A stretch of 64,000 nucleotides of DNA from Centroscyllium fabricii (Eukaryota): NCBI GenBank assembly GCA_051313645.2, contig JBNRSN020000014.1, positions 78,988,001-79,052,000 on the forward strand, written 5' to 3'. A program made the translations under genes and the position numbers. Positions 1 to 64,000 of this stretch are shown one piece after another. Positions within the stretch are counted from its first letter, which is position 1, and each line of letters begins with the position of its first letter. The notes under the pieces were generated by a model. The model saw only the letters and a list, made by a program, of their open reading frames with translations. It made no database searches and was not told where the DNA came from.

Positions 1-139
1 CTACGTCTACAGCATACCTCTGATTCATGCAATTACCCAGCGTAAGTTTACTCGCTAATTGCTTGGGACTAGTGTGTGATTGATCTGTGTTTCAGCTTTG
101 TTGATCCAAGCAGCTGAAACACAATCATGGTACAGCAAG

Positions 140-872
140 TCCAACACCACCTTCAGTGTGCCAGTGCAGCCTTCGGTTGCCTGAGGAAGAGAGTGTTTGA
201 AGACCAGGACCTCAAACCTGGCACTGAACTCATGTTCTACAAAGCAGTAGTGATACCCGCCCTGCTGTATGCCTGAGAGACGGGGACCATGTACAGCAGG
301 CACCTCAAAGCACTGGAGAGGTACCACCAACGCTGCCTCTGCAAGATCCTGCAAATCTAAGGCAGGATAGGCGCACCAACGTCCGTGTTCTCGCTCAGGC
401 CAGCATCGAAGCTTTGACCACGCTCAATCAGCTCTGATGGACGGGTCACACTGTCCGCATGCCCGATACGAGACTCCCAAAACAAGCGCTTTACTCGGAG
501 CTCCGGCACGGCAAGAGAGCACCAGATGGACAGAGGAAACGCTTCCAGGACACCCTCAAAGCCTCCTTGAAAAAGTGTAACATCCCCACCGACACCTGGG
601 AATCTCTGGCCCAAGACCGCACAAAGTAAGGGAAGCACCTGGGAAGGCGCCGAACACCTCGTCGAGTCTCTTTTCTGGGAGCAAGCGGAAGCCAAGTGCA
701 AAGAGCGCACATCAACCCAAGCACCCCACTCACCCGCCCTTTCAACCACCGTCTGCCCCACCTGTGGCAGAGACTGTAGGTCCCGCATTGGACTCATCAG
801 TCACCTGAGAACCCATTTTTAATGTGGAAGCAAGTCATCCTCGGTTCCGAGGGACTGCCTAAGAAGAAGAGA
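140..872 (+). mobile_element. RTE-clade LINE, 3' fragment with (AAG)n tail
   Basis: Decayed RT C-terminus (TELMFYKAVVIPALLYA*ETGTMYSRHLKALERYHQRCLCKILQI), a C-terminal CPTC..HLRTH finger, and the tail gagggactgcctaagaagaag. Confidence 0.85.
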
Positions 873-2131
873 AGATTGTACCTATGTTATTCTATTGAGT
901 TACTGATTGTGGGGGGTGGGAACTTTTCAGCACACACAGTCCCAAGTGAGTAACCTCTGCTTTCCTATATTGTGATAATGCTCAGAAATATTAGGACTTT
1001 CATAGCATCAAACTTTCTTGTACTTGAGACTCACAACTGGTAAGTGGGAGTCACTAGCTTATGTCGAGCCTGCAGTGCCCAGCAGTGTCAGTTTGCAGTC
1101 CTATGTGTATCATTGCCAAGATTCAAAGGGCCTAAAAAGCATCATGTCAAATTGTTGGAGTATTCTTATTTCATATACTTACTTTATAAAGAAAATAGAA
1201 ATGCCCTTTAAGAGGCTGAAAGGATGCAAGATATAAATGTCATCGTCCAATCTAGATCTGGGGCTGGTGACCAAGTCACCTGATTGGTGGAGTAGAGCGG
1301 TTATCTGAGAATCTCTTTCCATATGTAGTGTAAAAACCTCGCACTCTTAAAAAGAACTCGACAAGCCAGATGCCGTAGCTCTTTATTGTGACCATTAAAA
1401 AAATCTTGATGGTTAAAATGAAGGCAGTCATTTACCCCCTCTGATCCTGCTGCCTTCCTGCCGAGTCCTGATCTTAACCTGCTCTTTTGAGCCGGCGAGC
1501 GGGGCACCTGCAGGAAGGAAGCGGCCTCCTTCTGGATATGCTGATCGGGTTCCAGTGATGCCATCGGGACCCGACTGTAACATTAGTTGGAGGCCTGAGT
1601 TGAGGCTGTAATAATTTGTACAGCTCAACGTCTTTAGCAGGTGAGCTATCGGAAACTGCATTCACCCTTGTAGAAGTCATGTCACAAAGGACAATTGAAT
1701 ACAAGTTTATTTGGTGATTGTGAAAGATGCCCTCACTATTGCAAGTTGATAGTCACCAGGAAGTTGAGTTTGCTGTATAAGTGGAAGGCACTTAGTGTTC
1801 CACTGTTCTTTAGTGTATATCCAGTTTATACAACATGTGTAAATTCAACTAAATTAACTAGTTTCATGTATATTTAAAAAGTATTTGAACAAAATACAAA
1901 TGGCATTTAAACTGTCTCAAGCAGCTGAGATATATGGCAAAAAAATTCTTGAAAGTATTTCTTTTTAAGAGAATATGTTGCTCTTTTTACACCCTGTTTT
2001 TATCCACTTGCTTTCCCTGGAGAATGAATTCAATTGTCTTGACTGAGGGAATGCTTCCTGCATCTTTAAACTATGTCCTCTGGGTTAAATCACTCAACTT
2101 TAATCTTTAATGTGTTTTTATTTCTGCACAG

Positions 2132-2345
2132 AGGGATCTCGAAAAACATACACTTCAGAATGGTCTGTCCTCGCCTTCAAGTGAAGCCCCCAACACATTG
2201 TTCACTTCTCCACCAAATGTCTCGGCACTCCTGGATATATCATTGCCAGGACCTCCGGATGACACGTTGTCCCAGGGTGGACCCCACAGCCAAATCAGTG
2301 ACTCCATCATTGAGCTTGCAATCAACTCCACTCAGTATGTTGGTG
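2132..2345 (+). CDS. CRAMP1: CRAMP1 (cramped chromatin regulator homolog 1) internal coding exon
   Basis: ttctgcacAG acceptor and G|GTAAGT donor. Translates RDLEKHTLQNGLSSP...PPNVSALLDISLPGPPDDTLSQGGPHSQISDSIIELAINSTQYVG, matching the recalled human CRAMP1 C-terminal region (SALLDISLPGPPED..ISDSIIEIAI). Confidence 0.9.
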
Positions 2346-2491
2346 GTAAGTAGAAGAAGACTGACTGTTGTGTGGCATATTACAGCATGAAGCACAGGTT
2401 AATTTGAACAATGGGAAACATTTAAGGCTTCTCTGATAAAGCACCATTGTAGGAATGTCACAGGTAGAACAGAAATTGGAAACTCATCTGT

Positions 2492-2871
2492 GGGCGGCAC
2501 GGTGGCACAGTGGTTAGCACTGTTGTCTCACAGCACTGGAGACCCGGGTTCAAATCCAGTACTATCTGTGTGGAGTTTGCACATTCTCCCCGTGTCTGCG
2601 TGGGTTTCCTCCGGGTGCTCCGGTTTCCTCCCACAGTCCAAAAATGTGCGGGTTAGGTTGATTGGCCAGGATAAATTGACCCTTAGTGTTAGGGGGATTG
2701 AATATGTGGGGTTACGGGGATAGGGTGTCGATGCAGGCTCGATAGGGATCGAGGGATATGGGGAGAGGGCAGGGGCGGGGTACTGGGTTTGGATGATCAG
2801 CCATGATCTCATTGAATGGCGGAGCAGGCTCGAAGGGCCGAATGGCCTACTCCTGCTCCTAGTTTCTATGT
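2492..2871 (+). mobile_element. HE1-type (V-SINE) tRNA-derived SINE, full length
   Basis: tRNA head (GGTGGCACAGTGG...GGTTCAAATCC), V-domain TGTGGAGTTTGCACATTCTCCCCGTG, and a CR1-derived tail GAATGGCCTACTCCTGCTCC..TCTATGTT. Confidence 0.9.
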
Positions 2872-3052
2872 TGAGAAAACTGATAGTTTAAACTTGTAAC
2901 TATGTTGTGTTGAAACATGGCTTCAAAGTTAACATTTGCCATAACTAATGGAGAGTTAGTTGCAGTTTACAGGACTATATGGCTGAGAGGGAGTTATTTT
3001 GGCACATGTATATTTTATTTTCAAAGTGAATATTAATTTCTACTGTTGTAAC

Positions 3053-3216
3053 CAATGTTCCCTGCAGCTGCCCTTTGTTTCGTGCAGCCTGTTCCTTTTA
3101 ATGCGCGGTCCCTTTAAATTTCCGTGCATGCGCGGTATTTACAATGGAGAAGCCGGTAAGCAGCCTACACGGGACCTTTTCCATTACTGCGACCGCAAAG
3201 CTTAGAGGGAACATTT
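3053..3216. mobile_element. hAT-type MITE
   Basis: TIRs CAATGTTCCCT/AGGGAACATT and an 8-bp TSD gttgtaac/gttgtaat. Same TIR as 48787-48931. Confidence 0.75.
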
Positions 3217-3448
3217 GTTGTAATGCAGTTCCTCCTTTGATAGCCCCAACGCCAAACAGCTTTTATTAGGAACAATCAATTAAGTGTGTAACCTATTCTT
3301 AAAGAAAGAGCTGGTATTTATATAGCGACTTTTATGACCTCAGGATGTCCCAAAGCATTTTACAGCTAATGAGGTATAGTCACTGTTGTAATATAACTTA
3401 CTCACTGCAACAGCTTCTGACATAAACCACATTTTTTGTTTTAAATAG

Positions 3449-3613
3449 GTGACGGTGCTTCTCTCTCTCCGACAAAGTTGAATGGTAGTGACAGCTCTAA
3501 GAGTCTCCCATCTCCCTCATCCAGTCCTCAACGCAACTGGATTCCCTCTCCTACCCACGATCCACAGTGGTATCCAAATGATTCTGGTGACTCCTCGTTG
3601 GGTAGTCTGTTGT
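3449..3613 (+). CDS. CRAMP1: CRAMP1 coding exon
   Basis: ttttaaatAG acceptor and T|GTAAGT donor, phase-compatible with neighbours. Translates GDGASLSPTKLNGSDSSKSLPSPSSSPQRNWIPSPTHDPQWYPNDSGDSSLGSLL. Confidence 0.93.
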
Positions 3614-3828
3614 GTAAGTAGCTTGTAGTTTATTGTCTTCCAAAAGCTGCATTTCACCTCATTACAATTTGCACTCCCTAAGCACACAAACATATCCTGC
3701 AAGGTCTCGGTCCCATTTCAAATATCTAGATTCATCATGAGGTAGTGACTTGTTTCTCAGTTCCCATTCAATTTCTCCCAACTCCGACAGGCAGTGAAAG
3801 ATTCAAAGTCTCCATAAGCAAACACATT

Positions 3829-4647
3829 GGCCTTGATTTTCACTGAGTCGTGGAGTCGGGATTGAAGGCGTGCGGGGGGTTAAAATCCCGAATTCGGGTG
3901 TCCTGACCCATCCCACACCCAAATCCGCCTCCGTGCCAGTTTCAAAGGAGGCGGGCACCCGCACTGGGAACGGCCTACCCAAGGCGGGATGGGATTAGTG
4001 CCAATTAACTGCCTGTTAACAGGTAGTTTTTAGCCTAATCCCTATTTTAAACGTTGAACTGAGAGTTTCCCGATGGCTCCAAACCACGCCAAATTAGAGT
4101 CGTCGGGCCATCGGGTTGAAGGACTTGGAGGGGGTCGAGCTGTCAGTGTTCAGGTGAGTGATGTGTGCAGGAGTGCAAATGTAAGTGTGTTTGGTGTGTC
4201 TAAAGTGATTAAATAAGTTTAACATACCTTTTCTTACCTTCTCACCCTTCCTTCCTTTAGGCTTTGGGAGTGCCTCATCCAACCAGCACAGAAAGCAGAA
4301 TGGCTGTGATCTGTCAGAAGTGACAGCCTGCAGCTTTCTGTGCTGGTAAGATTTCTAACTGAGTCTGTGTAGAAGGATTCAGGTTAGAAGTAAGACTGTG
4401 TCAGTGTTTGACAGCTTCAAACAGCTGTGAAACGCTGATATTTCATCTGTCAAAACGTCTTGACAGAGGAAATTTCAGTCTGTGACATCACCTGTTTCCG
4501 GGTGGCCCTTAATTGGCCTGCTGAGCCCGCTGGGTGGACTCAACAAGGTCAATCAAGTGAAAATTGCGTGGATTGGCCGCATCTTGATGGAGGCGGGACT
4601 ACAAGCCCGAAAGTTGTAGTCCCGACTCCGGAGTTAAAATCACCCCC
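3829..4647. mobile_element. Harbinger-like non-autonomous DNA element
   Basis: GG..GATTTT/AAAATC..CC termini with ATT on both flanks, and an internal hairpin at 4283-4346. Confidence 0.6.
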
Positions 4648-5046
4648 ATTGTGTAGATTTGGTATCTTAGCATCTATACTGAACTCTGTTTAATATCACA
4701 ATGTCCTTGATGACGTGTTTTTTCCTTTTCTCGTGTGATGGTTTTGTATTGCATAAATGCGCAACAGGTCTTGCCAGCCGGCCTCTTCTGTTTGTCATTT
4801 CAGCCTTTATTGCATGAGTGAAGTTATTTTTTTTAATGTTGTGCTGTTGTTCATCAGTGTGGAGTACAGTAATAATAATCCCACCACTGGCTGGTCACAA
4901 AGTGGCATTGTTAAAGGCCTCAGGGCAGCACTCCTTCATGAGCTCTGAGTTGGCAACTGATGCATGGTACAAGTAACCAGAGAGAAGAGAAAAGAAACAT
5001 GAAATGTGACTAAACTAACATGTAATTGGAGAAAGGGGGAGACATT

Positions 5047-5759
5047 GGGCGCGAAATTTGTGAGCGCACGAATTGGGGCGCTAAAATTGGTGCGGCGCTA
5101 AAATTACCGCCACCGCTAAATACGCGCCCAGTATTCACTTTAGCGCCGGCATTGCAGATTTCGGCGCTAAATCAGGTGTTGCACGAGATCCAGCCAGCCA
5201 ATATTTTGGCGCTAATTGCCGATCGCGGGCACAGCGCTCCTTCAGCAACTCCTTGCTTTCCCATAAACTCTGGAGCCGGAAAGGTCTTAAAGGGGTAGGG
5301 GGAACATTGCATGATGTGTCGGCACCCCTCCCTCATAATCTCCCCGATCTCTCCGGACCCCCTCATCATCTCCCCGATCTCGCCCCGCCCGACCCCCCTC
5401 AGCATCTGACCGATCTTGGGCCGAAGAGGCTACCGAGGAAATGGAGGGTCGCCCTTTTAGCAGCGCTGCAGCGGCCACTCAGACCCTCAGCATCGCTTGC
5501 CAAAGCTGGCACTGGCAGCGCTGCGCCTGGGGGACTGGCGCAAAGGCGAATTTCGGGCGTAGCCCGGCGGGCGGTTGTTGCACCTAGATATGCACGACGA
5601 TTGCCGATCGCAAATTAGCATGCGCTAACAGTTAGCGCTGGCGCTAATCACTGGGTGAATTTAGCGCCCGGTGCTAAAATGTCTGTGCCCGGCACTAAAA
5701 CCTGTAGCGCCCATTTTTCGGCGCTAAACCGACGACGCTAAGGCGGCAATTTCGCGCCC
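5047..5759. mobile_element. GC-rich Harbinger-like MITE (GGCGCTAA-rich)
   Basis: TIR GGGCGCGAAATT/AATTTCGCGCCC, flanks ATT/ATA. A second copy lies inverted at 21929-22999. Confidence 0.75.
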
Positions 5760-6007
5760 ATAGTAAATTAATCCTGCAGGGTGTGCTGGGAATTTTGGTA
5801 TAATCTAGGTTTTGTTTGCCATAACTCTCTATTCCCAAATCAGATATTATATATACCACATTCTTCATCCAGTAATAAACTTAGTTTGTTGATTAGTAAT
5901 GTTGAGGATGGACATGAGCCAAAGTTATGTGACACCATAAGCATTACTTCTAGGTAAAATAATAATCCTCAGGATTTTTATATTACTTGTAAAATTGTAA
6001 GAAAGCA

Positions 6008-6390
6008 AAACTTGTATTTATCTTGTGTATCACAAAAATGTCCCAGAGCAATTCACATAATGAATTACTTTGAAGTGCAGCAGCTATTATGTAGGAAAAC
6101 CTGGCACTCATTTTGTGCAAGGCAACATTCCAAAAACAACACTGAGGTGAAACCAGGTAATCTGTTTTTGAAATAACAACAGAAAACACTGGAGAAACTC
6201 TGCAGGCCAGGCAGCATCGGGAGAGAGAGAAACAGAGTTAACGTTTCAGGTCGATGATCTGTTTTTGATGTTAGTTAAGAGTGAAATGTTGGCAAGGATT
6301 CTGGAAGAACTCCCTACTTTCCTTCACCTAGTGTAATGGGATGTTTAATGCCCATCTGAGCAAGCACACAGGACCTCAATTTAATGTCTC
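6008..6390 (-). mobile_element. Ancient SINE (DeuSINE/SacSINE-like body with L2-type tail), interrupted by the PLE fragment 6172-6256
   Basis: Degenerate match to the recalled Deu-domain SINE body. Related pieces occur at 3308-3395 (tail) and 7165-7325 (tRNA head). Confidence 0.5.
6172..6256 (-). mobile_element. Penelope-like (family B) terminal fragment with partial hammerhead motif
   Basis: The reverse complement reads TCATCGACCTGAAACGTTAACTCTG. Perfect 12-bp TSD atctgtttttga (6160-6171 / 6257-6268). Confidence 0.7.
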
Positions 6391-7337
6391 TTTTGTTTTT
6401 GAATTCTTGTACCCTTTTTACTCTAGATATTTTTGGCTTCTGTGTTTCAAATTACTGTTGTAGGTGAGTTGCAGCTCCCTACATCCTCAGCAGCATTTTT
6501 ACTTGGCCTGATAGCTAGTTAAAATGTTCTAGCGTGTTCAGCATACTGAACCCTTCAGCTAATTATTCTATCCAATGCTTCCACAGGATTCTCCTGTCTT
6601 TGGAAAGCAGTAGACTAACACTGCACTAGACTTTGTTTAACGTGTTAAGTGGCAACGTTTTATTGAATATAGAATAAATAAATAAACTCAGTAATAATAA
6701 GTATTTTTACAGTAGTTAAACTTTGTTAGCTTCTCCTATCGTAGAAAATAAATAGTTTGCATCTCTTTTGGTAAAACTAAGTTATAATTATGTAGTGGTC
6801 CTTTTACTCTTCACTAACTACAGAAGTTATCTGACTTATCTAATTCTCATCATAGGTTCTAGTCAGACAGCCTCTGTTTGAAAGCTCCAACTGAAACTCA
6901 TCAAAGTGTGGGCTGCTAAAAAGCTCAAAACTGGTGGGGGGTGCTTTGTGAATTTAATGAATTCATTAAATTTAAACGTCTGCCAATCGGATGCGCATAA
7001 ACAAATCACACAGCATGTTTGTATTTGAATTGGATAACTCTGCTCCTTCAGTCATTGCAACAATTTACCAACTAAAGTTGTGATGTGATTTCTGAGAGTA
7101 CTGTGATAGGATTAAAGAAGCCAATGCCAAGCTAGATCTTTGACAAAAATGCTTCTGTTTTGTCACCATCTCACCCAAAGGATGAAACCTCCACAATGCA
7201 GGACTCCTTCAGTACTGCACAGAAGTGTTGACCTAACTTGTGTGCTCCAGTCCTGGAGTTGGCTTTTAACCCACAACCTTCTGACTCAGAGAAAAGGAGT
7301 GCTACCAACTCAGCCAAGCTGACACTAAAAAGACAAT

Positions 7338-8083
7338 GGCCCAGAAATTCGGGTCCCAACGCGTGAGTACGCGCTGGGTACTCACGCGTAGGCCCATCCA
7401 AAGTGCCGGTTTCGTGCATGCACAACGCATGCGCGTGAAACCGGCACTTCTGATCCCCTGACAGAAGAGATCAGAGGTCGGAACGCGTGCGCACTGCACT
7501 TCCGATTTTTTTTACAGGGTCTGTTTCCGGGTAAGTCTGGAAAAAGTTACGGCTGCTTTTTTAATGTGCAAAGACTGGTTTTCAGAAGGTAAGTGGTGAA
7601 TTAATTCAAATTAAAAAAAAAAATTCCACAGACTTTTTATTTTTAAATACTTTAAAGAAAGGTAAGTTTATTTTTAGCCCCGTTCAAAACTGTAATTAAT
7701 TTTTATGAAAATTTAAATTATTGTTTAAAATAGTTATTTAAGTAATTGATAGTTATTTTGAAAAAATGTGATTTTTAAAAACTTATTTGAAGATTTAGTG
7801 ATGTTTTGGGGCTTGTAGTTTTCATACTTTTGACATACTTCCTGTCAAACTTTTATGAATGGAGCATTCTGTGCTCCGATTGGCTCTCCGTGGCCCACGT
7901 GATCCCGCGCGATCCCTCGCACTATCTGCACCGCTCGGATACAGGAGCGCGGCGCGCCGGCAGTTGACGAAGGCCCCGCGTCGGAATTCCACGTGGGCCC
8001 ACAGCTCAACGGCCGGCGCGCGAGGTAAATGCAGGTTGGAGGCTTGCACACGCGGGAAGCCTCCGACCCCGAATGTCTGGGCC
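7338..8083. mobile_element. Harbinger-like MITE
   Basis: TIR GGCCCAGAAATTC/GAATGTCTGGGCC, AAT TSD on both sides, and internal subterminal hairpins. Confidence 0.75.
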
Positions 8084-8201
8084 AATGAGGTTGAAACCTG
8101 ACCTTTCAAGGATCTGTATTACTATTGTGTGCTTTAGGGGTATGCTGTACTCGTAAGAGAGATGCAGTGTATTCAATTGCTATGTTCTGGATTGGTTGCA
8201 G

Positions 8202-8341
8202 CAAGCCTAATATCACCTGAAAAGGGGCGGAAGATGCTAACAACTGGCAACAGCAACAGCAGCTCTCTGCTTGGAACAAGCCTACTGGATGGAAACTCCA
8301 GAGATTCCTTTGTGTCCCGCTCGCTGGTAGATGTCTCTGAG
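8202..8341 (+). CDS. CRAMP1: CRAMP1 penultimate coding exon
   Basis: ttgcAG acceptor and GAG|GTAAGA donor. Translates SSLISPEKGRKMLTTGNSNSSSLLGTSLLDGNSRDSFVSRSLVDVSE. Confidence 0.93.
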
Positions 8342-8795
8342 GTAAGAAGGTGGGCTCTATTTGAAAAGTGACCTAAGCAACGCTTTATAAAGAAGAACAT
8401 TCAACAGTATCTTTAAAAAATCAAATATGTGATGATGAACAGTTAAGGTTCAAGCCTAAGCTACCAAAGGGTTTTCTAGTAGTATATGACTATTGAGTTG
8501 CACTGCTGGCTAATGGGGCTCTCCAAGTTAAATATTCTTGGCAAATTAACTGAAGATTGAAATGTCGATTTATCCACAGATTTTGAGGTCCTTGTAAAAC
8601 TGGTTTGTTGCTTTGGGAACATATTGAGTGAACATTGCAACTTTTGATACTTCAGTTGGCAGAATCCATCTGTGCAGTGAAATTGGTTACCACCCATCTG
8701 ATCCTATTTCAGTAACTTTCAGTTCAAATGTTGGTGCTGTGCAGGGAGAAAAATATGCTTTACGAACATATTTTGGCTGATTATATCTTTTAGTG

Positions 8796-8909
8796 AAGAG
8801 AGAAACAGAGTTAACTCAGTTTCTCTCTCCACGGATGCTGCCTGACCTGCTGAGTGTTTCCAGCATTTTCTGTTGTTTCAGATTTCCAGCATCCGCAGTA
8901 TTTGCTATT
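8796..8909 (+). mobile_element. Penelope-like (family B) short fold-back insertion
   Basis: Inverted junction gagagaaacagagtt|aactcagtttctctc. About 15-bp TSD ttatatcttt(t)tagtg. Confidence 0.7.
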
Positions 8910-9254
8910 TTATATCTTTTAGTGGACGAGTGCCTAATTAATATTAATCTGGAATAGTTGTTGCAAGTTGTTTTCGAGTGATCACTGATATTTTCCTGGC
9001 TGCTGCATTTCATGGAGCAGTCAGTAGAATTCACCCATCATCGAGTGACCTGAAGTGGCAGCTTTGATTGCCATTTATGTTAAAGGGGGGTGAAGGTCCA
9101 GCAGGAAAACAGCAATATTGTTCTTGTACAAAAAGCAGTTCAACAACCTGATATCTTTTTAACCTTCTGAGCACTAGTAAGAATAATTGTTCTAACAGTA
9201 TTCCTATTATCCAGCAAGGGATGGATGGGTGTTCCCATTCTTTCTTTAGCAGTA

Positions 9255-9510
9255 CAGGTCCGGCACCGTTAATCCGGCACCGTCGGGCCCAGGCCAGTGC
9301 CGCCGGACCACTGAAAAATCCGAACCACTGAAGGTTTGGGGAGCGCATGCGCTGACAATTCAAAATGGCCGCTGCACATGCACAGACCAGTCGAGGAAAG
9401 GCCCGTGCATCGCGAGCGTCCCTGGGATCACGTGGGCCGGACAGACGGATTCGTGCCGGACCACTGAAGTTGCCGGACCATCGGGTCCCGGATTAACTGT
9501 GCACAACCTG
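9255..9510. mobile_element. Tigger/pogo-like MITE
   Basis: TA|CAGGT...TTAATCCGG and CCGGATTAA...ACCTG|TA. Same family as 40605-41338, 35622-35675 and 45521-46190. Confidence 0.75.
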
Positions 9511-10053
9511 TACTTCTATCTTTACAAAAATGTATTCTTCACAGATGTGTAATAGTATAATATGGCTTTAATTCTGAATTGGCCACGCGATACAGCATTT
9601 CAGATATAGAACTATATTTTCTGTCCAAAGCTAATTCAAAGGAAGGTTTGAAATGTTTTAGATCCTTTTGGAAAACTACTATGGAAATGCACCTGTGTTA
9701 CTCATCTACTGAACCATGCAAACATTTTAAAGCATTTTTATTTCATAGCTGGCCTATTGGCACCACAGTGTTCATCTGAAGGAAGCACTTCTTTCCCTCC
9801 TCCCTCCCCCTCCCATCCCTACCACCACCAAAAAACAAAGGAGGTAGAAAAACCTGGTCATGGGACAAGTTCATCTGTGCCAGTGTATCAATTAGTTCCT
9901 GGTAGCCAGTAAAAGGCAGACATTAGCAGAGAACAACTTGGTCAAATTCATAAGGGGTAGGCAAAGAGGGGACATCTAAATGTTCATTTTAAGCATTTGT
10001 GCTGTATTTGTACTCATGTACTCATTTTCAGACTGGCTTTCTTTGTTATGTAG

Positions 10054-10206
10054 GTCGACTCTCAGCTGGTGTGTATGATGAATGAAAGCAGTGTGGATTA
10101 CATTGCCCGCTTTAACGACCTCGCCCAAGAGCTCTCGGGGGCTGAGACTTCAAGGAAGGAGATGCTTTTTGACAGTGTCCCTCCAATTGGAGATCTTTCG
10201 CAGTAA
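10054..10206 (+). CDS. CRAMP1: CRAMP1 terminal coding exon (to stop)
   Basis: ttatgtAG acceptor. Translates VDSQLVCMMNESSVDYIARFNDLAQELSGAETSRKEMLFDSVPPIGDLSQ* (TAA 10204-10206), matching the conserved CRAMP1 C-terminus. Confidence 0.94.
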   Translation, partial: VDSQLVCMMNESSVDYIARFNDLAQELSGAETSRKEMLFDSVPPIGDLSQ

Positions 10207-12099
10207 GGTCATGAACCGAACAAGGGACGCAATGAGAGTCCCCCATTTCTCAGCACCTTGCCAATTAAGCTGCCCATAACGGGCACTGACTACTGGAGAA
10301 ACCATTTGTAAATGACACTGAGAGGTTTGAAAAATGTGCAATATGCTCGACAGTACTTCCCGTCAATCAGTATTAGATTTATGCTAACATTACGCTGGCA
10401 GTCAGTGACACTGCGTGAAGCTACAAAACAGAAGAGGCCAAAAGAATCCTGCGATGGGACCGAACACTAGGGCGAAAATCTCTCCCAACGTCCGAAACTG
10501 AAATGCAGCTCGAGCACGTGCTTAGATTGGGCATGGAGACAAAACTGTTGTAAGAACTTAAGAGTCTTGATGCAGATCTGGTGATGTTCTTATGGTTTGT
10601 ACCAAGTTAGTCCTGGATTGATGAAAGAATGTTCTGGAGAGAGTTATACAAGCCTTTTGTTGTATATAACACACCCATTTGTGCTTTCTATTAAAAGCAA
10701 AACAGTATTAATCCTAGAGGGAACCTAAAACATTAGTGACTGTATTCTACCTGAAAGAATATGATAAAATCCATGGCTCACATGATTGTAGTGATTATTC
10801 TGTCCATGTGGGATTGATTATGGTACAAGGAGATCATTAAACTAATAATAGTAGCTTAGGCTCACTGAATTTTGGTCCCCATTGCAGCAATATGCCCTTA
10901 AATGTCTGTCTAATGTGCAGGTGAATTTTTCTGAGAATTCCTATTGAGGTGCATGGTGTTGATGCAAAGTGTGTTCAAAAAGTGCATAGGTTTGTGTACG
11001 TGTGAACTGAGGAACTAGGCAGTAACAAACAAGTCTCTGGTGGTCACTCTAAAAATGAAATCCATTTCTTTATGCTGCACTTGTGGTTTGATAAGTGGTA
11101 GTTATTTGTAATGGGCTATTTGTTCATCAGGATTTTCATTGTCTTGGCAAGAACCTCCAACTGTTATGATATTGCTATGCCTCCTTTGTTCACACACCAT
11201 ACTAGCTTTCCTATTCGCTATGTCTGGTACTTTTATCTTTCTAGTTTATGGTTCTCTAATCCTGCTATCACATTAGTGGTTCTCTTCCCCACCCCCGCAC
11301 CCCATCTTCCGTAATCTTTGTCCTGAGTTGCTGAATCAGCTTTAATGGGTCTCTGCCTGTTGTCCTCTTTCCTTCGTGTCTGTCAGAAACAAACCTGAAG
11401 CTTGATGCTGAGTACAGTATGTTATGATTGCTTCACCCAACATCAAGGTCTAGATGCACCTTCTCAATTTGTTTCTGTGCTGTTGATTTTAAATTGTCAG
11501 TTTGTTTTTAATGCACCGCCCACCATTTCCTTTTTAAACGTACAGAAGTCTAATTACATATAAGGTCGAAAGATTTTCCATCCTGAATATATACTCTCCC
11601 TTTGTTAGTTGTCTTTTCGATTGTGTCCTGTTGTGCTTTATGTTTGAGTTATGGTACCACTTTTCTGTTAATGTGAAACAATTTCAGGTGCTGACTCCCA
11701 AGCAAACTGAAGCAACAGTTGCGTGGTTTACTTTTACGAGGTGATCTCGCGCTGCTTGGGCTTTCCATGCCCACGGGATCCACTGAGCCACCGTCTATCT
11801 TTACAAACTTACTTTTGACCTTTTTTAAATACTATTAGAGAAGCTCCTGTCTGCTCTCTCAGAACATTAAACCTGAGCAGCGGCGCTCTGTGTCCAAGCA
11901 CCTGTGTACAGATTTGCTGCTGAGCGTTAGTGCAAGGAGCAATCGGCAATGTAACTCTGGTCTGCTGGCTGCGCGTCATAAGGTACAGGAAAGATTCTCA
12001 AAAGAGTTTTGCGGTTTAAAAAAATATATAACTCGAGTGCTTCAGATTCAGATTGTGTACTATCCGTAGCCTAGGTGTTAGCATTGTTAATTTTATGTA

Positions 12100-12438
12100 C
12101 AGGAAACTCTTTGATGTCCGGCACTGATGGGACCGGCGAGTTGCCGGTTTATCAAAATTTCCAGATAATTGAGAGGGTTATCTACCGAGGCTATTTTTAA
12201 CAAAGAAAAAGAAAAACAAAATCAAGAAATGTGCAGTATACAGTAATTGGGTACTCACCTACAGACTGTTGTGGATTGTGGCGGTTTGGAGAACTACCCC
12301 CACTGATTAACTCGGCCACCACAGGAGACTCGGACTCGGCAACATTGCTGGTTATTGAGGTGTTGTTTTCGGATGAGAATTTTGCCGGTTAATAGAGAAT
12401 TCCAGATATTTAGGTGCCGGTTAAACAAGAGTTTCCTG
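12100..12438. mobile_element. Tigger/pogo-like MITE (second family)
   Basis: TA|CAGGAAACTCTT..CCGGCAC and GTGCCGG..AAGAGTTTCCTG|TA. Confidence 0.75.
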
Positions 12439-14456
12439 TACCACAGAAGGATTGTAGGAGCTTTATTTCTTAATCCAAACTACTGTCAAACAATTAGATT
12501 GGTGTACAGCACAGCACTGCCCCGGAGTGGACTGAAGGATTATCTCGCAGCACTGTACTGTCCAACAGCGTCGAAATTGTTACTCATTGGCTGTGGGCCA
12601 AATGATTGCATCCTTAGGCTTCCCAGGAACAAAGCTGAACCACATAACAATGGGCCATTGTACTGGGAGCACCAGTACATGTTGCACTGCAGTACTTATG
12701 CCCCATGTTTATTCAACATGTGTTACGTGTCAGAAATGATGACTAAGGTATAAACCAGATATGCAGATGGATTTGAGGATTATGGAAAAATAAACTGCTT
12801 GTGACACAGGTAGTCCACAATCTAAATTTGAACCGTAAAACTCTTCTAAGAATCTGCTGCTAATCTGCATTTTGCATCCGCAGTTTTTTTGCATTTTCTA
12901 CTTTGATTCAGACCAAAAGAAGTACACACACAAACAAAATGTTGGCATCTTGCAGCATTTTATTCCATCAATTAAGTCTCCCTCATCAAGTTTCAGCAGA
13001 TTTTCACTGCTTTCACATCTTAAGCATGATTTTAAAGATTGCTGTAATGTTGAATTAGAACAACATTTAGAGTTGGAGAAGTTATAATTTTTACATTTGT
13101 TGAGTGATGAAGCAAGAATCTAATCTTGTATTTTCACTTTGGTGCACCTGGCACGTGCTGGGGTGGAGAGCAGACAGTAATTGTGCACACGGTAGGGTTT
13201 TTGGGGAGGGCGGGGGGCAATTTGGATGGTCTTCTCCTGTTTTTCTTTCCCACGTGTTCCAACATCATTGCAGAAACAGTTTCATAAAAGATCAGAAGTT
13301 GGGAGCTCTGCCCTTATTGGTTCATCTTAACAACATATTCAATCTTTCTTTCTTTAACTTTTCTATTTGTGTTTGATTCAATTAGTGTGGTGGATGATTG
13401 TGGCCGTTTTTGTGTTAGCTGTCCCCAAACAGTGCCCACTGGAAGGGAATCGAGACTGTTCAATGGGTGTGTTATAATGTCTACTTGGTTTGTACAATTC
13501 TTAAATCTATTCTCTGCATCAATTAAATAGGAATAATTTACTGAGAATTTCTTTTTATAAAACAAATGTAGATTGATTTTTCAAGTGAGTCTGAACTGAG
13601 ACTACACTTATTCCTCCAGACTCGAGCCTCACATCAGGAAAGTTCTGAATGCAGAGTGAAAATGTTTGTCAGAATTCAAAGCTTCAGTACTTTTTGTTGA
13701 CCAACCCCAGAGAAATCTCCAGATTTTCTGGTTGTAAATGCATTGCCATTTCAGAGTTTGATTCAAGTCTAACCTTTCATTCTCTTTCTGCTGCTGTGTG
13801 TACAGCTACAGTTTTCATCTTTCCCTTTCTCACTAATTCACTCTGATGACTGAATTTTGGTTCTAGTCCAAGAATGTGAAATTAAAGATGTATTTCTTCA
13901 GTGATGGCTGTTAAGTGTTGCAGGTGTAAGGGAGTGCATTCAACAGTTAGTGGCTGCAGAGAAGAAATCTCTTCCATTTCCCCAATAAAGTCGTTGCTCT
14001 AATTGAAGAATCTCTATAGAGTTCAAAGTAGGAGTCCCCTGAAAGGTGTTTAATTTGATGTCCTCACATTTGAGAAGCCATCTGTGGGAGTGTGGCTTAT
14101 TGTAAATGTCAAATGCTAAGAGTAGAGTAAGTGGGATTCAATCTCCATTTTAACCCGCCTCCTACCATCACCATATAGCCCAGTTGGGCTAAGTGTGAAG
14201 AGATCTTTATTGCTGTTAGAATTTAGTGTTGCACAACTACGTAGTGCCTTTATGCAATCCTTATCAGCTGACTTGCAAATGGCCGCAGATTCAAAGGGGT
14301 TGATCCAAAGGAAAACCCAAATCGTGCATGGAAAACGTGACCAGACTAAGACTGAGTTCAGCTCTCAGAAGACCAACGGGATTAGCATTCAGTTTGGCCT
14401 TGCAGTGGTCCAACATAGATCAGACCAGCTTTAATCTGTCAGTGAGTGAACTATAC

Positions 14457-14837
14457 GGGCAGCACGGTGGCACAGTGGTTAGCACTGTTGCCTCACAGCA
14501 CTAGAGACCCGGGTTCAAATCCGGCCTCGGGTACTATCTGTGTGGAGTTTGCACATTCTCCCCGTGTCTGCATGGGTTTCCTCCGGGTGCTCCGGTTTCC
14601 TCCCACAGTCCAAAGATATGCGGGTTAGGTTGATTGGCCATGATAAATTGACCCTTAGTGTTAGGGGGATTGAATATGTGGGGTTACGGGGATAGGGTGG
14701 GATAGGGATCGTGGGATATGGGGAGAAGGCAGGGACAGGGTGCTGAGTTTGGATGATCAGCCATGATCTCATTGAATGGCGGAGCAGGCTCGAAGGGCCG
14801 AATGGCCTACTCCTGCTGCTATCTTCTATGTTTCTAT
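14457..14837 (+). mobile_element. HE1 SINE, full length
   Basis: Near-identical to 2492-2871. Confidence 0.9.
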
Positions 14838-15510
14838 AACTATTATCCTATCAGTGTGGTTAGTATCTTTAAAGATCATCAATTTATTAGTTGTCCAAAG
14901 AAGGAAGTATATAGTGTGCCATAATTATTGTGGCATTGATTCCATAGCATGACATAATCCTGACACTCTGGAAAATAAAGTGACTTGGTCACAAAGTTGG
15001 TTTAGTAATGGTGTTTCATATGTATGGACAGCTGTGTTCATACTGCAATTGATGAACGGTGTACATAACTAAATACCCACAAACCAAACTTGAAGTAACC
15101 CTTGCAGTACGTTATGCTAAACGTACACCATCATATTGAAGTGGGCAGATTGACAGCCATCACTGAGAAAGCTTCCTAATTTCTAATAGACTTGTTAAGA
15201 GCTGTGCTGGGGATTTTTTCCGCTGAGACTGAAGACCCCACAATGCCAGACGGCCTTTTCTGAGCCAGTTCGTTCAGCCACTGGTTTTGGTTTACAGTTC
15301 CATCAATCTCTTCTAGCAATTTGTATTTGTGCGATTGTGTTATTGATAGTACGTTTCTATTGAAATTAACTTAATTTGCAACAAAACATTTTTATTTTTT
15401 GCGCAAGGCAATGTTTTCATTTTACATGCAGTAGTGCTAATTTATTAACTGCTTTTTAATACCTTTTTAAAAAAAACTTGCACTGAAAGGTAAATATGCT
15501 GAATATAACA

Positions 15511-16250
15511 TAAATAAGAACATAAGAAGTAGGAGCAGGAGTAGGCCATACGGCCCCTCGGGCCTGCTCTGCCATTCAATAGGATCATGGCTGATCCGAA
15601 CTTAGACTCACGTCCACTTCCCTGCCCGCTCCCCATAACCCCTTATTCCCTTATCAGCTAGGAAACTGTCTCTCTCCGTTTTTAATTTATTTAATGTTGC
15701 AGCTTCCACAGCTCTGAGGTAGCAAATTCCATAGATTTACTACCCATTGAGTGAAGAAGTTTCTCCTCATCTCAGTTTTGAAAGGGCAGCCTCTTATTCT
15801 AATATTATGCCCCCTAGTTCTAGTCTCACCCATCAGTGGAAACATCATCACCGCATCCACCCGATCAAGCCCCCTCACAATCTTATGTTTCGATAAGATC
15901 GCCTCTCATTCTTCTGAATTCCAATGAGTAGAGGCCTAACCTACTCAACCTTTCCTCATAAGTCAACCCCCTCATCTCAGGAATCAACCGAGTGAACCTT
16001 CCCTGAACTGCCCCGAGAGCAAGTATATCTTTTCTTAAATATGGAAACCAAAACTGTACGCAGTATTCCAGGTGTGGCCTCACCAGTACCCTGTATAACT
16101 GCAGCAAGACTTCCCTGCTTTTATACTCCATCCCCCTTGCAATAAAAGCCAAGATTATATTGGCCTTCCTGATCACCTGCTGTACCTGCATACTAACCTT
16201 CTGTGTTTCATGCACCAGGACCCCCAGATCCCTTTGTGCTGTCGCATATT
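15511..16250 (-). mobile_element. CR1 (HER1-like) LINE 3' fragment
   Basis: QRDLGVLVH...[17 protein letters not shown]...RGDLIET, plus a 3' tail. Confidence 0.9.
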
Positions 16251-16739
16251 TCAAATACGAACTTAAACTGGTGCGTTTTTCGTGCAAATATAACAGATTC
16301 GCAATTTTTCTGGCTCTTCCTCCAATGATTCCATAGTCCCTTAACTTACTAACACCACCAGTGAGACGTGAAGTTTGATTATCTCGCGATTAGTGGTTTG
16401 TTACTAGTGTTCTTTTGAGTGTGACAGACCTGTAATGAACTACAAAAGTGTTTCTCACAACTGAAAGCACATTGGTTGATAACTCATCACAATATGGTGG
16501 CATTCTTTCTGTTCTGAAAGTACCGTAAAGTTTGAATGTAGTTCTGGTCTGTGTAACCGCTAACTGAAAATTTACTGTCACTCAACAGTTCAAAAATGTT
16601 ACTAATTGTAGTAGAATTCTTTCCAGTGTACACCTAGCAATATTACTTTTTGTTCATAGGAACAGGAGTAGGCCATTCAATTGTTGCACTTTTACAGTTA
16701 GGAGCAGCTGTCATCCTGCTGTCCCAGTATAATTGACCA

Positions 16740-17257
16740 GTCCTTATCTGAGGAAGGATGTTCTTGCCATGGAGGAAGTGCAGCGAAGATTCACCAGGCT
16801 GATACCTGGGATGGCAGGAATGATGTATGAGGAGAGATTGGGTCGATTGGGCTTCTACTCACTGGAGTTTAGAAGAATGAGAGGGGATCTCATTGAAACT
16901 TAACAGGACTAGACAGACTAGATGCAGAAAGGATGTTCCCGATGGCCGGGGAGTCCAGAACCAGGGGTCACAGTCTAAGGATAAGGGGTAAACCATTTAG
17001 GACTGAGATGAGGAGGAATTTCTTCACCCAGAGAGTGGTGAACCTGTGGAATTCTCTACCACAGAAGGCAGTTGAGGCCAATTCATTAAATATATTCAAA
17101 AAGGAGTTAGATATATTTCTTGGAGCTAAAGGGATCAAGGGATATGGGGAGAAAGCAGGTACGGGGTGCTGAGTTTGGATGACCAGCCATGATCTCATTG
17201 AATGGCGGAGCAGGCTCGAGGGGCTAAATGGCCGCCTCCTCTGATCTTCGATGTTTC
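16740..17257 (+). mobile_element. CR1 (HER1-like) LINE 3' fragment
   Basis: ESRTRGHSLRIRGKPFRTEMRRNFFTQRVVNLWNSLP, plus a tail shared with HE1. Confidence 0.9.
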
Positions 17258-18299
17258 AACCTGTGCTCTGGAGAGTGTTGCACCCATTTCCAATCATTTG
17301 TGACTGAAGCTTTGAATCTTGACATCTTTTTTGTTTCAGCTCATTTTGAAAGTGTTGGTTGAGTGTTATGTGTTAGAGAGAGATTTCCCCATCAGAGCGC
17401 TTTAAAAAAAAAAAAAAAAAAAAGAATGGATGAATTAAAGAATTATCATTAATCCTTCACATCCTTTGTAAATCCTTGTTGGGAGATTTTTTTTAAACAT
17501 TGGACTCTGAACTCTGAGACCTGATTTGAGGAACTGATCAGAAGGAATTACTGAACATTGCTCCTTGACAGAACTGAATTAACATCAGCAGACAGTTAAT
17601 AACCTTGTGTGTATCCACAATTGTGTCAGGTATATTGACCGTCCTTGCATTATTGGGCTCCGTAACTCCAACCCAACCCAGTGCAGCAATCCCTCTGCAC
17701 TTATGGATGGTTAGATTATGCCATTAGCATCCATTGTTTAAACAATAAAATCAGTAGAAGTACATAAAACACATTGATCCTAATTCTGTGTAATGGTTTT
17801 TAAAAAGGTGCTGATGGGGAGACTCTCTGAAGTTCTGATTGATGCACTACAATAGAAGGTTTTTCTTTGGCTTTGGAGCAGGTTCTGAATGGCTTTTATG
17901 ATGTAAATGTTGTACAGAAGCAGAAAAAATTGTTCATAACATTGTTTCGATAAAAAGCCATATCAGCTGTAAAGGTTTTCGTCCCCTTTTGAGATGTGAA
18001 AACTTTTAAACAAAACAATTCATAAACTGCCCTTCCCTGATCTTTGTACCAAATGTGTAAATTATTTTTGACTATTTATTCTGTATGATTTCAAGAGTTT
18101 TTTGTGGTTATTTAATAAGCAAAGAAGCTGTTAAACTTCCATGTTGGGTTCTTTGTTTAACCTGTAGAGCTGTTTTTTATTCTTGCTGATAAACACATTT
18201 TAAATACAGCAAAAGTGATATTGTTCCTTCTGTTTTTCCGTTTGAGAAGCTAAGTTTCCAATGAGAGCTAAGTTCAAGAGCACCCATATTTTGACTGAT

Positions 18300-18978
18300 C
18301 ACACACCCACACCCTCACACACACCCTCTCACACACATACACACACCATCACACACACCAACATACACACACACCAACATACACACACACCAACATACAC
18401 ACACACCAACATACACACACACCAACATACACACACACCAACATACACACACACCAACATACACACACACCAACATACACACACACCAACATACACACAC
18501 ACCAACATACACACACACCAACATACACACACACCAACATACACACACACCAACATACACACACACACCAACATACACACACACACCAACATACACACAC
18601 ACACCAACATACACACACACACCAACATACACACACACACCAACATACACACACACCAACATACACACACACCAACATACACACACACACCAACATACAC
18701 ACACACACACCAACATACACCCACACCAACATACACACACACACCAACATACACACACACACCAACATACACACACACCAACATACACACACACACCAAC
18801 ATACACACACACACCAACATACACACACACACCAACATACACACACACACCAACATACACACACACACCAACATACACACACACACACCAACATACACAC
18901 ACACACACCAACATACACACACACACACCAACATACACACACACCCCAACATACACACACACCCCAACATACACACAC
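18300..18978. repeat. Complex CA-rich micro/minisatellite, [CCAACATA(CA)n]
   Basis: Dozens of units of ccaacatacacaca with variable CA count. Explains the four long low-complexity ORFs. Confidence 0.95.
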
Positions 18979-20152
18979 GCGGTTAATAACCTGCGCATAA
19001 ATGGTGAGGTCCGAGGAGCTCCACATTTTTGGCCTTGGACTTGATTACATTAAAGATGGTGCAGCGGCAGGAGGCCACACTGGTAAGTGTTCAAATTCGA
19101 AGCAGCAGCCCACAGGTAAGTGGTCATGTCGTGTGGAGCGATTGGGTGTTTTGGAGCGACAATAATCAGGGGATGGTGGGATATCGGGGTCAGTGAGTCA
19201 GGGATCTCTGGACCGGGAGCGGCGATGATCAGCATGGTGATTATGGCAAGTAACTTTCCTTTTTATTTCTTTAGGTGATTTTTGGGTTGGTGTGGGTAAA
19301 GGATACCTCTTATTTGTCCTTTCTCACTAAGGCATGTGCGTCCTACCTGTCATTTAGAGTTTTGGGAGGCTGCGCAATGCCTGAAAAACAGGCTCTACAT
19401 GGCCCAATTTAATCCCCAGTGTTCATAAAAGTTATCTAAGTTGGACCAATTTTGGGACCAAGTAGAGATTCCTTTTGAAGTGACTGAAGTACAGAGCAGT
19501 AGTGGGTAGAGAAAGATAATGTTATAATTGAGCAGCGCAACACTTCCTGTGCTGCTGTCATCTTGGATGGGTCATTGGTGGACTGCAGTTGGTCAGAGCA
19601 GTTTGCCACTTGTAAGGTTGGGCTAATACTTGTGGAGAAAACTTGAAAATGATGGACTAATGTTTATTCTCTGAATCAAGATCACAACATATCCAATCTG
19701 ATCCAACCGAGTAGATGCTGCTGAATAATGAGTTTTAAACTAAAATCTTCACTATGCTGTTGGTAATTTGGTCAGATGCATGGAGATGAAAACCCACTAC
19801 TTCAGATCTTACCTGCTAGTTCTGGTCTAATGTTGAACTGGTATGAAAGTTTTGTTAGTTTGAGTCCTTTCAGAAAATTCAAACTTAAAACAGTTTAGTT
19901 TAATGTGGGGTGAGACAATTGAAGCCATTTGCGCAGTACCTACATGATGTGATTGGTTTTGGATCTTTCATGTCTCCAGGTTGACCACATGTACGAAGTG
20001 TCTCCAACTGCTTGGACTTGAGCTCGAGGTTTTTGAGCTCGAAGAGCAGTTACCGACACTTCGTCACATCTGGGAAGCTGATAGTTACCCCTCAGGCAGA
20101 ACATATTGGTGAGAATGGAAAGTGGGTGGTGGCCATATATCAGGGTAGGAAG

Positions 20153-20529
20153 CAGGGCCGGCCCTACCATATAAACGATGTAAACATTTGTTTAGGGCCC
20201 CCGATTTGAGAGGGCCCCTCATAGGCCTAAGTGTTTTCATTCTTAAATTATAGCCCATGATAGACATACATTGCCCCTGCACAATATTGTGCACAATGTA
20301 CTGGTACATAACTGGTGCATAATTATATACTGGGTACAGTATGTTTTAGTGCCGGCAGAAGAAGCCCCCCTTGTGCTTGTGCACACATATCTACAGACAC
20401 AAACAGAAAGGGCCCCCAAAATACCTTGTTTGGGGCCCCAAAATACCTTGTTTGGGGCCCCCAAAATACCTTGTTTGGGGCCCCCAAAATACCTTGTTTG
20501 GGGCCCCCAAATACCTTGAGCCGGCCCTG
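20153..20529. mobile_element. hAT MITE with internal palindromic tandem repeat
   Basis: TIR CAGGGCCGGC/GCCGGCCCTG, a perfect 8-bp TSD GTAGGAAG, and about 5 copies of gggccccc(a)aaataccttgtttg at 20410-20517. Confidence 0.85.
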
Positions 20530-20552
20530 GTAGGAAGAGAAGACAGGAGGCA

Positions 20553-20940
20553 ACAGCAATAACCACTTGCATTTATACGGCACCTTTAACGTAGTAAAAT
20601 GTTCCAAGGCGCTTGACAGGAGCGTTATCAAACAAGATTTGACACCGAGCCACATAAGGAGATATTGGGGCAGATGAGAGGTAGGTTTTAAGGAGCATCT
20701 TAAAGGAGGAAAGAAAGGCAAAGAAGTTTAGGGAGGGGGGGATTCCAGAGTTCAGGGCCTTGGCAGCTTAAGGCGCGGCCGCCAATGGTGGAGCGCTTAA
20801 AATCGGGGATGCTCAAGAGGCCAGAGTTGGAGGAGAGCAGATATCTCGGAGGGTTGTGGGGCTGGAGGTGATGACAGAGATGGGGTGGGGCGAGGTCATG
20901 GAGGAATTTGAAAACGCGGATGAGAATGTTAATATCACAG
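20553..20940 (-). mobile_element. L2-clade LINE 3' fragment
   Basis: KFLHDLAPPHL...RSTIGGRALSCQGPELWN and an L2-type 3' end. Related older pieces occur at 27140-27270 and 32690-33450. Confidence 0.7.
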
Positions 20941-21928
20941 TGTGCAGAGATCTCCCGAGCATTGAATTGACAAACGGGTATTGCTGTGACAGTAACAACT
21001 GAGAAGATGAACCACGAACAAAACCACAACACTGTGGAGCAAGTGGTTGCTAAAGAGGGGGGAAGTGAAATGTAGAAACGCAGTAATAGGGGATTCCATA
21101 GTCGGGAATAGACATGGTTGCAGCTGAAAATCCTGAATGATGTGTGCGACCTCCCCAGTGCCAGAGTAAGTGATGATATGGAACAGGTGTAAAAGATTTT
21201 GGACAGGGAAGGGAATAACAAAAGTCGTGGCTCAAATTGATCCAATGACCTAGGAAGAAACAGAATTGAGGACTGCATAGGAAGTTTCAGCAATTAAAAT
21301 ATAGATTAAAGAGCAAGACCTCGAGGATAATCATCTCGGGATTACTCCTGACACCATGCTCTAGTCAGTATGGGACTAGTAAAATAACTGAGTTAGGTAC
21401 ATGACTGAATAGCTCACATAGGAAGTAAGTGTTCAGATTCACTGGGAACGGTGCAAGGGCAAGAATAGCCTTTACAGGATGGGCAGGTTTTACCTGAATA
21501 AGCAGAAAGTGAGAATTTAAACTAATATAGAGGGGGGGGGGGGGGGGCGGGCAACAAGATGAGGAAGCAGAAAGGAAAATGAAAGGGACAAGGGAGATCG
21601 GTAAGATTTCAAAAAATAGATCAGAAGGAAGAATTAAAATGAATGAGGCAAATGTGAGATTACGTATGTAAATGTACAAAATATTTCAAAGGTTGGTTAG
21701 CTGGAGGCACAACTTGCTATGGGGTATGATGTAAAGCATTAACAAGAATGTGGCATTGGCCAAGGCAGCACTGGAAACTGAACATTTCTGATTACAAAAT
21801 ATTCTGAAAACAGAGGAAATGGGGAGGAGGGGTGGCAAACTGGCAGTGTTAATCGAAGATTTCATTGCAGCACTAGAACATGGGAACGATAGCAGAGTTT
21901 ATTCCGTTTGGTTAAAGTTAAAGACTAA

Positions 21929-22999
21929 GGGCGCGAAATTGGTGGATTGGCGCCAAAAATGGCCGCTAATGGGCCGGTGCCGAATTAGCGCCAAAATTAG
22001 TGCCGGGCGCTAAATTGGCCTGGTGCTTAGCACCAGCGCTAAACGTTAGCGCAGTGCCACTTGGTGATCACCAATTGTCGTGACAATGCGGGTGCAATGC
22101 CCGCCCAGCGGGCTGCGCGTGATATTGGGTTTAGCACCTTTCCACTGCCCCCCGCGCTATTAGCGCCAGCTTTTGCAAGCGCTGCAGCAGGTTTGAGTGG
22201 CCGCTGCAGCGCTGCTAAAAGGGCCACCCTCCCTCTTCAGCCTGAGATCGGCCAGTTGCTAAGGGAAGGGGGAGGCGTCCCGATTAGCCAAATGATCAGA
22301 GTGCGGGGAGGGAGGCCCGCGATCGGCAGCTGATCAGAGAGCAGGGAGGGAAAGATGCTGCTCTGCTTCCTCTTTAAGACCTAATTGGTTGCAGAGGTCA
22401 TGGGGAAGCAAGCAGTTAGTGAGACATAGGAGCAGGAGTAGGCCATTCGGCCCCTCGAGCCTGCTCCACCATTCAATGAGATCATGGCTGATCATCCAAA
22501 CCCAGTACCGTCCCTGCCTTGTCCCCATATCCCTCGATCCCTATCGAGCCTGCACCAACACATATCCCACCCTATCCCCGTAACCCCACATATTCAATCC
22601 CCCTAACAGTAAGGGTCAATTTATCCTAGCCAATCAACCTAAGCCGCACATCTTTAGACTGGGAGGAAACCGGACACCCGGAGGAAACCCACACAGACAC
22701 GGGGAGAATGTGCAAACTCCACACAGATAGTACCCGAGGCTGGATTTGAACCTGGGTCTCTAGTGCTGTAAGGCAACAGTGCTAACCACCATGCCGCCCA
22801 TCTATCTATGTGAGGGAGCGCAGCGCCCGGGAACGGCAATTAGCGGCAAGATATTGGCCGCCTGGAAGCCGTGCAAGACGTGAATTAGCGCCGAAATCTG
22901 CAATGATGGCGCTAACACCAATATCAGCCGCCTCGGCGCTAATTATTAGCGTAGCGCCAATTTTAGCGCCGAAAACATGCACTCACGAATTTCCCGCCC
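21929..22999. mobile_element. Harbinger-like MITE (same family as 5047-5759, inverted), with HE1 SINE inserted at about 22425-22800
   Basis: GGGCGCGAAATT...AATTTCCCGCCC termini and an HE1 on the minus strand inside. Confidence 0.75.
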
Positions 23000-23535
23000 A
23001 ATGAAAGGAATTGATACTTTATTGGGAATAATAGTGTTGGCTGCCGAACAGCGGAAAAAGTGGACTTTACATGGAGATAATACTGGATTAAATTTTCTAA
23101 AGATAGACTGGGGTAAAAATAATGCAAGTAGCAAAGATGCGTTATTATGATTTGTCCAGGATTGTTTTCCAGATCAGATTGTTTTTAGTCCAAGAGGCAG
23201 TGCTGGATCTAGTCCAGGAAATGAAGTGGGTGAGTAGGTAATGTAAAGGCAACAAACTTAACATAATTAGACTCCATGAAGAAATGAAACCGGTAGGGTG
23301 ACAAAGATGACTTGACTCCAAACAAGCCAATTTTAAAGCGGATTAAAAAAACACCAGCTCCGATAAATTGGAAAGAAAAACTGGCAGAAAAAGTGCATAA
23401 AATGGGAAAACCTTCAAATTGGAAATGATTAGGGAACAGACAAGTCATATGCCCTCAAGAAAAGAGGTTGCACCAAAAGCTGGAGTTTCTGAAATGAGAA
23501 AAAAGATTTAAATTATAGCGTAAAAAAATTCAAGC

Positions 23536-25633
23536 GGCAAGTCTAGTGGGGAATGTCACTCAAAGGGTTGACGGTGGAAAGGCAATGGCAAACATTCAAA
23601 GATCGCATGGATGAACTATCATCCCAGCTTGGCATAAAAATAAAACAAAAAAGGTGACCCAACCGTGGCTAACAAGGGAAATTAGGGATAGCATAAGATC
23701 CAAGGAAAAGACATAGAAATTGGCCAGAAAAGCAGAAAACCTGAGGATTGGGAGCAGTTTAGGATTCAACAAAGGGATTAATTAAGAGGGGGGAAATAGA
23801 GTATGAGCGTAAGCTTGCTGGGAACATAAAAACTGACTGTAAAAGCTTTTAGATATGTGAAGAGAAAAAGATTGGTGAAGTCAAGTGTAGGTCCTTTGCA
23901 GTCAGAATCAGGGGAATTTATAATGCGGGAAAAAGAAATGGCAGACCAATTAAATACATACTTTGGTTCTGTCTTCACAAAGGAGGACACAAACAACCTC
24001 CCGGAGATGTCGGGGAACATAGGGACTAATGAGAGGGAGGAACTGAAAGAAATCAGTATTGTTAGGGAAATTGATGGGATTGAAGGCTGATAAATCCCCA
24101 GGGCCTGATAATATACATCCTAGGGTACTTAAGGAAGTGGCCCTGGATATAGTAGATGCATTGCTGATCATCTTCCAGAACTCGATAGACTCTGGAACAG
24201 TACCCATGGATTGGAGGGTAGCTAGTGTTACCCCACTATTCAAAAAAGGTGGTAGAGAGAAAGCGGGGAATTATCGACCAGTAAGCCTGATGTCAGTAGT
24301 GGGGAAAATGCTAGAGTCCATTATAAAAGATGTAATAGCAGAACACTTGGAAAGCAGTGACCGGATCGGACAAAGTCAACATGGAATTACAAAAGGTAAA
24401 TTGTGCTTGACTAATCTTCTGGAATTTTTTGAGGATGTAACTGGTAAAATAGATAAGGGAGAACCAGTGGATGTGGTGTGGTGTATTTGGACTTTCAAAA
24501 GGCTTTCAACAAGGTCCCACGTAAGAGATTAGCGTGCAAAGTTAAAACACATGGGATTGGGGGTAAAGTACTGACTTGGATAGAGAACTGGTTGGCAGGT
24601 AGAAAGCAAAGTGTTGGAATAAACGGGTTGTTTTCGAAGTGGCAGGCAGTGACTAGTAGGGTACCGCAAGGATCGGTCCTAGGACCCTAGCTGTTCACAA
24701 TATATATTAATGAACTGGACGAGGGAATTGGATGTAGTATCTCCAAATTTGCAGACGACACAAAGCTGGGTCGGAGGGCATGCTGTGAGGAGGATGTCGT
24801 GAAACTCCAGTATGATTTGGACAGGTTGGGTGATTGGGCAGATGCATAGCAAATGCACTATAATGTGGATAAATGCGAGGTTATCCACTTTGGTGGCAAA
24901 AACAGGAAGGCAGATTATTTGAATGGCAATAGATTGGGAAAAGGGGAAGTGCAGCGAGACCTAGGTGTCCTTGTGCACCAGTCACTGGAAGTAAGCATGC
25001 AGGTGCAGCAGGCAGTTAAGGCAAATGGTATGTTGGCCTTCGTAGCAAGGGTGTTTGAGTACAGGAACAAGGATGTCCTGCTGCAGCTGTACAGGGCCTT
25101 GGTGAAACCGCACCTCGAGTATTAAGTGCAATTTTGGTCGCCTTATCGAAGGAAGAATGTTCTTGCCATGGAAGGAGTGCAGCGAAGATTCACCAGGCTG
25201 ATACCTGGGATGGCAGGAATGACATATGAGGAGAAATTGTGTCGATTGGGCTTATATTCACTGGAGTTTAGAAGATTGAGTGGGGATCTCGTCGAAACCT
25301 ATAAAATTCTGTCAGGCCTGGACAGACTAGATGCAGGAAGGATCTTCCCGATGGTGGGGGAGTCCAGAACCAGGGGTCATAGTCTAAGGATAAGGGATAA
25401 GCCATTTAGGACTGAGATGATGAGCAATTTCTTCACCGAGTGTGGTGAACCTGTGGAATTCTCTGCCACAGAGGGCGATGGAGGCCAGTTCATTGGATAT
25501 GTTCCTTCAGGCTAAGGGGATCAAGGGATATGGCAGGGACAGGGTACTGAATTTGGATGATCAGCCATGATCTCATTGAATGGTGGAGCAGGCATGAGGG
25601 GCCGAATGGCCCACTCCTGCTCCTATCTTCTAT
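23536..25633 (+). mobile_element. CR1/HER1 LINE, 5'-truncated ORF2 (RT) with stops and frameshifts, embedded in an older degenerate CR1 (about 21.3-26.5 kb)
   Basis: KSPGPDNIHPRVLKE, NYRPVSL, YLDFQKAFNKVP, VPQGSVLGP, FADDTK and the 3' tail. Confidence 0.92.
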
Positions 25634-27329
25634 GATAATAGTACAAAAGAAAATCAAACCGAATATAGAAACTAGAAGGGAAGAACCAGAAAATGTTTGG
25701 AATGGCTAGGGGGTATGAATACAGATAGATAGCAAGAGTAAAGTTATTTATAAACAAAGTTAAAGGCTGAAGCGGAATAAAAATGGAAAATGTAATGAAG
25801 GAATAGTCGATACCAATTGATGTTTTGTCGTGGAGCAATTAGATAGGATAAATATAGATAAGGAAATTAAACTGGGTGGGGGGGGGGGGGGGGGAAATGG
25901 TGGAAAAGACACTGAGCACGAATGGCCTGCATCCTAGAATGCTGATGGAAGTCAAAGTAATAGCAAAGACTGACCACAATCCTTCAAACATCCTTGGATT
26001 ATGGAAGTTGTGCCACAGGATACACAAATCTTCAAAGGAGAAAGGACAAGGTACTTAACTGTTTAAAATAAAATAGGGGCATAGAGTGCTAAACTTGTAC
26101 AAATCATTGGGTAGATGAGTTATAATATTGTCTAGTTTGGGGGCAGCTACTTTAGGCAGTATGTTAAGGCCATGGAGAGGGTGCAGAGATTTATGATAGT
26201 ACCATGGCTACGATACTTTAGTTAGGACAGACCAGGGAAAGTGGGGCTCTTTTAGTACATAAAGAGATAAACGATCTAGTAGTGGTACAGGGTATTCAAA
26301 ATTTGATGATTAATCAGGATAAAGTATTGGTGTGTGGTAACTAGAGGCCATACGTTCAAGGGAACCACCAAACTATTAGAGATGGAGTTTTCTTAAATGA
26401 GATGGCTGTTAGGACATGGAATGTGATACCAGGAACAGAATGCATAATAGTTTTTAAATGAAATGAGACAACAGTTCACTGATAATTGGCACTGGTATGT
26501 ATGATGGTCTGAATGGCCTCCATGCTGTAAAATTATTTAATTTTTTTTTGTTTCAGGATTTCCAGTATTTTGTTTTCTATAATCTGTATAATCAGTTTGC
26601 CTATGAGAGATAAACTATTTCATCTGGTGGGTGAGTCCAGAACAAGGGAGTATCACCTTAAAATTAGAACTAGGCTGTTCAGCGGTGATGTCAGAAAGCA
26701 CTTCTTCAGAGTAATTGAAATTTGGAACTCTTCTCTTCCTCTCTTTCCCCCCAAAAAAGCTATTGAGGCTAATCAATTGAAAATTTCAACACTGACAGAT
26801 TTTTGTTAGGCAAGGGTATAAGGGACCAATGCAAGATACAGATCAACCATGGACTCATTGAAAGGCAGAACAAGCTCGAGGGCTGAATGGCTAACCCTAG
26901 CAGAAGCTCTCAGATGGGTGCACAAGAGTGGCTGCAAATACTTCACATGCTGATTATTTGGGGCAACTGCGATCCGGACACCATTTTGTGCCCCCACCAT
27001 GTGATTCTACACCAAAACCCTGCCACCACCTATTGGTACTCAACCCTCATGCACAGGAATTCCAGATCAGATTCTCTAAATTTATTAATCTCACCCACTT
27101 GGGATTTGTTCACTATCACTTTAGCCTTGCTACTTGGAGAACTTGCATTGATAAACACATTGAGCATAGTAAAACATCCCAAAGTGCTTGACATGAGTAC
27201 AATCAAACAAAAAACATTGGCATGAGCCAAAGGACAGATGATCAAAAGCTCAAAGGTTTTAATGTGAAACAACTGTCCAGAGAATCTTCTTTGCGTTTCA
27301 TTCATTCATTCTCTGGTACACCACACAAT

Positions 27330-29271
27330 GAGAAAAATTACAGCAGCCAATATATTTATTTAAAGCAATTTTACAGCAGTACTAATAGTTGCTTCTGGAA
27401 GGATTCAGAATTCACAACGTAAAATAAACTCTATATAAATAGTTTTAAAAATACTCTAGTCTTAAGAAATATAACAAACAATATAAATGATGTTTATAAT
27501 ACAAATGTAAGGAAGACTCTATTTTCATCTTATGAATCTTCAGTCTCTCTGATACAACCTCAACCAGATAACACAAGCTGCATTGTAAAACTGAACATAA
27601 GGAAAGCAAGTTTAAAAAGTCTTTTATTTCATTACAATTTATGGGTTATGAGGTCTTCCTTGTATGTGTAATGTAACCCATGGACACAGCAATATTATAA
27701 GTAGTCGTAACAAAGGTTCTAACAAAGATAGTGGGAAACCATCAAGATGCCTATGCAATTGAGGTTGGAGTACGTTTTGCTAAATATCATTCTTGATTAT
27801 GTTCCAGAAATGGGTTTCCTTTTGGAAGAAGTTCCAATTCATCCCACTGCAATAGCAGGCGATGAACAAAAATAATGAAATGCTTTGCCTACTCTGTAAA
27901 TTCAACTTGGTTATTTTAACATTTTTATTGCATCTTCTAAATGAGGCAGTAAGTTTGGAAGGTATATTACAACTCTCATTTGGTGGTGGGTATAATATGG
28001 CTGAATTCACAATGCATATTCTGCCCCACTTTCGGTCTAGGATACTGCTTTTGTTGAAGCAGGTTACTGGAATGCTGCTGAGGTTCTTGTCACTGTACCT
28101 TCCAAAAAATTACTAACTGCTTGTAGGTGCTTGAAACCATAACCTTAATGTGTTGTCTACCTGATCTTTACAATGCTACATGAGCATATTGACTGAGGAT
28201 CAGAACATACTTAAATCAGAGCATTTTGAAATTCACACACACAACATTGCTAAATAAAATAATCAGCATTCTATGCTTTATTTTTAAACTCTACATTGCC
28301 ACATGATCCACTCTGTGGGTCCCAAACATCTCCAGATTTTGAATTAGAAAGGATACCTAAATAAATTTCCTACCTGCTCTGGCCCCCTTCAACAAAAAAA
28401 GGTCCAAACATTAACACGCTGCCATTTTACTTGGACTTGAGAGAACAGATTTGTGCACAAGATACATATTACACAGAAGGCAGTGAATAATCCACTTCAG
28501 ACTGGTAATAAAATTGGTATTTCATCAATGCTGTGAATGATACTGACCATCCAAATAAGCCTACCAGAAAAAGTTCACGTTTTGCTTAAAGCTTTGCTGT
28601 GAGACTGGAACTGCTTCACCTGTATTGTTAACTACCTCTGTGTGCAAATAAATCCCAAAAGCCCACAACCAGCCAGCTGCTTGAGCATGTGGTTAGTCCT
28701 GGAATACTGAAATGCTCTCCCTGTTGTCCCACGATAAATTGGCATTGCACCCACTCACTGATACCAACATGGGATCTGTGCCAGATACTTTAATTAGCAT
28801 CTTTATACATCAGTTTGTGCTCTGAACCTTATGGGAGATGCATTTCAGTACCTGTCAACAACTGGAAAGCAAGCCAACTATCAGCAATGATCAGTTTTCA
28901 CAACCAAGTCACTGTATTGCTTTTTGCAATAAGATGTATTTACAGCAAATCCCTTTTGGTAATTGGTTCTTGACAACGTCACCAAGAGGTGGCTGTGGGG
29001 AATGAAAATTATAATGTGAAAAAAACTTCAAACCTAGTCACTGTTCAGTCAGTCAACATATTTTATAATGTTAGAATAGAACTATAGATTTTCATGGTGA
29101 GGAGTCAACTTTGACTGAACCCAATTTTAGCCTATTTTTTGGTATCTGCAGCATACATTTTTTAAACGATCTTGGGAACAGTCACAGTGGTGCCCACATC
29201 TGTTGAGTTAGTTATTAGAAAGTCGGCCGCTGCTCGTTGGGTGTCATGTTGCGTTTTTCAGCAATGCTTTC
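27330..29271 (-). other. WDR24: Putative WDR24 3'UTR
   Basis: Unique AT-rich sequence after the stop. AATAAA on the - strand (tttatt on +) near 27355, 27623, 27923 and 28277. Confidence 0.5.
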
Positions 29272-29440
29272 TCAGGTATATTCACAGAGGTGGCCACATC
29301 CAGCTGGGCAATGTGAACTGGTCCTTAACCAGTTCATGATGTGCTGCAAGTGTCCACCATGGCTACATCCCTGGCACCAAACAAACAGCCCTTTAACAAC
29401 TTGATGGCAAACAGCACACATGCTAGCACACTGTCGGCAT
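29272..29440 (-). CDS. WDR24: WDR24 terminal coding exon (RING-like zinc finger)
   Basis: gttttAG acceptor. Translates [55 protein letters not shown]. Total CDS is 2358 nt, or 785 aa. Confidence 0.97.
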
Positions 29441-29535
29441 CTAAAACACAAAAGAAAAACATGCAACAGCAGGTTAGAGAGCATTTAATACTGGCAGTTA
29501 CATTAAAATATATTACTCTGCCAACACTGGTTGTA

Positions 29536-30277
29536 TAAGAACATAAGAAATAGGAGTAGGCCAATCGGCCCCTCGAGCCTGCACCGCCATTCAACAAGAT
29601 CATGGCTGATCTGATCCTAACCTCAAATCTACTTTCACTCTCCATCCCGCCCAAACCCATGCGATCTCCTGGGAGAGGCGGAAAACCAGACAAAAACCCA
29701 TTGGCCAATTTGGGAGAAAAAATCTGGGAAATTACTCTCCAACCCATCTAGGCGATCGAAACTTGTCCAGGAGATCACATTGCCGATCTGAACCTAGCAT
29801 CACGTCCATTTACCTGCCCGCTCACCGTAACCTCTAATTCCCTTTGCTTTCAAGAAACTGGCAATCTCGGTTTTAAATTTATTCAAAGTAGTAGCTTCCA
29901 CAGACCCACCACCCTCTGAGTGAAGAAGTTTCTTCTCATCTCAGTTTTGAAAGGGCAGCCCCTTATTCTCAGATTATGCCCCCTAGTTCTAGTCTCACCC
30001 ATCAGTGGAAACATCCTCACCGCATCCACCCGATCAAGCCCCTTCACAATCTTGTATGTTTCGATAAGATCGCCTCTCACTCATCTGAACTCCAATGAGT
30101 AGAGGCCCAACCTACTCAACCTTTCCTCATAAGTCAACCCCCCTCATCTCTGGAATCAACCCAGTGAATCTTCTCTGAACTGCCTCGAGAGCAAGTATAT
30201 CCTCTCTCAAATATGGAAACCAAAACTGTACGCAGTATTCCAGATGTGGCCTCACCAATAACCTGTATAACTGCAGA
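29536..30277 (-). mobile_element. CR1 3' fragment preceded by a different CR1-tailed 3' element (29536-29785)
   Basis: [17 protein letters not shown] and RGDLIETYKIVKGLDRVD. The 29536-29785 body recurs at 51520-51693 and 60470-60590. Confidence 0.8.
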
Positions 30278-30580
30278 ACTTCTGGAGTGGCTTTGGCAAG
30301 AAACCGGTGGAACTTCAAGAGAAATGGTATAAATAACAAAGAATTTCAACAGCTATATTTCCAGATTTTAGTGTCCATTAAACAGTAATTACTTCTAAAT
30401 GTATTTCTATCACATACTAAATGGAATATATGTATCTTCATATAACAAAAGGTCGATATACAGCCAGAAAAAGTAAAATACAATGCAATTTGTTCATTCA
30501 AGCAAAAACAATGCCATCTTAAATATAAAATACAATGCAATTTGTTCATTCATGCAAAAACAATGCCATCTTAAATATAT

Positions 30581-31087
30581 CCATAAGGATGTAATAGCTT
30601 TGGAGAGGGTGCAGAGGAGATTCACCAGGATGCTGCCTGGGCTGGGGAACTTCAGCTATGAAGAGAGACTGAAGAGGCTGGGGTTGTTTTCCTTGGAGCA
30701 GAGGAGGCTGAGGGGAGACCTGATTGAGGTGTACAAAATTATGAGGGGAATAGATAAGGTGGATGGAGTGGAACTTTTTCCCCTTGGTTGAGGGGTCAAT
30801 AACGAGGGGGCATAATTTCAGGGTAAGGGGCAGGAGGTATCGTGGGGATGTGAGGAAGAACTTTTTCACCCAGAGGATGGTTGGAGTCTGGAACTCACTG
30901 CCTGAGAGGGTGGTAGAGGCGGGAACACTCAACATTCAAAAAGCATTTGGATGAGCACTTGAAATGCCACAGCATACAAGGCTATGGACCAAATGCGGGA
31001 AAATGGGACTAGTATAGACTGGGATTGATGGGCGGCACGGACGCGATGGGCCGAAGGGCCTCTTTCTGTGCTGCATCACTCTATGAC
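30581..31087 (+). mobile_element. CR1 LINE 3' fragment (second subfamily)
   Basis: KDVIALERVQRRFTRMLPGL...RGDLIEVYKIMRGIDKVD. A related minus copy lies at 58810-59190. Confidence 0.85.
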
Positions 31088-32416
31088 CTGCCCTGTTTGC
31101 AGAGCCGCATTTTAGATATGGATCATTTCGAAAATGTGCAGATTCATTCATTCAGCTCATGATCATATTGTAATTTCAACTAGTAAATACCTAGTTCGCA
31201 GAGTTTAGGGTCAAGGAATGAGAACAGTGACAGAGTGGAATAATTCACTTTTATGGACTTTTTTTGGATTGGTTCTCAGGATGTGGGTGACACCACCAAG
31301 ATTGCATTTATGGCCCATCGCTAGTTACCCCAAGGTGGAGGAGGTGGACCTAGTCCTTGAATCACTGAACTTTGCAACAATCATTTACATTGGACAGCTT
31401 GCTAGGCCACTTGAGGAAATGGAGTCACATGAAGACCAGACCGGGTAGGGATAGCGGGTCCCTTGCTTGAAGACTAAGTGAATGAGTTGTGTTTTCCATG
31501 ATTGTCTTTCTGCTGCTACCTCATCAATGATGGACTTGGATCTGGTTCACTGTACATGCCAACTTCTGGTAAGCCAAAGTGGAGAAAGAGACGGATGACA
31601 CAATCTGGCTAATTCTGTAATCAGGCCCTCCCTGTAAGATGGCACTCATGGAGTGTGGACCTTAAGCAAGTGCTTTTCGGTACATCAGATGGAAAATCAC
31701 TTGCTACAGAGCAGGGATTGCCTGGAGCAACCAATCACAGAATCTGCCCTTATGAGCTCTTGGAAGAAATTTCAACACTGATTTCACCACTGCCCAAGGT
31801 TATATTACAGTACTTGACTACATGTTCTCTTCAATTTTTTCCCCCCAGGGTTACTGGTGTTCGACATTTTGAAACACACACAAGATAGGAGCAGGAGTAG
31901 GCCATTCGGCCCGTTGAGCCTGCTCTGCCATTTTGATGAGATCATGGCTGATCATCCAAACCCAGCACCCCCCTCCTACCCTCTCCCCATATCCCCCGAC
32001 ATCCCCAACTCTAAGAACTATATCTCACACACATACTCACAGGCAATTTTTAGTATCTCCAATTCACCTAACCTGCATGTCTTTGGGTGAACCTTGGCTT
32101 CTCAATAAAAACTAAAGCTGCCTGCACTGCATCAGTGACTGGTATGTGGCAGAAAGCTCAACAAAGGAGTAGGTTTTAAGATGCTGTAACAGGATAGAAG
32201 AGAATGGCGAAGCTGAAGGATGACAAATCCTAACACTGTATGCAGAGTACGAACTTTTTCTTTCAGTATTAGAAATGGGTTTGTCGGTTTCAGTCAAAAA
32301 GGAATTTTTTATGAGTAATTTCAAACATTTCCAGCTTGCCCCCAATAGAATTGTTTGTACTATTAGCAGAGACACTGAACTTTTCTACAATAGCAGTTAT
32401 TACAGATGTAGCCCAC

Positions 32417-32601
32417 CTATCACAGATCCAGCCCTTGCTGCTCATGGGCCGTTTACAGTTGCTGCAGTTGATGTGAAGGGTGGTGGACGCCTGGTTAAAA
32501 CAATTGATGGAGCTGCAGGTACTCAGCTTGATCACCTCATTTGAGACATTCCAGAGTTTGAAACGCTGCAGCAGATCGATATAAGATGTGTACCAGTGTT
32601 C
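32417..32601 (-). CDS. WDR24: WDR24 coding exon 8 (start of zinc-binding CTD)
   Basis: ttgccAG acceptor and AG|GTGGGC donor. Translates [62 protein letters not shown]. Confidence 0.96.
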
Positions 32602-34798
32602 CTGGCAACAAAGAATAAAAGGCAAAGTTCTAAATATTCAGTGCAATGATCAATATTTCCCCAGAGAGGTTTGGTCAATGATGTCAATTTTTAAATAAAA
32701 CATCCCAAAGTGCTACACATGGAACAGTTGGGAAAGTAGCCTTGGGAAGGAGTTTTAAAGAGTAGGACAAATCTGGCTAAAGGTTGTAACCAATGGAGGA
32801 TTGAAGAGCGTTGATTGCTTAGACACAGGGCTGGAGGAGGTGACAGGAGTAGGGTGGGACAAGGCCACAAGAGTTGTGAAAGCCAAAGCAAAGATTGTGA
32901 ATTTAGTGCCTTGTAGAATAGGGAGCCAGTGAGGACAAGTGCTGGGTAAGCATCCAGGGTGCAAGTGGCAGATTTTGGGATGAATGGAGTTTGTGTAGGG
33001 TGGAGCGGAGTCTTGAGGTAGTAAAGGCATGGCTATGGGTTGTGGGAAGGAGGTAGGGAAAGAGCTGGTATTTAATGGATATGGTTTGGGGACTGATACC
33101 GAGGTTCCACACCATCTGGTTAAGCCTGAGTCGGTAGCTGGGGAGAGGGATGCAGTCAAGGCCAAAGCTACACAATTTGGGCAGCAGTCAAACAGATGTA
33201 TTGTTATCCCAATGTTCAGCTAAAAAATGTTTTAGCTTGCCCACAACCTGATGTCAGATGGACAAGTCTGACAAAGCAGAGACTGTCGTGTGGATTAGAG
33301 GGTGGCAGGCAGCAGGCAGGTGTGACAGTGATAAATCAGAAATGGCCTGGCCACTGCTTGAAACTTCTAAAGTTGCAAAGTCCACATATGATGGCAACAG
33401 ATGGCCCAATGTGTAGGAGTTTATGTGTAGGGCAAGGTTAAGCAAAGAGACTAAGGAAATAGGAAGAAAAACTAGAAATTTGTGGCGGCTGAAATTGCTA
33501 CAGATGAGAAGTGATTTGATGCAAAGGCTATGGGAGATCTCAGCAGATAAATCCTGGGACAGAGAAGGGTGGTAGACAACACATTAGCAGCAGTTGCTGC
33601 TCTAGGAATTAGTGACGAGTGCTGTGGTGGTGGATGTCTCATGGAGTAAAGGAAAGACTGTGGGTATGTCCAGGAGGGAATCAAACAAAGAACGGCAGGA
33701 AGAGAGGTCGATACGGGTGTAGTGTCGAACTGGCTGGTGAATCAAGTGTGGCATTTTGCAAAAAAAAATTTTTTTTAATGGGTTCAGGAAAGTGAGCTGC
33801 AGAGACTGGATGCGATAGGAATTGAGTTGGGGGACACACACGTTACAATTTTTATTTACATTCAACTAAAATTTATTTAAATGTCGCATGCTCATTAAAT
33901 CATAATCACAGGGGATCTGGATGGAGGAGTTATTGAACTCAACAGTGCAAGGCAGCTGAATTATTTGTAACTCTAACTCCTCCAGCACTGAAGTTTATAT
34001 TGTGAATTCCACGCATGAATCCTTCTTGTATGTTAATGCAGAGTGATGGCACATAATGTCGTGCAATTCCAGGATGCAGGATATTTGTCGATTACAACTT
34101 CATGCAAGTAACCATATTGTCCCCAAATAAAGTTTAAATGGTAAAGATCATCATTAATCCGATGTAATAAAATTAACCATCAGCATTTGCACCCCTTTCA
34201 GACAAAAACACCCAAAACATCCAATATTCAAACAATGGAAACGAATTCTATTACTGCATCTTCTGGATTTTGTTTAAATCAAGATCACCGGTGAAGAATG
34301 CTACTAAAGCAGCATCCTCCAATTCCTATTATTTAGGTAGTGTTCGTCAAAGAAAGAAAAGGTTTGGACTGTCATCTAATGAAATAAAAAGATACTCTAG
34401 TAATTGTACTTTCAGGAATGTTGATATTCTTTAGGAATCTGCACAAATTTCACATCACAAAACAATTGCAATCAAATGTCATGGTATTATATAATGTGTT
34501 AAGATGACGAGAAAAGCTCGATGGAGATTGCTTCATTAAAGCAATTCCAATCATTTTTATTTAGTGGGGGACAACATAGATCTCAGTTTCAATGCTATTT
34601 CGATGAAATGGGACAGAAATCTGCTTCGCGATGGCCGTCACAGAACCATCAGGAATGAAGTGACCATTGTGATGTCGATTTCCAAATCTTGCGTATTTAA
34701 AAAAATGGCTGCCACCCCCATGATGAGACCAGCTTTCCCTCATCTTCCCTTAACTTTGAAATTGGCAGAAAATGCAGTTTATTGCAACATATGCTTAC

Positions 34799-35136
34799 CT
34801 GTGTCTGTTCATCGATTTCTCTCCGAATACGGTCCCCGAGTACAATGAGAACGGATACAGCCATCTGTACATCTCCCTGCTCTGCATAGTAATGCAGCAT
34901 GTCCTTAACAAGGGAATTAAAGTAATCAGCTGGTAGATAGGCATCATACAGAGGCTGAGAGATTGACATGAGGGAAAAGGATTCAATTGGGGTTAAGCAC
35001 ACAGTCTCCGCTTCGTTTCCGCTGACATGCGGAGATTCCACTTTATCCTGAAGATGGTCTGGAACCGAAGGGTGATCTATAATTTCGTGACGCAGTTGAA
35101 ACGCTTCCTGAGGCAAAATGTATTCATGTTCCTCTG
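34799..35136 (-). CDS. WDR24: WDR24 coding exon 7
   Basis: TAG/CAG tandem acceptor and CAG|GTAAGC donor. Translates [18 protein letters not shown]...[31 protein letters not shown]. Confidence 0.95.
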
Positions 35137-35239
35137 CTAACAAACAGGAAAGACAGTTATGCAAGGAAATTTTGGCATTGCTGTTTAAAAGAAACAAGAA
35201 AATTGAACAGGGATCGTATTCTAGAACAGCACCATTACA

Positions 35240-35621
35240 TATAGAAACATAGGAGCAGGAGTAGGCCATTCGGCCCCTCAAGCCTGTTCCACCATTCAAT
35301 GAGATCATGGCTGATCATCCAAACCCAGTACCCTGCCTTGTCCCCATATCCCTCGATCCCTGTCGAGCCTGCACCAACACATATCCCACCCTATCCCCGT
35401 AACCCCACATATTCAATCCCCCTAACACTAAGGGTCAATTTATCATGGCCAATCAACCTAACACGCACATCTCTGGGCTGTGGGAGGAAACCGGAGCACC
35501 CGGAGGAAACCCACGCAGACACGGGGAGAATGTGCAAACTCCACACAGATAGTCACCCGAGGCCGGATTTGAACCCGGGTCACTAGTGCTGTGAGACAAC
35601 AGTGCTAACCACTATGCCACC
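35240..35621 (-). mobile_element. HE1 SINE, abutting a 54-bp Tigger-like mini-MITE (35622-35675)
   Basis: HE1 reverse complement, followed by CAGGTTGAGCA...TGCTCAACCTG|TA. Confidence 0.88.
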
Positions 35622-35904
35622 CAGGTTGAGCACCGTGCTGGTCCCGACCCTGCCGGATTAACTCTGCTCAACCTGTACAGACATACAAGGGGTAATTTTG
35701 CGAGTCCACACTGCCTCACTAGCAATGCAAATCAGAAACTTGGGTGCGCACAGGTTGCGATTTTACGACTACTCATTGTAATAGTCTAAAAATTCCACCC
35801 GAAATTATGATGTTCCCTGCTGGTGGGCCAAGGGACCACCAGCTCATTGCAGTGGGGATGGCCTAGCGATAGAGGTAGCACAATTGGCCTCAGGCCTTGG
35901 GTTA

Positions 35905-36090
35905 NNNNNNNNNNNNNNNNNNNNNNNNNNNNNNNNNNNNNNNNNNNNNNNNNNNNNNNNNNNNNNNNNNNNNNNNNNNNNNNNNNNNNNNNNNNNNNNN
36001 NNNNNNNNNNNNNNNNNNNNNNNNNNNNNNNNNNNNNNNNNNNNNNNNNNNNNNNNNNNNNNNNNNNNNNNNNNNNNNNNNNNNNNNNNN
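35905..36090. other. Assembly gap (N run) in WDR24 intron 6
   Basis: Run of N bases. Confidence 0.99.
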
Positions 36091-37141
36091 GTGATACCTT
36101 CATCATTTAATAGCCTCCAAACACTCACATCAAAGTTCACATATGAATAATAATCACTAGAGAGTGAGGCAAAAGAGGACGTCAGTGGAACCTTACTTCA
36201 GTAAGGAGTCAATGCCTTCGGGAAAGGATATTGGGGTAAAAATTGGCAAGTAAAAAAGTCACAAAACATGTAGCAGTAATTTGTCAAGAAGGAAAATGTT
36301 TACAAACTGGGTTGCAAATGTTGGCTACATGCAGACTTGTACATACTGGTCAAATGATGGCCATGCTTACCCAGGCTCACAGTGTGACATTTAGGAGGCT
36401 TTTCAACTGCAGCTGGAACAGGAGTATGGTCTGCTGTTGTTCTGACCAGCATACAGTATGAGCCTGAAGCTTAATGCATGAATTTACACACCCAGCATTA
36501 TTGTTTGTATGCAAGTCAGACACACAAACTCCAAGAAATGTGTATGCTAGCTAGCTTTGCATGCAGATTATTAATGCTGAAGACTATGCAAAAGCATTGG
36601 AATATGCAAATCCCAAGCGTCACTGCAACCATCAGTATTTTTTAAGTTATCAGAAATTAACGGGAAGGGGGGGGGGGTGTGGAGGGAGCACTTCCAGCAT
36701 ACAATACATTCCACACTCAGCTTAAAATAAATCCTACGTCATTGAGAGGAACCTCTAGGTTTAGCACTGGCCATCGGCCTGCTGACGATTAGACATGTTG
36801 GGTCTCCTTAGTGGAGAACAGCCCCCGACACAACCAGTAGGCAGCGCTCATTGTGACAGCAGGAAATGGTGCTTTTCTTGATGGACATCTCTCGTAAGAC
36901 TCCAAGATGGCTAAACAGTTTAGTACCAACCAGGTCCCTCGTCACTATCTAGTCTTAACTACTATTACTTTTCTTTAATCGCCTAAGAGCATCGGGCACA
37001 TACTAGTTGCTTAATGACAGATCTCCATATACAATAGCTGAAGAACACTCTTATGGCTAGGAGACTTAACACAGTCAGTCTTCACTATGTAAGTGATAAC
37101 AGTGGCCATTTCTCCTAACAGGTATGTGAATAAATGCTCAC

Positions 37142-37246
37142 CAGGAGCATTTTCATGGTCCACCATGTAAAGGTCATCTTCATCTCCTTCCACGTCCCCA
37201 AACAGGTACTCAGCAGGCACGTCACTACCTTCTGTCTCCTCATTCT
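37142..37246 (-). CDS. WDR24: WDR24 coding exon 6 (acidic linker)
   Basis: ttgtAG acceptor and G|GTGAGC donor. Translates ENEETEGSDVPAEYLFGDVEGDEDDLYMVDHENAP. Confidence 0.94.
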
Positions 37247-37487
37247 CTACAATAGCAGAAGGAAAATATCAGTCAGGTTAGATTAGATATTAAAAAAAGT
37301 GAGAACTTTGCTCACATTGAAAATATTTAACCCATCACTTACAAGAAATCACAACTAGCAAGCAGAACATTAAACCAAGATGGCATGGCAGCAGATTATT
37401 GTAGCACTAACACACAGTACAAATGTGGGGGCACAGCCTCCACCTGGCACTCCCCTGCTCAAGTAAGTTCCAACCTCATTTTCATTG

Positions 37488-37645
37488 TTTTATTTGAAAT
37501 CACAAGCTTTCGGTGCGCTGCTCCTTCGTTAGGTGAAGTGACTCCGAAAGCTTGTGATTTCAAATAAAACTGTTGGACTATAACCTGGTGTTGTGTGACG
37601 TCTTACATGTGTCCACCCCAGTCCATCACCAGCACCTCCACATCA
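37488..37645 (+). mobile_element. Penelope-like (family A) fold-back insertion
   Basis: Inverted arms ttttatttgaaatcacaagctttcgg / ccgaaagcttgtgatttcaaataaaa. Perfect 12-bp TSD tcattttcattg (37476-37487 / 37646-37657). Confidence 0.75.
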
Positions 37646-37974
37646 TCATTTTCATTGGGATAGGAGTGGGAAAGTAAATAGCTAAAGTTTTACACTAGTG
37701 TTGCTTACCTGCCAACAGGTATAACGATTTCATGCCCTGAACATTCTTTTTTCCCCCAAAGTGATGAAAACCAAATCAGATAACACAATTCTATTGGTAT
37801 TACCAAACCAAACCATTCTGGGATGAAGAAATCCTAACTAGTGTGATGTGTGCTGCATTTGCGTCATTATCTTTCAGTATTTCTATTGAGGTCGCAAAGC
37901 TACAAGAAACGAGACATTCAATTTTTAGTACCCAAGATTTAAGGTTAGGTAGTAGCAGGATGCACCAGAAGGAA

Positions 37975-38124
37975 TTCAGAATTCAATTCAATTCAAGTTT
38001 TATTGTCATTGCAGAGTACTAGTACAATACAACGAGACGAAGACTCGACTCTCCCGAGAGTAGTGCAAATAAATTACATGCAAATTGCATACAGTAAAGT
38101 ACATTTTCAGGTGTGCAGGTACTG

Positions 38125-38169
<45 letters not shown>

Positions 38170-38248
38170 TTCAGGAGGCTGACAGCCCTGGGGAAGAAGC
38201 TGTTCTGAAATCTAGTCGTGCGGGTGCGAATTGATCTGTAGCGTCTCA
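37975..38248 (-). mobile_element. Rex1/Babar LINE 3' end
   Basis: Reverse complement of 57115-57330, with a (TTGAA)n tail and AATAAA. Confidence 0.8.
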
Positions 38249-38758
38249 GGACAGAAAGGGGTAAAGTTAAGACTTCAAGTAAGTCAAGCTGAGCTGCCCT
38301 CACCACCTTAGTGGCCAGTTACAAGAAAAAAAAGACCTGCGACCAGATTGTGCATCTGTCCTGTCAGTGTGAATAATTAAGTGGAGAGAGAGAAAGGGAA
38401 AAGAAAACTACTTCGTGAAAAATAACATTTTTGTAACAGTGAAGATTGGTGGTGAGGACCAAGCTCTTTACTAGAATTATTTCTCAATCTACCACGCGAG
38501 ATATTGATGGATAGACATTGTTCTTTGATACTCTAAAATCCATTTATAATTTTTTTTAAACAATGTCATAACAGTGTCAGAACCTTTAGCACTCACAAAT
38601 CTTAATGAGCCAAGTAGCACCAGGATTGACACGAGTACCCTGTGTCTCATTAATAAGTTTAATTGGATAAACTTTAATGAGCTGGTTAACTGGAGTTCCA
38701 TTGAACATGTACAAAAATACTGATACAGTAACAAGGCACAAATCAAATATTACTGTAC

Positions 38759-38877
38759 CTTCATTTGCAGTAACCAAAGGGTTTGAGGAATCTAAATGAT
38801 TAATCTCTTGCCAATTTTCAGCCTTCCCCCTCTCCAACCTAGTCTCATTGCCTAGTGCTGCAGAGAGCTCCTTGTAA
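38759..38877 (-). CDS. WDR24: WDR24 coding exon 5
   Basis: ttcttcccAG acceptor and G|GTACAG donor. Translates YKELSAALGNETRLERGKAENWQEINHLDSSNPLVTANE. Phases fit the neighbours. Confidence 0.9.
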
Positions 38878-39236
38878 CTGGGAAGAAACATAAAACATGA
38901 ATCTATTAGATTACCTACTACTGCATATTAAATGAACAGAAACCGCACTACTCCAAAAAATCACCAGATCAGAGAGAAATTGAAGGAGAGAGGGGACTTT
39001 TGAATGTGGAAACTGATATATTAAAATAAGAAAAGCCATAACTATAGCAGTAACTTAACATACATTCAATCTGTGTGCAAATGAATTGAATGATGCCAAA
39101 TGAGTACAAAATAAAAAAAGATAGAAAGTCATGGCCAAATGGTTTAGTGCTCATGGGCCATAAATGTGATCGTACCAAGTATCCCAACATCTGGAGCACA
39201 ATTTTTTTGTAATTAAATTGCCACTGCTTTTCTTAC

Positions 39237-39349
39237 CTGTTCATAAGAGGCAAGCCTCCACTCTTGCCTATACTTTGATTCAAGTTCACAGCTGATATAG
39301 CACCTGGGTTGGAGTACACAATCCTCAGCATCGTCCATGTCTGAGCCAC
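39237..39349 (-). CDS. WDR24: WDR24 coding exon 4
   Basis: tctAG acceptor and AG|GTAAGA donor. Translates [38 protein letters not shown]. Confidence 0.95.
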
Positions 39350-39717
39350 CTAGACGCAGAGCAGGAACACAGTTAAACCAGTGGTGCAGTGCATCGGGAA
39401 TACTGACAGTGCCACAGAGTGAATAGTCCCCCCAACCCCACAGTTCCTAATCCCAGCTACATTGTTCTAAACACTGGTCAGAATAGTCTCTATGAAATAC
39501 AATTAAGAACAGACTATTAAGTGGGGGGAAAAACTCCACAGCAACGTCAGCAGCACATTATTCACTATGCATATCAATATAGCACAAATTTTAAATATTT
39601 GTACCCGATGATTACGGTTTTAAATTAACATAGCACAAACGGCATACATGACGAGGAAACTTTGTAAAATCATTTAAATCCCATTCCTAAAGGTTGACCA
39701 CAACTCACTCATGAGTT

Positions 39718-40085
39718 ATAATGTGGAGGTGCCGGTGTTGGACTGGGGTGGACAAATGCAAGAAGTCACACAACACCAGATTATAGTCCAGCGGTTTTAT
39801 TTTAAATCACAAGTTTTCGGAGCGCTGCTCCTTCCTCAGGTGGACAGAGAGACTGACTTAAAGATCACACATATCGGAGGAAGGGAGAAATCCGATCTCT
39901 CCCACATCTCTGTCTCTGCTAGGGTGAGATGTGGAAGAGATCGGATTTCTCCCTTCCTCCGGTATGTGTGATCTTTAAGTCAGTCTCTCTGTCCACCTGA
40001 GGAAGGAGCAGCGCTCCGAAAGCTTGTGATTTAAAATAAAACCCTTGGACTATAATCTGGTGTTGTGTGACTTCTTGCATTTGTC
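39718..40085. mobile_element. Penelope-like (family A) fold-back element, about 163-bp inverted arms
   Basis: Arms 39748-39910 / 39926-40088 with a 15-nt spacer. Flanking direct repeat cactcatgagtt (39706-39717 / 40086-40097). Confidence 0.8.
39994..40028 (+). ncRNA. Minimal type I hammerhead ribozyme motif (PLE-type)
   Basis: CAC-CUGAGGA-A-GGAGC(AGC)GCUCC-GAA-AGCU-U-GUG. The core, helix II, palindromic helix III and a 3-bp helix I are intact. Confidence 0.7.
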
Positions 40086-40604
40086 CACTCATGAGTTGTC
40101 ATTTCTTAGTTATCAAGGCATCACTTGGGGGAGGGATAGAAGTCATATTTACTGCTCAAGTGTCACACATAGCCTGGCATCCCTCAATCATGACTGGAAT
40201 CAGGGCACGCTTCCTTTTCAGTAAACTGCACAGAGTTCATGCATCATTAAAACTGCATGTTACATGAACAAAACATTCTCCCCATTTCTGCTGAAGATGA
40301 CAATTTATTTTGGGATGCAGTTTCACGTGTGCCAGCAGCTCCCCCTAATATGGTGCCCAAGCGGTTATTCTTAAAGTGTAACTAATGGCTAATGGACCGT
40401 GGTGAAGCCACAGCTGGCCCCACTCTTGCCTCAACTGGCACACATGTACTTTCCAGCAGGTGCCACTAAACAGCTGTTTACACCATTTCTCTTGGGTTTC
40501 TGCTGAAGTCATGGCGGGCGATCAGTGAATGTCCGCAGGAATTCCACCCCTTTAAATTTTGGCGGGGGGGGGGGGGGGGGTTGGGGGAGAAATACATGTA
40601 TATA

Positions 40605-41338
40605 CAGGTTGAGCACAGTTAATCCGGACACCGTTTGTCCGGCAATTTCAAACGTCCGGCATGAATCTGGCCGACTGGTGTGCGCATGCGCAAAATGGCC
40701 GCCCCGCTTGGCTGCGCATGCCCAGGCCTCTGCCCGACTGCCCTACTGGTCTGCGCATGCGCAAAATGGCCACCATGCGTGGCTGCGCATGCCCAGGCCA
40801 AAGATGTGCAGGTTAGGTTGATTGGCCATGGTAAATTGACCCTTAGTGTTAGGGGGATTGAATATGTGGGGTTACAGGGATAGGGTGGGATATGTGTCGG
40901 TGCAGGCTCGATAGGGATCGAAGGATATGGGGACAAGGCAGGGACAGGGTACTGGGTTTGGATGATCAGCCATGATCTCATTAAATGGCGGAGCGGGCTC
41001 GAAGGGCCGAGTGGCCTACTCCTGCTTCTATCTTCTATGTTCTATGTAGGCCTCTGCCCGACTGCCCTGCGCATGCGAAAAATGGCCGCCGCGCATGCCC
41101 AGGCCTCCCCGACTGGTCTGCGCATGTGCAATATGGCCGCCGCGCTTGGCTGCGCATGCCCGGGCCTCTCCCCAAACGATTGATGCTTCGGCGAGCGCAT
41201 GCACAGACCATTCAAAATTTTGCGGCGGCCATTTTGAATGGTCTGCGCATGCGCTTGCCAAACTTCAATCATTCGGCGTTTTCTATAATTCGGCACAGTC
41301 CTGGTCCCGACCACACCGGATTAACAATGCTCAACCTG
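40605..41338. mobile_element. Tigger/pogo-like MITE with internal GCGCATGCGC-rich repeats and a 5'-truncated HE1 inserted (about 40800-41047)
   Basis: TA|CAGGTTGAGCA..TTAATCCGG / CCGGATTAA..TGCTCAACCTG|TA. The HE1 is flanked by AGGCC repeats. Confidence 0.82.
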
Positions 41339-41372
41339 TATTTTCCATTTTTGATCCAAGTAATCACCGTAC

Positions 41373-42042
41373 CTGATAACGATACAATTCTTTTGCAATT
41401 TTGGCATTGTGATCACAGAGCTCAGCCAGTGACCGGCCAGTCAGAATGTACTGTTGTGCCATGCTGACAAACCAGTCCATGGAGTTGCTGCCCAGCTCAG
41501 TTTCAAATACATTCAGAGCACTGGATACATTTGCAAATTGTTCAGATATATCTGGCTTCTTGAAGAAAAAAATGGGGTAGCGTCGGTCTCCGCCGTAGGT
41601 TTTCCGATTCGAGTCACTAGCAAACATGCTGTCTTTTCCTGCAAAAGCCAAGTCTCCAAACAGCCCATAGCACAATCCTTCAGGATTAGCACGATCGACA
41701 GGCCGGCTAGCATCTTTGAACATGTGCTGGTACAGAGTACTGTCTTTCGATCCAGAAAGGAGGTAATAAGGATCGTGAATATGACGCCACACAATTCCTG
41801 TGGTAACGTCCTTGTGCTCCTCAAACATTGCAAATGGAATGTACGGGCGGCGAATGTCCCAGACATAAATGTTGTGATCTACCATCATGGAGCAGGTAGC
41901 CAGATGGTACTTCATTTCTGGCCGCCATTTCACACGCGCTACTGAGGCAATAGTCTGGACACAATAGATCTCCTTGGCCCGGATTGTCGTCATGTCCCAT
42001 ACTTTCACCATTTTATCCCTTCCTCCGGTTGCTAACCATCCT
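41373..42042 (-). CDS. WDR24: WDR24 coding exon 3
   Basis: ttttcAG acceptor and CAG|GTACGG donor. Translates [17 protein letters not shown]...[16 protein letters not shown]. Cumulative CDS is 1329 nt (phase 0). Confidence 0.97.
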
Positions 42043-42419
42043 CTGAAAAGGGAACAAAAAAAAGCACACATTATATTGCATTTATTACTCATGGTGACTA
42101 TTAAGACCTACATAAAACTTGCTCAACCCCTATAGAAATTTCTTCTAAAAACAGAATAAAATGTACCGATCAGATTATGTCAACAGAAACATTGTAGTGA
42201 TGTATGTTATGTGTGAGCAGTGTGTTACATGATCCCTTTAATTAAGGGACATGGTGTTAAAGGGAATGTAGGTGTATAGGGAGAAAGATGGCTAGGGGAC
42301 AGAAAGCAGAGTACGGCTAAGTGCATGTTTATCAGTTTAGTCCAATGCGAGTAATGCTGGAAATTATTTTTCAATTGATGAATGTTTTGCACATAGGCGC
42401 AAGAGGAATGATACTGAAG

Positions 42420-43190
42420 TTTGTTATACCACTTATACTTGGAGGGCATGACAATTGTGAGGAAGAATGCAGGAAATTTGTGGAAGATACGGACAGGTTA
42501 GCAAGTTGGGTAGATAGGTGGCAGATGTAAAATTGCATATTTTGGGAAAAGGAACAGTGAACTTAAATAGATTCTTAATAGAGTTGAAGAACAAAAATCT
42601 TTCGGGTGTGGATACATAATAAAAGGGGGGATTATGATGGAAAAGGCATGAAAAAAAGCTAAATGGGACCCTGAATTTTATATATAGGGCCACTGAGTTG
42701 AGGTTGAATTTGTAAAGGCACTGCTTATGCCTAATTTGGAGTATTGTGTGCAGTTCTAGACACCCCCCATTATATAAAGGGTACAGTGATGATTCATTAT
42801 AATTGCCATAAATTAGACCATAATTACAAGGAAAGACTTGAAAGATTGATGCTGGTTTCAATGGAACAGAGCAAGTGATTCCCCCGGATCCAAGAGGATT
42901 TCAAAATCATGAAAGATTTTGAGAGGATAGGGGGCAAGGGGCATAAATTCTATTTATGCTTCCGATTAGGTTTTCACACAGCGATTAGAACATGGAATGC
43001 CTTACCACAATGGCTATTGAGGCAGAGAGTGGAACGATTTAAAAAGGAATTGGATAAGATGTTAAAAATAAATATAAAAGTGCATGGGGGAAAAAGGACA
43101 GGGAAATAAGATTTAGAGTAGATAGTTCCAGTTAAAGAACACACACCAGCACTAGTGTGATGAGCAGACTAGCCTCTTATGCTCTCGTTT
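42420..43190 (+). mobile_element. Old degenerate CR1 3' fragment
   Basis: DRLASWVDRWQM, ttggagtattgtgtgcagttct and RTWNALP remnants. Confidence 0.6.
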
Positions 43191-44671
43191 CTATTAACAA
43201 GAGACTCTTAAAAGTGTTCCAGATTAGATTATTGCGGAGCGGGGCAACTGCACAAGTTGTTTCCTAATTTTTATTTTGAAAGAGCACGAGATTTATTTTA
43301 TTTAAACAACAAAATCCAAGTTTAACAAGCTGGGTAAACAGCTGCATCGTGGCCTATCATGAAATTAATTGCAAAAACAGTATGTGTGTTCATTCAAAAC
43401 AGCTTGTAGCGTTATCTGGGCTCTAGTTATAAATATATTTTACTGAACTTGAATGGTGCTGCTCATGTGTGTTAAACTCTCTGGCAGCATCTAATTCAGT
43501 CCACCTGAAGGACACTAGTTTGATTTCTGTCGATCCTCTACAGTCTGTGACTTCATCTTTATAGAAGCTGTGTGCAGCTGGCACTGAGTGTTGAAGCTCC
43601 AATATGCGGTCACCTAGCAGGGCGCTGTCACAACGCTTCAGCTAATGATTAACCCAATTTTGCCACCTCTTCCCAATTTATTTTTTCCATCTGCACCCCA
43701 ATCTCCTTCAGCCTTTCCTCATCCCGTCTTGTGAATAGCTACAAGATCCACTGAAGTGGCATGCCTGCCAACTTTCCCCACTGTGTTTATGGGATGCAGC
43801 TTCTGCTGACATTAGCACTTCCCTTTTTTAGGTCCCAAGTGACGATATGGTCTGGTAAAGAATGCCACAGGCGGAAGCTGCGTATGAAGCTCTCCCACTG
43901 GTTGCTGCCTGTAATTCCCCATATGCCGAGTTTCCAACCTCGGCTGTATAATCAGCAGGTGTTGAGTGCAGGTTGGGCAACTTTCCACAGAAAGCAAAGT
44001 AAGAATGAAGGAGAGAAACCATCCGGACACACTGTCGTGCGCCTGCTGTACCCATGTTTATTGCAGCTATGCCAAAAACTTGCGCAGGCTGCCCGCCTGC
44101 CCACCACCTTAGCCAAGGTGGAGCAGTGCGTAGGACGGGAGAATGCAAGATAAATAGCAAAAAAATAACTGAATATGTGTATTCAGGTCAGTTACAACAA
44201 ACAGAACTTGGAGATGCTTTATGACATTTATATGTTGGCAATTTGACTACCATTTAAGACTTGCTCACTAACAGGGCTTAAGTTTCAAAAACAAAATGTA
44301 TTGCTTAATATTGCACATTTTTGTAAAATGAATGAATTTCTACATTCCAGTTTGTGTCTGATGCAAAAATGATCTAGGTTAAATTTGACAAGGGAATAAT
44401 TTGGCATCGAGTCTTTCACTAGGAGTGGCTCTAGGCCCCTGTACTAGATTTGAGTTTTCAGACTAGTGACTGGGCCTTTATGCATGATGCTCCCTCTGGT
44501 ATGTATGTACTACATACCCACTGATTCCTGTCTACCATTTTGCATGAGCCACGTTATACCATAGCTCACTTTAAGATCTTAACCGAACTCCAGTTTTGGC
44601 AAAAGAAAAGTCAGTCTTATCAGGACTCTAAATGTAAATACTGAAGGTTGCAAGAGCCTCGCTGTACTCAC

Positions 44672-44849
44672 CTATCATCTGGGTGCCAATCACAGCAGAA
44701 GACAGGTCCATTATGTGCTGTAAACATGCGCTCATATCTATCTGGCCGTCTTATGTCCCAGAGCTGAACATTACCATTTTCAAATGAAGCAGCAAATGTG
44801 AAATAGTCTCTTACACTGAACTGGACATCCCGGACACTTTCTGACTGAC
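44672..44849 (-). CDS. WDR24: WDR24 coding exon 2
   Basis: tctgtAG acceptor and AG|GTGAGT donor. Translates [60 protein letters not shown]. Confidence 0.97.
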
Positions 44850-44965
44850 CTACAGAAGATAAAGTTCCACTCACAAGATTACCAAAATAGGCTCAATAGT
44901 TATGGCAATTAACATCTAGCAGGACTTATCGGAACACATAAATCTTAAGTCAATGACTGTGACTC

Positions 44966-46570
44966 ATAAGAACATAAGAACTAGGAGGAGTAGGCCATTC
45001 GAGCCTGCTCCACCATTCAATAAGATCATGGCTGATCTTCTACCTTAACTCCACCTTGCTGTACTTTCCCCATATCCCTTAATATCCAAAAATCTATTGA
45101 TATCTGTCTTGAATATCCACAGCCCTCTGGGGTAGAGAATTCCAGAGATTCACAACCCTTTGAGTGAAGAAATTTCTCATCTCAGTCCTAAATGGCCTAC
45201 CCCTTATTCCGAGACTGTGACTCCGTGTTCTAGACGCCCCAGCCAGGTGAAACATCCTCCCAGCATTTACCCGATCAAGCCCTTTAAGAATTTTGTATGC
45301 TTCAATGAGATCACCTCTCATTCTTCTAAACTCTAGGGAATATAGGCCCATTCTGCTCAATCCCTCCATCCCAGGAATCAGACTAGTGAGGCTTTGTTGC
45401 ACTCCCTCCAAGGCCAAGTATGTCCTTCCTTAGGTAAGGAGACCAAAACTGTACACAGTACTCCAGATGTGGTCTCACCAAGGCCCTATGTAATAGTAGT
45501 AAGACTTCTTTACTCTTATACCGGTAATCCGGCACCCTTGGGACCAGGCCGGTGCCGGACCATTGAAAATTCCGAACCACTGAAGGTCGAAGAAGGGGTC
45601 GAAAACTTACTGATTAGCAGAGCAATCTTGTACTTCAGAGTGAGGGAATGGCAGAGATAATTGATGGGGCTGAATTTGTGGTCAGAGGCTTCCCGCGGGG
45701 AAATGCCACCGATCCACAAATAAATTGCCCGCCTATCTGCTGCTCCAGGAGGTACGGAGATTCGCGGTCCAGGGACTCTCCGGGAGCTGGCGGGTAGAGG
45801 CCCACGTATCCCGGGGTGCAGGCGGCTCGCGAGCGTCCCTGGGATCACGTGGGCCGGCCTAACGAATGAGAGAAGGGAAACCCCATTCATTCTTATCGGT
45901 ATTCCGTATGTATGGAAACCCCATAAATATGAATTGGAAGACCCCAGAAAATACACCTAGACAATCAAATAAATAAAAATAATCACATTTAAAATTAATT
46001 AAAATGCCATTTAATTAAATATTTAAAACAAAAATGTAATTTTTTGAAAAATAAATGTATATGCTTTACAGCAGGAAACGGTGGCGCCGCCGAGCGGCTG
46101 CTCCACAAACTGAAGACCGCCGGTGTCAATTCGTGCCGGAACACTGAAGGTGCCGGACCATCGGGTGCCGGATTACCGGTGCTCAAGCTGTATTCCAATC
46201 CCTTTGTAATAGAGGCCAACATACCATTTGTTTTCCGAATTACTTCTGTACCTGCATATTAACTTTGTGATTTGTGGACAAGGATGCCCAGGTCCCTCGA
46301 AATACCAACATTTCCCAGTCTCACCATTTCAAAATACTCTGCTTTTCTGTTTTTCCTACCAAAGTGGATAACTTCACACTTCAGTCCAAAGATGTGCGGG
46401 TTAGGTTGATTAGCCAGGATAAATTGACCCTTAGTGCTAGGGGGATTGAATATGTGGGGTTACGGGGATAGGGTGGGATATGTGTCGGTGCAGGCTCGAT
46501 GGGCCGAAATGGCCTCTATCTGCACTGTAGGGATTCTATGGTTCTCCACATTATATTCCATCTGCCATGG
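44966..46570 (-). mobile_element. CR1 3' fragment containing a nested Tigger-like MITE (45521-46190) and a partial HE1 (about 46383-46540)
   Basis: The CR1 sequence breaks at tactctta|...|ttccaatccc and resumes afterwards. The MITE ends are CCGGTAATCCGG / CCGGATTACCGGTGCTCAAGCTG|TA. Confidence 0.8.
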
Positions 46571-46592
46571 GAGAAATGGGACAACTTCCAGC

Positions 46593-47004
46593 ACATAGAA
46601 ACATAGAAACATAGAAGATAGGGGCAGGAGTAGACCATTCGGCCCTTCAAGCCTGCTCCGCCATTCAATGAGATCATGGCTGATCATCCAAACCCAGTAC
46701 CATGTCCCTGCCTTGTCCCCATATCCCTCGATCCCAATCGAGCCTGCACCGACACACACCCCACCCTATCCCCGTAACCCCACATATTCAATCCCCCTAA
46801 CACTAAGGGTCAATTTATCCTGGCTAATCAACCTAACCCGCACATCTTTGGACTGTGGGAGGAAACCGGAGCACCCGGAGGAAACCCACGCAGACACGGG
46901 GAGAATGTGCAAACTCCACACAGATAGTACCCGAGGCCGGATTTGAACCCGGGTCTCCAGTGCTGTAAGGCAACAGTGCTAACCACTATGCCACCGTGCC
47001 GCCC
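46593..47004 (-). mobile_element. HE1 SINE, full length
   Basis: HE1 reverse complement with a (CATAGAAA)n tail. Confidence 0.9.
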
Positions 47005-47276
47005 GATCTTCAGCTATGTCATTTCAGAGAGCCCATAAAGGGAGTAAAGACTATTTTCGGGAAACTTTTACCCACCCGTTAGCCATCACTGCTCTTATTT
47101 CTACAGTTCATTAACAAGACAGGAAATTAACTTAGAAAATACTTTCACTTTAGTGGAAGGTTTTCCAAAACATTGTGCAACTAAAATGTTACTATGAATT
47201 GCTAATAAAGGACTAGTGTTTTATAATGAACTGGTCAGACTGACTTTACAGGAACATAGATAACTATATCCTTTAC

Positions 47277-47757
47277 CGGAGAAGGTGCTCACAGATTCTC
47301 TCTTCCGGAGATCGAAGCATTTCATGTAGCCGTCCTGCGAGCCACTCAGCAGCATGTGGACCTCGGTGGGGTGGAAGCACACTTTATTGACGGTGCGCTT
47401 GTGCTCAGTGAAAAGCTGATCCTGTTTGTTGCGAGATTGTTTGCCCAGATTCCACGTCACCACGGCTCCATTTGTGGCTGCTGTCGCCAGCAGGCTGTCA
47501 TCCATCTGATGCCACACCACGTCAGCACAGCTGAAGTTCAGGGAGAGCTTCCGCCCAACCCGGAGATTTGCCTTTTCCACAAATTGTTCCTCGTCTATGG
47601 AGTAAATTTTGAAAATGTTGCGACCGGCCACTACCACCTGGGCAGCATCCCGACATACGCTAATAGCGTTGGCAGGTGCATCAAGGTGGCAGAACATAGT
47701 TCGTCCCGAGATGGTTGTGCCACTCAGGGCTGTGGTCACTCGTGCCATCTTCTCCAT
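47277..47757 (-). CDS. WDR24: WDR24 first coding exon (WD40 repeats), GATOR2 subunit
   Basis: ATG at 47757. Translates [13 protein letters not shown]...[24 protein letters not shown]...[26 protein letters not shown]|GTAAAG donor, 481 nt. Confidence 0.97.
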
Positions 47758-48147
47758 TGAAAACACAAGTAATTTCTGGCAAAGCTGCCAGTTAGGAAAT
47801 GGGAGTTGCCGTTATCAATTACTTCAGTCTTCCCAATCTGAAAAGAATACTCTAGTTCCACGTTTTAAGCAGTTTCCAATTGGTCCTTATTGGCAAATCA
47901 GCTTATCCAGTAATATTATTGCACATCAGTACAGATACTGACGGATCTTGAAGAATGTGAATCGGCATTATTTCAGTGCTATGAATACGGTCAATTTGGA
48001 TTATACTCATTAAATTGAAGGTATTTCACTCGAAGAGACAGTCTTTGCTCATCAACAGTGGATAGTATACTTAAAGAATATATAAAGAGTGGCAGTTCCA
48101 GCAAGACCCTAGGGCTGCAGAGCCCAAAATACATATATGTTAAAAAC
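47758..48147 (-). other. WDR24: WDR24 5'UTR part of first coding exon (acceptor at 48147 or 47837)
   Basis: Strong acceptor ttttcctctttgctttcAG|G at 48147 and a second acceptor gtattcttttcAG|A at 47837. Confidence 0.55.
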
Positions 48148-48786
48148 CTGAAAGCAAAGAGGAAAACAATTAAGATTTAATCATCGATAAAAAGTCAGTC
48201 AGCAAATAAACGACGTATTTGGCCACATCAATATCACCTAAGACATCACTCGCCCATATCACAAGCTTCAATTTTAAGCTATAATCTGTTTTTCTCCACC
48301 ATTTGGTGCAACATCTTTACTGTATCCCTTGACAGACTGAAAGAGCAACCATGCAGAAAATGTGAAAATCTATACAATTTTACAGCTCTGATGCTATTCA
48401 TCTTTACATAACTGAAATCATTTTCCTTTTAAAATGGCAGCAATCCTGCTGCACATTATTTCTGTAGTTAATTGCATTATATTAACACTATATAATGAAG
48501 GTGCAATTGCAGTGCCTCTTCTCCAGACTAGACAGATGTGTATTAAAAACTGTAAGATGCAGTGTATGTGTTCGATGTTCTCCGTTATTGTGCAACAGAG
48601 ATACAGAACACTGATTTGAGACCATAATTTCTTACACAATACACCAATTTTATTGTGCCATCACATGGAGGTACCAATCTTCTCTGTCAGCCAACATCGC
48701 AATCTGGAGGGAGGGCAGGTCATTTACTTCTAGGGCCTCTGGTCATCACTCTTGAACTAGTTATTAAACGTTGTACGGTTTACCAC

Positions 48787-48931
48787 CGATGTTCCCCCTA
48801 AGGTGTGCACCGATTGCGAGGTCCCATGCAGGCCGCTCACCAGCTGTTCCGCTAGAAGAGATCCGGCACATGCGCGGCCGCACAGCACATTTAAAGGGTC
48901 CAAGCAGGGAAAAACATTAGAGGGAACATTG
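48787..48931. mobile_element. hAT-type MITE
   Basis: TIR CGATGTTCCC/GGGAACATTG and an 8-bp TSD tttaccac/ttcaccac. Confidence 0.72.
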
Positions 48932-51090
48932 TTCACCACCTTTCCTATCCTGTGGGGAAACACCTGGTTCTGCCAAGTACCTTCCCCCAGCAACATAACG
49001 GAGCTTGAGGTACCCATACTAACACCTCAAACTGACAGACTTACAATGTACCCTGTACTACTTTAGCTACCAAATATACAATTGATGCACCATCTTGGGT
49101 CAATTGATAGATTTCACTTTAGGGCAGATGGTGTTGTGTTTGAACCCATACTCAAGGATGGCATTCTAGTAGAGCGCAGAAGGTGTGCTGCACGCTCAGG
49201 TGATGTTCATCAAATAAGGTATTAAACTGACCTGGTGACAAAAAGCATTTCTGCCTATGATGCAGCAACTTAGTGACGTTTTTCCCCCTTTCCCCCAGTT
49301 CATACAGGGTTAAAAACCAGGTTCACACCGAGAAAATACAATGATACATTATCCACTACTACACAAGAGGGGATTGATAGTGGGAGCAGACCAAGAGTAT
49401 TCTGGCTTTAGCAGAGTGGACTAGCTTGCCATCACTATTATGGAACCACTTTACATGAACAACTAAATGGATTCAGTCAAATTATATACACTGATCAGAC
49501 ATCAGATTAAAATGCAACTACTTTTAACAAAATGGGTGGCGATTCTGCTGCATTAACACCGACCTGAATGAATCAGGCACAGTGGGTCTGGGCTGAAGTA
49601 GAAATCAGGCTAAACCCTCTTATCAAAATGAAAACATGTTCAAAGATTTGTTCGATCCCTAATCTGCACATTACTCATTTTCAAAGAGCTCATTTGCCCA
49701 GTATAAATCTAAAAGTACCATTTTACTTCAAGAATAATTTCCTACCCTCTTTTTGACTTTTAGTACATTTAGTATCTACAGCAGTATTAGAACAGCTACT
49801 AACTGCTCGTTCCAACTGCTGGAAATAGCACTTACCCCGGCTCAAATTTCAACATTACCAAACTTCCAGTTGACAGGCTCTGGTCAGATTTGGTGCTATT
49901 GGCACTCCAGCAAAAATCAGCCAATTGGCAATCGCGCAACCCTTTTCCAATCCATGAAAACAGCATGAGTGGGAACAAACAAACCTTGAATGGTTGGTTA
50001 CACAATGTATACGTGCAGCTCATGCTTCCTCCCACAGGACTGGGGTCATATCACAGCGATCAAGTAATTGTGGAAATCCTGTGCTAATAACTTCGGCACA
50101 GGACAAAACAAGGCCTTTGTTCATATAAAAAATGTAAGTCGGATGAAAGAAATATGACTGCACATTCCTAACTACTCAGACTTTTGTTTCCCACTTAAAA
50201 GCAGAAAGGGATGGAGCTGAAAAGGACTGGGATGGATGTAGAGAAATGTACACTGAATCTAATAAGAATTGAGACAATTTTAAGGTAAGAAATCTTCATG
50301 ATAAAACCAACTTAAAAAGTAAATACGGCCACTTAACAAAAAATCCATTTTCAAACAAAGTCAGTTATTGATCACAAGCAACATGTGGTACCCAAAGCAG
50401 AAGGGAAGACAACAATTCTGATCAGGATATATACTGAAAACATTCGACTGGAAAAAAAACCTCAACCGTACTTCATTACATCTCAAAAACAATGGATTCG
50501 TTAAGTTGAGGGTACACAACTTGGAATATTATTTTTATTGGAATATTTCTTTTAAAATCCTTTCATGAGAAATCGTATAACATAACTATCAATTATGTTT
50601 TTGAAGCATACCACACAATTGAAAGTAGTGTTCCTTAATTCTGTAGTTCTACCAACAAGTGTAACCCTTTCTTAGCAGTTGTGTCGCACTCGGTACTATC
50701 CCGCATGCGTATAATCATAGAGGTAATTTAAAAAAATCAGAGCTTAGGAAAAGTGTTTACTGCACTCGTGCAGTATGTCAGCTTTTGTGCAAAGTAGCTA
50801 CGGCCAACATAGAACAAGTTGCAGACAGCTACATAAACAGCCAAACAGATAGAGTGAAAACAGAAAATGCTGGAAATACGCAGCAGGTCAGGCAGCATCT
50901 GTAGAGAGAGAAACAGAGGTAACGTTTCAGGACGATGATCCTTCAGCAGAGCTGGAAAAGTTAGAGATGTAACAGATTTTTACGCAACTGCTGGGGCAGG
51001 AAAAAGGGGGGGGGGGGGGGGGGAGGAAAGAATAAAAAGGGAAGATCCGTAATAGGGTGGAAGGCAGGAGAGCTTAAAAGACAAAAGGGA

Positions 51091-51478
51091 TAGAACATAG
51101 AAACTAGGAGTAGGCCATTCAGCCCTTCGAGCCTGCTCCGCCATTCAATGAGATCATGGCTGATCATCCAAACCCAGTACCCCGCCCCTGCCCTCTCCCC
51201 ATATCCCTCGATCCCTATCGAGCCTACACTGACACATATCCCACCCTATCCCCGTAACCCCACATATTCAATCCCCCTAACACGAAGGGTCAATTTATCC
51301 TGGCCAATCAACCTAACCTGCACATCTTTGGACTGTGGGAGGAAACCGGAGCACCCGGAGGAAACCCACGCAGACACGGGGAGAATGTGCAAACTCCACA
51401 CAGATAGTCACCCGAGGCCGGATTTGAACCCGGGTCTCCAGTGCTGTGAGACAACAGTGCTAACCACTGTGCCACCGT
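51091..51478 (-). mobile_element. HE1 SINE
   Basis: HE1 reverse complement inserted in the PLE arm. Confidence 0.9.
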
Positions 51479-51837
51479 GGATGATGGTTCAAGGCAAAAG
51501 GAGATGGTAATGGGACATGTAAGAACATAAGAAATAGGAGCAGGAGTAGGCCAATCGGCCCCGCTCCGCCATTCAACAAGATCATGGCTGATCTGATCTT
51601 AACCTCAAATCTACTTTCACTCTCCATCCCGCCCGAACCCATGCGATCTCCCGGGAGAGGCGAAAAACCAGACAAAACCCAGTGGCCAATTTGTTAGGAA
51701 ACAAAAGATGACTCTAGATGAAGTGTAAATGGCGATGGCAGATTCATCAACAGCTGCCATACGAGAGAGAGAAATAAAAATCAATATAGGGGCCATGGTT
51801 AAAGTCTGAAATTGGTGAACTCGATGTTGAGGTCAGA

Positions 51838-53752
51838 AGGCCTAGTTTACTCAATCTCTTCTCATAAGACAGTCCCGCCATCCCAGGAATCAATCTCCTG
51901 AATCTTCGTTGCACTCCTTCCTTAGGTAAGGAGACCAAAATTTTACACAGTACTCCAGGTGTGGTCTCACCAAGGCCCTATATAATTGGAGTAAGACTTC
52001 TTTACTTCCGTACTCAAATCCTCTTGTAATGAAGGCCAGCATACCATTTTCCTTCCTAATGACTTGCTGCATCTGCACATTCACTTTCAGTGACTCATGT
52101 ACAAGGACACCCAGATCCCTTTGAGCATCTGCATTACCCAATCTTTCACCATTTAGGAAATACTCTGCCTTTCTGTTTTTTCTGCCAAAGTGGAAAACTT
52201 CACATTTATGCACATTATAATCCATCTGCCATGTTCTCGCCCACTCACTGAGCCTGTCGAGATCCCCTTGAAGCCTCTTCATAGAAACATAGAAGATAGG
52301 AGCAGGAGTCGGCCATTCGGTCCCTCGAGCCTGCTCCGCATTTAATGACATCATGGCTGATCATCCAAACCCAGTACCGTCCCTGCTTTCTCCCCATATC
52401 CCTTGCCTTAAGAAATAGATCTAACTCCTCTTGAATATTTTTAATTGGCCTCAACTGCCTTTTCTGGTAGAGAATTCCACAAGTTCACCACTCTCTGGGT
52501 GAAGAAATTCCTCATCCCTGTCCTAAATAGCTTACCCTTTATCCTCAGACGGTGACCCCTGGTTCTGGACTCCCCCCGCCATCGGGAACATCCTTCCTGC
52601 ATCTAGTCTGTCTAGTCCTGTTCGAATTTTATAAGTTTCAATGAGATCCCCTCTCATTCTTCTGAACTCCAATGATTATAAGCCCAGTCGACCCAATCTC
52701 TCCTCCTACGTCATTCCTATCATCCCAGGTATCAGTCTGGTGAATCTTCGCTGAACTCCTTCCATGTCAAGAACATCCTTCCTCAGATAAGGTGACCAAA
52801 ACTGCACACAATACTCAGGTGTGGTCTCACCAAGGCCCTGTACAACTGCAGCAAGACATCCTTGTTCCTGTACTCAAACCCTCTCGCTATGAAGGCCAAC
52901 ATACCATTTGCCTTCTTAACCGCCTGCTGCACCTGCATGCTTACCTTCAGTGACTGGTGCACAAGAATGCCCAGGTCTCGTTGCACTTCCCCTTCTCCCA
53001 ATCTATTGCCATTCAAATAATAATCTGCCTTACTGTTTTTGCCACCAAAGTGGATAACCTCGCATTTATCCACATTATACTGCTCCTGCCATGCATCTGC
53101 CCAATCACCCAACCTGTCCAAATCATACTGGAGTTTCTCAGCATCCTCCTCACAGCACACACACCCACCCAGCTTTGTGTCGTATTACATCTAGTTCCCT
53201 CGTCTAGATCATTAATATATATATTGTGAATAGCTGGGGTCCTAGCACCGATCCCTGCAGTACCCCACTAGTCACTGCCTGCCACTCGGAAAAAGACCTG
53301 TTTATTCCAACTCTTTGCTTCCTGTCTGCCAATCAGTTCTCTATCCAAGTCAATTCCTTACCCCCAATCCCATGTGCTTTAATTTTACAAGGTAAACTCT
53401 TCACATCGTTGTCACAACTGACACTGCCACCTAGCTTTGTATCATCAGCAAATTTGGAAATGTTACATTTAGTCCACTCATCCAAATCATTGATATAGAT
53501 TGTGAATGGCTGGGGCCCGAGCACCAATCCTTGCGCTCTTCTTCTTAGGCAGTCCCTCAGAACCGAAGTTGACTTGCTTCCACATTATGATCATTGCGCA
53601 ACCCCACTAGTCACAGCTTGCCATCCTGAAAAGTCCCCGTTTATCCCTACTCTTTGTTTTCTGTCTGTTAACCAATTCTCAATCCATGAGAGTAAATTAC
53701 CCCCAATTCCATGTGCCCTAATTTAGTTCACCAACCTCCTGTGTGGGACCTT
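51838..53752 (-). mobile_element. CR1 RT fragment with a second CR1 (about 52280-53396) and an RTE tail (53537-53586) inserted
   Basis: The outer CR1 breaks at ctcttca and resumes at ctcttcacatcg. The RTE 3' end is the reverse complement of 820-870. Confidence 0.8.
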
Positions 53753-54539
53753 ATTGGGGCCTTGGACAGTGGGAAAGTGGTAAAAGGGCAGGTGTTGCAT
53801 CTCCTGCAATTCCCATTGTCCAGGGCCCCATAGAGTTTAACAATTTCAGACTATAACCTCAGCCCCTATATGTTTTTTTTTTAATGTTCTCTTTCATGGC
53901 AGCTGTCGATCATTCTGCCAGTGCCATTTACACCTCATCCAGAGTCAACTTTTGTTTCTTAACTTGTCCCATTACCATCTCCTTTTGCCTTACACCCTCA
54001 TCCCTTTTGAAGGAGTACAGTGAAGATTCACCAGGCTGATACCTGGGATGGCAGGAATGACGTATGAAGAGAGATTGGGTCGCTTCGGCTTGTATTCGCT
54101 GGAGTTTAGAAGATTGAGGGGGGATCTTATTGAAACTTATAAAATTCTATCAGGACTGGACAGACTAGACGCAGGAAGGATGTTCCCGATGGCCGGGGAG
54201 TCCAGAACCAGGGGTCACCGACTAAGGATAAGGGGTAAGTCATTTAGGACAGAGATGAGGAGGAATTTCTTCACCCATAGAAACGCAGGAGTAGGCCATT
54301 CGGCCCTTCAAGCCTGCTCCGCCATTCAATGAGATCATGGCTGATCATCCAACCCAGCAGCCCCCTCCTACCCTCTCCCCCGACACCCCCAACTCTAAGA
54401 ACTATATCTCACACACATACTCATGGGCAATTTTTTTTTTTTAGTATCTCCAATTCCCAGAGAATGGTGAACCTGTGGAATTCTCTACCATAGAGGGCAG
54501 TGGAGGCCAGTTCATTAAATATATTGAAGAAATACATTT

Positions 54540-57330
54540 CTCTCTACCGGAGGAACTCAACAACTTCTATGCTCGCTTCGACAGGGATAACAGGGAGCCA
54601 GCCACCAAAGTCTTGCCATCTCTGGAAGACCAATTACGAATACTGTCCTCCTCCGACGTAAGAGGTGTTCTACGTGGAGTGAACGCACGGAAGGCCACGG
54701 GTCCTGACGGCATCCCTGGCCGGGCACTCAAAGACTGTGCTGACCAACTGGCTGAAGTCTTCACCGACATCTTCAACCTGTCACTGGCGAAGGCAGCCGT
54801 CCCTACCTGCTTCAAGACTGCCACCATTATCCCTGTGCCCAAGAAAACGGCCGTGACGTGCCTGAACGACTACCGCCCTGTCGCACTCACACCCATAAAG
54901 ACTTCCAGAAAGCCTTTGACAAGGTCCCTCATAGGAGATTGGCAGGCAAAATTAAGGCTCATGGGATTGGGGGCAGGGTATTGGCGTGGATAGAGAACTG
55001 GTTGGCAGATAGAAAACAGAGAGTTGGGATAAACGGGTCATTTTCTGATTGGCGGGCAGTGACTAGTGGGGTACCGCAGGGGTCTGTACTGGGACCCCAG
55101 CTGTTCACAATATATATTAATGACCTGGATGAGGGAATTGGATGTAACATCTCCAAATTCGCAGACAACACTAAGCTTGGAGGGGGAGTATGCTCTGAGG
55201 AGGATGTTGGGAAGCTCCAGAGCGACCTGGACAGATTGGGGGACTGGGCGAATACATGGCAAATGCACTATAATGTGGATAAATGTGAGGTTATCCACTT
55301 TGGTAGCAAAAACAGGAAGGCAGATTATTATTTGAACGGCAATAGATTGGGATATTGGGTTTTAAATAAAAGAGTTCTGGGTGTTCTTGTGCACCAGTCC
55401 CTGAAGGTGAGCATGCAGGTGCAGCAGGCGGTTAAAAAGGCAAATGGTATGTTGGCCTTTATATCAAGAGGGTTTGAGTATAGGAATAGGGATGTCTTGC
55501 TGCAGCTGTACAGAGCCTTGGTGAGGCCACACCTTGAGTATTGTGTGCAGTTTTGGTCACCTCATCTGAGGAAGGATGTTCTTGCCATGGAGGGAGTGCA
55601 GCGACGATTCACCAGGCTGATACCTGGGATGGCAGGAATGACTTATGAGGAGAGATTGTGTAGTCTGGGCTTATACTTGCTGGAGTTTAGAAGATTAAGA
55701 GGGGATCTCATCGAGACTTATAAAATTCTGTCAGGCCTGGACAGGTTAGATGCAGAAAGGATGTTTCCAATGGCGGGGGAGTCGAGAACCAGGGGGCATA
55801 GTCTAAAGATAAGGGGTAAGCCTTTTAGGACTGAGATGAGGAGGAAATTCACACAGAGAGTGGTGAACCTGTGGAATTCTTTGCCACAGAGGGCGGTGGA
55901 GGCCGGTTCATTGAATATATTCAAGAGGGAACTGGATAGATTTCTTCAGGCTAAAGGGATTAAAGGATACGGGGAGAAGGCAGGGACAGGGTACTGAACG
56001 TGTAAGATCAGCCATGATCTCATTAAATGGCGGAGCAGGCTCGAAGGGCCGAATGGCCTACTCCTGCTCCTAACTTCTATGTTTCTATAATCATGAAGTG
56101 TTTTGAGCGGCTGGTCCTGGCCCACATCAAAGCCGCCCTCGACCAATACCAGTTCGCTTATCGAGGAAACAGATCAACGGAAGATGCAATCACAACAGCT
56201 CTTCACTCAACCACCTGGATAGCAAAGATACCTATATCAGAATGCTGTTTATAGACTACAGCTCAGCATTCAACACTATCGTCCCCAGCAAGTTGTCTAC
56301 CAAACTCCTCACCCTTGGCCTGAACACCTCCCTCTGCAACTGGACCTCCTAACCAACAGACCAGTCTGTGAAGTTAGGCAACCTCACCTCCCCCCCCCCC
56401 TTACCCTAAACACGGGGGCCCCACAAGGCTGTGTGCTGAGCCCCCTCCTCTACTCCCTCCTCTACTCCCTCTTTACCCACGACTGTGTGGCTGTTCACGG
56501 CTCCAACAAGATCATCAAGTTTGCGGACGACACCACGGTGGTTGGCCAGATCACTAACAACGATGAGTCAGCCCACAGGGATGAGATTCAGCGCCTTGTG
56601 GGATGGTGTGCCGACAACAACCTGGCACTAAACACCAAGAAAACCAAGGAGATCATAGTGGACTTCCAGAAGACTAAAGGCGGAAGACACACCCCCATCT
56701 TCATCCAAGGGGTTGAGGTGGAAAGGGTGTCCAGCTTCAAGTTCCTCGGGGTCAACATCTCGGAAGACCTCTCCTGGTCACTAAACACCTCCTCTTTGAT
56801 AAAGGCGGCCCAACAGCGCCTGTATTTCCTAAGGAAGCTGAAAAAGGCCAAGCTGACATCCGGCATCCTCACCAACTTCTACCTCTGCACAATCGAAAGC
56901 ATACGGACAAGCTGCATCACAGTCTGGTATTGAAACTGCACCATCTCGGACCGGAAGGCCCTGCAGCGGGTAGTCGAAACTGCCCAACGAATCACCAGCA
57001 CCCAGCTTCCATCAATTGAAAGCACCTACCTGAAACGCTGCCTACGGAGGTCTCAGAACATTATTAAAGACCCCACACACCCCAGCCATAGTCTGTTCGC
57101 CCCCCTGCCCTCCGGGAGACGCTACAGATCAATCCGCACCCGCACGACCAGATTCAAGAACAGCTTCTTCCCCAGGGCTGTCAGTCTCCTGAACTCTAAC
57201 AAAAAACTCCAGTATCTGCACACCTGAAAATATACTTTATTGTATGCAATTGTATGTAACTTATTTGCACTACTCTCGGGAGCGTTGTATTGTACTCGTA
57301 CTCTGCAATGACAATAAAATTGAATTGAAA
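54540..57330 (+). mobile_element. Rex1/Babar-clade LINE RT region, split by the CR1 insertion 54898-56086
   Basis: SLPEELNNFYARFD..KATGPDGIPGR..CLNDYRPVALTPI | [43 protein letters not shown], followed by a (TTGAA)n tail. Confidence 0.88.
54898..56086 (+). mobile_element. Young CR1/HER1 3' half with an uninterrupted RT-to-stop frame
   Basis: DFQKAFDKVPH..GVPQGSVLGP..FADNTK..LWNSLP to the stop at 55997, followed by an intact 3' tail. Confidence 0.92.
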
Positions 57331-57939
57331 GGGTTGGATATATTCCTTAAGGCTAAAGGGATCGAGGGATATGGGGAGAAGGCAGGGACAGGGTACTGAA
57401 TTTGGGATGATCAGCCATGATCTCATTGAATGGTGGAGCAGGCTCAAGGGGCCGAATGGCCTGCTCCTGCTCCTATCTTCTATGTTTCTATGTCTTTTAA
57501 TCTCTCCTGCCTTCCATCCTATCACAGACCTTCCCTTCTGTTCTTGCCTCCCTTCCTCCCATTCCCTACCCCTGCTTAAAAACCTGTTCCATCTCTAACT
57601 TTTTTCCAGTTCTGATTAAGGGTCATCGACCTGAAACGTGAACTCTCTTTCTCTCTCCACTGATGCTGCCTGGCCTGCTGCGTGTTTCAGCGTTTTCTGT
57701 TGTTATTTCAGATTGCCAACATCGTCAGTATTTGGCTTTTGTAAACAGAAACAGTGTCCTTTTGAACTCCCAGCAACAATGGATCATTCCAGCAACAGTG
57801 ACCGCATCACCTGCTGTAGACCTGACAGCAGCTTCTCTCCCAGCCCCGACTGTAGCCTAAAAAAATAATTCTGGAAATTTAAAAATAACAGATGGAACAC
57901 GCAGCTGTGAATGTGAGCTTTTTTTAAACCATCGGTTTT

Positions 57940-58570
57940 GGTGTTTGCAGGGACACGACCTGCAGCCCGCCCACCCAGCCAGCCTGCCTTCCTTCCCCTC
58001 GGCTCTAAACTCCCTTCGCTGCTCCCCTCGCTCTCAATCCAGGAATCTTTCCCCTTTCGCCCCAAACTCACAACTCGCACCTTCTCCTCGTCGCCATACG
58101 CCGGAAGCCCTCGCCGCATCGCTTCCGGTCCGTCCCGAACAGTCTGCACAAACGTTCTTCCCCCGCCCCCCGAACTCAAAGCCGGGCGTTCCGGTCCTAC
58201 TGCTCCGCTCCGCCTTCCCTCTGCTGGGCCTCTCTTCCCCTCCTGGGCCGGGCGCTCGAGCCACGGAATCCCGCCCCGCCAGGCCGAGCCCAGCCGAGCC
58301 GGCGACTCGCGCGTTCAAAATGACAGTTGGAACCAACCCGACTCGTTCTGGTTCAAACTACAACTCCCGACAGCCCACGCGGCGAGGAGCGCGTGATGCA
58401 AACACAGGTCACGCGAGCGGCCCGGCGCTCTGTCACTATGGCAACGGCGCGTGTCGGGCCCGGCGTCCGCCGCAGGGTTCCGGGGGCCGTGACGTCGACA
58501 ATGGGACAGGAGTCCCCAGAGGCTGGGCACCGGCTAGTGCCAGCACGCCACACCTCGCCCCACTCGGGAG
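57940..58570 (-). promoter_or_regulatory. CpG island, probable WDR24 promoter and non-coding first exon
   Basis: Non-repeat GC/CpG-rich island upstream of WDR24. Contains ETS sites (CCGGAAG 58101 and inverted at 58121), a ZNF143/THAP11-type ACTACAACTCCC at 58358, an RFX X-box GTCACTATGGCAAC at 58432 and a CRE-like TGACGTC at 58490. Candidate minus-strand donors lie near 58071-58082. Confidence 0.75.
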
Positions 58571-59684
58571 GATCAGCTCCCAAATTAAATTTAAAAAAAG
58601 ACTGAAAATAAAGAGCAGAGGGCACGTTTCACCAATATCTGCTGCTGGGCTGTGAAGCTGTGCAAATTATTAAAATTAGCCCTCGCTGCACTGACTTTAA
58701 AAAACACACCGCTGCAGCTCTTGGCTGCCAGACAGGGACTGACTGACTCTGGCTACAGGCTGCCTGGAAAGCAGGATCAACTGGCGAGTGACCCACATCT
58801 AAGCAACTTCACAGAGTTATACAGCACAGAAAGAGGCCCTTCGGCCCATCGTGTCTGTGCCGGCCATCAAGCCCTGTCTAACCTAATCCCATTTTCCAGC
58901 ATTTGGTCCATAGCCTTGTATGCTATGGCATTTCAAGTGCTCATCTAAATGCTTCTTGAATGTTGTGAGGGTTCCTGCCTCTGGGTGAAAAAGATTTTCC
59001 TCAAATCCCCTCTAAACCTCCTGCCCCTTACCTTGAAACTATGCCCTCTGATTATTGACTCCTCTACTAAGGGGATAAGTTCCTTTCTATCTATCCTATC
59101 TATGCCCCTCATTATTTTATACACCTCAATCAGATCCCCCTCAGCCTTCTCTGCTCCAAGGAAAACATCCCCAGCCTGTCCAGTCCCTCTTCATATTCAT
59201 ATTCCTCACAAAATATAGCCCAGACCCTTTGAAGTATTATGAGATGAAATCCATTTGCAAAATGCTGCATTTGTTTTATCAGTACTAGATCAAAGGACAC
59301 ACAGGCTCAATGTACAGTAGACAAAATGGACAGAAAACAAGATATTCGAGAGAGGAATCATCCACTGTTGCATTAGGAGATGAATATACTTCAGAACACA
59401 AGAACACCATTTTTGGGTTTGTTCACTAGATATTTTTGCAGGTTTCCCATAAGAGTATCTTGCATCCCCTATGATCTGGAATGCATCATTTTCAGTTCAA
59501 TATCTAGGTGAATGATAGCAGATATAAGGATCATAACAGTGAACCCTTCTGTGATACACGAGCTGTTGGAATCTATTTTGTGATTCTCCTCTCTTCGAAA
59601 GTCAAACTGGATATTCACTCTACCAAACTAAACACTCAGGTTTTTGAAAGAACAAATGGCTTAGACTCATAAGGCTCCTGAATA

Positions 59685-60310
59685 AACGTTCAGGCTTGGG
59701 CTGATAAGGGGCAGGTAACATTCGCGCCACACAAGTGCCAGGCAATGACTATCTCCAACAAGAGAGAGTCTAACCACCTCCCCTTGATATTCAACAGCAT
59801 TACCATCACCGAATCCCCCACCATCAACATCCTGGGGGGTCACCATTGACCAGAAACTGAACTGGACCAGCCACATAAATACTGTGGCTACAAGAGCAGG
59901 TCAGAGGCTAGGTATTTTCTATGTATTATGCGGCGAGTATCTCACCTCCTGACTCCCCAAAGCTTTTTCACCATCTACAAGGCACAAGTAAGGAGTGTGA
60001 TGGAATACTCTCCACTTGCCTGGATGAGTGCAGCTCCAACAACACTCAAGAAGCTCAACACCATCCAGGACAAAACAGCCCCCTTGATTGGCACCCCATC
60101 CACCTTAAACATTCACTCCATCCACCACCGGCATATCATGGCTGCAGTGTGTACCATCTACAAGATGCATTCCAGCAACTCGCCAAGGCTTCTTTGGCAG
60201 CACCTCCCAAACCTGCAACCTCTTCCACCTAGAAGGACAAGGGCAGCAGGCACATGGGAACACCACAACCTCCAAGTTGCCCTCCATGTCACACACCATC
60301 CTGACTTAGA
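59685..60310 (+). mobile_element. CR1-group (Daphne/Crack-like) LINE 3' fragment
   Basis: QAWADKGQVTFAPHKCQAM and TIYKAQVRSVMEYSPLAW. Confidence 0.7.
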
Positions 60311-60759
60311 AGTATGGGTTGATGGTGAATTTTGTGTAATGTTCCTTGGTGGTTGAAGAGCCTGCATTTACATACATACAAAACTGATGGACAGGAAATA
60401 GCCACTGGTACATCTAGCCTGTTCCATATAGTTCCACAATACAGGCACTCCCCACCTATCCAGAGCCATATACTCTCCTGGGAGAGGTGATAAACCAGAT
60501 AAAAACCCTGGTACAATTAGGGGGGGAAATTCAGGAAAATTCCTCTCTCGCCCCTTTAGGCCATCGAGACTGGTCCAGGAGGTCACATTGACCCTGATTT
60601 ATGTTACAGGATACTTACCTCTGGTACGAGCTGACCTCCACCCCAGCCAGAAACAGGACAAGCTCCCTCTTGAAGGAATGCAGCAAATCAGCGTCCACCA
60701 CATGACATCCAACTTAGTTCTGCCCTTACATAACTTCTAAGCGTGACCCCTGCTCCTAT

Positions 60760-62335
60760 TCATAGGATTACATAGGATCGACAGCACAGAAACAGGCCAT
60801 TCAGCCCAACATGTCCATGCCAGCCTTTATGCTCCACACAAGCCTCCTCCCGTCTTTCCTCATCTAAATCTATCAGTATAACCCTCTATTCCTTTCTCCC
60901 TCATATGCTTATCTGGCCTCCCCTTAAATGCATCTCTACTCTTTGTCTTAACCACTCCCTGTGGTAGCGAGTTCCACATTCTCACCACTCTCTGGGTAAA
61001 GAAGTTTCTTCTGAATTCCCTATTGGATTTCTTGGTGACTATCTTATATTGATGGTCTCTAGTTATGCTCTTCCCCACAAGTGGAAACACTCTCTCTGTA
61101 TCCACTCTATCAAAACCTTTCAAAATTTTAAAGACCTCTATTAGGTCACCTCTCAGCCTTCTTTTTTCAAGCGAAAAGAGACCTAGCCTATTCATCCTTT
61201 CCTCATAGGTATACCCTATAATTTCTAGTATCATCCTTGTAAATCTTCTCTCCAGTGCCTCTATATCCTTTTTATAATATGGTGACCAGAACTGTACGCA
61301 GTACTCCAAGTGTGGTCTAACCAAGGTTCGATACAAGTTTAGCATAACTTCCCTACTTTTCAATTCTATCCCTCTAGAAATAAACCCTAGTGCTTGGTTT
61401 GCTTTTCTATGGCCTTGTTAACACCTGTTGCTACTTTTAGTGATTTGTGTATTTGTACTCTGAGATCCCTTTGCTCCTCTACCCCACCTAGACTCACACC
61501 TGCCAAGTAATAAGTGATCTCCCTATTCTTCCTACCAGAATGTAATACCTCACATTTATCTGTGTTGAATTTCATTTGCCAATTATATGCCCATTCTGCA
61601 AGTTTATTAATGTCTTCCTGTAATTTGTTGCAGTCCTCCTCAGTATTGACTACCCCCAGCGCCCCCCCCCCCCCCCCCGCAATTTGGTGTCATCCACAAA
61701 TTTAGATATTGCGTTTTTGATTCCAAAGTCCAAATCATTAATATAAATTGTGAACAACAGTGGTCCCAGCACTGATCCTTGTGGAACACCACTTTCCACC
61801 TTCTGCCACTCTGAATAGCTACCCTTTACCCCTACTCTATGCTTTCTCTCTTGAAGCCAGCTAGCTATCCATTCTGCTACATGTCCCCTGACTCCATATT
61901 CTCTGACCTTATTCATTAGTCTATTATGGGGTACCTTATCAAAAGCCTTTTGAAAATCTAGATAAATTACATCTACTACATTACCCTTGTCTATTCTCTC
62001 TGTTACCTCTTCAAAACATTCAATGAGGCTGGTTAAGCAAGACTTTCCCTTTTGCAATCCATGCTGACCGTTCATTATTATATTCTTGGCTTATAGATGT
62101 TCTTCTATTTTCTCCTTTAGTAAGGATTCCATTATGTTTCTTACCACCGATGTTAAGCTGACTGGCCTATAGTTCCCTGGAGTTGAGAACATGGACATGC
62201 TCTATCTCCCTTCTTAAATATAAATATTACAGTAGCTGTCCGCCAGTCCTTTGGCACTACACCTTTTTCTAATGAATTATTAAATATGTGCAGTAATGCC
62301 TCTGTTAGCTTTTCCCTAGTCTTTTAAAATGCGCA
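60760..62335 (-). mobile_element. CR1 LINE RT fragment (third subfamily)
   Basis: YLDFQKAFDKVPH, GVPQGSVLGP, FVDDTK and [13 protein letters not shown]. Confidence 0.9.
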
Positions 62336-63834
62336 GATGTAATTAATTTGGTTGAAATAATTGGTCCACATAAACAGAATCTGGTCCCTTCATAATTTTA
62401 TAAACCTTGATCAAATCACCCCAGAATCTACACTTCTCTAAAGTATATAGATCTAGCTCTTTAAGTTCGCAGGCGGTCTATTCCGCTGTTACACCGGACT
62501 TAAAATTGATATTTAATTTGTTTTTGCTACTCCCATACAAAAGAAGAAGATGACACATTTCTAAGTTAAACATCGTTGGCCAAACATGGGCCTGTTCTTC
62601 CAACGCATCAAGATCTGGTTGCAGTAGATAGCATCGTCTACAGTCCTAACAGGCGCACATATCTTGGTATGGCCCTCAAACTTGCAGATCATTTCTCCAA
62701 CACCTACATCTAAATGATTAATGAAAATAATAAATGTTAGACCAATTTGTTGTAAAGGGACATACAAAGTAGATGCAATAGTACATAGCGTTATAGCATG
62801 CTTGTCCTTATAGGAAGCATATCATCTGACGCCTAGCTGGTATATATGGGGGTAATTTTGATTGTGCATTAATGTAAAATGGGCGATAGCTATCACCCGT
62901 TTTACACCATCACACAAGTCAACCCCTGTATGTCTTGTATCTAACATGCAGTCATCACAATTAAGACATCACTTTGAAGTTTCAACAGAAAAAGAAAGTT
63001 TGTTTATTCTGACCGGGAGCCAGAAACATGTCAATCTGCAAACCTCCTTCACCAACAGCAATTAGTCTCAGAATTTACAATAGCAGACTTTATGGCCTTA
63101 AAGGGACAGGTCACTTTAAAGACTGCTCATAGCAGCAGAACAATACATTCTGTGTCACCAGTATATAACATTCCTGTCGTTATTAGACAGAGCGTCTGAT
63201 TTACTGGGATTGCAATGCATACAGCATTGCCAGTAATTTCGCAACGCGAATATGTTTTAATGGCAATAACTACATGTTTCATCCTCAGTCTGTGCTAAAC
63301 ATGCCCCCACACCTATTTATAAGAATGGTACAGTCGAGGATTTTCCATTTTAAACGCAGATTTATTCCGGCTTCTTATTGTGAGAGTTGACATATCCTGA
63401 CCCCACTTTCGATATATCTGCTGTGGAAATCTTTCTCCTTAGAGTTGTGCAGAAAAATATTTACAGTCAGAAAAGAGGGATTGTGCAGAGGACGATAGCG
63501 GGGTAATTATATGCGTCTCTCCTGAAAGATCGTAGTTACAGCTCCATTTGGATGTTTGCAGGATGTTATCGCGGGCTGGGCTGTGTGTCGTGGTAATGCG
63601 GGGTAGGAAATTGCCCAGGTTGCTTCAAGTACCTGGAACAGAATCAGTATAATAATAGGTACAGATTTCAATATTATCAGCATCTAAAAGGTTTTCATTG
63701 GCGACATTTGACATACTAACTCGGACACTGATTCTGGAGACACGACCTTGTTCCAGCCGCAGACTGAGGAGGAGGCTCCAGCTGCGGGGGTCGCAGAGAG
63801 CTGCAATGTCGCATTATGTCATTGGCAAGGGGTT

Positions 63835-64000
63835 GGAGATTGAGTATGGGGATGAGACTGAGTATGGGGATGAGATTGAGTATGGGGATGGAGATTGAGT
63901 ATGGGGATGAGATTGAGTATGGGGATGGAGATTGAGTATGGGGATGAGATTGAGTATGGGGATGGAGATTGAGTATGGGGATGGAGATTGAGTATGGGGA
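63835..64000. repeat. 18/19-bp G-rich minisatellite, GAGATTGAGTATGGGGAT(G), running off the window end
   Basis: About 9 direct tandem copies. Confidence 0.95.

Follow-up and report, generated by a model that had tools for sequence, protein, structure and literature searches.

A head-to-head double copy of a Penelope-like element end in WDR24 intron 3 of Centroscyllium fabricii, with a proposed origin by twin priming

How does a near-perfect fold-back that bears a hammerhead ribozyme motif on each strand come to lie in an intron of WDR24? The locus is part of a 64,000-nt stretch of the Centroscyllium fabricii genome (contig JBNRSN020000014.1), which we call the window. A sequence-only reading had placed it in WDR24 intron 3, a location borne out by exon mapping and by PDB matches (E = 1e-97 and 1e-120) that identify the host gene as WDR24, on the minus strand. 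The insertion ends ~370 nt ahead of the exon 4 acceptor. With moderate confidence, we read it as a 5′-truncated, head-to-head double copy of the end of a Neptune-type Penelope-like element (PLE), which would have arisen by priming from both nicked target strands and whose hammerheads would be inert. The features that bear on this reading are as follows.

39350..41372, minus strand: host intron, WDR24 intron 3 (the third intron by exon mapping)
39706..39717, no strand: target-site duplication, left copy, 12 nt, CACTCATGAGTT
39718..39747, minus strand: Penelope "tail", 30 nt, which in tandem full-length copies continues into the open frame's ATG
39748..39910, minus strand: left arm, lying on the WDR24 sense strand and formed by the element's pLTR / 3′ UTR end
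39808..39842, minus strand: minimal hammerhead, left copy, its helix III palindrome broken (AACU) by a change at 39814
39907..39910, no strand: microhomology TCTC, 4 nt, at the head-to-head junction, assignable to either arm
39911..39925, plus strand: unpaired spacer, made of element sequence that continues into the right arm
39926..40088, plus strand: right arm, a second copy of the pLTR end, ending 30-33 nt short of the tail end
39994..40028, plus strand: minimal type I hammerhead, right copy, predicted cut 40025/40026
40086..40097, no strand: target-site duplication, right copy, CACTCATGAGTT, its first 3 nt (CAC) overlapping the arm end

The arms are 163 nt each and 97% complementary, with 15 nt between them, and the mismatched pairs number five (39791/40045, 39792/40044, 39814/40022, 39874/39962 and 39901/39935). 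The fold energy of the fold-back is -334.3 kcal/mol (z = -37.6), and 0 of 100 shuffles folded equally well. The coordinates and the mismatch map confirm the two arms of about 163 bp, the 15-nt spacer and the flanking direct repeat that had been described from the sequence. Absent from that description was the tail, which separates the left repeat from the left arm and has no pairing partner; once its 30 nt are counted, the insertion measures 371 nt and is asymmetric. The TCTC overlap at the junction was taken from comparison with full-length copies, as the automated score of 7 nt was inflated by fold-backs in the comparison set.

How old is the insertion? The left arm and tail differ from the pLTR of locus L140 by 3 changes in 193 nt, the right arm has 2 private changes in 182 nt relative to loci L140, L135 and L086, and each arm diverges from full-length copies by 1-2%. 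The element had been called young, which holds only in relative terms: the 3.1% difference between its arms is the median of our sample (97.0% identity), and some copies have identical arms. Judging from these divergences, the insertion is recent within the Penelope family but outside the youngest copies.

The arms are almost certainly the pLTR of an autonomous Penelope-like family that encodes reverse transcriptase (RT) and GIY-YIG domains, because the window sequence bounds RT + GIY-YIG frames in the same genome. We reached the parent frame by walking upstream from relatives in the 7.2-Gb genome. An intact, uninterrupted frame of 890 amino acids lies between two copies of the window sequence in 4 of the 20 longer loci fetched. 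Of 30 loci retrieved with the 5′ part of the frame, 10 have the tail joined directly to ATG GCT ACT. At locus L086, a 719-amino-acid open stretch is followed, after ~350 nt, by sequence 97.4% identical to the window arm. The window sequence both precedes and follows the frame, forming a partial tandem with a unit of ~3.2 kb. A Penelope-like origin, an inverted pLTR and a target duplication had all been proposed, along with an autonomous RT + GIY-YIG partner. The arms do match the pLTRs of full-length elements, the inverted pLTR and the duplication are present in the window, and the partner is the 890-amino-acid frame.

The frame matches RVT_1 (E = 6e-10) and, when Pfam was run on the last 113 amino acids only, GIY-YIG (E = 1.7e-4; score 22.3 bits, cut-off 22.6); whole and partial frames gave no GIY-YIG match. 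Its motifs are DKG, RT, a CX2-5CxxC linker (CHSNLCKTC at 752) and, at the C terminus, GIY-YIG. Two cysteines lie between the GIY-YIG motifs, and VYLIRCRKGCPGAWYIG at 790 is a putative CCHH motif. Sharks (80-89%) and turtles (43-45%) supply the nearest proteins. A single frame, DKG, RT, the linker and the C-terminal GIY-YIG are shared with the Neptune and Nematis PLEs as described in PMC8557442. Assigned by the linker and CCHH motifs, the clade would be Neptune (or Nematis). Between the two we presume Neptune, the group to which we take vertebrate linker-bearing PLEs to belong. Other copies of the family take unusual forms. Locus L099 contains a 3,192-nt palindrome (3139-6330; 98.9% identity), each arm of which includes the 3′ half of the reading frame. 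In a shark "epn2 isoform" record (protein P0027), the RT of this same element is fused to epsin domains, a fusion that is probably an annotation absorbing an intronic Penelope copy.

Is the hairpin itself copied as a unit, or is it produced where it inserts? To sample the family we started from the first 100 exact hammerhead matches on one contig and used 96 of them, which gave 85 loci after removal of partners; with one contig and selection for an exact hammerhead, two-armed loci and one haplotype are over-represented, and one reference fails to fit all subfamilies upstream of the hammerhead. Fold-backs make up 44 of the 85 loci, with spans of 131-1449 nt (within 1.5 kb; one 2.9-kb fold-back was counted as two solo loci). 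Their arms (20-424 nt) and spacers (0-1135 nt) vary continuously, one complex locus being omitted from these ranges. The 33-mer across the window junction occurs once in the 7.2-Gb genome at ≤1 mismatch. With no second copy of this centre in the genome, we conclude that the hairpin did not spread as a unit, and comparison of the copies makes it very probable that the fold-back was made on site. The non-autonomous retroelement of the sequence-only reading gives way here: with a unique centre, and centres that differ between copies, the locus is a dead-on-arrival, truncated copy of the autonomous family. Duplications of ≥10 nt flank 34 of the 44 sampled fold-backs, compared with 2 of 220 shuffled pairs, with scored lengths of 10-18 nt. 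They are 67% AT, against 55% in the flanks, and no (TA)n targeting was seen among them.

The ends of the arms are more informative about how a fold-back could form. Arm 3′ ends fall into two classes, at the ATG (0 to -4) and at about -36. One tail end is combined with one short end in 40 of the 44 fold-backs, where ~22 would be expected if the ends were independent (p = 8e-9), and in 12 of 15 in a second sample. Among 43 fold-backs analysed for the owner of the spacer, 19 have it on the tail-less arm and 11 on the tailed arm, with 13 unassigned. Neither arm contains the other in 19 of the 30 assignable fold-backs. The window copy is likewise non-nested; neither of its arms is a plain copy of the other, because the left has the tail and the right has the spacer. 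Palindromic centres that have no loop also exist, such as the GGCC of locus L219. Junction overlap was unscorable in 15 of the 44 fold-backs and unexplained by ≥10 nt in 12, and many have no overlap or small gaps. Under both 3′ end classes lies a CATT motif (counting from the ATG, pLTR -40 to -36 and -5 to 0).

In LINE-1 twin priming, two nicks in the target prime two cDNAs, which are joined head to head through microhomology. The second LINE-1 primer starts internally, which yields an inversion without duplication. In the scheme that we propose for the window, both cDNAs would instead start near the 3′ end, giving an inverted duplication. The GIY-YIG nuclease of the element would make a staggered cut ~12 nt wide; one strand would prime at the tail end (ATG) and the other ~30-40 nt upstream; the cDNAs would stop after ~190 and ~180 nt; and their 3′ ends would anneal via TCTC/GAGA, followed by fill-in. 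Five substitutions have occurred since insertion, one of which broke the left palindrome.

The pairing of tail and short ends, the non-nested arms, the TCTC overlap and in vitro data from a Poseidon element together suggest twin priming from both nicked target strands, an origin toward which we lean slightly. The Poseidon PAc protein, from Anolis, nicks and extends both strands in vitro and initiates at a pair of sites bounding the tail (PMC11167929), which the two 3′ end classes here bound as well. The elements differ in layout: the PAc hammerhead overlaps the start codon and its tail lies ~110 nt into the frame (PMC11167929), whereas here the hammerhead starts 124 nt ahead of the ATG, at which the tail ends. 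Several points weigh against twin priming. The mechanism is deduced from end products, with no intermediate seen; the arms of one insertion usually share their subfamily, and even private variants, as self-priming would likewise predict; and the supporting in vitro data come from a Poseidon element, not a Neptune one.

Self-priming is the alternative that survives best. One cDNA or antisense RNA could have snapped back on itself, after which the nuclease would have trimmed an end so that just one arm kept a tail. PMC3846280 proposes self-priming on an antisense template, and PMC8557442 derives the tail from EN-mediated resolution. Snap-back is feasible here, as TCTC could pair with GAGA around a 15-nt loop, and it would account for the variants that arms usually share. 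Trimming would fit the position of both 3′ end classes on CATT, since the Poseidon nuclease prefers ATT (PMC11167929). However, an extra trimming step is required for 19 of 30 loci and for the window, where the loop-bearing arm has no tail; folding back does not easily produce centres with 0-2 unpaired bases; and self-priming cannot yield arms of different haplotype at insertion. We consider it unlikely, though deserving of real weight.

Do such discordant arms occur? The hammerheads of paired arms are identical in 32 of 80 pairs, and most of the others differ by isolated changes. Different recurrent hammerhead haplotypes are found on the two arms in 4 of 34 fold-backs and in a further 1 of 10 (5 of the 44 with both readable). 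These could reflect two RNA templates or short gene conversions, both of which would give discordant haplotypes, and discordant arms often agree in the sequence flanking the hammerhead on either side. At L003, L018, L172, L181, L185, L193 and L256, the arms differ in haplotype (position 7, helix II, loop length) and the flanks agree. The same hammerhead haplotypes recur across subfamilies that have different upstream UTRs. Over 10 copies, median identity was 0.974 within copies and 0.856 between copies; in 3 of the 10, the window included, a closer arm lies elsewhere.

Extending twin priming beyond this locus, we tentatively propose, at somewhat short of even confidence, that PLEs routinely twin-prime. 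A protein dimer would nick both strands, cDNAs would start at the tail end and 30-40 nt upstream, sometimes from two RNAs, and the products would be joined head to head. Our literature search, which covered few subscription journals, found no published twin-priming proposal for PLEs.

It is also conceivable that the 370-nt hairpin moves as a unit, as a non-autonomous mini-retroelement (retrozyme or SINE-like) served in trans by the family enzyme. A search with the whole element returned similar-sized fold-backs with their own duplications for 40 of 40 scored candidates, and loci L152 and L183 have one centre in common. However, that search selects for size, the window centre is unique, and arms and spacers vary widely, up to the 3.2-kb palindrome with half the frame at L099. 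The window sequence does have much in common with the non-LTR retrozymes described in bioRxiv 10.64898/2026.07.22.740005, being non-coding, hammerhead-bearing and derived from PLE pLTRs. Those elements are thought to propagate as tandem direct repeats, whereas the window holds one inverted pair with a unique centre and no tandem monomers. We regard movement as a unit as very improbable.

What, then, of the ribozymes? The right hammerhead comprises a CAC/GUG helix I, the CUGAGGA core, an extra A, a 5-bp helix II, GAAA, the AGCU palindrome and a CUU triplet. This agrees with the minimal type I hammerhead with palindromic helix III that had been recognized from the sequence, including its cut at 40025/40026. 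The AACU reported for the left arm is also correct, and the change costs that copy 2 of 4 homodimer helix III pairs. The ribozyme call rests on the minimal-hammerhead pattern because Rfam gives no hammerhead family among 28 matches at E ≤ 10, which include only hairpin-type matches below gathering scores. The CUGANGA and GAAA boxes, the extra base before helix II, the palindromic 15.2-16.2 of the right copy and the short helix I are shared with the metazoan PLE hammerheads of PMC4209133.

Calling the ribozyme intact was an overstatement, considering its CUU triplet, its 3-bp helix I and its fate within the full hairpin. In predicted folds of the right motif alone, helix II forms with a probability of ~0.8 and helix I with ~0.45; inside the full hairpin, the probability of helix II is ~1e-18 on either strand. 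A dimeric hammerhead was not the best fold when two 35-mers were cofolded, the left-arm input being 2 nt off register. CUU is ranked last among cleavage triplets for efficiency in PMC8879150, minimal PLE hammerheads are reported to cleave poorly even as dimers (PMC4209133), and the hammerhead of Poseidon PAc is dispensable for insertion (PMC11167929). In any transcript that spans both arms, a 163-bp duplex is predicted to form and to lock both hammerheads as inert passengers. The long dsRNA hairpin in WDR24 pre-mRNA that the sequence-only reading put forward is likewise a prediction of the fold. The inner end of the shorter arm clusters close upstream of the hammerhead, with 15 of 43 falling at -145 to -115 (L151-L240), a cluster that may mark an RNA start or a polymerase stop. 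At the hammerhead cut site, inner ends number 0 of 43; this, and the extension of both arms through the cut site, is in line with an uncut RNA template.

Hammerheads of this kind are extremely abundant in the genome. The exact 35-nt sequence has 21,053 matches (control 0), and leaving helix II free gives 90,051 + 67,303 matches for two loop lengths (controls 0 and 1), or at least 157,354 intact minimal cores. The counts in PMC4209133, which were obtained by different methods, are ~4,000 in coelacanth and ~9,000 in Xenopus. In the first 100 of 43,761 free-core matches, N7 is G in 41, C in 31, T in 24 and A in 4, and the other 10 free core places hold 15 changes in total (counted by eye). Conservation of the core across copies, which had been named as a check, is thus seen in these 100, where only position 7 is polymorphic. 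U occupies position 17 in 199 of the 200 matches listed. In recurrent variants, pairing is maintained through one-sided changes (A-U to G-U in helix II, and loop swaps), and no two-sided helix covariation was seen among those examined. The conservation of the core fits selection on the ribozyme in source elements, rather than on the window copy. We estimate that stubs with both arms reduced to the pLTR number in the tens of thousands in the genome.

Could the insertion have been co-opted for WDR24 regulation, through pre-mRNA cleavage or as an edited or diced hairpin? It is intronic, lies ~370 nt from the acceptor and has a very stable predicted duplex (-322 kcal/mol on the WDR24 strand). Contigs from runs of two other organisms, which we guess to be RNA, extend over exon 4, some of the right flank and Penelope-family sequence; none of those listed joins across the insertion site. 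Against co-option, the sense-strand ribozyme has no palindrome and is sequestered, CUU is the weakest triplet according to PMC8879150, the arms have decayed to the level typical of the sample, and such hairpins are very common in the genome. Cleavage of WDR24 pre-mRNA by the hammerhead is unlikely, and co-option as a whole is highly improbable.

A MITE or other fold-back DNA transposon, or an assembly artefact, could present long inverted repeats with a flanking direct repeat, but merits next to no credence: the ends are asymmetric, the centre and the duplication length vary and the sequence is continuous with an RT + EN frame, while a read chimera is opposed by five private arm differences with a clean duplication, and an artefact by contigs of two public runs, possibly from the same individual, that enter the element from both flanks by 23-26 nt, short of the 31 nt required for bridging.

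The layout, the tail, the minimal hammerhead and the opposed hammerhead pairs are all already in print. Inverted-pLTR insertions of EN-bearing PLEs have been described for Adineta Pen2a_Av (PMC3846280) and as a general scheme (PMC8557442). The window copy shares with these a head-to-head inverted copy, a 30-40 nt tail on one arm only, an inverted copy shorter by about the length of the tail, a duplication of ~9-12 nt and a palindrome at the junction; it differs in that both arms are cut to the pLTR, with no coding sequence. Opposite-strand hammerhead pairs 100-700 bp apart are attributed to truncated PLEs in PMC4209133. The origin of PLE inverted repeats and tails is stated to be unsettled in PMC8557442.

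The WDR24-intron locus itself is ordinary, one among very many stubs, and its value lies in the family-wide pattern. The pairing of tail and short ends, the non-nested arms and the mixed haplotypes provide sharp predictions for an existing in vitro system (PMC11167929). If PLEs do twin-prime routinely, one rule would account for tail and inverted pLTR alike, as well as for the shuffling of hammerhead haplotypes among subfamilies, and a genome with >157,000 hammerhead cores would be a very large natural record of twin priming. Since the hammerhead count is >10 times the vertebrate counts in the two papers compared, long intronic dsRNA derived from stubs may also supply editing or silencing in sharks with a large class of substrate.

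Two neighboring features deserve mention. A second, smaller fold-back of the same Penelope family lies at 37476..37657 (plus strand) with its own 12-nt duplication, TCATTTTCATTG; its turn-back point is within the hammerhead, and the short arm ends sooner than usual, near -79. In the same intron as the main insertion, an element at 40602-41341 has 26-nt terminal inverted repeats, a 32-nt internal hairpin and 65-nt internal repeats. This element, which we take to be a MITE from its appearance, ends ~30 nt from the WDR24 exon 3 donor.
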